From: Candidatus Binatia bacterium
GTDB lineage: Bacteria > Desulfobacterota > Binatia > DP-6
Length of the DNA stretch: 64,000 nt
Reading direction: 5' to 3'
Assembly (NCBI GenBank): GCA_035650655.1
Contig: DASRHG010000027.1
Coordinates: 32,750-96,749, forward strand
The notes below the pieces were generated by a model. The model was given only the letters and a program-made list of their open reading frames with translations. It did not search any database and was not told the DNA's origin. Positions 1 to 64,000 of the stretch are shown here, one piece after another (the stretch's first letter is position 1; every line of letters starts with the position of its first letter). The translations under genes and the position numbers were made by a program.

Positions 1-2
1 AC

Positions 3-545
3 TTCCTCCAGACGACGAACCCGCGCGTGTACGCCGCGGGCGACGTGGCGTCGCGCTTCCAGTTCACGCACACCGCCGACGCCCTCGCGCGGATCGTGCT
101 CGCGAACGCGCTCTTCCTCGGACGGCGGCGGGCGAGCGCCCTCGCCGTGCCGTGGTGCACGTACACCTCGCCGGAGGTGGCGCACGTCGGCCTCTCGGCG
201 GACGAGGCCCGCGCGCGCGGATGGGACGTCCGGACGATCACCGTCCCGCTCGCGGACGTCGACCGCGCCGTCCTCGACGGCGAGGACGACGGCTTCCTCC
301 GGGTCCACCACGCGAAGGGCCGGCTCCTCGGCGCGACGCTCGTCGCCGAGCACGCGGGCGACACCATCTCCGAGCTGACGCTCGCGATGGCGGGCCGGCT
401 CGGCCTCGGGACCCTCGCCGCGACCATCCACCCCTACCCGACGCAGGCGGAGGCGCTCCGGAAGGCGGGCGACGCGTACAACCGGGCGCGGCTCGGGCCG
501 CGCGGCGCGCGGCTCCTCGCGCGCTGGCTCGCGTTCCGGCGCTGA
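3..545 (+). CDS. pyridine nucleotide-disulfide oxidoreductase, C-terminal part (mercuric reductase / dihydrolipoamide dehydrogenase-like); 5' end outside window
   Basis: The frame of ORF 27..545 stays open to the window edge. It has an AAGDV motif followed by a dimerisation-domain-like C-terminus (..IHPYPTQAEAL..). Confidence 0.8.
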   Translation, partial: FLQTTNPRVYAAGDVASRFQFTHTADALARIVLANALFLGRRRASALAVPWCTYTSPEVAHVGLSADEARARGWDVRTITVPLADVDRAVLDGEDDGFLRVHHAKGRLLGATLVAEHAGDTISELTLAMAGRLGLGTLAATIHPYPTQAEALRKAGDAYNRARLGPRGARLLARWLAFRR

Positions 546-633
546 GCCGCGTGCGAGCCGCTTCACCCCATCACGTGACTTGCGGAGCGGCGGCGCCGGC
601 GGGCCTAATCCGCGCCCGAGGAGGAGCCATCGG

Positions 634-1125
634 ATGACGCATCTCGTGAGGACCGCCACGCTCGCGGCGCTGGCCGCGCTCGCCGTCACCGTGCCGTCGG
701 TCGCGGCCTTCGCCGCGGACGACGCGGGCCAGATCGTCACGCCGCAGCGGATGGAGGACGTCGCCGCCGTCCGCGACGTGAGCGTCGCGGACGGGCAGGT
801 CTCGGGCATGGTCGAGAACCGCACGCCCGACACCCTGCGAGACGTCCGGCTCCGGATCCACTCGCTCTGGCTCTGGAAGCGGGAGTTCCGGCCGGGCGAG
901 GACGACAGGTCGCGGGTCGACTACTACGTCCTCCCGCAGGAGATCCCGCCGCACGGCACCGCGCGCTTCACGGCGCCCGCGGCCGTCACGTCGCACGCCG
1001 ACGGCCGCTACGAGACGCACGTCACGGTCGCGGACGTGACGGTGGTCGCAACCCCGGGCGGCGCGCCCGGCGCCGGCACCTCGGGCGGCGCGGGCGGACC
1101 CGCCGCGTCCCCGTCGGCGCCGTGA
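634..1125 (+). CDS. hypothetical secreted protein
   Basis: ATG 634 is preceded by GAGGAGGAG (618-626). The N-terminus is signal-like (LAALAALAVTVPSVAAFA) and the tail is Gly/Pro/Ala-rich. Its stop overlaps the next gene's start (GTGA). Confidence 0.6.
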   Translation: MTHLVRTATLAALAALAVTVPSVAAFAADDAGQIVTPQRMEDVAAVRDVSVADGQVSGMVENRTPDTLRDVRLRIHSLWLWKREFRPGEDDRSRVDYYVLPQEIPPHGTARFTAPAAVTSHADGRYETHVTVADVTVVATPGGAPGAGTSGGAGGPAASPSAP

Positions 1126-2939
1126 CGCCGCCGGGGTCGGCAGCCGCCGCGCGGCCTGGCATGATGCCGCCCGTGTCGGCCGCGGACGTCGTCTGGGACC
1201 TCTCGCCGCTCTACGCGGGCCCCGATGATCCGCGCCTGGAGGCGGACATGGCCGAAGCCGCACGCGCGGCCGCGGCGTTCGCCGCCCGGCATCGCGGCCG
1301 GCTCGCGACCATCGCGGCCGGCGAGCTGGCGCGCGCGCTCGTCGAGTACGAGACGATCGAGGAGCTCGGCCGCCGGCCGAGCTTCTACGCGTCGCTCCTC
1401 TTCGCCGCGGACACGGCGAGCGAGGCGGCGCGCCGGCTCGTCGAGCGGACGCGGGAGGCGTGGATCGACGTCGTCAACGAGCTGACGGCGTTCGAGATCG
1501 AGATCAAGGAGCTGTCCGACGAGCGCTACGCCGCGCTCGTCGCGGACCCCGCGCTCGCGAGCGCCCGCCACTGGATGGACGACCTCCGCCGGCTTCGCCC
1601 GCACACGCTCTCGGAGGCGGAGGAGCGGCTCATCAACGAGAAGAACCTCGCCGGGCGGGACGCCTTCGTGCGGCTCTTCGACGAGCTCACGTCCTCGCTC
1701 CGCTTCCGCGTCGAGGTCGACGGCGCGGTGCGCACCCTCACCGGCGAGGAGACGCTCGCCCTCCTCCACCAGCCCGACGCGCAGCTCCGGGAGCGCGCCC
1801 ACACCGCGTTCCTCGAGACGCACGCCGAGCACGGGCTCGTCCTCGCGAGCATCTTCAACGCGATCCTCTACGACCATCGCCTCGAGTGCGAGCTCCGCCG
1901 CTACGCCGACCCCGCCACGCCGACGCACCTCGAGAACGAGGTGCGCCCCGCGACCGTCGAGGCGATGATGGCGGCGACCGAGGGGCACTACCCGCTCGCG
2001 CAGCGCTACTTCCGGCTGAAAGCGGGGCTCCTCGGCGTCCCGCGGCTCAAGACGTCCGACGTTTACGCGCCGCTCGCGACGACGAGCGCCGCCGTGTCGT
2101 TCGAGGAGGCGCGCCGGCTCGTCCTCGACGCGTTCGCCGGCTTCTCGCCGCGGGTCGCCGCGCTCGCCGAGGAGTTCTTCGCGCGGCGCTGGATCGACGC
2201 CGCCGTCCGTCCGGGCAAGCGGCTCGGCGCCTTCTGCGCCTCGCTCGGTCCGCGCACGAACCCGTGGGTGCTGCTCTCCTTCACCGACACGCCGCGCGAC
2301 GTCTCGACGCTCGCGCACGAGCTCGGCCACGGGATCCACGATCGCCTCGCCGGACGGCAGCGCGCGCTCGACTTCCAGCCGCCGCTCGTGCTGGCCGAGA
2401 CGGCGTCGACGTTCGCGGAGATGCTCGTCATGCGCCGGCTGCTCGCCGCCGAGACGCGCCCGGAGGTCCGCCGCGCGATCATCGCCGCGAAGATCGACGA
2501 CACGGTGGGCACCGTCTTCCGGCAGAACGTCCTCACCCGCTTCGAGATGGCGGCGCACGCGCGCCGGCGCGACGGCGTCCTCGAACGCGACGCGATCGGC
2601 GACCTCTGGTGGACGGAGAACGCGCGGCTCTACGGCGACGCCGTCGAGATGCCGGCGGCGTACCGCTGGGGGTGGAGCTACATCCCCCACTTCATCCACA
2701 GCCGGTTCTACTGCTACGCGTACGTGTTCGGCGAGCTGCTCGTGCTCTCGCTCTACCGTCGCTACCTCGAGGAGGGCGAGCGCTTCGTCCCGCGCTACCT
2801 CGACCTGCTCGGCGCCGGCGGCTCCGAGGCGCCCGACGTCCTCCTCCGGCGGCTCGACGTCGACGTCGACGACCCCGCCTTCTGGGACGGCGGCTTCGCC
2901 GTCGTCGCGTCGCTCGTCGACGAGCTGGCGGCGGCGTGA
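1122..2939 (+). CDS. M3B-family oligoendopeptidase F-like zinc metallopeptidase
   Basis: 605-aa ORF with the HEXXH zinc site HELGHGIH and a PepF-like length. GTG 1122 overlaps the upstream stop; ATG 1161 is an alternative start. Confidence 0.85.
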   Translation: MTPPGSAAAARPGMMPPVSAADVVWDLSPLYAGPDDPRLEADMAEAARAAAAFAARHRGRLATIAAGELARALVEYETIEELGRRPSFYASLLFAADTASEAARRLVERTREAWIDVVNELTAFEIEIKELSDERYAALVADPALASARHWMDDLRRLRPHTLSEAEERLINEKNLAGRDAFVRLFDELTSSLRFRVEVDGAVRTLTGEETLALLHQPDAQLRERAHTAFLETHAEHGLVLASIFNAILYDHRLECELRRYADPATPTHLENEVRPATVEAMMAATEGHYPLAQRYFRLKAGLLGVPRLKTSDVYAPLATTSAAVSFEEARRLVLDAFAGFSPRVAALAEEFFARRWIDAAVRPGKRLGAFCASLGPRTNPWVLLSFTDTPRDVSTLAHELGHGIHDRLAGRQRALDFQPPLVLAETASTFAEMLVMRRLLAAETRPEVRRAIIAAKIDDTVGTVFRQNVLTRFEMAAHARRRDGVLERDAIGDLWWTENARLYGDAVEMPAAYRWGWSYIPHFIHSRFYCYAYVFGELLVLSLYRRYLEEGERFVPRYLDLLGAGGSEAPDVLLRRLDVDVDDPAFWDGGFAVVASLVDELAAA

Positions 2940-3241
2940 CGGGCGCGCCGCGGACCCGTGCAGCCGGCGGTCAGGTTGTCCGACGTACAGCCGTGGTAGG
3001 CGTCGATCGCGGACCGGATCTGGAGGTAGCCGGGCCAGCCGTAGATGGGGATGAGCCCGAGCCAGAACTTCTTCTGCGGGCAGCGCTCGAAGAAGTCGCC
3101 CCAGCCGGCGTTGTAGTACTCGCCGAGCCCCGGATGCGCGACCGAGAGCCACGCCGCCTTCCGCGCCTCGCCCGCCGTCCGCGCGGCGCTCGTCCCCGCG
3201 AGCGCCGCCACGATCACGATCGCCGTCGCCACCATCCGCAT
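2795..3241 (-). CDS. small secreted/lipoprotein-like hypothetical protein; last ~48 codons run antisense into the 3' end of the M3 peptidase gene
   Basis: AGGAGG lies 6 nt upstream of ATG 3241. The signal-like N-terminus is MRMVATAIVIVAALAGTSAA, followed by a well-composed core (GLGEYYNAGWGDFFERCPQKKFWLGLIPIYGWPGYLQ). There is no stop until 2795 because this frame shares wobble positions with the opposite gene. Confidence 0.5.
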   Translation of the reverse strand: MRMVATAIVIVAALAGTSAARTAGEARKAAWLSVAHPGLGEYYNAGWGDFFERCPQKKFWLGLIPIYGWPGYLQIRSAIDAYHGCTSDNLTAGCTGPRRARHAAASSSTSDATTAKPPSQKAGSSTSTSSRRRRTSGASEPPAPSRSR

Positions 3242-3320
3242 GGACCACCTCCTCATCCTCACCTCCCGCTTCTAGCACCCCTCGCGCCGCCGGGCGACGG
3301 TCGTTAAAAGGGGCGCCGCC

Positions 3321-4523
3321 ATGCTTCGCGAGCCCCGACGCTTCCGACACGGCGCGCTCACCGTGCTCCACGACCCGATGCCCGGGCCGCTCACCGGCAT
3401 CGCGCTCGTCGTCCGCGCCGGGTCGCGCTTCGACGGCGCGCACCCCGGCATCGCGCACATGACCGAGCACATGCTCTTCCAGGGGACGCGGCGCTTCGAT
3501 CAGGCGACGCTCAATCGGCGGGCGGGCGAGCTCGGCGGCGAGCACGACGCGGACACCGGCTACGAGGACGTGACGCTCCACTTCGAGGTGTTCAACCAGG
3601 ACGTCGAGGAGGCCCTCACGCTCCTCGCCGAGCAGTGCTTCCGGAGCACCGTGCCGGCCGACCGCTTCAAGAAGGAGCAGCGGGTCGTCATCGACGAGAT
3701 CCGCGGCCGCCAGGAGGACCCCGCGAACTACCTGCACGAGCGGGCGTGGGCCCGCTTCTTCGGCGACGCGCTCGGGCATCCGGTCTGCGGCACGATCGCG
3801 AGCGTGCAGCGCATGACGCGCGACGCGATCCGCCGCTTCATCGCGCGCTACTTCGTCCCGGGGAACATGGTGCTCTCCCTCGTCGGCGGCGTGTCGCGCC
3901 GAACCGTCGCGCGGGCACTCGCGCGCGCGTTCCCGACCGACGGCCCGCGCGCCCGCGCGACGCCGCCCCCGCCGCGGGGCGGCGGCAGCGGCGTGCTCCG
4001 CGTGCGCCGCCGCGACTTCCCGCAGTCCTACGTCGTCCGCATGACGAGCGCCCCGCCGCGGCCGCGCGAGGTGCTCGCGCTCTCGACGGCCCTCGAGATC
4101 ATGGGGGCCGACCCGGACGCCCGCCTCTTCCAGGAGATCCGCGAGCGCCTCGGGCTCGGCTACGACCTCTCCGCGAGCGTCGAGCACGGCCTCGACTGGG
4201 CCGTCGCCGTCATCTCGGCGAGCGCCGCGCGCGACGACGAGCGGCGGCTCCGCGAGACGATCGACCGGACGTGCCGGGAGGCGGCCAAGGGCTTCGCGGC
4301 GGACGAGCTCGAGCGGGCGCGGAAGAAGATCCGCTACCGCTTCGCCCGGCTCGCCGACACGCGCCTCGACCGCGCGCTCGCTCACGCCAGCCGGGAGGCG
4401 TGCGGGCAGCCGTCCCTCGCCGCGACCGAGCGGATGATCGAGTCGCTGCGGCCGTCGGAGGTCGAGCGCGCATGGCGCCGCGCGCTCGAGGCCCCGACGC
4501 TCACCGCGATCCTGCGCGGGTGA
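3321..4523 (+). CDS. M16-family (pitrilysin/insulinase-like) zinc peptidase
   Basis: Inverted zinc motif HxxEH (HMTEHMLFQGT) near the N-terminus; 400 aa. Confidence 0.85.
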   Translation: MLREPRRFRHGALTVLHDPMPGPLTGIALVVRAGSRFDGAHPGIAHMTEHMLFQGTRRFDQATLNRRAGELGGEHDADTGYEDVTLHFEVFNQDVEEALTLLAEQCFRSTVPADRFKKEQRVVIDEIRGRQEDPANYLHERAWARFFGDALGHPVCGTIASVQRMTRDAIRRFIARYFVPGNMVLSLVGGVSRRTVARALARAFPTDGPRARATPPPPRGGGSGVLRVRRRDFPQSYVVRMTSAPPRPREVLALSTALEIMGADPDARLFQEIRERLGLGYDLSASVEHGLDWAVAVISASAARDDERRLRETIDRTCREAAKGFAADELERARKKIRYRFARLADTRLDRALAHASREACGQPSLAATERMIESLRPSEVERAWRRALEAPTLTAILRG

Positions 4524-4577
4524 GCGGTCGCGCGCGCAGGATGGTCGCGCCGGCGCGCCCGGGATAGGCGTCCAGGC

Positions 4578-5933
4578 ATGCGGGGCCGCCTCCTCCTCGT
4601 CGCGCTCGTGCTCGCCTCCGCGCGGCTCGTACGCGCCACCGCCCCCGTCCCGCTCGGTCCGTGCGGCCCGATCCCCCGCCGCTTCGACCCGATCGAGCTG
4701 GAGATCGGGCGGCTCCGGCGCCTCGGCGGCACGCCGATCGCGCACTTGGGCGTCATCGCCTTCCGCGGCGGCCGGCCCGCGCCGATCCCGTTCCAGGTGG
4801 ACGAGCGCGAAGGGCGGAAGCTCGTCCTTCCCGACGGCCCCGAGGCGAACGCCGACAAGCGTCCGGGCGTGCTCGACGCCGACGACGTCCTCGTCTTCCT
4901 GGCCTGCGACGCCGGCGAGCATGCCGGCGCCGACGCCGTCGCGGCGGCGCTCGCGGACGCCGGCACCGTGCACGGGTGGCGCGAGCTCTCGATCGCCGAC
5001 CCGCTCCGCGAGAGGACCGGCTTCGTGTACGTCGTCTCGGCCGACCGGCCGCCCGCGACGGCGCGGCGATACGTCGCCTACGACCCCGCCGTCGACCTCG
5101 TCTCCGCCGCGCGCTTCCGCATCGGGATGGTGGACGCGCTGCCGTCGTACCTCGCGCTCGCGTTCGCGGGGCCGTTCGGGCCGAACCTGCTCGACGGCGC
5201 CCGACTGCGCGCCGAGGCGACGCTCAAGGCGAACCTCGCCCACTGGACGCTCGACGAGTCGCAGGGACGGAACAAGCTGATCGCCTGGAAGGCCGGGGCG
5301 GTGCGCGTCGTCCGCCGCTCGCGGCACGAGGTGTCGATCGGCCTCGGCATCCACCTGACGGCCGGCATCGCGCACACCTACTTCTACGGCGAGCACGTCC
5401 TCTGTCCGGGCTCGATGCGGCTCCCCATCGCCCCCGCGATCTTCTTCCGCGCGATCCGGGCGTTCGGGGGCGCGGACGGACGGAACCTGATCGGCTGGCG
5501 CTATCACGCGGACGGCGTCCCGCCCGCGGGCTTCCTCGTCGACGGCACGATGGACGATGCCGAGCGCGCCTTCGACGGACGCGGCGACTGGTTCGCGCTC
5601 GCGCACGAGCACGAGGCGCTCCTCTTCGTGACGCGCATGAGCGAGGAGCTGGCGCGCGCCGTCGACATCCACCTCGTCTACCGCGACGACGCCTCGAACG
5701 CGCGGCCGCCCGAGAAGGTGCCGGGTCAGGTCCCGCTCGTCGGCTACGAGGGCCGACACGTCGAGGACCTTCCGACGGGCCGCTACCGCTTCCAGCTCTC
5801 GATCTTCGGGCTGTCCGGCTATCGGCGCGGCGACGAGCGGCCGATCCTCGAGAACGTCGACCACCCGCTCACGGCGGACGTCACGGCCGAGTTCCCGCCC
5901 CCGCCCGCCTCAGCCGCGCGGCCGGCCTCGTGA
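4578..5933 (+). CDS. hypothetical secreted protein (451 aa)
   Basis: Signal-like N-terminus MRGRLLLVALVLASARLVRA and balanced amino-acid composition. It lies immediately downstream of the M16 peptidase on the same strand. Confidence 0.6.
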   Translation: MRGRLLLVALVLASARLVRATAPVPLGPCGPIPRRFDPIELEIGRLRRLGGTPIAHLGVIAFRGGRPAPIPFQVDEREGRKLVLPDGPEANADKRPGVLDADDVLVFLACDAGEHAGADAVAAALADAGTVHGWRELSIADPLRERTGFVYVVSADRPPATARRYVAYDPAVDLVSAARFRIGMVDALPSYLALAFAGPFGPNLLDGARLRAEATLKANLAHWTLDESQGRNKLIAWKAGAVRVVRRSRHEVSIGLGIHLTAGIAHTYFYGEHVLCPGSMRLPIAPAIFFRAIRAFGGADGRNLIGWRYHADGVPPAGFLVDGTMDDAERAFDGRGDWFALAHEHEALLFVTRMSEELARAVDIHLVYRDDASNARPPEKVPGQVPLVGYEGRHVEDLPTGRYRFQLSIFGLSGYRRGDERPILENVDHPLTADVTAEFPPPPASAARPAS

Positions 5934-6554
5934 GCGGCGTGCGGACGGGGTCGCGTCCGGCGGGAGCGGCCGGTCGCGGCGCGGCGACGGCTTCCCGCCG
6001 GCCATCTTCTTCTCGTCGAGCACGGCGTGGCGTCCGCCGCCGCTCTTGCGGCCGCCGCCTCCGCCGACCACGTGCCAGCCGTCCGGGCGCTTGCGGTTGT
6101 CGGTGCGCGCGGTGACGCCGCGCTTGCGCGGCTGGCCCGCCACCGCTTCGGTGTGCCGCTGCTCGGTCCGGAGGTCGCGGTCGTGGACGAGGCGGAGCCC
6201 GAGCGCCGTCGCGCGCGCCGCCGCGTCGCCGACCGGCACGCCGGGTTGGAGCCACACGAGGCGGGCACGCTTGGCCGCCGCCGTCTCGAGCGTTCCCGGG
6301 GGCACGGCGCCGGCGACGACGAGGACGACGTCGAGCGAGCCCGGCACGTCGGCGAGGCTCGGCCACGACTTGAGCCCGGCGACGTCCGCGCCGTCCTGGC
6401 GCACCGGGAAGACGTCGAAGCCCTCCACGCGGAGGTAGGGGACGACCGCGCTCGCGGGCGCGCCGCGCCGGGCGCTCGCGCCGACGACCGCGATCGTGCG
6501 CGCCGCGCGCAGCAGCCGCTCGACCTGCGCCTCGTCCCGCGTGAGCCGTCCCAT
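5910..6554 (-). CDS. CoA-binding (YccU/CoA_binding_2-like) domain protein with Gly/Arg/Lys-rich C-terminal tail
   Basis: The internal ATG 6554 lies 2 nt after the upstream stop. It has the Rossmann-like start RTIAVVGAS and a ..VVLVVAG..LVWLQPG.. pattern typical of small CoA-binding proteins. Confidence 0.7.
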   Translation of the reverse strand: MGRLTRDEAQVERLLRAARTIAVVGASARRGAPASAVVPYLRVEGFDVFPVRQDGADVAGLKSWPSLADVPGSLDVVLVVAGAVPPGTLETAAAKRARLVWLQPGVPVGDAAARATALGLRLVHDRDLRTEQRHTEAVAGQPRKRGVTARTDNRKRPDGWHVVGGGGGRKSGGGRHAVLDEKKMAGGKPSPRRDRPLPPDATPSARRSRGRPRG

Positions 6555-6556
6555 CG

Positions 6557-7714
6557 CTAGAAGCGCGCGAGGCCGCCGATTCCGCCCGCGTCGAGGAGAC
6601 GGACGGCCGCCTCCCCGGAGACCTTCTCGACCGTGGCGCCCGCCTCGCCGGCGCGCGTCGCGACGCGCGCGACGAGGTCGTCGAGCGGCAGCACCGGCCC
6701 GCCGCAGTAATCGCACGCCGCGCGCTGCGCCCCGCCGAGCAGCGCGCCGCACCGGCGGCATTCGGCGCCGCGCGACTCGAAGCCGGCCGCGTAGACGAGC
6801 GTCTGGAGGCGTCCCGCCTGAAGCGCGGCGAGCGTCGCGTCGAGCCCGAGGACGCCCGCGTCGAGGACGCGTCCCACGATCGTCGACTCCCCGGCCCGCT
6901 CCGCCCGGGCCGCGGCCTCGCGCGTCTCGCGCCGGATCCGGTCGAGCGGCGCGTCCCCGGGAAGCCGGAGCGTCGCCACGACCCGGGCGGCGAGCGCGCG
7001 GGGCAGGAGGCGGCCGAGCGCCGTCGTCGCCTCGACGGGACCGGCGAGGACCAGCCGGTCGAAGGGCCGCGTGGCGGCCACCTCCTCGAGGAGCGCGATA
7101 ACCTGCTTGAGATGCGCCTGCACGTGGCCTTCGTCCTGGCGCTGGAAGCGCATCTGCGAGCGCCAGTGGTCGGTGCCGCTCGCCTTCTTGTGCCGGACTT
7201 CGTCGGCCGCGAGCGCCTCCCGCACGTCCTCGATCTCACCGAGCCGGATCGTGACGACCCGCGCGCGCTCCTTGTCGACCAGGACCACGACGTACCGCTC
7301 GTGCTCGTCGAGCGCCTCGAGGAGGGGACGAAGGAAGGGGAGCGGCTCCCACCGGACCTCGGTCGCGAGCGGAACGGCGAGGTCGTCGTGCCAGAAGAGC
7401 CCCGCGGAGTCGTCGACGAAGGCGACCAGCGTCTTCGCGCGCGGCTCGATCTCGGCGACGAGGCGCCGGACGCGCTCCGCGTCGGCGCGGAATTCCTCGC
7501 GCGCGCGCTCGTCGAGGCCGTGCTCGATCGCGCGCAGGCGCGCGGTCAGCACGGCCTCGAACTCGCGGTTCAAGTTCTCCGGCCGCGACTGGTCGAGGCT
7601 CAGGTAGACGCTCAGAACCGGGCTCTCGGGCGTCGCCGCGCGGGCGCGAAGGTGCCCCAGCTCTGCCGCGGAGATCATGGGACCGGAGAGTACCGGCTCG
7701 CCGGCGTGCGGCAA
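6557..7714 (-). CDS. bacterial archaeo-eukaryotic release factor 1-like (baeRF1 / Vms1-ANKZF1-like) protein with Zn-ribbon insert
   Basis: 385 aa with a loop HWRSQMRFQRQ at the position of the GGQ/GxxQ loop, a CRRCG...CDYCG zinc ribbon and an eRF1/Pelota domain-3-like end GGIGGLARF. The start is TTG 7714 or ATG 7677. Confidence 0.7.
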   Translation of the reverse strand: MPHAGEPVLSGPMISAAELGHLRARAATPESPVLSVYLSLDQSRPENLNREFEAVLTARLRAIEHGLDERAREEFRADAERVRRLVAEIEPRAKTLVAFVDDSAGLFWHDDLAVPLATEVRWEPLPFLRPLLEALDEHERYVVVLVDKERARVVTIRLGEIEDVREALAADEVRHKKASGTDHWRSQMRFQRQDEGHVQAHLKQVIALLEEVAATRPFDRLVLAGPVEATTALGRLLPRALAARVVATLRLPGDAPLDRIRRETREAAARAERAGESTIVGRVLDAGVLGLDATLAALQAGRLQTLVYAAGFESRGAECRRCGALLGGAQRAACDYCGGPVLPLDDLVARVATRAGEAGATVEKVSGEAAVRLLDAGGIGGLARF

Positions 7715-7736
7715 TTCCCGAAAGGGGCGACCGGCT

Positions 7737-8222
7737 CTAACGGCCGAACACCGCGCGCAACCGCGCGACGAGGGCGTCCGTCAGGTTGCGGACGGGCTGC
7801 CGGTCGCCGCTCGAGAGGTTGGCGATCGTGCCGGCCTCGAGGTTCACGCGCAGCCGCTGCCCCGTGTGGAAGACCGCGGGGGCGTCGACTTCGAGCGGCG
7901 GCAGTCCGGCCGCGAGCACCGCCTCGTCGAAGCCCGGCGCGAAGCTCTGCGCGACAATGGCGATCACCCCCGCGGCCGCGAGCGCACGCGCGGCCGCGGG
8001 CCCCTCCGCGCCCGCGCCGAGGTGTTGTCCCGCGACGAGCACGTCGCCCCGACGAAAGGCGGCGGCGAGCGTCGCGTCGAGGTCTGCGAAGAGCCGGCGC
8101 GCAGCCGCCGCGGCCGGGAGCGCGGCGAACCGCGCGGGCAGAATGTCGGCCGCTGTGAGCCCGTCGGCGAACGCCCACGCGCGGCCGGTGAGCACCGGCA
8201 GGGGTGCCGCGTCCTCGGCCAT
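7737..8222 (-). CDS. LeuD-like aconitase-family swivel-domain protein (degenerate, stand-alone)
   Basis: 161 aa with the pattern GRAWAF.D.. ..DILPA...GDVLVAG..LG.G......ALAAAGV.AIVAQSFA..F.......GLPPLE. The usual GSSRE motif is replaced by GAGAEGP, and no LeuC-like partner is present in the window. Confidence 0.65.
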   Translation of the reverse strand: MAEDAAPLPVLTGRAWAFADGLTAADILPARFAALPAAAAARRLFADLDATLAAAFRRGDVLVAGQHLGAGAEGPAAARALAAAGVIAIVAQSFAPGFDEAVLAAGLPPLEVDAPAVFHTGQRLRVNLEAGTIANLSSGDRQPVRNLTDALVARLRAVFGR

Positions 8223-8237
8223 GCCGCCCGCCCCCGC

Positions 8238-8501
8238 CTATCGATCGCCGGCCACCGCGGCGAGCTGCCAGCGCGGGCCGGGGCGGACGCTCACCACGCG
8301 TCCGGGATGCTTCAGGATGACGCGCGCGTCGTCGACCGTGATGGCGCGCCCGAAGATACGGTAGCGGCCGCGCGCGTCGCGCTGGTTGTTCGCCCACTCG
8401 ACCAGCTCGGCCGGCGTCGGCGGGTGTCCGAGCGCCACGGCGCACTGCCGCACGACGAATCCGAGCATGATCTTGAGCGGCTCGCGCCGTCCGTCCGCCA
8501 T
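8238..8501 (-). CDS. hypothetical 87-aa protein (first gene of the baeRF1 operon)
   Basis: GGGAGAAG lies ~8 nt upstream of ATG 8501. Composition is protein-like and the gene sits 15 nt upstream of the LeuD-like gene. Confidence 0.55.
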   Translation of the reverse strand: MADGRREPLKIMLGFVVRQCAVALGHPPTPAELVEWANNQRDARGRYRIFGRAITVDDARVILKHPGRVVSVRPGPRWQLAAVAGDR

Positions 8502-8601
8502 TCGCTCGACTTCTCCCACGCGCTCTGCGCGAGGGTCAAGACGGCGTCCGGAGAGGACGCCGCTTGACAGGGGACGGGGGGCGCCGGCATCTGGGAGGGA
8601 C

Positions 8602-10065
8602 GTGAGCGTCGAAGGCCACGCCGGCCTCGCGGCCTCGCCGACCGGTCGGAGCTTCTCGACGTTCGAGCTCCCCGGGCCGGTTCGCGAGGGCCTCGCCGCC
8701 GCCGGCTTCACCCACTGCACTCCCATCCAGGAGAAGGTCCTCCCGCTCGCGCTCGAGGGCCGCGACGTCGCCGGGCAGGCGCAGACGGGGACCGGCAAGA
8801 CGGCCGCGTTCCTCATCACGATGTTCACCCGGCTCCTCGCGCGGGAGCGCCCCGGGCGCCCTGCCGCGCCGCGCGCGCTCGTCATCGCCCCGACGCGCGA
8901 GCTCGTCGTGCAGATCGCGGAGGAAGCGCGCCTCCTCGGCTCGGCGACGCCGTTCGCGATTCACGCCGTGTACGGCGGCATCGACTACCGCAAGCAGCGC
9001 GAGCAGCTCCAGGGCGGCGTCGACGTGCTCGTCGGGACGCCGGGGCGCCTGATCGACTACTTCAAGCAGCGCGTGTTCGACCTGCGGAGCGTCGAGGTCC
9101 TCGTGATCGACGAGGCCGACCGCATGTTCGACATGGGGTTCATCAAGGACCTGCGGTACATCCTCCGCCAGCTCCCGCCCGTCGAGCGGCGGCAGTCGAT
9201 GCTCTTCTCGGCGACGCTCAGCTACGAGGTCATGGAGCTCGCCTACGTCTTCATGAACGACGCCGTGCGCGTCGCCGTCACGCCGGAGCAGGTGACCGCG
9301 GAGAAGGTGGAGCACCTCGTCTACCACGTCGGCGTGCACGAGAAGCTCGGCCTCCTCGTCGGGCTGCTCCGGCGCTGGCCCGAAGGCCGCGTCCTCGTCT
9401 TCGTCAACATGCGGCGCACGGCGGAGCGGCTGGAGCGTACGCTCGAGGCGAACCGTTTCGCCGCCGCCGCGATCACCGGCGAAGTCGACCAGCGGCGCCG
9501 CCTGCGGATCCTCGCCGACTTCAAGGAGGGCCGGCTGCCCATCCTGATCGCGACCGACGTGGCCTCGCGCGGCCTCCACATCGAGGGCGTGACGCACGTC
9601 GTGAACTACGACCTCCCGCTCGATCCCGAGGACTACGTGCACCGCGTGGGGCGCACGGCGCGCGCCGGCGCGTCGGGCAACGCGGTGAGCCTCGCGTGCG
9701 AGCAGTACGTCGAGGGCCTCGAGGCGATCGAGAAGTACATCGGCTTCAAGCTCCCCTGGGAGATCGCCGACGAGAGCGTGATCGCGCACGACGTGAAGCA
9801 CGCGCCGCGCGGCGAGCACGGCGCCGGCGCCGGCCGAACGGGCCGCGACCGGGGCCGCGGCCGGGGGCGCGCGCATGGTCACGGGTCCGCGCACCGCGAG
9901 CGCCCGCGCCCCCATGCGACGCCGGAGGCGGCGCCACCCGCGGGACACGCGGCCCCCCCGGCAGGTGCGGCCAGCGGCAACGGCTCGAGCGGCGCGCCCG
10001 GCAAGCGGCGCCGTCGCCGACGCCGCCGTGGCCGGCGCGGCCCGGCGACCCCCCCGGCCGGCTAG
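8602..10065 (+). CDS. DEAD-box ATP-dependent RNA helicase with Arg/Gly-rich C-terminal tail
   Basis: Q-motif region (FTHCTPIQ), motif I AQTGTGKT, motif II VIDEADRM, SAT, and HRVGRTARAG. GTG 8602 is preceded by GGGAGGGA (8593-8600). Confidence 0.92.
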   Translation: MSVEGHAGLAASPTGRSFSTFELPGPVREGLAAAGFTHCTPIQEKVLPLALEGRDVAGQAQTGTGKTAAFLITMFTRLLARERPGRPAAPRALVIAPTRELVVQIAEEARLLGSATPFAIHAVYGGIDYRKQREQLQGGVDVLVGTPGRLIDYFKQRVFDLRSVEVLVIDEADRMFDMGFIKDLRYILRQLPPVERRQSMLFSATLSYEVMELAYVFMNDAVRVAVTPEQVTAEKVEHLVYHVGVHEKLGLLVGLLRRWPEGRVLVFVNMRRTAERLERTLEANRFAAAAITGEVDQRRRLRILADFKEGRLPILIATDVASRGLHIEGVTHVVNYDLPLDPEDYVHRVGRTARAGASGNAVSLACEQYVEGLEAIEKYIGFKLPWEIADESVIAHDVKHAPRGEHGAGAGRTGRDRGRGRGRAHGHGSAHRERPRPHATPEAAPPAGHAAPPAGAASGNGSSGAPGKRRRRRRRRGRRGPATPPAG

Positions 10066-10115
10066 GCCCCGGCACCCGGCGCCCCCTCGGACGAGGAGCG
10101 CGCGCCGCGCTCGGG

Positions 10116-10583
10116 CTACGCGCGCCCACCGCCACCGCGCGAGGAGGGATCCCCGTGCGGGCCCTGGTCGTCCCGATCGCGATCGCAGTCTTCGCCCTCG
10201 CCCCGGCAGCCGCCGATGAGACGGTCCTCGGCCGCACCATGGCGGTGAGCGATCCGCTTCCGGGCGTCAACACGACGACGCGGATCGTCCAGGTCGTCGC
10301 CAACGAGGCCCGGGCGACGGACGAGGTGCTGGTCGGGGATCCGCTCGCCGACGGCGCGTCGCTCGAGGTGATCGTCAACGGCGCGACCTACGGAGCTCGG
10401 CATCCGGCTGACGCATGTCGGCGTACCGATCGCCCGCGGCGGCGCCGCGGCGTGGCGCGGGGCGAGATCCTCGGGCGTGAGCGCGATCTCCGTGCCGGCG
10501 CGCGCGAGCACCCCGGCGAACGCGAAGCGTGCGACTGCGCCGGGCGGCACGTCCCCCTCCGCCCGGCGGACGCGCGGGGTCAC
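10116..10583 (-). pseudogene. short ORF/gene remnant coupled to the ComEA-like gene (coding signal only ~10395..10583)
   Basis: GTG 10583 overlaps the ComEA-like stop (GTGA). The first ~62 codons have high GC3 and plausible sequence (..GDVPPGAVARFAFAGVLARAGTEIALTPEDL..). Further on it reads antisense to the 10155 ORF with only ~77 % GC3. Confidence 0.3.
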
Positions 10584-10595
10584 TTGCTGGCGTAG
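10155..10595 (+). pseudogene. 5' fragment of a secreted-protein gene (coding signal only to ~10390)
   Basis: GAGGAGGG lies upstream of GTG 10155, followed by a signal peptide VRALVVPIAIAVFALAPAAA. Third-position GC is ~92 % for ~78 codons. It then collapses (gga gct .. cat .. gct gac gca tgt cgg cgt .. gat) and the translation becomes Arg-rich. Confidence 0.35.
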
Positions 10596-10891
10596 ACGTA
10601 ATCGCGGATCTGGTCGTACTTGTTCTGCGAGAGCACCTTCTTGTTGAGGAGGCCCTGCTTCCCCGAGTACGGACGATGCGCGATGATGTTCTCTGCGTCC
10701 TTGTCCGTGAGACCGGGGAGCTTCGCGAGCTGCGCGCGCGACGCGGTGTTCAGGTCGAGCTGGTGCTCCGGGCCCGAACGCTGGCCCGTGATGTCCTCGT
10801 AGACGTTGCGCGCCTGCCTCGACGAGCAGGCACTCGTCCCGAGAAGGGCAAGCGCCGCTCCCAGCATGAGCGCGTGCGAGAGTGCTCGCAT
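10580..10891 (-). CDS. ComEA-like helix-hairpin-helix lipoprotein
   Basis: GAGGGAGGG lies upstream of ATG 10891. It has a lipobox LLGTSAC and the HhH motif LDLNTASRAQLAKLPGLTDKDAENII. Confidence 0.8.
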   Translation of the reverse strand: MRALSHALMLGAALALLGTSACSSRQARNVYEDITGQRSGPEHQLDLNTASRAQLAKLPGLTDKDAENIIAHRPYSGKQGLLNKKVLSQNKYDQIRDYVYASK

Positions 10892-11003
10892 GGTTGATCC
10901 CTCCCTCGGGAAAGCACCGTGCATGCGGCGTGCCGCACACGACCCGTGTCCCGACCGCGCGCGCGGTCGGCGGGGGCGACACCCTCCCGGTGCGCCGACG
11001 CGC

Positions 11004-11840
11004 TCAGCCGACTCGCTCGGTGAGCCGCCGCAGCGTGACCGGGCGCCGCTCCCGCCGCGCGAGCGTGCGGTCGAAGCCGACCAGGATGTCCCGCGCGAGC
11101 CTCACCCGGAGCGCCCACTCGGCCGGCGTCTCGTGCCGCCGCCGCCACGCCGGGAGCCCCAGGCGGCGCACGGCCCGGCGGTGGCGGTCGGGCGTCTCCC
11201 AGTCGAGGCCGCGGCACTCGACGTACGCCGTCTCCGGCGCGAGCCCGACGACGAGCGCCGCGAGCTCGCCGTAGATCGCGGCGTCGCGCGCACGGGAGCC
11301 GGCGACGAGCGCACGCGCGGCGTCGCGCGCCAGGACGAAGGACGGGACGAGGAAGTCGACGCGGCCCGCGATGCCGAGGCGCGCCGTCATGAGCCGGTTC
11401 ACGAGCGCCTCCGTCGCGAAGAGGGGGAGATGATGCGCGCGGTGCGCCGCCGGCGTCCGCCCGACGACGAGCACGGGAAACCGCCGCGCGACGCGTACGA
11501 CGGCCGCGTGCTCGCGCGGCGCGCGGCGCTGCCAGTGGAGGGCGCGGTCGAGGTCGAGGTAGTGGACGTGCCCGGCGTCGTGCGCGAGCGCGGCGCGGAT
11601 CGCCCTCCGGTAGAGCGGACCGCGGAGGTCCCCGCCGTCCGCGGGGGCCGCGACCCCCGCCTCGGCGAGGAGCGCGCGGAGCCGCGGCGAGGTCGTCGGG
11701 CTCGCGGCGACGGCGACGCCGCGGTAGAGCGCCGCGAGCCGGGGGAGCGCCCACTCGATCTCTCCGCGGAGCGCGCCCTGCGGGTCGTGAAGCGTGGCGG
11801 CGAGCGCGACGTCGAGCGGTGGCCGGGGTCGTCGGATCAC
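11004..11840 (-). CDS. hypothetical protein (278 aa)
   Basis: Long ORF with a GTG start and balanced composition. I recognised no family. Confidence 0.5.
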   Translation of the reverse strand: MIRRPRPPLDVALAATLHDPQGALRGEIEWALPRLAALYRGVAVAASPTTSPRLRALLAEAGVAAPADGGDLRGPLYRRAIRAALAHDAGHVHYLDLDRALHWQRRAPREHAAVVRVARRFPVLVVGRTPAAHRAHHLPLFATEALVNRLMTARLGIAGRVDFLVPSFVLARDAARALVAGSRARDAAIYGELAALVVGLAPETAYVECRGLDWETPDRHRRAVRRLGLPAWRRRHETPAEWALRVRLARDILVGFDRTLARRERRPVTLRRLTERVG

Positions 11841-11880
11841 GCCGGGCGACTCTGCCAGTCCCGCCGCCCCGCGGCCAGCG

Positions 11881-12402
11881 TCACGGCACCGCGATGCAGC
11901 GGACCGTCGCCTCGAGGTTCGGCGGGGGCTGCTCGGGGCCGACGACGACCATGCACCGGTCGGGCGTCGTGCTGCCGTCGCCGAGGACGACGCCCATCCA
12001 GATGATCGGGTAGCCCGGGTTCCCGTCGAAGACGCCGCCCGCGCACGAGATCGCGACGTCCCGAGGCGCGTTGCACGACGCCACGACGAACTGCTCCTGC
12101 CCCTGCGTCTGGAGCGTGCGGTTCGCGCGGGCGTAGACGCTGTCGCGCGTGAGGGCGCCGCCGGGCAGCGGCGACAGGCCGTTGACGCGCGCCTCGAGCG
12201 CGTCGAGCCGGTGCGCCATCTCGTTCAGCAACGGCGTCCCCGACATCTGCTCGGGGGTGAGGCCGTGCACGGTGTCGGCGTCGAGCCCGGAGCCCGCCCC
12301 GTCCACCTTCTCGAGGCGCTGGAGGAGCTTCAGATCCTGCTTGCGCCCGGCGAGCGCCGGCGCGGCGACGGCGAGGGCGGCGAGCACGAGGAGGGTGCGC
12401 AT
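11881..12402 (-). CDS. hypothetical secreted protein (173 aa)
   Basis: Internal ATG 12402 with signal peptide MRTLLVLAALAVAAPALAG, a coiled-coil-like segment, then a Cys-containing C-terminal domain. Confidence 0.6.
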   Translation of the reverse strand: MRTLLVLAALAVAAPALAGRKQDLKLLQRLEKVDGAGSGLDADTVHGLTPEQMSGTPLLNEMAHRLDALEARVNGLSPLPGGALTRDSVYARANRTLQTQGQEQFVVASCNAPRDVAISCAGGVFDGNPGYPIIWMGVVLGDGSTTPDRCMVVVGPEQPPPNLEATVRCIAVP

Positions 12403-12460
12403 GCGAAGAGAAGCGCGCGGCAGGGGCGAACCCGCAATCCCGTCGCGCCGGGGCGGGGGA

Positions 12461-14710
12461 TCACGCCGGGCGCGACGTTCCGCCGACGACGCCGGCGGCG
12501 ACCAGCGCCGCGATCCGCTTCGCGTCGAAGCCGGCCTCGCGAAGGACCGCCGGCCCGTCGGCGCCGAGGAGCGGCGCCGGGCGGGCGAGCGCACCCGGGG
12601 TCGCGGAGAGCACGACGAACGCCCCGCCCATGCGGAGCGTGCCGAGCGTCGGGTGCCCCTGCTCGACGACGACGCCGCGGGCGAGGAGCTCCGGGTCCGC
12701 GACGAGCTCGTCGAGCCCGACGCAGGCCGTCGCCGGGACGCCGGCCGCGGCGAGCCGCGCGCACGCCTCGGCGCGTCCGAGCGGCGCGAGCGCGGCCGCG
12801 ATCGCGCCGGCTCCGGCGCCCTCCGCCGGGGCGTCGGTCGCGAGCGGCCAGCCGGCGAGCCGCCCGAGCGCGGCCGCGTGCGCCGGCGTCGTCCCCGCGA
12901 CCGAGACCCAGCCGTCGCGGCAGGCATAGAGCCGTCGACACGCCGACGGCCCAGGGTGGTCGCGCCCGCCGCGCGGCCCGTCGGGCGTCTCCGCCGCCTG
13001 GGCCACGAACGCGGTCCGGAAGAGGCTCACGTCGACGCGCTGGCCGCGACCCGTCCGTTCGCGTGCGAGGAGCGCCGCGACCGTCGCGAGCGCGCCGAGC
13101 GCGCCGGCCGAGTAGTCGTTGTAGGCGATCATGTGGAAGACCGGCTCGTCGTCGCCGCCCTGCGCGGCGCAGAGCCCCGAGCGTGCCTGGAAGACGGGGT
13201 CGAACCCCGGGAGCGACGCGAGCGGCCCCGTCGACCCGAAGCCCGTGATCGAGGTGTGGACGAGGCGCGGGTTCACCGCCGCCAGACGCTCCCACCCGAG
13301 GCCGAGCCGCTCCATCACGCCGCCGCGGAAGTTGTCGACGAGCACGTCGGCCGTCCGCGCGAGCGCGAGCAGGACGTCGACGCCCTTCGGGCGCTTGAGG
13401 TCGACGACGATCGAACGCTTGCCGCGGTTCCAGCCGACGAAGCCGAACGCGGCCATGCGGAAGGGGTCGCCGTCGGGGCTCTCCACCTTGACGACGTCGG
13501 CGCCGAGGTCGGCGAGGAGCATGGGGCAGAAGGGGCCGGCGATGAAGCTCGTCAGGTCGAGGACGCGGATGCCCGCGAGGCACGCGCCGGGGGCCGCCCC
13601 GCGCGACGACGCGCGGGGCGCCCGCGGCGGCTCGCGGCGGAGGGCATCGGTGTCGGCGCCCGGCGGCGGCGCGGGACGGGGCGCCGGGAGCGGCGTGTCG
13701 GAGAACGCGGCCGGGCCCGCCGCCTGCCACGTCGGTCCGAGGAGGGGGTCGTCGAGGGGGACGACGAGCCCGAGCGCGCGCGCGTCCGCGTCCTCCAGGA
13801 ACTCGGCGCGCGTCCGGACGGCACCGCACGGCACGTCGGCCGCGCGCAGCCGCGCGATCCACGTCGCGGTCCGCTCGGCGCGGAAGATCGGCCCGATCTC
13901 GGCGCGCACGAAGCGGCGGACCTCCGGGGCGCCGAAGGTGAGCGGGCTCCCCTGGAGGCGGGGGTCCGCGAGCAGGTCGACGCGCCCGAGGACCGTGGCG
14001 AGGTTCACCCAGAACGCCTGCGTGAGCGCGCCGACGAAGAGCCAGCCGTCGGCCGTCTCGTAGAGGCCGTACGTCGGATAGACGCCGCGCGGGTCGCCGT
14101 GCCGCGCGAGAGAGCCCGCGTACTCCGGCCCGCTGCCGACGACGTACGTACCGCTGTTGAGCGCGAAGGCGGCGCGGACCCCGGTCGCCCGGACCGTCTG
14201 CCCGGGGGCGCCGCGCCGGTGCGCGAAGAGCGCCGCGACCGTTCCGAGCGCCGCCAGGACGCCCGTCATGTAGCCGACGAGCGGCGTGACGAGCCAGACG
14301 GGCCGTCCCGACCACGACCACTGGAGCGCCTGCACGCCGGTTGCGGCCTGGACGAGCGCCTCGTCGGGCGGGAGCGGCGTCCCGGGCTCCCACGCCGCGA
14401 CCTCGCACGCGACGCGGTCGTCCGACGGCTCGACGCTCGGGCCGCGCTCGTCGACGAGCGTCGCGTCTGCGCCCGCGACGAGCCCCCGCCAGAGCGCCAT
14501 GTCGCCCGCGTCCCGGGGGTCCACGACGACGGAGCGCTTGCCGCGGGCGAGGACGCGCTCACCGCGCGACGGGGCCGCCCGGCCGGGCGGCGCGACGGAG
14601 ACGACCTCTGCGCCGAGCGCCCCGAGGAGGAAGCCCGCGAACGACCCCGCGAGGCTCGACACCCACTCGACGACGCGCACGTCGGCGAGCGGCGGCCCGG
14701 GCTCCGGCAT
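12461..14710 (-). CDS. tandem (two-domain) family III CoA-transferase (CaiB/BaiF-like) fusion
   Basis: 749 aa with two successive N-terminal-type motifs (VRVVEWVSSLAGSFAGFLLGALGAEVVSV and GIRVLDLTSFIAGPFCPMLLADLGADVVKVE). The second half carries GFDPVFQARSG (Asp motif). Confidence 0.85.
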   Translation of the reverse strand: MPEPGPPLADVRVVEWVSSLAGSFAGFLLGALGAEVVSVAPPGRAAPSRGERVLARGKRSVVVDPRDAGDMALWRGLVAGADATLVDERGPSVEPSDDRVACEVAAWEPGTPLPPDEALVQAATGVQALQWSWSGRPVWLVTPLVGYMTGVLAALGTVAALFAHRRGAPGQTVRATGVRAAFALNSGTYVVGSGPEYAGSLARHGDPRGVYPTYGLYETADGWLFVGALTQAFWVNLATVLGRVDLLADPRLQGSPLTFGAPEVRRFVRAEIGPIFRAERTATWIARLRAADVPCGAVRTRAEFLEDADARALGLVVPLDDPLLGPTWQAAGPAAFSDTPLPAPRPAPPPGADTDALRREPPRAPRASSRGAAPGACLAGIRVLDLTSFIAGPFCPMLLADLGADVVKVESPDGDPFRMAAFGFVGWNRGKRSIVVDLKRPKGVDVLLALARTADVLVDNFRGGVMERLGLGWERLAAVNPRLVHTSITGFGSTGPLASLPGFDPVFQARSGLCAAQGGDDEPVFHMIAYNDYSAGALGALATVAALLARERTGRGQRVDVSLFRTAFVAQAAETPDGPRGGRDHPGPSACRRLYACRDGWVSVAGTTPAHAAALGRLAGWPLATDAPAEGAGAGAIAAALAPLGRAEACARLAAAGVPATACVGLDELVADPELLARGVVVEQGHPTLGTLRMGGAFVVLSATPGALARPAPLLGADGPAVLREAGFDAKRIAALVAAGVVGGTSRPA

Positions 14711-14746
14711 GGCGCGGGCGAGGAAAGCCGGGGCCCGGGGCGGATG

Positions 14747-15046
14747 TCAACGGTTCCAGTCGGTTGAGCCGGGGAAGGTGTAGCCGCGGACGCCTTCGTC
14801 GCGCGGCACGAACTGGTGTCCGTAGATGCCCCCGCGAGCGAAGCCGAAGCTCGGCGCGATCGGGAACTGGTAGCCCGGGAAGACCCCGGTCGGGTAATAC
14901 CCGTAGCCCGGAGCGAATCCCGGGTAGCCGACGATGACGGACGACGTCGGGAACGCGCCGATCCCGAAGGTGACGATCGGGTGGGCGGCGGCTGGACGGA
15001 CGAAGGTGGCGAGCAGGAGCGCACCGGCGGCGAGCAGCGTCTTCAT
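14747..15046 (-). CDS. small secreted Gly/Tyr/Pro-rich protein
   Basis: GGAGG lies 9 nt upstream of ATG 15046. The signal peptide is MKTLLAAGALLLATFVRPAAA and the mature part is low-complexity (GYPGFAPGYGYYPTGVFPGYQFP). Confidence 0.6.
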   Translation of the reverse strand: MKTLLAAGALLLATFVRPAAAHPIVTFGIGAFPTSSVIVGYPGFAPGYGYYPTGVFPGYQFPIAPSFGFARGGIYGHQFVPRDEGVRGYTFPGSTDWNR

Positions 15047-15101
15047 TCGGATCGACCTCCGCGAGGGCGCGCCCAACACGGCCTTCGGGACCGGGTTGCG
15101 C

Positions 15102-15983
15102 TCAGCCCGCCCGCGCAATCACCTCCGCGCCGAACCAGGCGAGCCGGTCGAGGAACTCCGCAAAGCACCCCGCACCGATCCCGACGTGGAACGCGGTCGC
15201 GCCGGCCGCGCGCCAGCGATCGACCGCACCGAGGAGAGCATCCGCGGTCGCCTCGGGCGGCGCGGCGAGCGGTGCCACCACCTCGAACCGTCCGGTCCGT
15301 CGGGCGCGAGCCCGCACCTCGCCGGCGTACCCCACCCCGGCGGCGAGCTCGCCCGGCCCGACGTCCCACGGAATCCATCCGTCCGCGAGCCGGGCGGCGC
15401 GCCGCACCGCGGCCCGCGAGCTCCCTCCGACCCAGATCGGGGGGCGCGGCCGCTGCACGACGCGCGGGGCGACGAGCACGTCGGCGAATGCGACCCGCTC
15501 GCCCGTGAACCGCGCGACCTCCTCCTCCCAGGCCGCCACGATCGCCCGGAGGTACTCGTCCGTCAGCCGCCCGCGCCCGTCGAAGTCGACCCCGAGCACC
15601 CGGAACTCGGGCTTCAGGTGTCCCGCACCGACACCCAGGACGACGCGGCCGCCCGACAGGCGATCGAGCGTCCCATACTGCTTCGCCACCACGAGCGGAT
15701 GGCGGTACGGGAGCACGACGACGTGCGGCAGGAGCCTCACACGGCTGGTGACGCCCGCGACGAACGCGAGCGTGCTCCCGGCGTCGAACCAGACGGCCCC
15801 CATGACCCCGGCGTACGCGGCGGGAACGCAGACGTGATCGCTGCACGACACGTGCGCGAACCCCGCCTCCTCCGCGGCGCGCGCGGCGGCGACCATCTCC
15901 GGCCCGCCGACCGCGCGCTCCCACGGCCGCGTGCGCGACGGGATCTGCTGAACGCCGGGCAACGACGTCCCGAAGTGCGTCAT
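15102..15983 (-). CDS. LLM-class (luciferase-like) flavin/F420-dependent oxidoreductase
   Basis: 293 aa from the internal ATG 15983. Typical LLM patterns are present (..LDRLSGGRVVLGVGAGH.. and ..PPIWVGGSS..AVRRAARLADGW.P). Confidence 0.8.
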   Translation of the reverse strand: MTHFGTSLPGVQQIPSRTRPWERAVGGPEMVAAARAAEEAGFAHVSCSDHVCVPAAYAGVMGAVWFDAGSTLAFVAGVTSRVRLLPHVVVLPYRHPLVVAKQYGTLDRLSGGRVVLGVGAGHLKPEFRVLGVDFDGRGRLTDEYLRAIVAAWEEEVARFTGERVAFADVLVAPRVVQRPRPPIWVGGSSRAAVRRAARLADGWIPWDVGPGELAAGVGYAGEVRARARRTGRFEVVAPLAAPPEATADALLGAVDRWRAAGATAFHVGIGAGCFAEFLDRLAWFGAEVIARAG

Positions 15984-16050
15984 GCGCGGAGCTAGCACGC
16001 CGCCCGCGAGCGGTCCACGACGGCGCCGGCGCGCGCGGCCGGGCGACCTC

Positions 16051-16059
16051 TGGTAGAGT
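16051..16059 (+). promoter_or_regulatory. candidate extended -10 element (TGGTAGAGT) 9 nt upstream of ATG 16069 (leaderless or very short leader)
   Basis: The sequence fits TGnTAnAnT and there is no SD sequence before the ATG. No clear -35 element was seen. Confidence 0.3.
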
Positions 16060-16068
16060 CGCCCGGAC

Positions 16069-17880
16069 ATGCGCGTCCTCGTCCTCCCCGTCGTCCTGCT
16101 CGCGCTCGTCGGGCCCGCCCGGGCCGCCGACCATCCGGTCCGCGGGACGCTCCTGCGCCTCCGCGGCGGCGGAAAGGCCGGACGCTCGGTCACGGTGCGG
16201 ACGGCCCGCGACCCCGTGATCGTCGCCTCGCCCGCGACCGACCCGCGCACGACGGGCGGCGTCCTCTCGATCATGGGCCTCGGGGAGGGGGACGGCGACA
16301 CGGGGTCGATCGCGCTCGCCGCCACGCGCTGGCGCGGCCTCGGCAAGCCGGCCGGCAGCCGCGGCTACCGGTACTTCGACCCGCGGGCGAGGACCGGCGT
16401 CCGGGAGGTCGTCCTCCGCACGACGCCGGCGGGGGGCGTCCTCACGATTCGCGGCGGCGGGCGCGCGTGGTCGTACCGCATCCGCAACGCGCAGGGACCG
16501 ATCCTCGTCCGGATCGCGCTCGGGCGCGAGCTCTACTGCGCCGAGTTCAGGACCTTCCGCCGCAACCGGCCGCCCGAGGTCCTCGCCCGCCACGCGCCGG
16601 CGCCGCCCGACTGCGGCGGCGGCACGCCGCCGCCGGGCTGCGGGAACGGGGTCGCCGAGGCCGGCGAGGCGTGCGACGACGGCGACACGACGTCGCTCGA
16701 CGGCTGCTCGGCGTCGTGCCGGCTCGAGAGCACGGCGGCGCTCTGCGCCGGCGTCGCACCCGTGGCGGGAGCCGCGCTGCGGGCCGTCCGCATCGTGTCC
16801 GGGCTCACCGACCCGACCTTCCTCGGCGCGCCGCCGCTCGACCCCACCCGGCTCTTCGTCGTCGAGCAGCCGGGGCGCATCCGTGTGGTGAAGGACGGAC
16901 GGCTCCTCTCCGAGCCCTTCCTCGACATCACGGATCGGGTGCTCGCCGGCGGCGAGCGGGGTCTCTTCTCGGTCGCCTTCCATCCCCGCTACGACCGCAA
17001 CGGGCGCTTCTTCGTCTACTACACAGACCGCGACGGCAGCCTCGTCATCGCCCGCTACGAGACCGACCCGAGCGCCGACACGGCGGACCCCGCGACCGAG
17101 AAGGTCGTGCTCTCGATCCCGCATCCCGGCGCCGCGAACCACAACGGCGGCCAGCTCCAGTTCGGCCCGGACGGCTTCCTCTGGATCGGCACGGGCGACG
17201 GCGGCGGCGCCGGGGACCCCGGCGCCAACGCGCAGAACGGCGCGCGCCTCCTCGGCAAGCTGCTCCGCATCGACGTCGACGTCGACGCGCCGCCCTGGTA
17301 CGCCGTGCCGCCGTCGAATCCCTTCGCCGGCGGCCCGCGCGGCGAGGTGTGGGCGAAGGGGCTCCGGAACCCGTGGCGGTTCAGCTTCGACCGCGCCACG
17401 CACGAGCTCTACCTCGCGGACGTCGGGCAGGACGCGTGGGAGGAGATCGACGTGGCGCCGGCGACGAGCACCGGCGGCGAGAACTACGGCTGGAACGTGC
17501 TCGAGGGGACCCATTGCCATCCCGTGGACGACGGCAGCTGCCCCCGCGCGGGGTTCGTCCCGCCCGTGCTCGAGTACCCGCACGACGTCGGCGGCGTCGA
17601 GGACGTCAACTGCTCGGTGACGGGCGGCTACGTCTACCGCGGCTGCCGCCTCCCCGACCTGCGCGGCACGTACTTCTACGGCGACTTCTGCTCGGCCTTC
17701 GTGCGCACGTTCCGCGGCGTGGCGAACGGCGTCGCGCAGAACCCCGCCGACGTCACCGCCGAGCTCGATCCGGGCAACGGCGTCGCGATCGAGAAGATCA
17801 CGTCCTTCGGCGAGGACGCGCGCGGCGAGCTGTACGTGGTCGGGCAGAACGGCGACGTCTTCGCGATCGTGCCGCGCTAG
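16069..17880 (+). CDS. secreted PQQ-dependent sugar dehydrogenase-like beta-propeller with N-terminal domain and Cys-rich repeat
   Basis: It has a signal peptide, the CGNGVAEAGEACDDGDTTSLDGCSASC repeat, and SGDH-like motifs (GLFSVAFHP.., HNGGQLQFGPDGFLWIGTGDGG, LLGKLLRIDVD). Confidence 0.85.
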   Translation: MRVLVLPVVLLALVGPARAADHPVRGTLLRLRGGGKAGRSVTVRTARDPVIVASPATDPRTTGGVLSIMGLGEGDGDTGSIALAATRWRGLGKPAGSRGYRYFDPRARTGVREVVLRTTPAGGVLTIRGGGRAWSYRIRNAQGPILVRIALGRELYCAEFRTFRRNRPPEVLARHAPAPPDCGGGTPPPGCGNGVAEAGEACDDGDTTSLDGCSASCRLESTAALCAGVAPVAGAALRAVRIVSGLTDPTFLGAPPLDPTRLFVVEQPGRIRVVKDGRLLSEPFLDITDRVLAGGERGLFSVAFHPRYDRNGRFFVYYTDRDGSLVIARYETDPSADTADPATEKVVLSIPHPGAANHNGGQLQFGPDGFLWIGTGDGGGAGDPGANAQNGARLLGKLLRIDVDVDAPPWYAVPPSNPFAGGPRGEVWAKGLRNPWRFSFDRATHELYLADVGQDAWEEIDVAPATSTGGENYGWNVLEGTHCHPVDDGSCPRAGFVPPVLEYPHDVGGVEDVNCSVTGGYVYRGCRLPDLRGTYFYGDFCSAFVRTFRGVANGVAQNPADVTAELDPGNGVAIEKITSFGEDARGELYVVGQNGDVFAIVPR

Positions 17881-18302
17881 CCGGGTGGCCGGCGGCGCGG
17901 CATCTGCTTCAGCTCGACGACGTTCCCCTCGGGGTCGGTGACGTACAGCGACGGTCCGCTCCCGTGCGCGCCGTAGCGCTCGGTCGGCTCGCCCAGGATC
18001 GGGACGCCGGCGGCCGCGAGGTAGCGGACGAGCGCGTCCAGGTCGTCCACCTCGATGCCGAGGCAGAAGTGGTCGACGTTGCGCGCCTCGAATGCGGGCG
18101 GGGCGTCGGCGGGCACGAGGTCCAAGAGACTCCGTCCCGCCCGCAGCTGCACGAGCCCGATCGCGTCGAGCCGGCGCTCCTCGACGAGCCCGAGGACGCG
18201 GGTGTAGAAGTCGAGCGTCCGCACCTGGTCGGCGCAGCGGACGACCACGTGGTCGAGCTCGGCGACGCGGAGCGGCCGCGTGGCGGGAGCGCGCGGGTCC
18301 AT
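17877..18302 (-). CDS. VOC-family (glyoxalase/bleomycin-resistance/dioxygenase) protein
   Basis: 141 aa with LDHVVVRC.D......FY..VLG... and ..YVTDPEGNVVEL. Confidence 0.8.
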   Translation of the reverse strand: MDPRAPATRPLRVAELDHVVVRCADQVRTLDFYTRVLGLVEERRLDAIGLVQLRAGRSLLDLVPADAPPAFEARNVDHFCLGIEVDDLDALVRYLAAAGVPILGEPTERYGAHGSGPSLYVTDPEGNVVELKQMPRRRPPG

Positions 18303-18454
18303 GGACGGTCGGGCTGTAGGCCGCCGCGCGCGTCCGAGTCAAATCCCGCCTTCCGGCGGGTGCCGGCCGGCGTCGCCGATGCCGATGCGTCCGCTCATGC
18401 GGTTGCATGTGGAGACGGTCGGGCGGTTGATGATACGCTCCCCGGCCGCGCTGC

Positions 18455-19642
18455 ATGGCCGCACGTCGCATCCTGTTCGTCGAGACGAGCGTCGGGGGAG
18501 TCGTGGGCGGCTCGCTCACCGGCATCCTCCACCTGATCGCCCGGCTCGACCGGCGCCGTTTCGCCCCCGCGCTCGCCCTCGCGGAGGCGAAGGCGATCGA
18601 CGCCGACGGGCTCCCCGTGACCGTGCTGCCGCCGCTCCCGGCGCCGAGCGCGGTCGCCGGACGCGCGCGCGTCGTCCGCGCCGCGATCCGCGCGCGCGAC
18701 CTCCTGGCCGTCACGGCGCCGCGCTCACGCGCGTGGGCGGCCGTCGTGCGCCGCGAAGCGCCCGCGCTCGTCTACTGCGCGAACGGCCTCACGGCGAACC
18801 TCGACGTCGTGATCGCGGCCGCGGCCGCGGGCATCCCGATCCTGTGCCACGAGAAGGGCTTCCGGCGCGTCGGGCCGGCGGAGCGCCTCGCGTCGCGCTG
18901 GGTCGACGTGTGCGTCTCGATGACGGACGAGATCGCCGCCCACTACCGCGCCCGCGGCGTGCGCGCGCGGCGGTTCGTCACCGTCTTCGACGGGATCGAC
19001 TGCTCGCGGTTCGCACCCGGCGGCGGCGCCGCCGTGCGCCGCGAGTTCGGCATCCCGGCCGACGCGCCGGTCGTCGGCATCGTGGGGCACATCCAGTCGT
19101 GGAAGGGGCAGCTCCTGGTCGCCGAGGCCGTCGCCCGGGCGCGCGCCGGGCATCCGACGCTCCGCTGCCTCGTCGTCGGCGGCGTGCACCGCCAGGGAGC
19201 GGAGTACGCGGAGCGCCTGCGCGAGCGGATCGCCGCCCCGGACCTCGCCGGCCACGTCGTGCTCGCCGGCGCGCGGACGGACGTCGCGGCGTGCATGGAC
19301 GCGATGGACGTCGTCGTGCACGCGTCCGTGACGCCCGAGCCGTTCGGCCGCGTCCTCATCGAGGCGATGGCGCTCGGCCGTCCGGTCGTCGCCCCCCGCG
19401 AGGGCGGCCCGCTCGTCATCGTCGCGGACGGCGAGACCGGGCTCCTCGTGAGGCCCCGCGATCCCGACGCCCTCGCCGCGGCGGTCGGATCGCTGCTCGC
19501 GGATCCCGCGCGGCGCGCGGCGATGGGCCGCGCCGCGCGGGCGCGCGTCGACGCGGTGTTCGACATCCGGCACCACGTCGCGGCGATCGAGGCGCTCTTC
19601 GACGACATCCTCGCCGCGCGCGCGCCGGCGGCGACGGCGTGA
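18455..19642 (+). CDS. GT4-family (group 1) glycosyltransferase
   Basis: The N-terminus is ILFVETSVGG..GGS and the C-terminal E-x7-E region is EPFGRVLIEAMALGRPVVA. Confidence 0.88.
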   Translation: MAARRILFVETSVGGVVGGSLTGILHLIARLDRRRFAPALALAEAKAIDADGLPVTVLPPLPAPSAVAGRARVVRAAIRARDLLAVTAPRSRAWAAVVRREAPALVYCANGLTANLDVVIAAAAAGIPILCHEKGFRRVGPAERLASRWVDVCVSMTDEIAAHYRARGVRARRFVTVFDGIDCSRFAPGGGAAVRREFGIPADAPVVGIVGHIQSWKGQLLVAEAVARARAGHPTLRCLVVGGVHRQGAEYAERLRERIAAPDLAGHVVLAGARTDVAACMDAMDVVVHASVTPEPFGRVLIEAMALGRPVVAPREGGPLVIVADGETGLLVRPRDPDALAAAVGSLLADPARRAAMGRAARARVDAVFDIRHHVAAIEALFDDILAARAPAATA

Positions 19643-21291
19643 GGAAGGTCCTCGTCCTCGGCGGCGACGAGCGCAGCTTCCTCGCGGTCGTCCGCTCGCT
19701 CGGCCGGCGCGGGATCGCCGTCCACGTCGGCTGGTGCCCACCCGACGCGCTCGCACGACGCTCCCGCTACGTCACCCGCGCCCACGACCTGCCGCCCTGG
19801 CGGCCCGGCGACGCCGCGTGGCGGGACGCGCTCGTGGCGCTTCTCCGGGCCGAGCGCTTCGACCTCGTCGTGCCGACGAGCGACCCGACGCTCATCCCGC
19901 TCCAGCGCGCACGCGCCGTGCTCGAGCCCCTCGCCCGCTGCTACGTGCTCGGCGAACGGGCGTTCGAGGTGGCGTTCGACAAGGGGAAGAGCCGCGCCCT
20001 CGCGGCGTCGCTCGGCATCCCCGTCCCCCGCGAGGAGGCGTTCGCGACGCCCGTCGACCCCGGCGCGGTGCTCGCCCGCTTCCGCCCGCCCGTCGTGCTG
20101 AAGCCGCGCGCGTCGTTCGCCGGCGACGACCTCGCGCGCAAGCGCTTCGTGCACGTCGCCCGCGACCCGGCGGCGCTCGCGCGCTGCCTGCGCGCGTTCG
20201 CCGACCAACCCGACGTCCTCGTCCAGGAGCACGTCGCGGGCGTCGGTGCCGGCGTCGAGCTGCTTGCGCACGAAGGCCGCGTGCTCGCGGCCTTCCAGCA
20301 CCTCCGCGTGCACGAGCCGCGCACGGGGGGCGGGAGCTCGTACCGTACGAGCGTCGCGCTCGACCCCGCGCTCCGCGACGCCGCCGCGAAGCTCATGGCG
20401 GCGCTCGACTACACCGGCGTCGCGATGGTGGAGTTCCGCGGCGAGCCCGTGCGCGGCACGTGGACGTTCCTCGAGATCAACGGCCGCTTCTGGGGCTCGC
20501 TCCCGCTCGCCGTCGCCGCCGGCGCCGACTTCCCGTACTGGCTCTACCAGCTCCTCGTCGAGGGCCGCCGCGACTTCCCGCCGACGTACCGCACCGGCCT
20601 CTACTGCCGGAACTGGACGCGGGACCTCCGCTGGCTCGCGGACAATCTCCGCGCGCCGCGCGGGACGCGCGCTCCGCTCGTGCGCGTGCTCGCCGAAGGC
20701 GCACGCGTCCTCGTCGGCCGGGAGCGGAGCGACACGCTCGTCGCCGACGACCCGCGGCCCGGCGTGGCCGAGGCCGCCCGCCTCGCCGCGCGCGCCGTGC
20801 GCGCGCTCGGAGCCCGCCTCGCGGCGCGCGGCCCGCTCCGCCGCCTCGCGGTCGCCCGCGCGCGCCGCGCCCTCGGGCGCGCGAGGTACGTGCTCTTCGT
20901 GTGCAAGGGGAACATCTGCCGGAGCCCCTTCGCCGCCGCGTGGGCGCGCACGGTGCTCGCCCCGGACGTCCGCGTCGCCTCGGCGGGGTACCATCCCCGC
21001 GCCGGCCGCGCCGCACCGCGGGAGGCCGTCGAAGCGGCCCGCGAGCATGGGATCGAGCTCGCCGCGCACCGCTCGACGGTCGTCGACGCCGAGCTCCTGC
21101 GGGCGGCGGACGCGGTCTTCGTCTTCGACGACGAGAACGCGCGCACGCTCGCCGCCCGCTTCGCGTTCGTCCGGCCGAAGCTCCACCGCCTCGCACCGGG
21201 CGGCATCGCCGACCCCTACGGCGGCACGCTCGACGACTTCCGCGCCGCCTACGCCGCGATCCGCCGCGCGCTCGAACGGCTCGCGCCGTAG
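19639..21291 (+). CDS. fusion protein: ATP-grasp enzyme (COG3919-like) + low-molecular-weight protein-tyrosine phosphatase domain
   Basis: GTG 19639 overlaps the GT4 stop (GTGA). ATP-grasp patterns are present (VVLKPR.., VLVQEHV.G, EINGRFWGS). The C-terminal domain has the CX5R(S) P-loop FVCKGNICRSP and the general-acid motif IADPYGG. Confidence 0.8.
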   Translation: MRKVLVLGGDERSFLAVVRSLGRRGIAVHVGWCPPDALARRSRYVTRAHDLPPWRPGDAAWRDALVALLRAERFDLVVPTSDPTLIPLQRARAVLEPLARCYVLGERAFEVAFDKGKSRALAASLGIPVPREEAFATPVDPGAVLARFRPPVVLKPRASFAGDDLARKRFVHVARDPAALARCLRAFADQPDVLVQEHVAGVGAGVELLAHEGRVLAAFQHLRVHEPRTGGGSSYRTSVALDPALRDAAAKLMAALDYTGVAMVEFRGEPVRGTWTFLEINGRFWGSLPLAVAAGADFPYWLYQLLVEGRRDFPPTYRTGLYCRNWTRDLRWLADNLRAPRGTRAPLVRVLAEGARVLVGRERSDTLVADDPRPGVAEAARLAARAVRALGARLAARGPLRRLAVARARRALGRARYVLFVCKGNICRSPFAAAWARTVLAPDVRVASAGYHPRAGRAAPREAVEAAREHGIELAAHRSTVVDAELLRAADAVFVFDDENARTLAARFAFVRPKLHRLAPGGIADPYGGTLDDFRAAYAAIRRALERLAP

Positions 21292-21301
21292 CGGCGCGCG
21301 C

Positions 21302-23545
21302 CTACCGCCGGCAGCGGAGCTTCCCGCCCTTGCGCGTACAGCGCCCGGTCAAGTCGGCGACGAAGCACTGCTCGCCGACGACGACGCGGGCTTCGACCGG
21401 GGCCGCACCGCCCGCGAGCGCCATCCGCCTCCCGACGGCGTCGAGCCGCACCTCGCCGCTCCGCTTGCGGCGGAGTACGACCGCCGTGAGGCCGGCGTTC
21501 CGCGGGTTCCGGTACTGCGCGACGCCGCCGCGGCGGCGCCAGTGGGCGTCGCTCGCGGGGTGCGCGAGGCGGCTCTCGGCGAGCATGCCCGCGGGGCCCG
21601 CGAGCTCGAGCGCGAGGTCGTCCTGCGTGGCGGGCGCGAGCGGCTCGGCGGGCCGGAAGCTCCCGTGGAGCGCGAGCCCGCCCCCGCCGGCGGTGAGCGC
21701 GCCGAGCAGGAGCGTCCCGGGCGGGCCCGCGCGCTCGCACCGGCCCCCGACGCACGCCTCGCGACCGTCGCACGGGTCCCCGTCGCTGCACGCCGTGCCG
21801 TCGGCGAGCGCGGGGCCGGGCGTGCACGCACCCGCCTGGCAGACCGAGGGCGCCCGGCATCCGTCGGACGCGCCGCACGCCGTGCCGTCGGGCGCCGCGC
21901 TCCCGTGCTGGCAGATGCCGGCGCGGCACGTCTCGCTCCCGCTGCACGGGTCGCCGTCGCCGCACGGGGTCCCGTCCGGCGCGCCGGGGCACGGACCACC
22001 GGGCGGGAAGCACGCCGGCCGGCGGAACGGGTTCTCCCAGCCGTGGAGCGGCGCGCTCCCGTCGCCGCCCGAGTAGACGCCGTCCGTGAAGCACGCCTCC
22101 GCGACGCGGCCGGTCGGGCCCGCGTACGGAGGCGCGTCGCTCGTGTACTCGATGCGGAAGACCGCGCTGTCCTCGGTGAACGCGCTGCTCGTCCCCTGCC
22201 GGCCGGCGACGTACAGCACGCGGCGCCCGAGCGGGTCCGGCGCCTCCGCGATCGCCGTCAGCACGGGGAAGCGGACGAAGTCGACCTCGCCGTCCGCGTC
22301 GACGTCGTAGACGGCGGAGAAGTCGTCGTCGTCCGTCGAGTCGTGGAACGCGGTCGGGGCGACGCCGTTCGGGTGCGGGAGGAAGCACGGCGGCGCGAGG
22401 TCGAGGCGGTAGATGCGGTCGCTGTCGCGGAAGAGGTAGAAGACGTCGCCGTAGTACTCGGCCGGGTACGCGAGGCCGGTGTACGCGGAGAGCCCCGTGA
22501 GCGCCGGGCTCCCGGCGTGCGTGGCGATCGGCCGGCGCCAGTCCGGATGCACGGCGTAGACGTCCGACGCCGGGTGCCCGACGAGGCACGCGGCGCTCGC
22601 GGCGACGGCGTCGCCCTCGAGGCAGGGCCAGCCGAAGTCGCTCCCGGCGTCGACCACGTCGACCTCCGACTGGAGCCCGTCGCCGCGCTCGGCGGAGTAG
22701 AGCTGGCCGGTGAGCGGGTGCACGGCGAACCCGGTCGGGTTCCGCGCGCCGGCGGCGAACGCGAACGGCTGCGCCGCGAAGGGCGCGCCCGGGACGGGCT
22801 GGGCGATCGACGCGCCCTCGACCGCCAGGCGGAGGATCTTCCCCGCGTCGTTCGGGAAGCCGTTCCTTCCCGGCCGGTCGGGCCAGCTCGCGCCGCCGAG
22901 GCAGACGCTCGTGCAGAAGGTCGTCGTCTCGGTGCCGCTCACCGGATCCGTGCCGAGGAGGAGCTGCGCGTTCCAGCGCTGCCCGGAGCCGCTGTCGCCG
23001 ACGCCGACGTAGAGGCAGCCGTCGGCGCCGAACGCGAGCCCGCCGCCGTTCCGTGCCGACGACTCCGTGGGGGGCTCGAGGCCGCGCGCGACCTCGCCCA
23101 GGAAGTCGCCCGTGCCGTTCGCGTTCTCGCGGTACGCGCGGACGTGCTGGTTCACGAGCTCGTCGGTGGTCGTCAGGTAGACGTACACGAGCCGGGAGGT
23201 CGCGAAGTCCGGGGCGAGCGCGAGCCCGAGGACGCCCTCCTCGCTCGCGGTCGCGCGGACGCCGTCGACCGTCGCCCACACCGTGCCCTCGTCGAGCGTC
23301 GAGCCGTCGGTCGCGTGGTAGGCGGAGTAGACGCGGATCTCCGACGTGCCGGGCGTCGGGCCGGAGGTCGGCGCGAGCGACTGGACGGCCGCGAAGAGCC
23401 GGCCGTCCGGCGCGACCGCGATCGCGGAGATCGGGTTCGCCGCGTGCGCCACGGCGACCGCCCGGAAGCCGGGCGTCGAGAGCGCCGCGCGGGCGGGTGC
23501 GGCCGCGAGCGCCGCGGCCGCCGCGAGGACGAGGACGGTCCGCAT
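21302..23545 (-). CDS. secreted PQQ-sugar-dehydrogenase-like beta-propeller with C-terminal Cys-rich repeats
   Basis: It has a signal peptide MRTVLVLAAAAALAAAPARA and SGDH-like motifs (GVLGLALAPDF.., NGGGLAFGADGCLYVGVGDSG, AGKILRL). Repeated CxxGxC modules follow (PCGDGDPCSGSETCRAGIC..). Confidence 0.75.
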   Translation of the reverse strand: MRTVLVLAAAAALAAAPARAALSTPGFRAVAVAHAANPISAIAVAPDGRLFAAVQSLAPTSGPTPGTSEIRVYSAYHATDGSTLDEGTVWATVDGVRATASEEGVLGLALAPDFATSRLVYVYLTTTDELVNQHVRAYRENANGTGDFLGEVARGLEPPTESSARNGGGLAFGADGCLYVGVGDSGSGQRWNAQLLLGTDPVSGTETTTFCTSVCLGGASWPDRPGRNGFPNDAGKILRLAVEGASIAQPVPGAPFAAQPFAFAAGARNPTGFAVHPLTGQLYSAERGDGLQSEVDVVDAGSDFGWPCLEGDAVAASAACLVGHPASDVYAVHPDWRRPIATHAGSPALTGLSAYTGLAYPAEYYGDVFYLFRDSDRIYRLDLAPPCFLPHPNGVAPTAFHDSTDDDDFSAVYDVDADGEVDFVRFPVLTAIAEAPDPLGRRVLYVAGRQGTSSAFTEDSAVFRIEYTSDAPPYAGPTGRVAEACFTDGVYSGGDGSAPLHGWENPFRRPACFPPGGPCPGAPDGTPCGDGDPCSGSETCRAGICQHGSAAPDGTACGASDGCRAPSVCQAGACTPGPALADGTACSDGDPCDGREACVGGRCERAGPPGTLLLGALTAGGGGLALHGSFRPAEPLAPATQDDLALELAGPAGMLAESRLAHPASDAHWRRRGGVAQYRNPRNAGLTAVVLRRKRSGEVRLDAVGRRMALAGGAAPVEARVVVGEQCFVADLTGRCTRKGGKLRCRR

Positions 23546-23554
23546 CGCGGCGTC

Positions 23555-24853
23555 TCAGGCGATCATGGCCGTGAACGGCTTCACGGTCGGGAGGTAGTCG
23601 CCCGCGTTCGCGCCCATGAGGGTCACGATGCCCGCGACGACGTTCGTCACGTCGATCACGAGGCCGGTGTCGTCGGGCCGGCCGGTCGCGAAGCTCGTCT
23701 TGACGCCTTCCTGGCTCCCGTCCGTCCGGCCGAAGGTCGTCCCGCCGTGCACGCCCTTCCCGATGAAAAGCATCGACGTCCACGGGTGGTGGTCCTTCCC
23801 GTTGCTCCCGTTCAGCTGCGGGCTCCGCCCGAACTCCGAGCAGTAGACGATCGTCGTCTGATCGAGCAGCGAGCCCCCGCCGACGCCCGGCTGCGCGGCG
23901 AGCGCGGTGACGAACTCGTCGAGGAACCCGAACAGCTCGTCCCAGCGGCCGTTCTGGTCCTGGTTGTCCGAGTGCGTGTCGAAGCCGCCGACCGTGTTGA
24001 CCGTCACGCTCGTCGTCATGCCGGCGCGGAACGCGGTGCCGAGCGCGGTCGCGAGCTCGGTCCCGGTGCCGAAGCCGTCGGGAAGCGCGTCGGCGAGCGC
24101 GACGAGTTTGTCACCGCGGACGTTCGCCTCGTCGAACTGCGCGAGCCGTCCGGCGAGGATCCCGCCCGAGTCGGCGGCGCGCACGCTCGCGAGCGCCCGT
24201 CGGATCGCCTGCTCGCCGACGCGGGAGACGCCGCGCTGATGCGAGCCCGGGTTGGAATGGCTCGGGATGTCGTCGAACGCGAGCGCCTCGGCGAGCTGCC
24301 CGCCGACGCGGGAGGAGAGCCCCGCGAACGGCCCGCTGTAGCTCGGGCCGGAGAGCTGGAGGTGCGGCAGCGGGAGGTCCGGTCCGTTGTGGTTCGCCGC
24401 CATGACGGCGAAGTCGGCCTTCGTCGGGTCGAGGTAGCCGGTCAGCACGAGCTGCCGCGACTGGTCGTGCGACGTCGAGCGCGTGTTGATCCCGTTCACG
24501 ACCGCGGTGCGGCCCGCCCACTTCGCGAAGAACGTGTCGACCGCGGGGCGCGCGACGGGATTCGAGACGTACGTGATGCCGCCGACGGTCGCGAGCACCG
24601 AGGGCGGAATGCCGGTGACGGACTCCGGCACGTCGACGTCGACACCGTCGGTCGCGTCCGCGGGGTCGTGCGGGTCGAGCACCTGGGTCACGTCCCATCC
24701 CCCGTCCGCGAAGAAGGCGACGAGCAGGCGCGGCGTCGTCGTGGCGGCGTGCGCGACCCGGCGGAGCGGCCGCGGGATCGCCGCGACGGCCGCGCTCGCG
24801 AGTCCGAGGCGCAAGAGCGACCGGCGCGTCAGCTCCTCTTCCCACATCCGCAT
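23555..24853 (-). CDS. DUF1501-family protein with twin-arginine signal
   Basis: The Tat-like N-terminus is LTRRSLLRLGLASAAVAA. Sulfatase-fold DUF1501 patterns are present (GGFDTHSDN.., SEFGRSP..N...GKDHHPW). Confidence 0.8.
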   Translation of the reverse strand: MRMWEEELTRRSLLRLGLASAAVAAIPRPLRRVAHAATTTPRLLVAFFADGGWDVTQVLDPHDPADATDGVDVDVPESVTGIPPSVLATVGGITYVSNPVARPAVDTFFAKWAGRTAVVNGINTRSTSHDQSRQLVLTGYLDPTKADFAVMAANHNGPDLPLPHLQLSGPSYSGPFAGLSSRVGGQLAEALAFDDIPSHSNPGSHQRGVSRVGEQAIRRALASVRAADSGGILAGRLAQFDEANVRGDKLVALADALPDGFGTGTELATALGTAFRAGMTTSVTVNTVGGFDTHSDNQDQNGRWDELFGFLDEFVTALAAQPGVGGGSLLDQTTIVYCSEFGRSPQLNGSNGKDHHPWTSMLFIGKGVHGGTTFGRTDGSQEGVKTSFATGRPDDTGLVIDVTNVVAGIVTLMGANAGDYLPTVKPFTAMIA

Positions 24854-24871
24854 GGCGACTCCCCTCTCGCG

Positions 24872-27340
24872 TCAGTAGAGCAGTATGCGCGGACTCCGGA
24901 GCATGGCGGTGACGAGCCCCCGCCACGCCCGCTCGCCCCGGGTGCCGGGGACGGATCTCCGGCCCGTCCCGCTCTCGCTCGTGTCCGTCCAGAGCGCGCG
25001 GTAGAGCCCGACCCACGCGTCCACCTGGGGATCGGTCGTGGCGACGCGCTCCCCGTACAGCCGGCGGACGAGGGCCGCGAGCACCGCGCGCAGCACCGCG
25101 TCGTCCACGTTCGGGTCCTCGGTTCCCGTGACGCCGTGGAGGAGACGGCGCGCGCCGTCGGGCAGCGCGAGGTCCGTCTGGACCACGAAGTCCGCGGCGA
25201 GCGCCGCGACCTTCCGCTGCACGACGGCGACGGAGGCGTTCAGCGCGTCGGAACGGCCCGACACGCTCACGCCGTCGATGCCGCCGAGGATCACCTCGAA
25301 GCCGTCGTGGTCGCTCGTGAGGAGGGGGACGGGCTCGGTGCGCGGCGGCGTGCCGTCGTCGCGGGGGTCGCGGGTCCAGACGAAGCCCGTCAGGTCCGCG
25401 ATCAGGCGCTCGAGGCGCTCGGGCGACGTCCGCCGCACCCACTCCGGTGCGCCGTCCACGGGCATCGAGCGGTACGCGCCGGACAGCATCCAGCGCTTCA
25501 CGAGCTTCCGGAAGTCGTACCCGTCCTCGGTGGGCCAGCGCGCGGCGATGCCGGCCGCGGTCTCGAGCTCGAGCGACGTCTTCGGCGCCCGCAGGAAGAG
25601 GAGCTGGAAGGCGCGCTTCGTCTGACACTCGGCGAACTTGGGGTGCGTGGTGAGGAGGCGGCCGAGGTCGCGGATGTCGCCGCCCGGCACGCCGTAGACC
25701 GCCGGCGGACGCTTGTTCGCGCGCCGCCACCGCTCGGGGTCGCCGCGGTAGAAGCTCTGCGCGTCGTCCGTCTCGAGGCCGGCGTCGTCCATCGGGAAGA
25801 GGAACGACGCGAGCGGGTCCAGGCGGTCGTGGCACGCCTTGCAGTCCGCGCGCGTCGTGACGGCGTTCAGGACCGCGTCCGCGTCCGCGTTGTCGACGTT
25901 GCGCGTGACGTCGACGGGCGTGTCGAGGAAGTTGTAGCAGTGGAACACGATCGACCAGCGGTTCGCGCGCCGGCGGTTCTTGTTCGTGTCGTTCGTGTCC
26001 CAGACCTCGTAGAACGCGCTCGTCGAGAGGAGCCCGGCGTGCGGGCGCCCGTCGAGGTAGTGCGACGGCTGCCAGCCGGCGCCGACGACGGGCTCCATCG
26101 GGTACGGCATCCGGTCCGGGTCGGACTGGAAGAGGGCGTTCGCAACCGTGTAGTCCGCGGTCCCGATCTCCGTGAACGGCCGGTCGTTCGCGACGATCCA
26201 GGCGATGAGCTCGAGCGCCTCGCCGTAGATCGCCGCGGTCTCGTCGCGGCGCGAGTCGTTCTCGTCCTCGCGGCGGACGAGGAGCGCGTCGTCGTAGACG
26301 TCCTTCACGCGCTCGAGGAACTCGGGGCTGTGGAGATAGCCGTCGACGATCGCCTCGTACGCGCTCGGGTCCGCCTCGACGGCGTCGAGCTCGGCGGGCG
26401 CCGGCCGCGTGCCGCGGAGGTCCATCGCGGCGCGGACGAGGAGCTCGGCCGGCGGGATCGGGGCCATCGGCACCGACGGCGCCCCGTTGCACTGCTGTCC
26501 GCTCGCGACGAGCTGCACCCACTGCGCGAGGACGGCCGCCGCCTCGCTGCCCGGCGAGAGCTGCTGTCCGCCGCCGTGCGGCAGCTCGGCGAGCGGCTTC
26601 TGGAGGATCCGCGACTGCTCGGGGCGCGCCGTGTCGATCATGAGGGCGACGCTCGCCTGCGTCGCCCTGGGATCGCCGAGCGTCACGCGGAAGCCGGTCG
26701 CCGCGGCGGCGCCGCCGGGGACGTGGCAGCCCGCGCAGATCGGCTGGAGGACGAGCCCCATCACCCGTCCGTCGAAGAAGGAGCTGTCGCAGGTGGCGGG
26801 CGGCGTCGCCGGGGGCTGCACGATCCTCCGCGCGAGCGCGAGCATCCCCTTCGCGTGCACCGTGCGGCCGGCGAGCCGCGCGATGCCGAGGACGGTCGTG
26901 CCGTTCGCCCGTCCGCGCCAGCGGAACCGGACGCCGGTGCTGCTCGTGCCCGTGAGCGTCACGCGCGCGCGGCGCGCCCGGCCGTTCACGTGGTAGACCG
27001 CCGTGCCGGCGGGGGCCGGCAGCGCGATCGCGAGCGTGCCGGAGACGGCGGCACCCGTCTGCGCGAGCGCGCCGGCGACGACGGCGGGGGGATGCCTGCG
27101 GCGCAACGTGAGCGTGCCGTCGTAGGACGCCGTGAGGTCGGCGCGGGCGGACGTCGCGAGGAGGGCCGCGCCGAGGACGACGCCGAGGAGCACGCGCGGC
27201 GCCGCCGGTCCACATCCGTACGCGGCGCGACGCGAACCCGTCGGTCCCGGCTCGCGCCGCTCACAGCGCCGCCCCGCGGCTCCGACGTGCCGCCCGCGTG
27301 CCTCCGCCGCCACCACGCCCGTCCCGCTTGCCTTTCCCAT
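24872..27340 (-). CDS. large secreted DUF1588/DUF1592-like protein with two CxxCH motifs
   Basis: It carries CAGCH and CKACH motifs and the pattern ..NRRRANRWSIVFHCYNFLD...C..CH..LDPL.. . It lies 18 nt upstream of the DUF1501 gene. The start is uncertain: ATG 27340, or a later start ahead of the hydrophobic segment VLLGVVLGAALLATSARA. Confidence 0.7.
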   Translation of the reverse strand: MGKASGTGVVAAEARGRHVGAAGRRCERREPGPTGSRRAAYGCGPAAPRVLLGVVLGAALLATSARADLTASYDGTLTLRRRHPPAVVAGALAQTGAAVSGTLAIALPAPAGTAVYHVNGRARRARVTLTGTSSTGVRFRWRGRANGTTVLGIARLAGRTVHAKGMLALARRIVQPPATPPATCDSSFFDGRVMGLVLQPICAGCHVPGGAAAATGFRVTLGDPRATQASVALMIDTARPEQSRILQKPLAELPHGGGQQLSPGSEAAAVLAQWVQLVASGQQCNGAPSVPMAPIPPAELLVRAAMDLRGTRPAPAELDAVEADPSAYEAIVDGYLHSPEFLERVKDVYDDALLVRREDENDSRRDETAAIYGEALELIAWIVANDRPFTEIGTADYTVANALFQSDPDRMPYPMEPVVGAGWQPSHYLDGRPHAGLLSTSAFYEVWDTNDTNKNRRRANRWSIVFHCYNFLDTPVDVTRNVDNADADAVLNAVTTRADCKACHDRLDPLASFLFPMDDAGLETDDAQSFYRGDPERWRRANKRPPAVYGVPGGDIRDLGRLLTTHPKFAECQTKRAFQLLFLRAPKTSLELETAAGIAARWPTEDGYDFRKLVKRWMLSGAYRSMPVDGAPEWVRRTSPERLERLIADLTGFVWTRDPRDDGTPPRTEPVPLLTSDHDGFEVILGGIDGVSVSGRSDALNASVAVVQRKVAALAADFVVQTDLALPDGARRLLHGVTGTEDPNVDDAVLRAVLAALVRRLYGERVATTDPQVDAWVGLYRALWTDTSESGTGRRSVPGTRGERAWRGLVTAMLRSPRILLY

Positions 27341-27476
27341 CGCCGCACCTCGCGCCGTGCCGCCCGGGGTGGAGCAACGCCCGTACCGCGGGGCGCCCGT
27401 ACGACGTCGTGCGCCGTGACGTCCGCCTTGACACTTCCCGCGGGGCCTCGTTAGCCTCCGCAGCCTGCACGGCAAC

Positions 27477-28694
27477 CTGAGCGGCATCCGCGTCCTCGAC
27501 CTGACGCACGAGCCCGGCTTCTTCGCCGGCAAGCTCCTCGGCGACCTCGGCGCCGACGTCGTGAAGGTCGAGCCGCCGGCGGGCGACCCGGCGCGGCGGC
27601 GCGGGCCCTTTTGGGGCGGCGTCGAGGACCCCGAGCGCTCGCTCCTGTGGCTCGCCATGAACACCTCGAAGCGCGGCATCACGCTCGACGTGGCACGGCC
27701 GCGCGGGCGCGCGCTCTTCCTCGACCTCGCGGCGCGGGCCGACGTCGTCCTCGAAAGCGACCCGCCGGGCGCGATGGAGGCCCGGGGGCTCGGGTGGGAC
27801 GTGCTCGCCGCCCGCAACCCGCGCCTCGTCCTCTGCTCGCTCACGCCCTTCGGACGGCGCGGTCCGCATGCGGAGCGCCGCGGCTCCGATCTCACCGTCG
27901 TCGCCGCGAGCGGCAACCTCTTCTGCACCGGGGACCCCGACCGCGCGCCCGTCCGCTGCTCGCTCCCCGTCTCGCACTACCACGGCGGGATCGAGGCCGC
28001 GGTCGGCGTCGCGTTCGCGCTCCTCGCCCGCGAGCGGAGCGGGCGCGGGCAGCACGTCGACGTGGCCCTCCAGGAGGCGATGGTGATGCCGAACGTCGGC
28101 ACCGCGGCGATGGCGAAGATGACCGGCTTCCGCGGGCAGCGGACCGGCGCCGCGATCCGCCTCGGCGAGAGCGTCGGGCGCGAGATCTGGCCGTGCAAGG
28201 ACGGCTTCGTCACCTTCGCGCTCCGCGGCGGCCCGGCGCGCGTGCCGGGGCTCGTCGCGATGGTCGCCTACATGCACGAGCACGGCATGGCGTCGGCGGA
28301 GCTCCGGGCGCGGGACTGGACGGCGCACAACGCGAACCTCCTGACGCAGGCCGAGACCGACGCGCTCCAGCGCGAGTTCGGCGCCTTCTTCGCGACGAAG
28401 ACGATGGCGGAGCTCTACGAGGCGGCCTGCGCGCGGAACCTGATGCTCGCGCCGACGTACACGGCGCGCGAGATCGCCCGCTCGGCGCAGCTCGCCGCGC
28501 GCGAGTTCTTCGTCGAGGTCGAGACCCCGGGCGGCGGCCGGCTCCGCTATCCGGGGGCCTTTGCGCGCGGCTCCTCGCCGATCGGCATCCGCCGCCCCGC
28601 GCCGCGGCTCGGCGAGCACACCGCGGAGGTGCTGGGCGAGGTCGGCGTCGACGCGGCCGCGCTCGCGAGCCTGCGTGCGGAGGGCATCGTGTGA
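27477..28694 (+). CDS. family III CoA-transferase (CaiB/BaiF-like); probable non-canonical CTG start
   Basis: The conserved N-terminal motif SGIRVLDLTHEPGFFAGKLLGDLGADVVKVEPP begins at 27480. That is upstream of the first GTG (27561) and downstream of the in-frame TGA (27429-27431). The Asp motif GSDLTVVAASG is present. Confidence 0.8.
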   Translation: MSGIRVLDLTHEPGFFAGKLLGDLGADVVKVEPPAGDPARRRGPFWGGVEDPERSLLWLAMNTSKRGITLDVARPRGRALFLDLAARADVVLESDPPGAMEARGLGWDVLAARNPRLVLCSLTPFGRRGPHAERRGSDLTVVAASGNLFCTGDPDRAPVRCSLPVSHYHGGIEAAVGVAFALLARERSGRGQHVDVALQEAMVMPNVGTAAMAKMTGFRGQRTGAAIRLGESVGREIWPCKDGFVTFALRGGPARVPGLVAMVAYMHEHGMASAELRARDWTAHNANLLTQAETDALQREFGAFFATKTMAELYEAACARNLMLAPTYTAREIARSAQLAAREFFVEVETPGGGRLRYPGAFARGSSPIGIRRPAPRLGEHTAEVLGEVGVDAAALASLRAEGIV

Positions 28695-29911
28695 CGGCGC
28701 TCTTCGCCGGGACCACGCTCCTCGAGCTCGGCGGCGGCGCCGCAGGGCCCGTCGCGACGCGCTACTTCGCGGACCACGGCGCCACCGTCATCCGCGTCGA
28801 GTCCCGCCGGCGTCCCGACTTCCTCCGCATCCTCCGCATGACGCCGACCACGAAGGGCGGCGTGGACGGCTCCGAGCACTTCGCGGTCCTGAACGCGAAC
28901 AAGCTCTCCGTCGCCCTCGACCTCTCCAAGCCGGAGGGTGTCGGCGTGGCCCGCCGGCTCGCGCTCTGGGCCGACGCGGTGGCGGAGAACTTCGCACCCG
29001 GCGCGATGGCGAAGTGGGGCCTCGACTATGCGTCGCTCGTGAAGGCGCGCCCGGACCTCGTCATGATCAGCACGTGTCTCAACGGCCAGACCGGGCCCGA
29101 GCGGCACTACCCCGGCTTCGGCGGGCAGGGCTCGGCGCTCGCCGGCTTCAACCATTTGACGGGCTGGCCGGACCGCGAGCCGGTCGGCCCCTACGGCACG
29201 ATCACGGACTCGCTGTCACCGCGCTTCGCGGCGCTCCTCCTCGCCTCCGCGCTCCTCCACCGCGCGCGGACGGGCGAGGGCCAGCACATCGATCTCTCGC
29301 AGGTCGAGGCGGGCATCGTCTGCCTCACCGAGAGCATGCTGGCGTGGACGGCGAACGGCGAGGTCCTCGGGCGAATGGGGAACCGCTCCCGGCACGCCGC
29401 GCCGCACGGCGTCTTCCGCGCGGCGGACCGCGACGGCCGCGAGCGCTGGATCGCGATCGCCGTCCACGACGACGCCGACTGGGCGCGCCTCGTCGATGCG
29501 CTCGGCCGCCCGGCCTGGGCGACGGCGCCCGCCCTCGCGACGGCGGCCGGCCGCCTGGCCGCGGTCGACGCGATCGAGACGGCTCTCGAGGCGTGGACGC
29601 GCGCTCGCGACGCCGAGGCGACCGCGGCGCTCCTCCAGGCGGCCGGCGTCGACGCGGCGCCCGTCGCCGATCTCGGCGACCTCCACGACGACCCACAGCT
29701 CGCGCACCGGCGCCACTTCCGGCCCGTCGAGCACCCCGTGCTCGGCCGCCACCCCGTCGAGACCCACGCCATCCGCTTCTCGGACATGGAGCCCGAGATC
29801 GCCCGCCCGGCACCGCGCCTCGGCGAGCACACGGAGCACGTCCTCCGCGACCTCTACGGGATGGATGGGGAGGAGTTCGCGCGGCTCAGCGCCGCGGGCG
29901 TCTTCGCGTGA
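28691..29911 (+). CDS. family III CoA-transferase paralogue (catalytic Asp position apparently Gly)
   Basis: GTG 28691 overlaps the upstream stop (GTGA). Motifs include LLELGGGAAGPVATRYFADHGATVIRVE and EGQHIDLSQ. The motif PGFGGQGSALAG aligns with PGYDxxxQAxSG. Confidence 0.8.
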   Translation: MTALFAGTTLLELGGGAAGPVATRYFADHGATVIRVESRRRPDFLRILRMTPTTKGGVDGSEHFAVLNANKLSVALDLSKPEGVGVARRLALWADAVAENFAPGAMAKWGLDYASLVKARPDLVMISTCLNGQTGPERHYPGFGGQGSALAGFNHLTGWPDREPVGPYGTITDSLSPRFAALLLASALLHRARTGEGQHIDLSQVEAGIVCLTESMLAWTANGEVLGRMGNRSRHAAPHGVFRAADRDGRERWIAIAVHDDADWARLVDALGRPAWATAPALATAAGRLAAVDAIETALEAWTRARDAEATAALLQAAGVDAAPVADLGDLHDDPQLAHRRHFRPVEHPVLGRHPVETHAIRFSDMEPEIARPAPRLGEHTEHVLRDLYGMDGEEFARLSAAGVFA

Positions 29912-29917
29912 GCGCGG

Positions 29918-31423
29918 TCAGGGCCGCCCGCGCACACCGTACCTGACGGTCGCCTTCGCGCTGCCCTGGCCGGTCGTCGTGACCGTCCACGTGTCCTTGA
30001 ACCGCGCGACGTCGGCGAACTTGTTCCGCAGGGTCACGGTCTCGTTCAGGACCTCGAGCGACGCGCCGACCGGCACGATCGCTTCGCCGCCGGGGGCGAG
30101 GAACTCGAGGACCCGGACGCACGTCTCGTCCGGGCCGCAGCTCGGGCACTGGGCCTTCGAGCAGTCGGAGTCGTGCTCGCACGGCCGGACGACGTTCTCC
30201 GAGCAATGCGACGAGGCGAGGCAGATCTCGCCGGCGACGCACGTCGGGCAGGCGCCCGGCGAGCAGTCGAGATTCGTGCTGCACGCGACGTCGGTCGAGA
30301 CCGAGCAGTGCTTCAGGTCGAAGGTCGTGGTGTGGGACATCTTCGTCCCGCCGACGTCGAGGTCCTCCGTGCACGAGAGCACGTTGCCGCCCTTCAGGAG
30401 GAAGGTGCACGGCGGGAGGCCGCCCTTCGGCCTGCTCTCGTTCCGCAGCACGAGCCGCAGGTTCACGGCGCTTCCGCCCGCCGCACCCGGGTCGTAGAGC
30501 GGCCGCTTCGGCGTCACCAGCGCGACGAGCCGCGGGTCGGAGCTGCACTCGGTGACCGTGAGCGAGATCTTGTCGCAGAGCGCGCTGCCGTCGGCGAGCG
30601 TCGCCGTCACCGCGGCGACGAACGGGCCCGCGCTCGTGTAGGTGAGGTCGTCGGTGCACGCGTCGTACGGGCGAGCGGGCGCGGGCACAGCGCAGGTGCC
30701 GACGGTCTTCGAGGCGCCGCCGCCGTTGTCGAACGTGAAGCTCGAGACGGCGGGCAGGCCCGGTGGAAGGTCGAGCGTGGCGCCGAAGAAGGGCTCGACG
30801 CTCGTGGGGACGACCGGATGGCGGCCGACGCCGGCGTCGTCGTCGACGTAGAGGACGAGGCTCCCGAGGCGCCCGTAGCCGATCGTCGCGCGCGCCGCGC
30901 CAAGCCGGCGCCTCCCGGCCTTCACCTTCACCTGGATGCGAACCGCCCCGCCCTTGACCGGCCTCGACGTGCTCGCGGGCAGCGTGTCGCACGTGGGCGC
31001 CACCCAGAGGATCGAGGGCTCGCCGTAGAAGCGGAGCCGGTCGCCGGTCAGGTCGCAGGAGTTCCCGAACTCCGCGCACATCCCGGCGATCGCCGCCGTC
31101 GTGTCGGCGGGCCCGAGGTCGAGGTCCGCGGCGACCGTCCCGACCGCGGGCCTCTTCACCGACCACGAATACCGGAGCGGCTGCCCCGGCGGCGCCCCGG
31201 CGGCCTCGGCGCGAAGGCGGACCACGTTCGCCGGGAGCCCGGCGTCGGTCAGCCGGAAGAGGCTCGAGCAATCCACCTCCTCCTGGGTCGTGTAGAGCGC
31301 CTCGGTCCGCGAGGCGGTGAGCCGGACGGTCGCACCGGCTGCGGTCGGGCCCGCGGCGACCGCGAGGACGAGCGCCATCGCGGGACCCGCGGGCCGCCGC
31401 CGGCCGCGCGCGCTCAGACGCAC
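29918..31423 (-). CDS. hypothetical secreted Cys-rich protein (501 aa)
   Basis: It has a signal-like N-terminus and many paired cysteines near the C-terminus (CSTNLDCSPGACPTCVAGEIC..CEHDSDCSKAQCPSC). Composition is balanced. Confidence 0.6.
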   Translation of the reverse strand: MRLSARGRRRPAGPAMALVLAVAAGPTAAGATVRLTASRTEALYTTQEEVDCSSLFRLTDAGLPANVVRLRAEAAGAPPGQPLRYSWSVKRPAVGTVAADLDLGPADTTAAIAGMCAEFGNSCDLTGDRLRFYGEPSILWVAPTCDTLPASTSRPVKGGAVRIQVKVKAGRRRLGAARATIGYGRLGSLVLYVDDDAGVGRHPVVPTSVEPFFGATLDLPPGLPAVSSFTFDNGGGASKTVGTCAVPAPARPYDACTDDLTYTSAGPFVAAVTATLADGSALCDKISLTVTECSSDPRLVALVTPKRPLYDPGAAGGSAVNLRLVLRNESRPKGGLPPCTFLLKGGNVLSCTEDLDVGGTKMSHTTTFDLKHCSVSTDVACSTNLDCSPGACPTCVAGEICLASSHCSENVVRPCEHDSDCSKAQCPSCGPDETCVRVLEFLAPGGEAIVPVGASLEVLNETVTLRNKFADVARFKDTWTVTTTGQGSAKATVRYGVRGRP

Positions 31424-31512
31424 CCGCCCCCTCCCCTCTCACCCACGCGCGACGATTGCCGGATTCGTCCCCCGAAGGCAAGGTTCGGGCCGGCGGGGCT
31501 CGGGCACGGCAA

Positions 31513-31541
31513 TTGACACCGCCGGCGCGCTTCAATTTAGC
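31513..31541 (+). promoter_or_regulatory. candidate promoter TTGACA-17-TTTAGC, 8 nt upstream of ATG 31550
   Basis: The -35 hexamer is perfect, but the -10 is weak (3/6). Confidence 0.2.
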
Positions 31542-31549
31542 TGGGCTCG

Positions 31550-31888
31550 ATGGACGACCTCCGCCAGCAGGCGAGGCAGATCATCAGCCACGTCGTGCGG
31601 TCGATCGACCGCCGGCTCGCCGTCGAGGTGCGCGAGGTCCCGGGCCAGGACCGGCTCCACGTCGCCCTCACCCATCAGAGCCGGCGGGGCGAGCTCGAGC
31701 TGCCGCTCGAGCAGGTGCTCGCCGCCGCGGGCAGCTCGATGGCGCGGCACGAGCTCCGCCTCCGCCTGAAGCGTGCGAACGACACCATGCTCTTCCGGCC
31801 GATGCCCGATCACCGCCTCTCCGTGAAGCCGGTTCTGCCGCCCGGCGGCCAGGCGGCGCGCCCGCCGCGCGGCCGCGGCCGCCGCTGA
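31550..31888 (+). CDS. hypothetical 112-aa protein
   Basis: ATG ORF with a non-Arg-biased N-terminal 90 aa; no SD sequence was seen. Confidence 0.5.
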   Translation: MDDLRQQARQIISHVVRSIDRRLAVEVREVPGQDRLHVALTHQSRRGELELPLEQVLAAAGSSMARHELRLRLKRANDTMLFRPMPDHRLSVKPVLPPGGQAARPPRGRGRR

Positions 31889-31905
31889 CGGCGTCGCCCG
31901 TCCGC

Positions 31906-33576
31906 TCAGCGGGCCGCGCGCTTCGGCGCCGACGCCGGCGTCGGCGTCGGCGTCGGCGCGCGGAGCGCCGCCTGCGCCTTGGCCCGGAGGTAGTCCTCGT
32001 AGTTCCCGAGATAGCGGACCACCTTCCCGTGCCCCACCTCGAGGATCTGCGTCGGGAGCTGGTCGAGGAGATAGCGGTCGTGCGCGACCAGCACGAGCGT
32101 CCCGCCGTACGCGAGGAGCGCCTCGAGGAGAACCTCCTTCGCGGTCAAGTCGAGGTGGTTCGTCGGCTCGTCGCGGAGGAGGCAGTTCGCGGGCTCGAGG
32201 AGGAGCTTCGCGAGCGCGAGCCGGCTCCGCTCGCCGCCCGAGAGGACGCCGACGCGCTTGTCGACGCTGTCGCCGGAGAAGAGGAAGGCGCCGAGGAGCG
32301 TCCGCACGTGCGGGGCCATCTCGACGGACGCGGCGCCCATCACCTCGGCGAGCACCGTCCTGTCGTCGCCCAGCATCTCGGCGTGGTCCTGGGCGAAGTA
32401 CCCGAGCGCGACGTTGTGCCCGACCTTCCGCGAGCCGCCGTCCAGCGCGAGCACCCCGGCGAGCAGCTTGAGCAGCGTCGTCTTCCCGGCGCCGTTCGGC
32501 CCCACGAGCGCGACGCGCTGACCGCGCTCGATCAGCACGTCGGCGCCGTCGTACACGACCGTGTCGCCGTAGCGCTTCGTCGCACCCTCGAGCGCGAGCA
32601 CGACGCGGCCGCTCCGCGCCGCCTCGGGCAGCCGGATCCTGAGCGTGCGCTCGTGGCCGTCCGGCGGCGGCAGGCGGTCCATCTTCTCGAGCTGCTTCAA
32701 CCGGCTCTGCACGAGCGCCGCCTTCGACGCCTGGTAGCGGAAGCGGTTGATGAACGACTCGATCCGCTCGATCTCCGCCTTCTGGGTCTCGTACGCCGCC
32801 CGCGCCTGCTCGAGCCGCTGCTCGCGCTCGGCGAGGTAGCGGCTGTACGTCATCGGGTAGTCCGTCACCTTGCCGTGCAGCACCTCGGCGATCCGGTCGA
32901 CGACGACGTCGAGGAAGTAGCGGTCGTGCGCCACCATGATGACCGTCCCGGGGTACGCGGCGAGGAACTCCTCGAGCCAGGTACGCGCCTCGAGGTCGAG
33001 GTAGTTCGTCGGCTCGTCGAGGAGGAGGACGTCCGGGCGGCGGAGGAGGAGCTGCGCCAGCGCGACGCGCATCTGCCAGCCGCCCGACAGCGCCGCGCAG
33101 TCGCGTTCGAAGTCGGGCTCGGTGAAGCCGAGGCCGACGAGGACGCGCTCGGCCTCGGACTCGGTGTCGTAGCGGCCGCGGTGGTCCCACTCCTCGCAGA
33201 CCGCCACGTAGCGGTCCATGATCGTCTGGTACTCGTCGCTCTCCGGCGGCACCGTCGCGAGCGCGTGCTCGAGCGCGCTCCGGCGCTCGGCCAGCTCGTG
33301 CAGCTCCGCGAACGCGGCGAGCGCGTGGTCCCGCACCGTGACGCCGCGCGCGCCGAGGACGTGCTGCGGGAGGTAGCCGACGGTCGCGCCCCGGGGGAGC
33401 GCGACCGTGCCCGCGTCGGGCTCGAGCTCGCCCGCGACGATCTTGAGCAGCGTCGACTTCCCGGCGCCGTTCGGCCCGGTGAGGCCCACGCGAGCGCCGT
33501 CCGGCACGGACCACGACACGTCGGCGAGCACGATCTGCCCGCCGTACCGCTTGGAGATGCCCACGACGTTCAGCAC
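31906..33576 (-). CDS. ABC-F family ATPase (two ABC domains, no TMD)
   Basis: Two Walker A motifs (GPNGAGKST, GPNGAGKTT) and two signature motifs (LSGGWQMR, LSGGERSR). There is an inter-domain linker and a Pro/Thr-rich tail. The start is GTG. Confidence 0.92.
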   Translation of the reverse strand: MLNVVGISKRYGGQIVLADVSWSVPDGARVGLTGPNGAGKSTLLKIVAGELEPDAGTVALPRGATVGYLPQHVLGARGVTVRDHALAAFAELHELAERRSALEHALATVPPESDEYQTIMDRYVAVCEEWDHRGRYDTESEAERVLVGLGFTEPDFERDCAALSGGWQMRVALAQLLLRRPDVLLLDEPTNYLDLEARTWLEEFLAAYPGTVIMVAHDRYFLDVVVDRIAEVLHGKVTDYPMTYSRYLAEREQRLEQARAAYETQKAEIERIESFINRFRYQASKAALVQSRLKQLEKMDRLPPPDGHERTLRIRLPEAARSGRVVLALEGATKRYGDTVVYDGADVLIERGQRVALVGPNGAGKTTLLKLLAGVLALDGGSRKVGHNVALGYFAQDHAEMLGDDRTVLAEVMGAASVEMAPHVRTLLGAFLFSGDSVDKRVGVLSGGERSRLALAKLLLEPANCLLRDEPTNHLDLTAKEVLLEALLAYGGTLVLVAHDRYLLDQLPTQILEVGHGKVVRYLGNYEDYLRAKAQAALRAPTPTPTPASAPKRAAR

Positions 33577-33654
33577 GGCCCGCCAGAATGCCCGGCGCGC
33601 ACGCGCCCGGCAAGGCGCCGGCGGGAGAGAAGGCTCTCTCGACCCCGGTCGCCG

Positions 33655-43732: not shown

Positions 43733-44103
43733 CGCGGGTTCGCCGCCGCGAGCTTCTCCTGCACCGTCGCCCGCACGTGGGCGCGCACGGCCCGCGCGCC
43801 GTCGAGCTCGCCGCGGCGGATCCGCTCCGCGAGCGCAGCCGTCGCCGCGTGGATCGCGGCGCGCGCCGCCGCCGCCCCCTCGGGCATCGGCGCGCCGGGA
43901 CGGCCCTCGAGCGCCGCGAGCCTGGTCCACTCGGCACGGAGCGCGTCCTCCTCGCCCGCGAGCTCGCGGCCGACGATCGCGAGCACGTTCGCCGCGACCC
44001 GGGCGTGGAAGCGGAGCCGGCCGTCGAGGGCGGGCACCACCTCGCGGTCGAGAAACTCCCGCACGACGTCGAGCAGCTCGAGCGCGGTCGGCCGGTCCTG
44101 CAT
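43696..44103 (-). CDS. small helical protein (DUF6285/LvaB-like), coupled to the APH-family kinase
   Basis: GGAGG lies upstream of ATG 44103, which overlaps the kinase stop (ATGA). 135 aa. Confidence 0.65.
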   Translation of the reverse strand: MQDRPTALELLDVVREFLDREVVPALDGRLRFHARVAANVLAIVGRELAGEEDALRAEWTRLAALEGRPGAPMPEGAAAARAAIHAATAALAERIRRGELDGARAVRAHVRATVQEKLAAANPRYLAGAPSDRTE

Positions 44104-45071
44104 CACGATTCCTCCGTGAGGTCGAGGAGCTCGAGCTCCATCTCGGCGACCCGGCGCCCGAGGCTCGCGAGCTCGACGTTGCGCATGCCGCCGACGAGCA
44201 CGCTCGCCGCCTGCATGAGGCAGATCACGGCCCATTTGAGGTTCCCGAAGACCTCCCACCACCGAACGGCGCGCGGGTCGGGCGCGCGGGCGGCGACGCG
44301 CGCGTATGCGTCGAAGAAGGGCTCGCGCGCCGCGAGCCCGCCGACGGGATTGCGGTCGGCGCCGAAGCGCCATGACCGGACGCAGATCCAGCCCAGGTCC
44401 TCGGCCGGATCCCCCGCGTGCGCGAGCTCCCAGTCGAGGACCGCGCGCAGGCCCTCGGGACCGAACATGACGTTCCCGATCCGGAAGTCGCCGTGGACGA
44501 CCGCGAGCGCCTGCGGCGCGGGGACGCGCGCGGCGAGCCAGCGGAACGCGAGCTCGAGCGCGGGATGCGGATCGAGCGCGACCGTCCGGTAGATCCCCTC
44601 CCAGCGCGCGAGCTCCGCGGCTCCCGGCGCCGTCCCCTCGGGCGGCCGTTCGAGGAACGCGAGCGAGGCGAGCGGCAGCGCGTGGATGCGGGCGAGCGCG
44701 GCCGCGAGCTCGCCCGGCAGCGCCGCGCGCGCACCGGCGTACTCGGCGTCGCGGAGGAGGCGTCGCGGAAGCGTCTCTCCCGCGACGAACTCCATCACGA
44801 AGAAGGGCGCGTCGAGGACGGCGGGGTCCTCCTCGCACCAGAGGACGCGCGGCACCGGGATGCCGCCCGCGGCCGCCGCGCGCAGGAGGTCGAACTCCGC
44901 GCGGCGGCTCGTCTGGATCCGGTGGCCGGGCGGGTCGCGCCGGAGCACGAGCCGCTCGGTCCGCCCGTCGCCCCGCCGCACGTCGAAGACCCACGAATCC
45001 CGCGATGCGCCGCCGGGCAGGCGCGCGAGGCCCTCGATGGCGACGGTCTCGTCGCCGAGCCGTCGGCGCAC
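44103..45071 (-). CDS. APH-family phosphotransferase (acyl-CoA-dehydrogenase-associated / LvaA-like kinase)
   Basis: It has the catalytic loop VVHGDFRIGNVMF and the DWE motif (AVLDWELAHAGDP). The start is uncertain. GTG 45071 is the first canonical start not overlapping the upstream gene, but protein-like sequence (ADLAARLAAVV) continues upstream of it. Confidence 0.75.
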   Translation of the reverse strand: MRRRLGDETVAIEGLARLPGGASRDSWVFDVRRGDGRTERLVLRRDPPGHRIQTSRRAEFDLLRAAAAGGIPVPRVLWCEEDPAVLDAPFFVMEFVAGETLPRRLLRDAEYAGARAALPGELAAALARIHALPLASLAFLERPPEGTAPGAAELARWEGIYRTVALDPHPALELAFRWLAARVPAPQALAVVHGDFRIGNVMFGPEGLRAVLDWELAHAGDPAEDLGWICVRSWRFGADRNPVGGLAAREPFFDAYARVAARAPDPRAVRWWEVFGNLKWAVICLMQAASVLVGGMRNVELASLGRRVAEMELELLDLTEES

Positions 45072-45096
45072 GACGGCGGCGAGCCGTGCGGCGAGG

Positions 45097-46098
45097 TCAG
45101 CCGACGTGGTCCAGGTACTCCGACCAGCCGTAGCCGATGCGGTCGCCCCACCGCCACTCCGTGAGCCCCTCCGCGATCCGCGTCGTGACGCCGTTCCGCC
45201 GGTTCCGGAGCGGCACCATCGCGAGGACACGCCCCTCGACGCGCTCGGGCGGTCCGCCGTCCTCGGGATGGAGGAGCGCCGTGAGCGACTCGTGCAGCCC
45301 TTCGGCCCCCGCGCGCGACTCGACCTCGACGCGCGCGAGGAGGCGGTTCGCCACGCCGCGCCGGTAGAGGTAGCCGCCCTCGACGACGCGGCCGTCGCGC
45401 TGCACCGTCCGCGCCGCCGCGATGCCGGCGTCCGCGCCGAAGCTCATCGTGAGCCAGCGGTAGTGGTCCGGCGCCTGCCAGTAGCGCGGCCCCCAGGAGT
45501 GGTCGCGCAGCCCGAAGCCGTCGATCGCGATCTCGCGGCCGTCGAGCACGACGCGTCCGACCGCGCGTCCGTGCTGCTCCAGGTGCCCGCGCGCGAACTC
45601 CTGCCCCGCCTTCTCGACGCGGACGCTCACCCATCGCCCGTCGCGCTCCTCCCGCGGCTCGCCGCCGAAGCCGGGCGAGAGCCCCTCGTACCGGAGCTCG
45701 ATCGCGACGGGTCGCAGGGGGTTCTCGGCGAACGCGCGCCGCGGGTCGAGGAGGTCGAGCGGCCGGGCCATGACGCAGCACGGGCCGTCGTAGCGGATCG
45801 CGTGCTCGACGAACGGCGTCTGGACCGTGAACGCGAGCCCGCCGGCGTCGAAGCGGTCGGTCGCGCGCACCTCGGGCCGCCGGAACATGAACGCCGCGGA
45901 GCCGTCGGGGAGGTAGAGGCACACGGTCATCTCGCCCCGTCCCTCGTTCGGGCGCAGCCCGAGCCGGACGAAGCCGCCGAACCGCACCGCCGGGTCGTAG
46001 AAGTTGTAGTACGCGCTCTCGTTGAAGTTCGGCTCGCCCGTGTTCGGATGCATGAAGTCGTCGTCGTCGAGGAGCACGGGGCGGATCGACGTCGTCAT
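45097..46098 (-). CDS. hypothetical protein (333 aa)
   Basis: Internal ATG 46098 overlaps the stop of the 72-aa ORF (ATGA). Composition is balanced and it carries the motif GLRDHSWGPRYW. I did not recognise the family with confidence. Confidence 0.65.
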   Translation of the reverse strand: MTTSIRPVLLDDDDFMHPNTGEPNFNESAYYNFYDPAVRFGGFVRLGLRPNEGRGEMTVCLYLPDGSAAFMFRRPEVRATDRFDAGGLAFTVQTPFVEHAIRYDGPCCVMARPLDLLDPRRAFAENPLRPVAIELRYEGLSPGFGGEPREERDGRWVSVRVEKAGQEFARGHLEQHGRAVGRVVLDGREIAIDGFGLRDHSWGPRYWQAPDHYRWLTMSFGADAGIAAARTVQRDGRVVEGGYLYRRGVANRLLARVEVESRAGAEGLHESLTALLHPEDGGPPERVEGRVLAMVPLRNRRNGVTTRIAEGLTEWRWGDRIGYGWSEYLDHVG

Positions 46099-46313
46099 CG
46101 GAGCGTCCTGTCGGTCGCGAGGGCGTCGAGGACTCGTAGCACATCCGCGAAGGCAGCGTACGCCTCGTGCGCGACGCCCCGGGCGCGACCGCGGTCGAGG
46201 AGCGGGCGGCCGCGTTCGGCGAAGACGGCGGCGGCGGGCGCGAGCCGGGCGCCGCCGCCCACCGGCTCGCCGAGGGTGCGGGGCGGGAGCCGCGCCGGGT
46301 CGAGCGCCGTCAC
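46095..46313 (-). CDS. 72-aa ORF coupled at both ends (listed in the track only as part of a 789-aa artefact)
   Basis: GTG 46313 overlaps the stop of the aldolase/SDR gene (GTGA), and its own TGA overlaps the next ATG (ATGA). Hand-counted GC3 is ~90 %. The sequence is ..AAVFAERGRPLLDRGRARGVAHEAYAAFADVLRVLDALATD.. Confidence 0.55.
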   Translation of the reverse strand: MTALDPARLPPRTLGEPVGGGARLAPAAAVFAERGRPLLDRGRARGVAHEAYAAFADVLRVLDALATDRTLR

Positions 46314-48433
46314 CGCGGGAACGCCTCGGCGACGCCGCCGTCGACGGGGAGCGTGGCACCCGTCGTCGGCGTCGCGTTCGAGGCGAAGAAGACGACCGCG
46401 TTGGCGACGTGCTCGGGTGTGACCGTCGCCTTCAAGAGGTTCCGCTCGCGGTAGAACGCCTGGAGCTCCGACGGGTCGAGCCCGCGCGACCGCGCGCGCG
46501 CCGGTCCGACCTCCTGCCAGAGGCCCGACGGGCGCCGGGCGTCGCCGAAGACCGCGTCGGCGTTGATGAGGTTGACGCGCACGCCGGCGGGAGCCAGCTC
46601 GAGCGCCGCCACCTTCGCGAGCTGGTGGGCGCCGGCCTTCGACGCGCTGTACGCGCCGAAGTCGGCGCCCGGCGCGAACACGTTCTTCGACGAGTTCACG
46701 ATCACGTGCCCGCCCGTTCCCTGCCGCCGCAAGAGCGCCGCCGTCTCGCGGAGGACGAGGAACGCCCCGGTGAGGTTCACCTCGACGACGCGCCGGAAAT
46801 CCGCCGGCGCAAGCGCCGCGATCGGGCCCACGTGCGCGATGCCGGCGTTCAGCACGACGACGTCGAGCCCGCCGTAGAGCCGGCACGCCTCCGCGACGCC
46901 CTCGGCGACGGCGCGCTCGTCCGTCACGTCCATCACGACGCCCGCCGCGACACCGCTGCGCTTCGGGTCGAGCTCCGCGACCGCGGCGTCCACGCGCTCG
47001 CGCGCGAGGTCCGTCACGACGACGTGCGCGCCCGCCTCGACGAGCTTCCGGCACACCGCGAACCCGATCGCCCCGGTCGCGCCCGTCACGAGCGCCGCCT
47101 GCCCCGCCAGGGGCGGCTCCTTCGCCTTCCCGAGCTTCGCCTGCTCGAGGCTCCAATACTCCATGTCGAAGAGGTCGCCGTCGGCGAGCGCCGTGTAGCG
47201 CCCGAGGTCGTTCGCGAGCGCCTTCGCGACGACCGTGTGCTCGGCGATGTCGGCCGCGATGCGCGCGTCCTTCTTCGTACGTCCCGCCGCCACGATGCCG
47301 ATGCCGGGGACGAGGAGGACCCGCGGATGGGAGTCGAGCTTCGTGACCGTCGTCCGCGCGCGCGCCGCGTTCGCCGCGAAATACGCGTCGTACGCCTCGC
47401 GATACCGCGCGACGGCCGCGGCGACCCGCTCGCGGAGCCGCGCGTCGTCGTCGAGCGGCAGGTCGGCGAGGAAGAGCGCGGGGCCCTTCGTCCGGATCAC
47501 GTGGTCGGGCGTGAGCGGCCCGCGCGCGGCGAGCTCCGCGGCGTCGGGGCGCGCGAGCGCGGCCAGGATCTCGGGGCTCGCCCGGTGCTCGAGCACGACG
47601 CGGCGCCACGTGCGGTCGCCCGGCGTCGCGCCGCCGCCCGGCTCGGCCAGCGCGCCGCGGACGACGGGGGCGAGCGCGGCAAGCGCCGGCCCCACGCGGT
47701 CCAGGTCCGCGCCGCGCCCGACGACCCGGCGCTCCTTCGCGCGCCGGGCGACGAGCTTCTCCGCGCGGTCGACGCCCGCGATCATGCGCTCGTACGCCGT
47801 GCGCGCGTCGTCGGCGAAGGTGAAGAGGCCGTGGTTCAGGAGGACGAGGCCCTCGACCTTCGGGTCGCGCTCGTACACCTCGGCGGCGAGCTTCGCGAGC
47901 GCGAAGCCGGGCATGACGTACGGCACGATCGCCCACCGGGGCCCGAACGCCTCGCGCACCATCTCCTCCGCCTCCGCGCGCGGCTGGTTCGTCACGACCA
48001 GCGCGATGTCGGCGTGCGTGTGGTCGATGAAGCGGTGGGGGAGGAAGGCGTGCAGCAGCGTCTCGACGGAGGGGTTCGGCGCGCCGGCGTCGAAGAGGTG
48101 CGTGCGGAGCTGGTTCACCATCTCCTCGTCCGAGAGCTCGGGGAGCGCGCGGAGCTTCCGGAGGTGGGCGAGGTCCACGGCGGGCAGGCCCGGCGGCTCG
48201 ATCGTGTCGAGGTCCCAGCCGCTCCCCTTCACGAAGAGCGCCTCGACGCGCTCGCCGACGAGCGTCGTGACGGTGCCTTTCAGGGACGTGTTCCCGCCGC
48301 CGTGCATCACGAGGTCGGGGTCGCGGCCGATGAGCCGCGAGGTGTAGACGCGGAGCGCCAGCTCCTCGCCCCACCGCGGCGCAAGCCGCTCGACGAACTC
48401 CGCCGCTTCGCGATCCGACCAACGACTCTCCAT
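46310..48433 (-). CDS. bifunctional class II aldolase/adducin-domain + short-chain dehydrogenase (SDR) fusion
   Basis: GGAGGGA lies upstream of ATG 48433. The N-terminal part has LVMHGGGNTS and HTHAD. The C-terminal SDR has TGATGAIG, NAG and YSASKAG. Confidence 0.88.
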   Translation of the reverse strand: MESRWSDREAAEFVERLAPRWGEELALRVYTSRLIGRDPDLVMHGGGNTSLKGTVTTLVGERVEALFVKGSGWDLDTIEPPGLPAVDLAHLRKLRALPELSDEEMVNQLRTHLFDAGAPNPSVETLLHAFLPHRFIDHTHADIALVVTNQPRAEAEEMVREAFGPRWAIVPYVMPGFALAKLAAEVYERDPKVEGLVLLNHGLFTFADDARTAYERMIAGVDRAEKLVARRAKERRVVGRGADLDRVGPALAALAPVVRGALAEPGGGATPGDRTWRRVVLEHRASPEILAALARPDAAELAARGPLTPDHVIRTKGPALFLADLPLDDDARLRERVAAAVARYREAYDAYFAANAARARTTVTKLDSHPRVLLVPGIGIVAAGRTKKDARIAADIAEHTVVAKALANDLGRYTALADGDLFDMEYWSLEQAKLGKAKEPPLAGQAALVTGATGAIGFAVCRKLVEAGAHVVVTDLARERVDAAVAELDPKRSGVAAGVVMDVTDERAVAEGVAEACRLYGGLDVVVLNAGIAHVGPIAALAPADFRRVVEVNLTGAFLVLRETAALLRRQGTGGHVIVNSSKNVFAPGADFGAYSASKAGAHQLAKVAALELAPAGVRVNLINADAVFGDARRPSGLWQEVGPARARSRGLDPSELQAFYRERNLLKATVTPEHVANAVVFFASNATPTTGATLPVDGGVAEAFPR

Positions 48434-48582
48434 CGACGGTGCTCCCTCCGCGAAAGGCGCCCACAGTAGGCGGCCGGCGCGCGCCTTTTCAAGCCGTCGC
48501 GCGACCGGTATCACGGACGCCGTGCGCGCCCGGCCGCGGACGTGCACGCGGTCCACGGCCTCGGCAGGGAGGGACGCGACGC

Positions 48583-48978
48583 ATGACCCCGCTCACGAGC
48601 GACGACCGGCTCGCCATCGGCGAGGTGCTCGCGACGTACTGCCACTGCCTCGACCAGGGACGATGGGACGAGCTGCGGGCGCTCTTCGTCCCCGACTGCC
48701 GCCTCGACTTCGGCGCGGTGCTCGGCGTCTTCGAGGGACCCGACGGCCTCCGGCGCTTCACCGACCTCCTCGCCGGGCTCGGCCTCTTCATGCGGCACTA
48801 CACGACGAACGTCGTCGTCCGCGGGGACGGCGAGCGCGCGCGGGCGGAATCGTACGTGCTTGCGATCACGGGTCCGTCGGACGGCCGGCACACGGCGACC
48901 GGACGGTACGAGGACGAGCTCGTGAAGCGCGACGGGCGCTGGCTCCTCCGCTCCCGCCGCGCGCTGCTCGAGGCGTGA
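48583..48978 (+). CDS. SnoaL-like / NTF2-superfamily protein
   Basis: GGGAGGGA lies upstream of ATG 48583. 131 aa with the pattern D...I..VLA.Y....D.G.WDEL..LF..D and ..Y.DELVKRDGRWL. Confidence 0.7.
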   Translation: MTPLTSDDRLAIGEVLATYCHCLDQGRWDELRALFVPDCRLDFGAVLGVFEGPDGLRRFTDLLAGLGLFMRHYTTNVVVRGDGERARAESYVLAITGPSDGRHTATGRYEDELVKRDGRWLLRSRRALLEA

Positions 48979-48984
48979 GCCGCG

Positions 48985-49182
48985 CTATTCGGCCGCGGCC
49001 TGGGTGCGACGGCGGCGGTTCTTCGACCCCGGCGGACGCCCCGGGCCGCGTCGTCGGCCGCGGCGACGGCGCCGCGTCTTCGTGCCGCCCGTGCTGCTGC
49101 CGAGCAGGTTCTGAATCGCTCGACCGACCTCCTGCTTCACGAGATCGCGGATCACCGTGATGAGACTCTTCTGCCGAGGCAT
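48985..49182 (-). CDS. small basic protein with AT-hook-like motif
   Basis: A strong GGAGGAGG lies upstream of ATG 49182. 65 aa with a C-terminus RRRRRGRRRGPGRPPGSKNRRRR (GRP-GSKN core as in HMGA AT-hooks). Confidence 0.65.
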   Translation of the reverse strand: MPRQKSLITVIRDLVKQEVGRAIQNLLGSSTGGTKTRRRRRGRRRGPGRPPGSKNRRRRTQAAAE

Positions 49183-49272
49183 CGTCGACCTCCTCCGTGG
49201 GCGCGCCTGCACCTAGCCCACGACCCGCATGAGAGCAAGCCGCATTTCCGGCTAGGAGACGGGGTCGGTCTC

Positions 49273-49857
49273 CTAGTGTGGCGGCCGGTCGACGTCGACG
49301 TGCAGCGCGCCGACGTGGATGAGATCGCACCCCGTGGCCCGGCCGCGGACGTCGACGACGCCCGGGAGCGCGCCCGCGATGCGACCCGACGTCCGGTACG
49401 CGTACGCGTGTACGGGGGCGTAGACGTCCGCGGCGCGCGCGTCGGGATGCGTCTCTTCGGCTTCGGACACGTCCTCGACGCGGACCCCCGCCGGCAGCGC
49501 CACGAACAGCGCGTCGCGGATGCGAGCCGCCGCGTCGCGCGCGAACGCCTCGGCGCGGAACGCGAAGTGCGCGCCGCGGACGTCGCGGGGATGTTCGGCG
49601 CGCAGCCCGAGCGCCTCGCCGTGCACGTCGATCGCGTCGGCGAGCGACGCCACGACCTCCGCGGGCGCGAAGAACGCGTGGTGCGAGCCCTCGCCGAGGA
49701 GCTCGCGGAGGCGCTCGCCGAGCGACGCCGGCTCGAGACCGACGTCCGCGCCGAAGAAGCCGCCCGCCTGCGCGCCCGCGAGGAATCCCTCCACGAACGC
49801 CCGCGCGGCGTCCTTCGAGCCCGCGATCACGAGCTCCTGCCACGTCGTCCCGGCCAT
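49273..49857 (-). CDS. hypothetical protein (194 aa)
   Basis: Internal ATG 49857 lies 11 nt downstream of the permease stop. Composition is acidic/Ala-rich but balanced. Confidence 0.55.
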   Translation of the reverse strand: MAGTTWQELVIAGSKDAARAFVEGFLAGAQAGGFFGADVGLEPASLGERLRELLGEGSHHAFFAPAEVVASLADAIDVHGEALGLRAEHPRDVRGAHFAFRAEAFARDAAARIRDALFVALPAGVRVEDVSEAEETHPDARAADVYAPVHAYAYRTSGRIAGALPGVVDVRGRATGCDLIHVGALHVDVDRPPH

Positions 49858-49868
49858 GTCGCCCGTCC

Positions 49869-51236
49869 TTAGCCGAAAAAGACCCAGGTGGCGATCCCGA
49901 ACGCGGGCAGCAGGACCGGCACCGTGTAGCGCGCGATGTATCCGAAGAACGACGGCATCGGCACGCCCGCCTCCTCGGCGATCGACTTCACCATGAAGTT
50001 CGGCGCGTTCCCGATGTAGGTGTTCGCGCCCATGAAGACGGATCCCGTCGCGATCGCCTGGAGGAAGCCGTGGTTCTCGCCGACGAGCCGGGCGACGGCC
50101 GCCGGCTCGGGCACGCCCGGGTAGAGGCGGCCGAGCGCCGTCGAGAGGAAGGCGAGGTAGGTCGGCGCGTTGTCCAGGAACGACGAGAGCGTGCCGCTCG
50201 CCCAGAAGAAGTGCGCGGGCTCGCGGACGTGCCGGATGACCGGTGCGAACGCGCCCGCCTCGCCCGCGCGCAGCATCGCGAGCGCGGGGATGATGGTCGC
50301 GAAGATGCCCCCGAAGAGGATCGCGACCTCGCGGATCGGCTCCCAGGAGAACCCGTTGTCCTCCCGGACCCGTGGGCTCGTGAGGCGCCACGACGCGGCG
50401 AGGAGGACGAGGAGGACGGCGTCGCGCACGAGGTTGCCGGTCGACTGGTGGACGCCGAGCACGACGAGCTCGCGGCCGTGCCAGAGCCCCGAGGCCGCGA
50501 CGGCGGCGACGACGCCCGCGAGCAGGAGGAGGTTGAGCGCCCCGTCGAGGCGCAGCGGCTCGCCGAGGCCTCGCCGCGGGCGCGCGCGGACGAGCGCGTC
50601 CTCGCGACGCCAGCAGCGGAGCTCGACGGCGAGGTAGAGGGCGAGGACGATCGCCGCGACGAGCGCGAGCTCGTCGACGAGCCCGAGCGTCCAGAAGAAG
50701 GGCACCCCGTGGAGGAAGCCGAGGAAGAGCGGCGGGTCGCCGAGCGGTGTCAGCGCGCCGCCGATGTTCGCGACGAGGAAGATGAAGAAGACGACGGTGT
50801 GCGCGCGGTATCGGCGCTCCCGGTTCGCCCGCAGGAGCGGGCGCACGAGGATCATCGACGCGCCGGTCGTCCCGACCCACGACGCGAGCACGGTCCCCGC
50901 CGCGAGCAGCGTCACGTTGACGCCGGGGGAGCCCCGGAGCGTCCCGCGCAGGTAGACGCCGCCCCCGATCGTGAACAGCGTCGCGAGCAGGATGATGAAC
51001 GGCACGTAGTCGACGACGGCGACGTGCGCGAGCTCGTGGAGCGCGGTGTCGCCGTACGCGAGCACGAACGGCACCACGAACGCGGCCGCCCACGCGGCCG
51101 CGACCTTCGGGTAGTGCTCGTGCCAGAAGGCCGGCGCGAGGAGCGGGAAGAGCGCGATCGAGAGCAGGATTCCCGCGAAGGGGATGGCGCTCCAGACCGG
51201 CAGCAGCGTCCCGAGCTCGACGGGCGTGGCCGGCAC
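49869..51236 (-). CDS. ArsB/NhaD-superfamily (CitMHS-like) permease, putative Na+/H+ antiporter
   Basis: 455 aa and polytopic throughout, with motifs ..GGALTPLGDPPLFLGFL.. and ..NAPTYL.F. The start is GTG. Confidence 0.7.
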   Translation of the reverse strand: MPATPVELGTLLPVWSAIPFAGILLSIALFPLLAPAFWHEHYPKVAAAWAAAFVVPFVLAYGDTALHELAHVAVVDYVPFIILLATLFTIGGGVYLRGTLRGSPGVNVTLLAAGTVLASWVGTTGASMILVRPLLRANRERRYRAHTVVFFIFLVANIGGALTPLGDPPLFLGFLHGVPFFWTLGLVDELALVAAIVLALYLAVELRCWRREDALVRARPRRGLGEPLRLDGALNLLLLAGVVAAVAASGLWHGRELVVLGVHQSTGNLVRDAVLLVLLAASWRLTSPRVREDNGFSWEPIREVAILFGGIFATIIPALAMLRAGEAGAFAPVIRHVREPAHFFWASGTLSSFLDNAPTYLAFLSTALGRLYPGVPEPAAVARLVGENHGFLQAIATGSVFMGANTYIGNAPNFMVKSIAEEAGVPMPSFFGYIARYTVPVLLPAFGIATWVFFG

Positions 51237-51547
51237 TAGTCGCGCTTCTCGCCGACCCGCACGCGGTCGGCGATCCGCTTGAGCTCGCGCTCGGTCAAGA
51301 TGCCGCGCGTGACGAGGTCCTGCGGCGACTCGTACGGACGGCCCTCGACGATCCGTTCGGCCATGCTCGGCGTGATGCCGGGCAGCGTCTTGATCTTCCG
51401 GAGCGGCGCACGGTTCAGGTCGTAGACGGGCGGCTTGCTCGGCTCGCGATGCCGATGCGGCATCCAGCGACGAACCGAGGCGCAGCCGAGCGGTCCCGAG
51501 GCGACGGCGAGTCCGAGCGACACGAGCAGAACACGACCTCCTCTCAT
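51236..51547 (-). CDS. ComEA-like helix-hairpin-helix lipoprotein (second copy)
   Basis: Internal ATG 51547, lipobox SGPLGC, and the HhH motif YDLNRAPLRKIKTLPGITPSMAERIV. Confidence 0.7.
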   Translation of the reverse strand: MRGGRVLLVSLGLAVASGPLGCASVRRWMPHRHREPSKPPVYDLNRAPLRKIKTLPGITPSMAERIVEGRPYESPQDLVTRGILTERELKRIADRVRVGEKRD

Positions 51548-51576
51548 GGGCGCGAGAGAGTACCGGCCGCGAGGGT

Positions 51577-53916
51577 TCAGCGGAAGAGGCGACCGAACCA
51601 GCCGAAGAGCCGACGCCGGCCCGCGTCGACGGCCCGCTCGCCCTCGCGCACGGCGTCCGCGACGCCGCCCCCGACGGCCGTCCAGATCGGCCGGTGGCGA
51701 TCGCACGGCGTCTCGGGCTCGGTGCCGGCGAGGAACGGCTCGCGGCGCGACGCGGGGCACGCCGACGTCGCGAGGAGGCCCGTCGCCGGATCGACGTCGC
51801 GCCAGACGACGTCGTCGGGCACGGGGAACTGGCGCTCCTCGTCGCCGGTCGCGACGGCCTTCACGAAGTCCGTCCAGATCGGCAGCGCGCCCTGGGCGCC
51901 CGTGAGCCCGGTCGGCGCGCCGTCGTCGAACCCCACCCAGACGCCGGCCACGACGTCCGGCGTGAAGCCGACGAACCAGGCGTCGCGCGTGTCGTCGGTC
52001 GTGCCCGTCTTCCCCGCCGCCGCGCCGCGGAGCCCCGCCTGGCGCGCGCTTCGCGCCGTACCCCCGTCGACGACGCGCGAAAGCAGGTGCGTCACGAGGT
52101 AGGCGACGCCGGGATCGAGCACCTGCGTCGCCTCGCCGGGCGCGGCGTAGAGCGTCTCACCGTCCGGCGAGACGACGGCGCCGACGAGCGTCGACCGTCG
52201 CCGCACGCCGCCGCTCGCGAAGACGGCGTAGGCCGAGGTCAAATCGAGGAGCGACACGTCGGCCACGCCGAGCGCGAGCGCGGGGACGCGCGGGAGCGGA
52301 CCCGGGATGCCGAGGTCGGCCGCCGCGCGCACGATCGGGTCGAGGCCGAGGTCGAGAGCGAGGCGGACGGTCGCGGCGTTCCGCGACTCGGCGAGCGCGT
52401 CCTCGAGGGGAATCTCGCCCGCGAAGGTCCCGTCGTAGTTGACGGGCTGCCACACGCGCCCGCCCGTGCGGACGGTGACGGGCGAGTCGTCCAGCGTCGA
52501 CACGACGGTGCGCGGCGGGGCGGCACCGCGGCGCGCGGGGTCGAGCGCCGCGAGGTAGACGAAGGGCTTGAACGCGGAGCCCGGCTGGCGCCTGGACTGC
52601 ACGGCCCGGTCGAGCGGGCTCGAGCCGTAGTCGCGGCCGCCGACGAGCGCGCGGACCCAGCCGCTCCGCGGGTCGAGGGCGACGAGCGCCGCCTGGAGGG
52701 GCGCGCGGCGCCGACGGCCGCGGTCGAGCGCGGCGAGCTGCTTCCGCACGGCGCGCTCCGCCTCGCGCTGCGCGTCGGCGTCGATCCCGGTGAAGATGGC
52801 GAGGCCGGGCGCGGCCGCGACGCGGGGGGACACGACCGTCCGCAGCTCGCGCGCGACCTGGGCTGCGACGTAGAGCGCCGCGACGGCGCGGGTTCGCGGC
52901 GGCGCGAGCGTCAGCCCCTCGGCCCTGGCCCGCTCGCCGTCGGGAGCCGAGAGCGTCCCGTCGCGGACCATCTGCGCGAGGACACGGTTGCGCCGGGCGA
53001 TCGCGGCGCGGGGATGGGTGCGCGGTGCGAGGCCGTTCGGCGCGCGGATCATGCCGGCGAGGAGCGCGCACTCCGCGGCGTCCAGCTGCCCGAGCGGCTT
53101 CCCGAAGTAGGCCTCGGCGGCCGACGCGAAGCCGTGGACCGGGAGCCCGCCGTCGACGCCGAGGTACACGGACGCGAGGTAGCGGCGCAGGATCTCCTCC
53201 TTCGTCGCATGCGCCTCGACCAACACGGCGAGCACCACCTCCTCGAGCTTCCGGCGGATCGTGCGGCGCGGGGAGAGGAAGGCGTTCTTCACGAGCTGCT
53301 GCGTGATCGTGCTGCCGCCCTCGCGGCGTCCGCGCACGCGGAGGTTCGTGATGAACGCCCGCACGATCGCGGTCGGGTCGAAGCCCGGGTGGTGGAAGAA
53401 GTGGCGGTCCTCGGCCGCCAGGACCGCGGCGCGGCACACGCGCGGCGCCGGGTCGGCGCCCGGGTCGAGCGTCGCGCCCGCGCCTCCGAGGAGTGCCAGC
53501 ACCTCCGGCTCGAGGTCGAGGCGATCGAGCGCCGCGCCCGCGACGTCGCGCATCTCGGCCACCGCCCCGCCGCGGAAGACGACGCGCGCGTGCCGGGGCG
53601 CAGGCGCCCAAGGCGCGGGGGACGGGCGCGTCGCGACGTCGACCGTCGAGCCGTCGACGCGGAACTCGCCGCGCGCGACCGGCGCGCCGGCTGTCGCGGG
53701 GCGGTAGCCGAGCCGGGTGAGCTTCCGCACCAGGGCCGCGGGAGCGGTGCGCGTGCCGGGGCGGAGCACGGTGGGCGCGGCGTAGATGCGCGCGCTCCCG
53801 AGCGGCGGCCCTGCGAGGTACGTCCGGACGCGGTGGTCGAGCCAAAGCGCCGCGATCGCCGTACCGAAGCCCGTCGCGAACAGGAGGAGCGCGGCCCACC
53901 GGCGCAGACGACGCAT
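51577..53916 (-). CDS. class A penicillin-binding protein (PBP1A-type transglycosylase/transpeptidase)
   Basis: The GT51 domain has EDRHFFHHPGFD, GGSTITQQLVKN and RKLEE. The transpeptidase domain has SAFKPF, SRN and KTGTT. The start was moved to ATG 53916 (GGGAAG upstream) because codons 53917-53970 have low GC3. Confidence 0.92.
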   Translation of the reverse strand: MRRLRRWAALLLFATGFGTAIAALWLDHRVRTYLAGPPLGSARIYAAPTVLRPGTRTAPAALVRKLTRLGYRPATAGAPVARGEFRVDGSTVDVATRPSPAPWAPAPRHARVVFRGGAVAEMRDVAGAALDRLDLEPEVLALLGGAGATLDPGADPAPRVCRAAVLAAEDRHFFHHPGFDPTAIVRAFITNLRVRGRREGGSTITQQLVKNAFLSPRRTIRRKLEEVVLAVLVEAHATKEEILRRYLASVYLGVDGGLPVHGFASAAEAYFGKPLGQLDAAECALLAGMIRAPNGLAPRTHPRAAIARRNRVLAQMVRDGTLSAPDGERARAEGLTLAPPRTRAVAALYVAAQVARELRTVVSPRVAAAPGLAIFTGIDADAQREAERAVRKQLAALDRGRRRRAPLQAALVALDPRSGWVRALVGGRDYGSSPLDRAVQSRRQPGSAFKPFVYLAALDPARRGAAPPRTVVSTLDDSPVTVRTGGRVWQPVNYDGTFAGEIPLEDALAESRNAATVRLALDLGLDPIVRAAADLGIPGPLPRVPALALGVADVSLLDLTSAYAVFASGGVRRRSTLVGAVVSPDGETLYAAPGEATQVLDPGVAYLVTHLLSRVVDGGTARSARQAGLRGAAAGKTGTTDDTRDAWFVGFTPDVVAGVWVGFDDGAPTGLTGAQGALPIWTDFVKAVATGDEERQFPVPDDVVWRDVDPATGLLATSACPASRREPFLAGTEPETPCDRHRPIWTAVGGGVADAVREGERAVDAGRRRLFGWFGRLFR

Positions 53917-53963
53917 GCGCTTCCCACTACTACCCGCGCGCCGAGAAATTTTCACATCCCGAC

Positions 53964-53993
53964 TTGTCAACCCGCGGCGCGTGGGGCTATGAG
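53964..53993 (+). promoter_or_regulatory. candidate promoter TTGTCA-18-TATGAG, 8 nt upstream of GTG 54002
   Basis: The hexamers match 5/6 and 4/6. It lies in the locally AT-richer stretch 53940-53970. Confidence 0.2.
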
Positions 53994-54001
53994 CGCGAGG
54001 C

Positions 54002-54187
54002 GTGGATCACCTCGAGCGGCAGGACCAGTTCGACGCGATGGTGCAGGGTCTCCGCGACAGCGCGGATCTCCTCGAGCGGCTCGGGCGCGACCTCGCCGTG
54101 CGTCGCATCCTGACGAACGTGCTCGGCGATCTGCTGGACGGCACGATGGCGACCGTCCGCTTCGTGGCGAGCGCGCTGCTCGGCTGA
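54002..54187 (+). CDS. possible 61-aa protein
   Basis: GTG ORF in an otherwise 228-nt intergenic gap. Hand-counted GC3 is ~92 % and composition is non-Arg-biased and helical. No good SD sequence was seen. Confidence 0.35.
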   Translation: MDHLERQDQFDAMVQGLRDSADLLERLGRDLAVRRILTNVLGDLLDGTMATVRFVASALLG

Positions 54188-54198
54188 CGCTCGCGCCG

Positions 54199-55551
54199 CT
54201 AGAACGCGCCGTTCGACGGCCCCTTCGCGCACTGCCGCATCCTCCGCTTGTCGATGCGCGCCTTCGGCAGACGGGGCGGTGTCGCGAACGCCGGGCTCGT
54301 GAAGTCGAAGAACTCGAGCATCGGGTCCGCATTCGCGTCGCGGCGCGTGAGCGCGGGCAGGTCGAAGCGGGTCTCGATGAAGCGCAGGATCGAGGTGTGG
54401 TCGTGCACCGTGTGCGAGACGAACCGCTTGCGCGCCCAGGGCGACACGACCGCGACGGGCACGCGAATCCCGAGCCGGTCGAAGCGGGCGTCGACGTCCC
54501 CTGCACGCAGCATCGGCGGGATGTCGTCGGGAACGCACGCCTCGGGCGGCGGGACGTGATCGTAGAAGCCGCCGTGCTCGTCGTAGGTGTGGAAGAGGGC
54601 CGCGCGCGGCCACTGCGGGCTCATCATGAGCGCGCCGATGACCTTCGCCGCGAACGCCTGCCCCACCTGGACGTTCGACGGCGGGTGCTCGTCGGTCTCC
54701 ACGTTGGGGTCCGTCGAGGTGAAGATCGGATCGACGAACGCCACCTGCGGCAGCGTCCCCGCCGCGGCGTCGGCGTAGAACCGGTCGATCGGCACGAGGT
54801 TCGCGCTGCGGTTCGCCCGGACGTAGCCGAAGAGGATCGCGAACGGCACCTGCGACTGATAGACCTTCCAGGTGACGGGTGGCACCGCCTCGTCGAGCAG
54901 GTTGAAGATCGTGCGCTGCGCGAAGGAGGTCGGATCCGTCACGTCGAAGATGTCGTTCCGGATGTGGCCGAAGGACGTCCCGGCGAGGAGATAGAAGCGG
55001 TTGGGGAAGGTCTGCGAGAGGAGCGACGAGAAGTACCGGTCGCCGATCGCGAAGGTCGCGTAGAGCTCGTAATAGAAGGGCAGGTCGCGCTTCGTGTAGT
55101 AGCCCATCGCGCGCCGCCCCTTCGGGTCGTTCGGGGCGACGTTCGCGGCCGTGAAGCCGTCCATGGCGTCGCCGTTCCACTCCGCGTGCGTGCCGTTCCA
55201 GGAGTGGTCGAGGTCGGCCTTCTCGCAATAGCGGGTCTGGTGGAACGGGCGCACCGGGCGGCGGCCGCCGCGCGGATCGGGATTCGTCGCGCGCCGCGGC
55301 TCGGCCTCGGCGTCGGGCTGGCCCTGCCGGTGCAGCTGCCCGAAGTAGTGGTCGAAGGATCGGTTCTCCTGCATCATCACGACGATCGTGTCGATCGGGA
55401 TGGCGCTCCCGTGCGGCGCCCCGGGCGGCAGCGTCGCGGCGGGAAGCGCGCCCGCCTCGAAGGGACACACCGCCGCGCCGAGAGCCACGGCGGCGGGGGC
55501 GAGCGCGAGGAGCCCGGCCAGCACGAGCGACGATCGCATGCGCGTCGCCAT
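54199..55551 (-). CDS. phosphoesterase-family protein (phospholipase C / AcpA acid-phosphatase type, PF04185-like)
   Basis: It has a signal peptide and the motif IDTIVVMMQENRSFDHYFG, then ..YDEHGGFYDHV.. . Confidence 0.85.
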   Translation of the reverse strand: MATRMRSSLVLAGLLALAPAAVALGAAVCPFEAGALPAATLPPGAPHGSAIPIDTIVVMMQENRSFDHYFGQLHRQGQPDAEAEPRRATNPDPRGGRRPVRPFHQTRYCEKADLDHSWNGTHAEWNGDAMDGFTAANVAPNDPKGRRAMGYYTKRDLPFYYELYATFAIGDRYFSSLLSQTFPNRFYLLAGTSFGHIRNDIFDVTDPTSFAQRTIFNLLDEAVPPVTWKVYQSQVPFAILFGYVRANRSANLVPIDRFYADAAAGTLPQVAFVDPIFTSTDPNVETDEHPPSNVQVGQAFAAKVIGALMMSPQWPRAALFHTYDEHGGFYDHVPPPEACVPDDIPPMLRAGDVDARFDRLGIRVPVAVVSPWARKRFVSHTVHDHTSILRFIETRFDLPALTRRDANADPMLEFFDFTSPAFATPPRLPKARIDKRRMRQCAKGPSNGAF

Positions 55552-55672
55552 AGACCCCGCGGCGCGACACGGTCAAGGCGAACGACACGAACGGACGGGG
55601 GCCGCGCGGGGTTTGGTTGGGGCTCGGGAAGCTGCTAAGCGTCGCCGAGGCTGCGAGAAGGGGGGATTCTCG

Positions 55673-56890
55673 TTGAACCTGAGCTACAGCGCCGAGTACG
55701 AGCGGTTCCGGGACGAGGTCCGGCGCTTCCTCGCCGAGCACTGGACCGCGGCCGACGCCGCGCACGAGCCGGATCCCGACGCCGTCTCGGCGTACACCGG
55801 GGGCGCGCGCGTCGACGAGCGCGCGACGGCGTTCCGCGTGAAGGCGATCGAGCGCGGCTACCTCTACCGGCAGGTGCCGCGCCGGTACGGCGGCGGCGAG
55901 CAGCCGCCCGACCCGCTCAAGGCGACGATCATCGGGGAGGAGTTCCGCCGCGCGCGCGCGCCGCACGAGATCACCGGCCAGGGGCCGAGCATGCTCGTGC
56001 CGACGCTCCTCGAGCACGGCACCGAGGCGCAGAAGCAGTTCTTCATCCGCGACACGCTGCTCGGGAAGATCCGGTGGTGCCAGGGCTACAGCGAGCCGGG
56101 GGCGGGCAGCGACCTCGCCTCGCTCCGCACGCGCGCGGTCCTCGAGGGCGATCACTTCGTCGTGAACGGCCAGAAGATCTGGACGTCGAACGCGCGCGAG
56201 GCCCACTGGATGTTCGCCCTCGTGCGCACGGAGCCCGACAAGCCGAGGCACGACGGCATCAGCTATCTCCTGATCGACATGAAGACGCCCGGCATCGAGG
56301 TCCGCCCGCTCAGGCAGATGACCGGGGACGCGGACTTCAACGAGGTGTTCTTCGAGAACGTACGGGTGCCGGTCGCGAACCTCGTCGGCAAGCGCGGCCA
56401 GGGCTGGGTCGTGAACCGGTCCACGCTGAAGCACGAGCGGGCGCTCATCGGCGGTGCGCAGCTCACGCGGCGGACGTTCGACGGGCTTCTCATGCTCGCC
56501 CGCGCCCTCGAGATCCGCGGCCGGCCCGCGATCGAGGACCCCGTCGTCCGGGACCGCCTCGTCGCGCTCGAGGCGCGGCTCCTCGCGAGCGAGTACCAGG
56601 GGTATCGGCTGCTCACCATGAGCGCGCGCGGGGAGGACCACGGCCTCGCCGGGATGGTGATGAAGCTCTACTCGACGAACCTCGGCTACGACATCGCGCA
56701 GCTCGCCATGGACATCGTCGGCGACCGCCAGCTGCTCGCACCCGGCGAGGGCGCGGCGCCCGCGATGGGCATGTTCGGGACGGCGTACATGTGGTCGCTC
56801 GGCGTCCTCATCGCGGGCGGCACGGCGAACATCCAGCGGAACATCATCGCGGAGCGCGGGCTCGGCCTCCCGCGCGACCCGCGAAAGTAG
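55673..56890 (+). CDS. acyl-CoA dehydrogenase family protein
   Basis: TTG 55673 is preceded by GAGAAGGGGGG. Motifs are WCQGYSEPGAGSDLASL, NGQKIWTS and GGTANIQRNIIAE. Confidence 0.88.
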   Translation: MNLSYSAEYERFRDEVRRFLAEHWTAADAAHEPDPDAVSAYTGGARVDERATAFRVKAIERGYLYRQVPRRYGGGEQPPDPLKATIIGEEFRRARAPHEITGQGPSMLVPTLLEHGTEAQKQFFIRDTLLGKIRWCQGYSEPGAGSDLASLRTRAVLEGDHFVVNGQKIWTSNAREAHWMFALVRTEPDKPRHDGISYLLIDMKTPGIEVRPLRQMTGDADFNEVFFENVRVPVANLVGKRGQGWVVNRSTLKHERALIGGAQLTRRTFDGLLMLARALEIRGRPAIEDPVVRDRLVALEARLLASEYQGYRLLTMSARGEDHGLAGMVMKLYSTNLGYDIAQLAMDIVGDRQLLAPGEGAAPAMGMFGTAYMWSLGVLIAGGTANIQRNIIAERGLGLPRDPRK

Positions 56891-56898
56891 GCGACGCC

Positions 56899-57987
56899 AT
56901 GGACTTCGGCCTGTCCGAGGAGCAGGTCCTCCTGAAGGACACGATCCGCCGGTACCTCGACGCCGAGTGTCCGACCTCGCGCGTGCGGGCGATCATGGAG
57001 AGCGAGACCGGGCACGATCCGGCGCTCTGGGCCGGGCTCGCAGACCTCGGTGTCCCCGGGCTTCACGTGCCCGCCGAGCACGGGGGTGCTGGCCTCGAGC
57101 TGCTCGACGCGGCGCTCGCGGCGGAGGAGCTCGGCGCGGCGTGCGCGCCCGGCCCCTTCCTCGCCTGCGCGCTGGCGGCGACCGCCCTCGTCGAGAGCGG
57201 GCACCGCGCGGCGGCCGCGCGTTGGCTGCCCGCCGTCGCGAGCGGGCGCGCGATCGTCACGTTCGCGCACGGCGAGGACGGCGACGAATGGGACCCGGCC
57301 CGGCTCGCGACGCGCGCGCGCGGCGGGGCGCTCACGGGACGGAAGCCGCTCGTGCCGGCGGCGACCGTGGCGGACGCGATCGTCGTCGCCGCGCAGGACG
57401 ACGAGGGGCCGGGGCTCTGGCTCGTCGAGCGCGGAGCGCCCGGGCTCGAGGTGACGCCGCTCCGCGGCACCGACATGACCCGCCGGGTGGCCGCGGTCGA
57501 GCTCGCGGGCGCCCCGGCGGCGAAGATCGCGAGCGGCCGCGCCGCGATCGACCGGACCTGGGACGCGGGCCTCGTCCTCCTCGCCGCCGACGCCTGGGGC
57601 GGCGCGCGGCGGTGCCTCGACATGACGGTCGAGTACGCACTCGCGCGCGAGCAGTTCGGGCAGCCGATCGCCGCCTTCCAGGGCGTCAAGCACCAGCTCG
57701 CGGATCTCGCGACCGACCTCGAGCCCGCGCTCGCGCTCTGGTGGTACGCGGCGCACGCGCACGACCGCATCCGCGACCGCGCGTCCCGGCACGCCGCGCT
57801 CGCCAAGGCGCACCTCTCGGATCTCTACGACCGGGCGACCCGCATCGCGACCGAGCTGCACGGCGGCATCGGCTTCACCTGGGAGTACGACCTCCACCTC
57901 TGGTTCCGCCGCGCGGTCTTCGACCGCGCGTTCCTGGGGACGGCGCGGCACCATCGCGCGCGCGCGGCGACGCTCGCGGGGTGGTAG
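56899..57987 (+). CDS. acyl-CoA dehydrogenase family protein (probable partner subunit)
   Basis: ATG lies 8 nt after the upstream stop. Motifs are MDFGLSEEQ.., REQFGQPIAAFQGVKH and LHGGIGFTWEYDLHLWFRRA. Confidence 0.85.
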   Translation: MDFGLSEEQVLLKDTIRRYLDAECPTSRVRAIMESETGHDPALWAGLADLGVPGLHVPAEHGGAGLELLDAALAAEELGAACAPGPFLACALAATALVESGHRAAAARWLPAVASGRAIVTFAHGEDGDEWDPARLATRARGGALTGRKPLVPAATVADAIVVAAQDDEGPGLWLVERGAPGLEVTPLRGTDMTRRVAAVELAGAPAAKIASGRAAIDRTWDAGLVLLAADAWGGARRCLDMTVEYALAREQFGQPIAAFQGVKHQLADLATDLEPALALWWYAAHAHDRIRDRASRHAALAKAHLSDLYDRATRIATELHGGIGFTWEYDLHLWFRRAVFDRAFLGTARHHRARAATLAGW

Positions 57988-58018
57988 CGTCGGCGGGTCG
58001 CGCGCGGGCGAGCCAAAG

Positions 58019-58092
58019 TGGTCGCACCTGGACTCGAACCAGGGGCCTCCTGCATGTGAGGCAGGCGCTCTAACCAACTGAGCTATGCGACC
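58019..58092 (-). tRNA. tRNA-Val(CAC): tRNA-Val (anticodon CAC)
   Basis: Hand-folded cloverleaf. The acceptor stem is GGTCGCA/TGCGACC and the D arm is GCTC-AGTTGGTTA-GAGC. The anticodon stem is CCTGC/GCAGG with loop CTCACAT, and the T arm is CCTGG-TTCGAGT-CCAGG. The discriminator is A and CCA is not encoded. Confidence 0.93.
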
Positions 58093-58117
58093 GGAGGGGC
58101 GTTCGGGAACGTCTCGC

Positions 58118-58146
58118 TCCCTATGCGAATCGCCTCATACCGTCAA
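58118..58146 (-). promoter_or_regulatory. candidate promoter for tRNA-Val (TTGACG-17-TAGGGA)
   Basis: On the minus strand the -10 ends 25 nt upstream of tRNA position 1. The -10 is weak. Confidence 0.25.
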
Positions 58147-58193
58147 CGAGGCGCGGCTTGTGACTCCGCACCCCGGCGCCTACGCTCGGACTC

Positions 58194-58538
58194 GTGCGCG
58201 TCGCCGCAGGCCTCCTCGCGGTCGCGTTCGCCGCGATCGCCTTCGCCGAGGGTGCCGCCCCGTCGACGCCGGCCCGCGGGCCGCGCGTCGAGGCGGCGAT
58301 CCCGCTCCCGCCGACGGGCCACGAGCGCCTGCGCTTCTTCGGTGGCCGCGATCACCACCTCGTCCCCGGGACGGTGACCATCGACAAACCGCCGTACGTC
58401 TGCGACGTCGACGGCCGAGGCTTCGGCGAGCGCGACGCCTTCGTCGCCCACCTCCGCATCCGGCACCGGCTCGCTTCGGCCGACATCCCGGATCGGCTCG
58501 TCGTCCGGGACGGCCAGGTCCACTTCATCGGCAAGTAG
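58194..58538 (+). CDS. small secreted protein with C2H2-spaced C-D-H-H motif
   Basis: GTG start with signal-like VRVAAGLLAVAFAAIAFAEG. GC3 is high throughout. The motif is YVCDVDGRGFGERDAFVAHLRIRH. Confidence 0.6.
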   Translation: MRVAAGLLAVAFAAIAFAEGAAPSTPARGPRVEAAIPLPPTGHERLRFFGGRDHHLVPGTVTIDKPPYVCDVDGRGFGERDAFVAHLRIRHRLASADIPDRLVVRDGQVHFIGK

Positions 58539-58647
58539 GCTAATTTCCCGAGTTTCTCCGCTTCGTTCGCAGCGCGTTGACTCATAACGCGGTGCGTAGT
58601 AACTCCCTGGGCGGTCGCTCCTACTTCTCTCCAGGGAGGATTTGTTC

Positions 58648-59040
58648 ATGGCAGAGGCCAGGTCTCGCCTCGCGTTCCAGGAAGTCCGCGCGTCGGTGAA
58701 GCGGATGCAGACCGAGGGGGAGCGTCTCGTGAAGCGCATCCGTCAGGACGCCGAGGCGCTCGCCCGCCGGAGCCGCCGGAGGACGGTCGACGGGCTTCTC
58801 ATCGATGCGCGGCGGCTGCGGAACGACCTGCGGAAGCGGGCCGAGCAGGCGATGCGCGACATCGAGGCTCGCCGGACGAGCCTTCTCTCCTCGCTCGAAG
58901 GGCAGACGACCCGGCTCGTCGAGGCCGTCGCCGCGCGTCTCAACGTCGCGCGCCACGAGGACGTGGCCGAGCTGCGCAGGCGCGTCGCGCTGCTCGAGCA
59001 GCGGCTCGATCAGCTCGACAAGAAGGAAAAGGCAGCCTGA
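58648..59040 (+). CDS. phasin-family (PHA granule-associated, PF05597-like) coiled-coil protein
   Basis: GGGAGGA lies 8 nt upstream of ATG 58648. The protein is helical and charged with the typical tail LNVARHEDVAELRRRVALLEQRLDQL. Confidence 0.65.
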   Translation: MAEARSRLAFQEVRASVKRMQTEGERLVKRIRQDAEALARRSRRRTVDGLLIDARRLRNDLRKRAEQAMRDIEARRTSLLSSLEGQTTRLVEAVAARLNVARHEDVAELRRRVALLEQRLDQLDKKEKAA

Positions 59041-59044
59041 CGCC

Positions 59045-60613
59045 TCACTTCCGGCGGCGAGGACGGCCGAAGCCGCCGCCGCCGGGCGTCTCGACCCGGA
59101 GCCGGTCGCCCGCCGCGACCGCGAACGTCGCCTTCGCCGGCAGGCGGACGAGCCGACCGCGCCGGCCGCGGACGAGCCGGTCGCGGCCGCAGGCACCGGG
59201 CTCGCCGCCCGCGAGCCCGTACGGCGGGACGAGGCGGCGCTCGCCGAGGAGCGTCACGGTCGCGGGCGCCGTGAACTCGATTTCGCGCACGATCCCGTCC
59301 CCGCCGGGATGGCGCCCCGCCCCGCCGGAACCGGCGCGCACGGCGTAGCGGCGGACGCGGAGCGGATAGTACGCCTCGAGCGCCTCGATCGGCGTGTTCA
59401 TCGTGTTCGTCATGTGCGTGTGGACCGCGGACGCGCCTCGGCGCCGCGGTCCCCCGCCCGCCCCGCCGGCGACCGTCTCGTAGTACGTGAACGGCCGCCC
59501 CTCAGCGACGCCGCCGAGGGCGACGTTGTTCATCGAGCCCGCGCTCGCCGCCGGGATCCGGTCCGGCGCCGCGCGCGCGAGCGCCCGCAGCAGCACGTCG
59601 ACGATCCGCTGCGACGTCTCGACGTTCCCGCCGGCGACGGCGGCGGGAAACCGCGCGTTCACGACCGAGCCCTCCGGCGCGACGATCGTGAGCGGCGCGG
59701 CGAGGCCCTCGTTCGGGGGAATTGCCTCCTCCGCAAGGGCCGCGAAGACGTAGAGGACCGCGGACCGCGTGACGGCGAGGTTCGCGTTGACCGGGCCCTC
59801 GGTCTGCGGGTCGGTCCCGCCGAAGTCGACGCGCGCGCGCCCGCCGCGGAGCGTCACCGTCACCGCGATCCGGATGGGTCCCGTGCGGCAGCCGTCGTCG
59901 TCGAGGACGTCCGTGGCCGCATAGGTCCCCGCCGGCAGGCGCGCGAGCGTCGCGTGCATGAGGCTCGCACTGTACCGCTGGAGCGCCCGCATCTGCGCCG
60001 CGAGCGCTCCGCCCGCCGCGGCGGCGAGCGCCTCGAGGCGATCCGCGCCGACGCGGAGCGCGGCCCACTGGGCGCGCAGGTCGCCCTCGCGCTCGGCGGC
60101 GACCCGGGTGTTGGCGAGGAAAAGCTGGAGGACGTCGCGGACGATCCGGCCGCGCTCGACGAGCCGGACGGGCGGCAGGCGGAAGCCTTCCTGGAAGATC
60201 TCGGTGGCGAGCGGCATCGAGCCGGGCGACATCCCGCCGATGTCGGCATGGTGCGCGCGGTTCGCGACGTAGGCGAACGGCCTCGTCGCGCCGGCCCGGA
60301 AGACGGGCGCGACGACGGTCACGTCGGGGAGGTGCGTGCCCCCCGCGAACGGGTCGTTCAGCATGACGACGTCGCCCGGGCCCATCGGCATCGCCTCGAT
60401 CGCGGCCCGGACGGACAGCGGGGTCGAGCCGAGGTGGACGGGGATGTGGGCCGCCTGGGCGACGAGGCCGCCCCCCGCGTCGAAAACCGCGCACGAGTAG
60501 TCGCGCCGCTCCTTGATGTTCGGCGAGAGGGCGGTCCGCCCGAGCACGACGCCCATCTCCTCGGCGATGCCCGCGAAGCGGTGGTTCGCGAGCTCGAGGT
60601 CGACGGCGTTCAA
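59045..60613 (-). CDS. hyuB: hydantoinase B / oxoprolinase-family protein
   Basis: TTG 60613 overlaps the hyuA stop (TTGA). Motifs are SPNIKERRDYSCAVFD, HIPVHLGS and NDPF.GGTHLPD. Confidence 0.88.
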   Translation of the reverse strand: MNAVDLELANHRFAGIAEEMGVVLGRTALSPNIKERRDYSCAVFDAGGGLVAQAAHIPVHLGSTPLSVRAAIEAMPMGPGDVVMLNDPFAGGTHLPDVTVVAPVFRAGATRPFAYVANRAHHADIGGMSPGSMPLATEIFQEGFRLPPVRLVERGRIVRDVLQLFLANTRVAAEREGDLRAQWAALRVGADRLEALAAAAGGALAAQMRALQRYSASLMHATLARLPAGTYAATDVLDDDGCRTGPIRIAVTVTLRGGRARVDFGGTDPQTEGPVNANLAVTRSAVLYVFAALAEEAIPPNEGLAAPLTIVAPEGSVVNARFPAAVAGGNVETSQRIVDVLLRALARAAPDRIPAASAGSMNNVALGGVAEGRPFTYYETVAGGAGGGPRRRGASAVHTHMTNTMNTPIEALEAYYPLRVRRYAVRAGSGGAGRHPGGDGIVREIEFTAPATVTLLGERRLVPPYGLAGGEPGACGRDRLVRGRRGRLVRLPAKATFAVAAGDRLRVETPGGGGFGRPRRRK

Positions 60614-62577
60614 CGCGCGGCCCCCCCGTGCACGAGGAGGAGCCCGCCCTGGCCGTCGACGCGCGCCGTCCACCGCGGGGGCACGAGGGTCGTCGCGCTG
60701 TACTCGCAGACGACCGCGGGCCCCGGCACGCGCGTCCCCGGCCCGAGGTCGTCGCGCCGCCACACCGTCGCCACGCGCGGCCCGGCCTCGAAGACGACGG
60801 GCCGGCGGGCGACGGGTGCCGGGCGCGGCCGGCGCCGGAGCCGCTCCTCGGGAACGCGGGCCCGCCCGCCGCGGGCGCGGACGCGGACGGTCACCACCTC
60901 GACGGCGCGCGCCGGGTCCGCGTGACCGAACCGCCGGGCGTGCAAACGGTGGAAGGCGGCGCGCCACCCCGGCGTGAACGGCACCGAGAGCTCGTAGGAT
61001 TGCCCGACGTAGCGCACGTCGACGACGCGCTCGAGGACCGGCGAGGCAACGCCTTCGCGGCGGAGGTCCCGCCGCGCGCGCGCCTCGAGCGGGCGCAACG
61101 CCCGGGCGATCTCGGCCGTGGCGGGCGCCGTCCGGCGGAGCGTCTGCCCGTAGTCGCGCACGATCTCCGCGGACAGCACGCCGAGCGCCGAGAGGAGCCC
61201 CGGATGCCTCGGCACGTACACGCGGCCGACGCCGAGCGCCGCGGCCAGATCGGCCGCGTGCAGGCCGCCCGCGCCGCCGAACGCGAGCAGGGTGAAGTCG
61301 CGCGGATCGTGTCCGCGTTCGACGGTGATGACGCGGATCGCACGCTCCATCGCCGCGTTCGCGACCCGCACGATGCCGGCCGCGGCCGCGACGAGCGAGC
61401 GCCGGAGGCGGCGCGCGAGGGGCACGAGCGCGGCCTCGGCGCGCCGCCGGTCGAGGACGAGCGCGCCGCCGAGGAACTCCGTCTCGACGAGCCGGCCGAG
61501 GACGAGGTTCGCGTCGGTGACGGTGGGGCGCGTGCCACGGCCGTAGCAGGCGGGGCCGGGATCGGCGCCCGCGCTCTCCGGGCCGACCCGGAGCGCCCCG
61601 CCGGCGTCGATCCGCGCGAGCGACCCACCGCCCGCGCCGACGGTCTGGATGTCGACCGTCGGGACCCGAACGGGCACGCCGTCGATCGTCGTCTCGGTCC
61701 GGTAGTCGGGCTCCCCGTCGACCAGGCTCACGTCGGCCGACGTCCCACCCATGTCGAGCGTGATGATGCGGGTGAGCCCCGCGCGACGCGCGCGGTCGGC
61801 CGCGCCGACGACGCCGCCGGCCGGCCCCGACAGGATCGTCCGGACGGGCTCCCGCGCGGCCGCCGACGCGGCGACGAGGCCGCCGCTCGACTGCATCACG
61901 GCGACGCGGCCGCGGACGCCGGCGACGAGTGTCCCCAGGTGGCGGGTCATCACCGGGCCGACGTAGGCGTTCACCACCGTCGTCGAGACGCGCTCGTACT
62001 CGCGGTACTCCCGTAGGAGGCGGTGCGAGAGGGTCACGTGGAGGCCGCGCGGGGCGAGCGCCCGCCCCAGCCGGCGCTCGTGCGCCGGGACCGCGTAGCT
62101 GTGGAGCAGGCAGACGGCGATCGCGTCGGGCCGCGCGCGGGTGACCCCGCGGAGCGCCGCGGCGACGGCGCGCGCACCGAGCGGCGTCTCGACGCGGCCG
62201 TCCGCGAGCACGCGCTCGCGGACGCCGATCCGCCGGGCGCGCGGCACGAGCGGGAGCGGCCGGACGGGCTCGAGCGCGTACAGCACGGGCCGCGTCTGGC
62301 GACCGATCTCGAGCACGTCCTCGAAGCCGGCGGTGGTGAGGAGGACGACGCGTGCGCCGCGGCGCTCGAGGAGCGCGTTCGTGGCGACCGTGGACCCGTA
62401 GTGGAGACGGACGGCGGTGCGGGCGGCGAGGCGCTCGACGCCCGCGCGCACCGCGGCCGCGGGGTCGCGCGGGGTCGAGCGGAGCTTCAGGACGCGGAGC
62501 GCGCCGTCGACGACGGCGACGAGGTCCGTGAAGGTGCCGCCGGTGTCGACGCCGACGAGAACGGGCGGGGCGCTCAG
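60610..62577 (-). CDS. hyuA: hydantoinase A / oxoprolinase-family protein; probable CTG start
   Basis: The N-terminal motif [11 protein letters not shown] lies 8 codons after CTG 62577, and this CTG overlaps the upstream stop (CTGA). No ATG/GTG/TTG lies between the Zn-ribbon gene and the motif. A later DMGGTSADV motif is present. Confidence 0.85.
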
Positions 62578-62876
62578 GACGACGACTTCTCGCCGCCGGT
62601 CGTCGCGGCCTTCGACGGGGACGCGTCCGAGGCCGCGGACTTGCTCTCGCCGCCCGCCGACTCCCCGGCGCCGGACGACTTCCCGCCGTTGCCGCTGCCG
62701 CTCCGCGCGTAGTCCGTCGCGTACCAGCCGGTGCCCTTCAGCTGGAAGCTCGTGTTCGAGATGAGGCGGCGGACCTTCCCGCGGCAGCGGGGACAGCGGG
62801 CGAGCGGCGGATCGGTGATCCGCTGCATCTCCTCGAAATCCCCGCACTTTTCGCAACGATACTCGTAGATCGGCAT
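62574..62876 (-). CDS. FmdB-family CxxC-CxxC zinc-ribbon protein with Gly/Ser-rich tail
   Basis: The sequence is [12 protein letters not shown]....CPRCRG, followed by a low-complexity tail. Confidence 0.85.
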
Positions 62877-62933
62877 GGCGACGCGACTAGCTAATCATGC
62901 CCGATGGTCATGTCCAGGGAAAGCCGAAGGGCG

Positions 62934-63248
62934 TCACGAGCCGTGCATCCGCGCGTAGACGTCGAAGAGGCTCCGCACGACGAACGCCCGCACGAACTGG
63001 ATCGCGAGGATCAGCACGAGCGGGGAGAAGTCGATGCCCCCGGCGACGACGAAGGGGAGCCGCCGCCGGAGCTGGTAGAGGACCGGCTCCGTCGTGGCGT
63101 AGAGGAAGCGGACGATCGGGTTCCGGGGATCGGCGTTCACCCAGGACACGACCACGGCGCCGATCACGAGCCAGGTGTAGAACCAGAGCAGGCCCTCGAG
63201 CACCTGCGCCGTCGCGTAGACGAAATTCGCGAGGAGATCCTGGGGCAT
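62934..63248 (-). CDS. yggT: YggT-family membrane protein
   Basis: 104 aa with the pattern ..LLWFYTWLVIGAVVVSWV......NPIVRFLYATTEP.L...RR.LP...GIDFSPLV. Confidence 0.85.
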   Translation of the reverse strand: MPQDLLANFVYATAQVLEGLLWFYTWLVIGAVVVSWVNADPRNPIVRFLYATTEPVLYQLRRRLPFVVAGGIDFSPLVLILAIQFVRAFVVRSLFDVYARMHGS

Positions 63249-64000
63249 CTACGCCGCCGCCAGCTCGCGCGCGCGGCGCGTCGCGGCCTCGACCGCCGCG
63301 ATGATCGCGTCGCGGAAGTGGAGCGAGTCGAGCACGGAGAGCCCCGCGAGCGTCGTCCCGCCCGGCGACGTCACCATGTCGCGAAGCTCGCGCGAGGACA
63401 GGCCACTCTCGACGAGCATCGCCGCGGCGCCCCCGAGCGTCGCGTAGGCGAGCTGCGTCGCGAGCGTCTGCGAGAGCCCGCCCCGGATTCCACCCTCGAT
63501 CAGGCCTTCGGCGAAGAGGTAGACGAACGCCGGCCCGCTCCCGGAGAGCGCGGTGACGGCGTCGAGCAGGTCCTCGCCCGTGATCGACACGGCCTCGCCG
63601 ACGGCCTTGAAGAGCTTCAACGTGTGCTTCAGGTCGGCGGGCGTCGCCTTCGTGCCCGCGACGGCCACCGACACGCCCCGGCCCACGAGCACGGGCGTGT
63701 TCGGCATGACCCGGACGACGCGCGCCTGGCCGCCGAGGCCGGTCTCGAGACGCCGGAGCGGGAAGCCCGCCGCGATCGAGATGAAGAGCTTGCGCGGATT
63801 CACCTCGGCCCGGATCTCCTCGAGCACGGACGCCATGATCTGCGGCTTCACGGCGAGGACGACGGTCTGTGAGTGCCGGACGAGCTCGTGGTTGTCGCGC
63901 GTGAACTCCACCTTGTGGAGCCGCTTCATGCGCCGGAGCTGCGCGTCGACCGGGTCGCTCACCCACACGTCGTCGGGCGCGTACTGACCGGCCCGCAGGA
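63249..64000 (-). CDS. proC: pyrroline-5-carboxylate reductase (N-terminus outside window)
   Basis: Motifs are VVLAVKPQ, VVRVMPNTP, SGSGPAFV and VTSPGGTT. The frame stays open to the window edge, and its stop abuts the yggT start. Confidence 0.9.
   Translation of the reverse strand, partial: LRAGQYAPDDVWVSDPVDAQLRRMKRLHKVEFTRDNHELVRHSQTVVLAVKPQIMASVLEEIRAEVNPRKLFISIAAGFPLRRLETGLGGQARVVRVMPNTPVLVGRGVSVAVAGTKATPADLKHTLKLFKAVGEAVSITGEDLLDAVTALSGSGPAFVYLFAEGLIEGGIRGGLSQTLATQLAYATLGGAAAMLVESGLSSRELRDMVTSPGGTTLAGLSVLDSLHFRDAIIAAVEAATRRARELAAA

What the first reader, a model, noticed from the sequence alone, without database searches (positions are those of the whole stretch)
5910..8501. Four-gene operon built around a bacterial aeRF1-like (baeRF1/Vms1-like) protein
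Seen in the sequence, minus strand. The first gene encodes an 87-aa protein with an SD sequence GGGAGAAG. After a 15-nt gap comes a 161-aa stand-alone LeuD-like swivel domain whose conserved GSSRE motif is replaced (..AGQHLGAGAEGPAA..). After a 22-nt gap comes a 385-aa protein with eRF1/Pelota-like features. These are the loop HWRSQMRFQRQ where GGQ/GxxQ sits, a CRRCG..CDYCG zinc ribbon and the C-terminus GGIGGLARF. After a 2-nt gap comes a CoA-binding Rossmann protein with a Gly/Arg/Lys-rich tail. The operon diverges, across a 100-nt gap, from a DEAD-box RNA helicase that has an Arg-rich tail. Established knowledge: the aeRF1 superfamily includes eRF1, Pelota/Dom34 and the Vms1/ANKZF1 peptidyl-tRNA hydrolases. 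Bacterial branches (baeRF1) have been described computationally, but to my knowledge lack experimental function. Inference: this may be a ribosome-rescue or peptidyl-tRNA-processing module with unusual partners. A catalytically degenerate aconitase-swivel domain and a CoA-binding protein are not standard translation factors, so the combination deserves attention.
Basis: partly seen in the sequence, partly recalled or inferred. Interest (0 to 1): 0.7.

Follow-up and report, generated by a model that had tools for sequence, protein, structure and literature searches.

The report
Balon-like factor with CoA-binding partner
The four genes are real, but only two belong together: a bacterial relative of the release factor eRF1 (closest solved relative: the ribosome hibernation factor Balon) and a CoA-binding protein with a rare conserved basic tail, which were inserted next to an unrelated LeuD-like gene pair.

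Summary
Four same-strand genes lie at 5910-8501 (minus) with the stated sizes and gaps. One correction: the aeRF1-like gene starts at the ATG at 7678 (373 aa, not 385).

The 373-aa protein is in the aeRF1 superfamily:
- Pfam baeRF_family10, E=2e-34.
- Best solved relative is Msmeg1130/Balon on the 70S ribosome (profile E=1.6e-32; Foldseek TM 0.72-0.75).

Two parts of the interpretation fail.
- **Not a conserved four-gene unit.** Related Binatia genomes keep helicase | 85-aa | LeuD-like | 450-aa gene without the aeRF1-like and CoA genes. None of about 75 other family-10 loci has a LeuD-like or 87-aa homologue.
- **The RSQ Gln is not a conserved catalytic Gln.** It lies two residues after the GGQ Gln position. 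It is Q in only 68% of 147 homologues. It is H, D or A in three close orthologues.

The "no experimental function" premise is also outdated (Balon, Nature 2024).

What is conserved is a two-gene cassette. The family-10 protein is followed, 2-4 nt away or overlapping, by a CoA_binding_2 protein with a disordered Gly/Arg/Lys tail of about 75 aa. That tail occurs only in this subfamily (44 hits in 1.84 billion representatives). Sister loci carry HPF/RaiA instead.

Best reading: a Balon-type ribosome-silencing module with a new partner.

The parts
6557..7678 (-). 373-aa bacterial aeRF1-superfamily protein (Pfam baeRF_family10) with three domains. It is the core of the cassette.
   Evidence: Pfam E=2.3e-34. 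The NCBIfam MSMEG_1130-family ribosome hibernation factor model matches full length at E=1e-27 and 97 bits, against a cut-off of 480. PDB profile search gives 8v9j_z Balon/Msmeg1130 at E=1.6e-32. The AF2 model has pLDDT 87.4. Foldseek gives 8v9j/8v9l at TM 0.72-0.75, then aRF1/eRF1, P. urativorans Balon and Rv2629. The start at the ATG 7678 follows from homologues.
7139..7177 (-). Loop and helix-start motif GTDHWRSQMRFQR, at the site of the eRF1 GGQ loop. There is no GGQ.
   Evidence: Alignment to eRF1 and aRF1 puts GGQ-S-A-L-R-F-A-R opposite H-W-R173-S174-Q175-M-R-F-Q-R. Conservation in 147 sequences: G168 97%, S174 88%, R180 84%, Q175 68%. Q175 is H, D or A in three orthologues of at least 58% identity. 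In the model, 163-168 have pLDDT below 50 and the helix starts at 171.
6704..6760 (-). Four-Cys zinc ribbon (C307, C310, C322, C325) inserted in the C-terminal domain, as in archaeal aRF1.
   Evidence: Each Cys is present in 133-134 of 147 homologues. The ribbon aligns with the aRF1 4af1 zinc ribbon, and Msmeg1130 lacks the Cys.
6141..6554 (-). CoA_binding_2 Rossmann domain (residues 1-138) of the 214-aa partner protein. Its start lies 2 nt after the aeRF1-like stop.
   Evidence: Pfam E=9e-21. AF2 pLDDT is above 90 over 1-140. Foldseek best matches are TT1466 1iuk, PH1109 2d59 and 2duw, with TM normalised to target 0.73-0.84.
5910..6140 (-). Conserved, predicted-disordered Gly/Arg/Lys-rich tail (residues 139-214) plus stop. 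Homologue consensus: AGQPRKRGV..RKR.YEDDRKR..GGGGG.KGGGG.HAVLDEKKMVGGKPSPRRG.
   Evidence: Tail alignment. No Pfam or NCBIfam family matches. pLDDT is 45-66. The tail profile finds 44 proteins in 1.84 billion representatives; all nine inspected are CoA_binding_2 C-termini or fragments.
7679..7736 (-). 58-nt spacer between the LeuD-like stop and the aeRF1-like ATG. It is the upstream junction of the inserted cassette.
   Evidence: Sequence. No promoter or terminator consensus and no flanking repeats were found.
7737..8222 (-). 161-aa stand-alone LeuD-like swivel domain with a degenerate GSSRE motif. It is a neighbour of the cassette, not a conserved partner.
   Evidence: LEUD_arch E=1e-20, below its cut-off. 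More than 444 homologues were found; the 120 listed are 72-88% identical. The gene occurs with the same neighbours but without the cassette in L076, L077/78 and L079.
8238..8501 (-). 87-aa protein of unknown family, conserved as the upstream gene of the LeuD-like gene. It is not a partner of the aeRF1-like protein.
   Evidence: No Pfam, NCBIfam or PADLOC hit. 85-96-aa orthologues lie directly upstream of the LeuD-like gene in L076, L077 and L079.

Best explanation
The locus is a composite of two independent two-gene modules that are probably co-transcribed in this Binatia genome.

**The functional unit.** It is the cassette at 5910-7678. It encodes a 373-aa baeRF-1 family-10 protein and a translationally coupled CoA_binding_2 protein with a basic disordered tail of about 75 aa.

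**Proposed mechanism (inferred).** Under stress, the family-10 protein acts like Balon/Msmeg1130. It enters the ribosomal A site, probably with EF-Tu on its C-terminal domain. Its N domain sits at the decoding centre and its conserved GTDHxRSQ..FQR loop and helix sit at the peptidyl-transferase centre. This blocks translation without a GGQ-type hydrolysis. The tailed CoA-binding protein is the second component. Its conserved tail probably becomes ordered on rRNA or on the factor. It fills the role that HPF/RaiA fills in sister loci, and it may couple silencing to CoA or acyl-CoA status.

**What is shown and what is inferred.** Shown: homology, fold, motif conservation, gene linkage, and the insertion of the cassette. 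Inferred: ribosome binding, the non-catalytic mode, and any role of the tail or of CoA.

The LeuD-like and 87-aa genes are neighbours only because the cassette landed between them and the convergent 451-aa gene.
For: **Fold and homology**
- Pfam baeRF_family10.
- The best NCBIfam model is the MSMEG_1130-family ribosome hibernation factor, matched full length.
- The best solved relative by sequence profile and by structure is Msmeg1130/Balon bound to 70S.

**Loop**
- No GGQ and no NIKS are present.
- The GGQ Gln position is R173.
- Q175 is variable even among close orthologues.

**Context of family-10 genes elsewhere**
- An HPF/S30AE gene lies directly upstream in L001, L002, L007, L009, L010 and L072. 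One is also adjacent, on the opposite strand, on the P0018 contig.
- BON, PsiE and HdeA flank the gene in Ca. Binatus.
- ClpB, ClpP, Hsp20, Lon and DnaJ flank it in Blastocatellia.
- These are the kinds of stress-gene neighbours (RaiA, Hsp20, DnaK/DnaJ, OsmY, HdeD) reported for Balon (PMC10901736) and for baeRF-1 (PMC6514570).

**Partner linkage**
- The tailed CoA gene lies directly downstream in L060/62/63, L061/64/80, L065, L066 and L082.
- It overlaps by 4 nt a family-10 gene that is only 29% identical to this one (L081).
- The tail occurs only in this subfamily.
- Loci with HPF lack the CoA gene and vice versa.

**Insertion**
- L076, L077/78 and L079 have helicase | 85-aa | LeuD-like | 450-aa gene with overlapping 3' ends and no cassette.
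Against: - No experiment exists for any family-10 protein.
- The score to the MSMEG_1130 model is far below its cut-off (97 against 480 bits), so this is not an orthologue of a tested Balon.
- The loop motif is much better conserved than in most baeRF-1 families. Its length is narrow: 22-23 residues in 119 of 147 sequences. Burroughs and Aravind (PMC6514570) associate this pattern with catalytic families, and they single out family 10 as possibly active.
- The HPF-or-CoA alternation rests on about 7 loci of each kind, several on short contigs.
- One tailed CoA gene follows a LonC-like gene, and the next gene is cut off (P0236).
- Three close family-10 loci have neither partner (L068-L070).
- Nothing shows that the Rossmann domain here binds CoA.
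Confidence: 0.55

Rival explanations
1. The family-10 protein is an active peptidyl-tRNA hydrolase or ribosome-rescue factor, as in the first reader's reading. It would use the conserved loop (Q175, or D170/H171) to release nascent chains from stalled ribosomes. The released chains might feed the neighbouring proteases and chaperones seen in other lineages.
For: - PMC6514570 names family 10 as the baeRF-1 family with a conserved Gln that could be catalytic.
- S174-Q175 is in register with the Gln of the GGxSQ motif that paper reports for aVLRF-1 and acVLRF-1 (register).
- The loop motif is strongly conserved and its length is tightly constrained.
- ClpP, Lon, ClpB and HtrA-like genes flank family-10 genes in Blastocatellia and Chloroflexi.
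Against: - Q175 is Q in only 100 of 147 sequences. It is H, D or A in three orthologues of at least 58% identity in which every flanking motif residue is invariant.
- The canonical Gln position holds R, W or L.
- There is no Gly pair and no G at -3, so it is not GxuQ.
- The model places RSQ in the first turn of the helix, not at a loop tip.
- The closest solved relatives are non-catalytic hibernation factors.
- HPF neighbours fit silencing better than rescue.
Confidence: 0.22
2. All four genes form one functional system, as in the first reader's headline. The degenerate LeuD-like swivel domain and the 87-aa protein would work with the aeRF1-like factor.
For: In this genome the four genes share a strand with gaps of 15, 58 and 2 nt. 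No terminator-like site lies between them. Co-transcription is therefore plausible.
Against: - The 87-aa plus LeuD-like pair is conserved without the cassette in at least three other genome contexts.
- No homologue of either gene occurs in 59 genome loci or in about 16 metagenome loci carrying family-10 genes.
- The LeuD-like family is far more conserved (72-88% identity among the 120 listed of more than 444 homologues) than the family-10 protein (at most 65%). This indicates a separate evolutionary history.
Confidence: 0.05
3. The CoA-binding gene is an ordinary metabolic neighbour with a low-complexity tail. The family-10 protein acts alone.
For: Stand-alone CoA_binding_2 proteins are common and of unknown role. 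The tail is predicted to be disordered. Three close family-10 loci lack the gene.
Against: - Adjacency with a 2-4 nt gap or an overlap is kept across 42-64% identity in the CoA protein and down to 29% identity in the factor.
- The tail is conserved in sequence, with 18 invariant columns.
- The tail is found almost nowhere else: 44 hits in 1.84 billion representatives.
Confidence: 0.12

Closest known systems
Balon / Msmeg1130 / Rv2629 ribosome hibernation factors (Helena-Bueno et al., Nature 2024, PMC10901736; PDB 8v9j, 8v9l, 8v9k, 8rd8, 8rdw)
   Same: - Bacterial aeRF1-superfamily protein with the same three domains.
- No GGQ and no NIKS.
- Best sequence-profile and structure match: E=1.6e-32 and TM 0.72-0.75.
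- Family-10 genes lie next to HPF/RaiA, Hsp20, BON/OsmY-type and Hde-type stress genes.
   Different: - Only about 22% identity.
- Far below the NCBIfam cut-offs for both the MSMEG_1130 and the Rv2629 families.
- Keeps an intact four-Cys zinc ribbon where Msmeg1130 has none.
- Keeps the eRF1-like S-x-x-R-F-x-R helix and a strongly conserved loop, rather than a poorly conserved lasso loop.
- No conserved His-Pro dipeptide appears in the N-domain consensus.
- Has a tailed CoA-binding partner that no paper I found describes for Balon.
baeRF-1 family 10 (Burroughs and Aravind 2019, PMC6514570; Pfam PF18854)
   Same: Direct member, E=2.3e-34 and 119 bits against a cut-off of 27.1. It has the three-domain architecture with a zinc ribbon and the Gln-containing loop that the paper highlights.
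   Different: That paper treats the Gln as well conserved and possibly catalytic. Here it is 68% conserved and is replaceable in close orthologues. A term search of the paper's main text found no mention of 'CoA-binding'.
Archaeal/eukaryotic aRF1/eRF1 (for example PDB 4af1, 3e20, 1dt9)
   Same: Same fold, E about 1e-10. The helix after the catalytic loop is in register: SALRFARLR..H..VRKV against SQMRFQRQD..H..LKQV. The zinc ribbon resembles that of aRF1. The C-terminal strand GGIGGLARF matches GGIGAVMRY of the S. pombe eRF1 chain 3e20.
   Different: GGQ is replaced by H-W-R. There is no NIKS, the N domain is shorter, and the gene sits in a bacterial stress context.
Stand-alone CoA-binding proteins TT1466 (1iuk), PH1109 (2d59), YccU-type (2duw); Pfam CoA_binding_2
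   Same: The Rossmann domain of residues 1-138 matches at TM 0.73-0.84 normalised to the target, with 31-32% identity.
   Different: Those proteins are 133-145 aa and have no tail. This subfamily adds a conserved basic Gly-rich extension of about 75 aa and is linked to baeRF genes.
Energy-sensor hibernation factors of Archaea (HPF fused to CBS modules: HibA, PMC13324472; AHA, PMC12934967)
   Same: The concept is similar: a ribosome-silencing element joined to a small-molecule-binding module. This is an analogy only, taken from the abstracts.
   Different: There is no homology. Here the ligand-binding module is a CoA-type Rossmann domain on a separate protein, and its sensing role is untested.

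Membership tests
aeRF1 superfamily (eRF1 / Pelota / baeRF-1 fold) | Three-domain architecture with a central RNase-H-like M domain and a Pelota-type C domain, recognisable by profile and by structure. | tested here: met
   Pfam baeRF_family10. PDB profile hits to Balon, eRF1, aRF1 and Pelota. Foldseek probability is 1.00 to all of these.
baeRF-1 family 10 (PF18854) | Score above the Pfam gathering threshold (27.1 bits). | tested here: met
   119.2 bits, E=2.3e-34, covering model positions 1-142 of 143.
Catalytic class-I release factor / peptidyl hydrolase (eRF1, Vms1 type) | Invariant catalytic Gln preceded by small residues (GGQ, GxuQ or GGxSQ) at the tip of the M-domain loop. | tested here: not met
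   The GGQ Gln position is R173. Q175 is Q in 68% of 147 sequences and is H, D or A in close orthologues. There is no Gly pair. Only the S-Q dipeptide agrees with GGxSQ.
Catalytic class-I release factor (eRF1/aRF1) | Stop-codon recognition motifs in the N domain (NIKS, YxCxxxF, GTS). | tested here: not met
   None of these motifs appears in the family consensus. The N domain is about 115 aa, and the only conserved polar patch is D29-Q30..N35-L-N-R38.
Balon / MSMEG_1130-family ribosome hibernation factor (NCBIfam NF052288) | Score above the curated equivalog cut-off (480 bits). | tested here: not met
   97.1 bits, E=1e-27, full-length alignment. It is homologous but not an equivalog.
Balon-type hibernation factor (functional class) | Absence of GGQ and NIKS in an otherwise complete aeRF1 scaffold. 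| tested here: met
Balon-type hibernation factor (functional class) | HP motif at the decoding centre, lasso loop around A2602, and the bL27 trap (PMC10901736). | tested here: inconclusive
   No conserved His-Pro is present in the N-domain consensus. Msmeg1130 'IHP' aligns with 'LRP' (R117-P118) here, but I could not confirm that this is the published HP motif. The loop equivalent is low-confidence in the model. The bL27 trap could not be mapped.
Balon-type hibernation factor (functional class) | mRNA-independent binding to the 70S A site, recruitment of EF-Tu, and inhibition of translation. | not testable with these tools
   This needs biochemistry or cryo-EM.
Balon-type hibernation factor (functional class) | Genomic association with HPF/RaiA and stress-response genes. 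| tested here: met
   This is met for the family: HPF is adjacent in 7 loci, and BON, HdeA, PsiE, Hsp20, ClpB, ClpP, Lon and DnaJ are neighbours. In this window the neighbours are the CoA partner and unrelated genes, and no HPF lies in the 64 kb.
CoA_binding_2 (PF13380) | Score above the gathering threshold, and the Rossmann fold of TT1466/PH1109. | tested here: met
   74.9 bits against 22.8. Foldseek TM normalised to target is 0.82-0.84. CoA binding itself was not tested.
LeuD / aconitase small subunit (3-isopropylmalate dehydratase) | The conserved GSSRE substrate-binding motif, a score above the family cut-offs, and an adjacent LeuC-type large subunit. | tested here: not met
   The motif reads GAGAEG. 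LEUD_arch scores 74 against 109 bits and leuD scores 61 against 246 bits. No large-subunit gene lies beside it here or in L076-L079.

The most novel reading that the evidence does not exclude
The family-10 aeRF1-like factor and the tailed CoA-binding protein form a previously undescribed two-component ribosome-silencing system. In it, the conserved disordered tail replaces HPF/RaiA on the ribosome, and the Rossmann domain gates silencing by CoA or acyl-CoA status. This would be a bacterial counterpart of the CBS-coupled archaeal hibernation factors.
Probability: 0.2. Interest if true: 0.75.

Novelty: new variant of a known kind. Interest (0 to 1): 0.45.

Why it matters
[quoted passage not shown] The Nature 2024 paper finds homologues in about 20% of the bacterial species it analysed. 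It is not known how their binding is switched on and off.

A conserved, translationally coupled partner that combines a metabolite-binding Rossmann domain with a ribosome-protein-like basic tail, and that appears where HPF/RaiA appears in sister loci, gives a concrete and testable candidate for a regulator or co-factor.

The locus also bears on an open question from Burroughs and Aravind: is baeRF-1 family 10 catalytic? The variability of the supposed catalytic Gln argues that it is not.

The result also warns against reading same-strand clusters as functional operons. Half of this 'operon' is an unrelated, separately conserved gene pair.

Tried and rejected
- **Four-gene co-conservation.** I ran phmmer with the 87-aa, LeuD-like and CoA proteins against all ORFs of 59 genome loci and 14 metagenome loci. 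There were no LeuD-like or 87-aa hits. The four-gene unit is rejected.
- **Insertion scars.** I looked for direct or inverted repeats flanking the cassette and for promoter or terminator consensus sites. Nothing was usable.
- **Compositional sign of transfer.** GC3 of the cassette genes is 0.944-0.949, inside the range of the flanking genes, 0.91-0.97. This is uninformative.
- **Anti-phage defence.** There are no PADLOC hits for any of five proteins.
- **Known family for the tail.** There are no Pfam or NCBIfam hits at E up to 10, apart from a chance MbtH match at E=0.26.
- **Mapping the Balon HP motif.** A PDB search with the N domain alone gave only a chance hit.
- **First scan attempt.** I repeated it with 20 sequences.
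- **Literature.** 'baeRF1' as a word gave nothing. 'Balon' plus 'CoA-binding' gave only an unrelated paper. The Burroughs supplement is not held as text.
- **Vms1-like assignment.** The acVLRF1 model scores E=0.0025, below its threshold. Rejected.

Full report
**1. What is in the sequence**

The window is about 75% G+C. The exact protein match shows it comes from a Candidatus Binatia metagenome-assembled genome.

On the minus strand between 5910 and 8501 there are four consecutive ORFs. Independent gene calls on the source contig give the same four genes, of 87, 161, 373 and 214 aa.

- GGGAGAAG lies upstream of the ATG at 8501.
- There is a 15-nt gap to the 161-aa gene.
- There is a 2-nt gap (TAG-CG-ATG) between the third and fourth genes.
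- There is a 100-nt divergent spacer to a DEAD-box helicase whose called start is the GTG at 8602.

One detail needs correction. The 385-aa reading of the third gene starts at a TTG at 7714. Every homologue and the deposited annotation start at 'MIS..', the ATG at 7678, giving 373 aa. The spacer after the LeuD-like gene is therefore 58 nt, not 22.

The fourth gene's 3' end overlaps a convergent 451-aa gene (4578-5933, plus strand) by 24 nt.

**2. Identity of the four proteins**

- **87-aa protein.** It matches no Pfam, NCBIfam or PADLOC family.
- **161-aa protein.** It is LeuD-like (TIGR02087 LEUD_arch E=1e-20; Pfam Aconitase_C E=1e-4). It falls below every curated LeuD or homoaconitase cut-off. 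It reads GAGAEG where LeuD has GSSRE.
- **373-aa protein.** It is a clear member of Pfam baeRF_family10 (E=2.3e-34, 119 bits against a cut-off of 27).
- **214-aa protein.** It has a CoA_binding_2 domain over residues 19-126 (E=9e-21).

**3. The aeRF1-like protein**

A profile of 33 family members was searched against all PDB sequences. The best hit is the 'Ribosome hibernation factor Balon (MSMEG_1130)', chain 8v9j_z, aligned end to end at E=1.6e-32. Next come eRF1 and aRF1 (about 1e-10), Rv2629/Balon (1e-9) and Pelota (8e-8).

An AlphaFold2 model built with that alignment is confident: mean pLDDT 87.4 and pTM 0.67. Foldseek against the PDB ranks Msmeg1130 on the M. smegmatis 70S ribosome first (E=9e-24, TM 0.72-0.75). 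It is followed by aRF1, eRF1, P. urativorans Balon and Rv2629.

The protein is inside the aeRF1 fold, and its nearest solved relatives are ribosome-bound hibernation factors.

NCBIfam agrees in kind but not in degree. The MSMEG_1130-family model is the best hit over the full length (E=1e-27), but at 97 bits against a cut-off of 480. This is a separate family from the tested proteins.

**4. Is the Gln of 'RSQ' the catalytic Gln?**

Two independent HMM alignments, to S. pombe eRF1 3e20 and to archaeal aRF1 4af1, put the eRF1 string G-G-Q-S-A-L-R-F-A-R opposite H-W-R173-S174-Q175-M-R-F-Q-R. The serine and the R-F-x-R of the following helix match in register. The GGQ glutamine falls on R173, and Q175 lies two residues further on.

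In the model the helix begins at residue 171, so R-S-Q is in its first turn rather than at a loop tip.

In 147 non-identical family-10 sequences, conservation is G168 97%, S174 88% and R180 84%. Q175 is Q in only 68%, with E 11%, N 6%, and also D, A, H and S.

The 19 closest sequences (at least 55% identity) give the clearest result. In these, R173, S174, M176, Q179, R180 and D182 are invariant. Q175 is nevertheless replaced by H, D and A in three of them. A catalytic Gln would not behave this way.

Two points remain in favour of catalysis. S-Q is in register with the GGxSQ motif that Burroughs and Aravind report for aVLRF-1 and acVLRF-1. The loop length is tightly constrained, at 22-23 residues in 119 of 147 sequences, which those authors associate with active families. 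They name family 10 as potentially active. I keep this as the main rival at about 0.2.

The family also keeps ancestral aRF1 features that Msmeg1130 has lost or lacks:
- A four-Cys zinc ribbon, with each Cys in 133-134 of 147 sequences.
- The C-terminal strand GGIG.xLRF.

**5. Are the four genes a conserved unit? No.**

A scan of one genome per species returned 59 loci with family-10 genes. They come from Acidobacteria/Blastocatellia, Nitrospira, Chloroflexi, Syntrophobacterales, Binatia and others. None contains a homologue of the 87-aa, LeuD-like or CoA-binding proteins (confirmed for the CoA protein at profile level).

A metagenome scan for close relatives (52-68% identity), together with direct look-ups, gave 14 more loci. 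Again there was no LeuD-like or 87-aa homologue.

I then approached from the other side. The LeuD-like protein has more than 444 homologues, and the 120 listed are 72-88% identical. It is far better conserved than the family-10 protein, whose best relative is 65% identical.

In three independent contexts (L076, L077/L078, L079) the arrangement is DEAD-box helicase (divergent) | 85-96-aa protein | LeuD-like | about 450-aa protein (convergent, 3' ends overlapping). An M16 peptidase gene follows in two of the three contexts. Alignments confirm orthology of all three proteins with those of the window.

This is the synteny of the window, minus the aeRF1-like and CoA genes. The window is therefore best read as that conserved backbone with a two-gene cassette inserted between the LeuD-like gene and the 451-aa gene. 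I found no repeats at the junctions, no promoter or terminator consensus, and no compositional difference. The mechanism and age of the insertion are unknown.

**6. What is conserved: the aeRF1-like gene plus a tailed CoA-binding gene**

A CoA_binding_2 gene lies directly downstream of the family-10 gene in these loci:
- L060/L062/L063.
- L061/L064/L080 (Candidatus Binatus).
- L065 and L066.
- L082, where the upstream fragment ends ..GGIGAILRF*, the family-10 C-terminus.
- L081, where it overlaps by 4 nt a family-10 gene that is only 29% identical to the window's.

These partners are 185-219 aa, against 133-145 aa for ordinary CoA_binding_2 proteins. The extra length is a C-terminal extension with 18 invariant columns. 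Its consensus is AGQPRKRGV..RKR.YEDDRKR..GGGGG.KGGGG.HAVLDEKKMVGGKPSPRRG.

The extension matches no Pfam or NCBIfam family. A profile of the tail alone finds only 44 proteins (25 at E of 1e-10 or better) among 1.84 billion representatives. All nine that I inspected are C-termini of CoA_binding_2 proteins, or fragments or frameshifted versions of them.

AlphaFold2 models the Rossmann domain with pLDDT above 90 and leaves residues 141-214 at 45-66, which is a disordered prediction. The domain superposes on TT1466, PH1109 and a YccU-type protein. Sequence-conserved but disordered basic tails are typical of segments that fold onto RNA or onto a partner. That reading is an inference.

There are exceptions. 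Three close family-10 loci (L068-L070) have no such partner. One tailed CoA gene follows a LonC-like protease gene, with the next gene cut off.

**7. Context of family-10 genes elsewhere**

- An HPF/RaiA-type (S30AE) gene lies immediately upstream on the same strand in L001, L002, L007, L009 (a Binatia genome), L010 and L072. One is also adjacent, on the opposite strand, on the P0018 contig, next to a CBS gene.
- None of these loci has the tailed CoA gene, and none of the CoA-bearing loci has HPF.
- In Candidatus Binatus the pair is flanked by BON, DUF5335, PsiE and HdeA genes.
- In Blastocatellia the gene lies in ClpB | 110-aa unknown | family-10 | ClpP | Hsp20 | Lon, with DnaJ upstream.

These are the kinds of stress-gene neighbours (RaiA, Hsp20, DnaK/DnaJ, OsmY, HdeD) reported for Balon genes. 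The HPF link matches the one reported for baeRF-1 families.

**8. Most likely mechanism**

*Shown:*
- An aeRF1-fold protein whose nearest solved relatives block the ribosomal A site.
- No GGQ or NIKS.
- A variable 'catalytic' Gln.
- Family-level linkage to HPF and stress genes.
- Tight linkage to a tailed CoA-binding protein.

*Inferred:*
- The protein occupies the A site of 70S ribosomes under stress, probably with EF-Tu on its C domain as for Balon (PMC10901736). It silences and protects ribosomes without releasing the nascent chain.
- The partner's basic tail binds rRNA or the factor in place of HPF/RaiA.
- The Rossmann domain may tie this to CoA or acyl-CoA levels.

I put about 0.55 on this reading. 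I put about 0.2 on an active hydrolase or rescue factor. The rest goes to the CoA gene being incidental or to something else. The claim that the LeuD-like and 87-aa genes are not functional partners I hold at about 0.9.

**9. Comparison with what is known, and novelty**

The central protein is a member of a computationally defined family (baeRF-1 family 10, PMC6514570). It is a distant homologue of the experimentally characterised Balon/Msmeg1130/Rv2629 factors (PMC10901736). The premise that bacterial aeRF1 branches lack experimental function is therefore outdated.

It fails the membership tests for catalytic release factors (no GGQ-type Gln, no NIKS). It also fails the MSMEG_1130 equivalog test (score). 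It works most like a Balon-type factor while keeping more aRF1-like features.

The apparently new element is the tailed CoA_binding_2 partner and its seeming alternation with HPF. I found no paper linking Balon or baeRF-1 to a CoA-binding protein. The literature tool does not cover everything, and the Burroughs supplement was not available.

Verdict: a new variant of a known kind, of moderate interest. The headline four-gene operon is a juxtaposition.

Noticed in passing
window 7737-8501 (minus); L076 4738-5483; L077 4743-5495; L079 4706-5483: An 85-96-aa protein of no known family and a stand-alone LeuD-like swivel domain form a tightly coupled, conserved pair in Binatia-like genomes. The GSSRE motif of the LeuD-like protein is conservatively degenerate (GAGAEG, GAGPEG or GVGPGG). 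More than 444 homologues were found, and the 120 listed are 72-88% identical. No LeuC-type large subunit lies beside it. Public annotations call it 3-isopropylmalate dehydratase small subunit, which is probably wrong.
   Followed up: partly
window 4578-5933 (plus); L076 5437-6786; L077 5443-6795; L079 5437-6774: A protein of about 450 aa with a signal-peptide-like N-terminus has no Pfam, NCBIfam or PADLOC match. It is conserved next to the LeuD-like gene. In the relatives its 3' end overlaps that gene by about 50 nt in convergent orientation. In the window it instead overlaps the CoA gene's extended tail by 24 nt.
   Followed up: partly
L011-L039 (Blastocatellia loci), about -3 kb to +4 kb around the family-10 gene at 6001-7134: The family-10 gene lies in a conserved proteostasis cluster: DnaJ ... 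ClpB | 110-aa protein with no Pfam match (16 loci, directly upstream on the same strand) | baeRF_family10 | ClpP | Hsp20 | Lon. The 110-aa protein could be another lineage-specific partner.
   Followed up: partly
L081 189-2026: A 403-aa baeRF_family10 protein is only 29% identical to the window's. Its loop reads ..AGERWGKQQATIARHR.., with GKQ lined up by eye with GGQ. It still overlaps a tailed CoA_binding_2 gene by 4 nt. The family is therefore heterogeneous in the loop but constant in the partner.
   Followed up: no
window 8602-10065 (plus): The DEAD-box helicase that diverges from the 87-aa gene has a long Arg/Gly-rich C-terminal tail ending in a run of eight arginines (..[13 protein letters not shown]..). 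This helicase is the conserved divergent neighbour of the 87-aa/LeuD-like pair in L076 and L079. In L077 the equivalent 506-aa gene has no Pfam hit on record.
   Followed up: no
L076 2811-3236: In a Binatia genome that lacks the cassette, an ordinary tail-less CoA_binding_2 gene (141 aa, 39% identical to the window's domain) sits on the far side of the same DEAD-box helicase.
   Followed up: no
L001 4591-5664, L002 4584-5684, L007 2423-3511, L010 4752-5933, L072 13-1506: The HPF-like ORFs directly upstream of family-10 genes are long: 358-498 codons from stop to stop. Each has the S30AE domain near the N-terminus. They may be the long or chimeric HPF forms that a 2025 preprint reports next to Balon genes (10.1101/2025.11.04.686544).
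   Followed up: no
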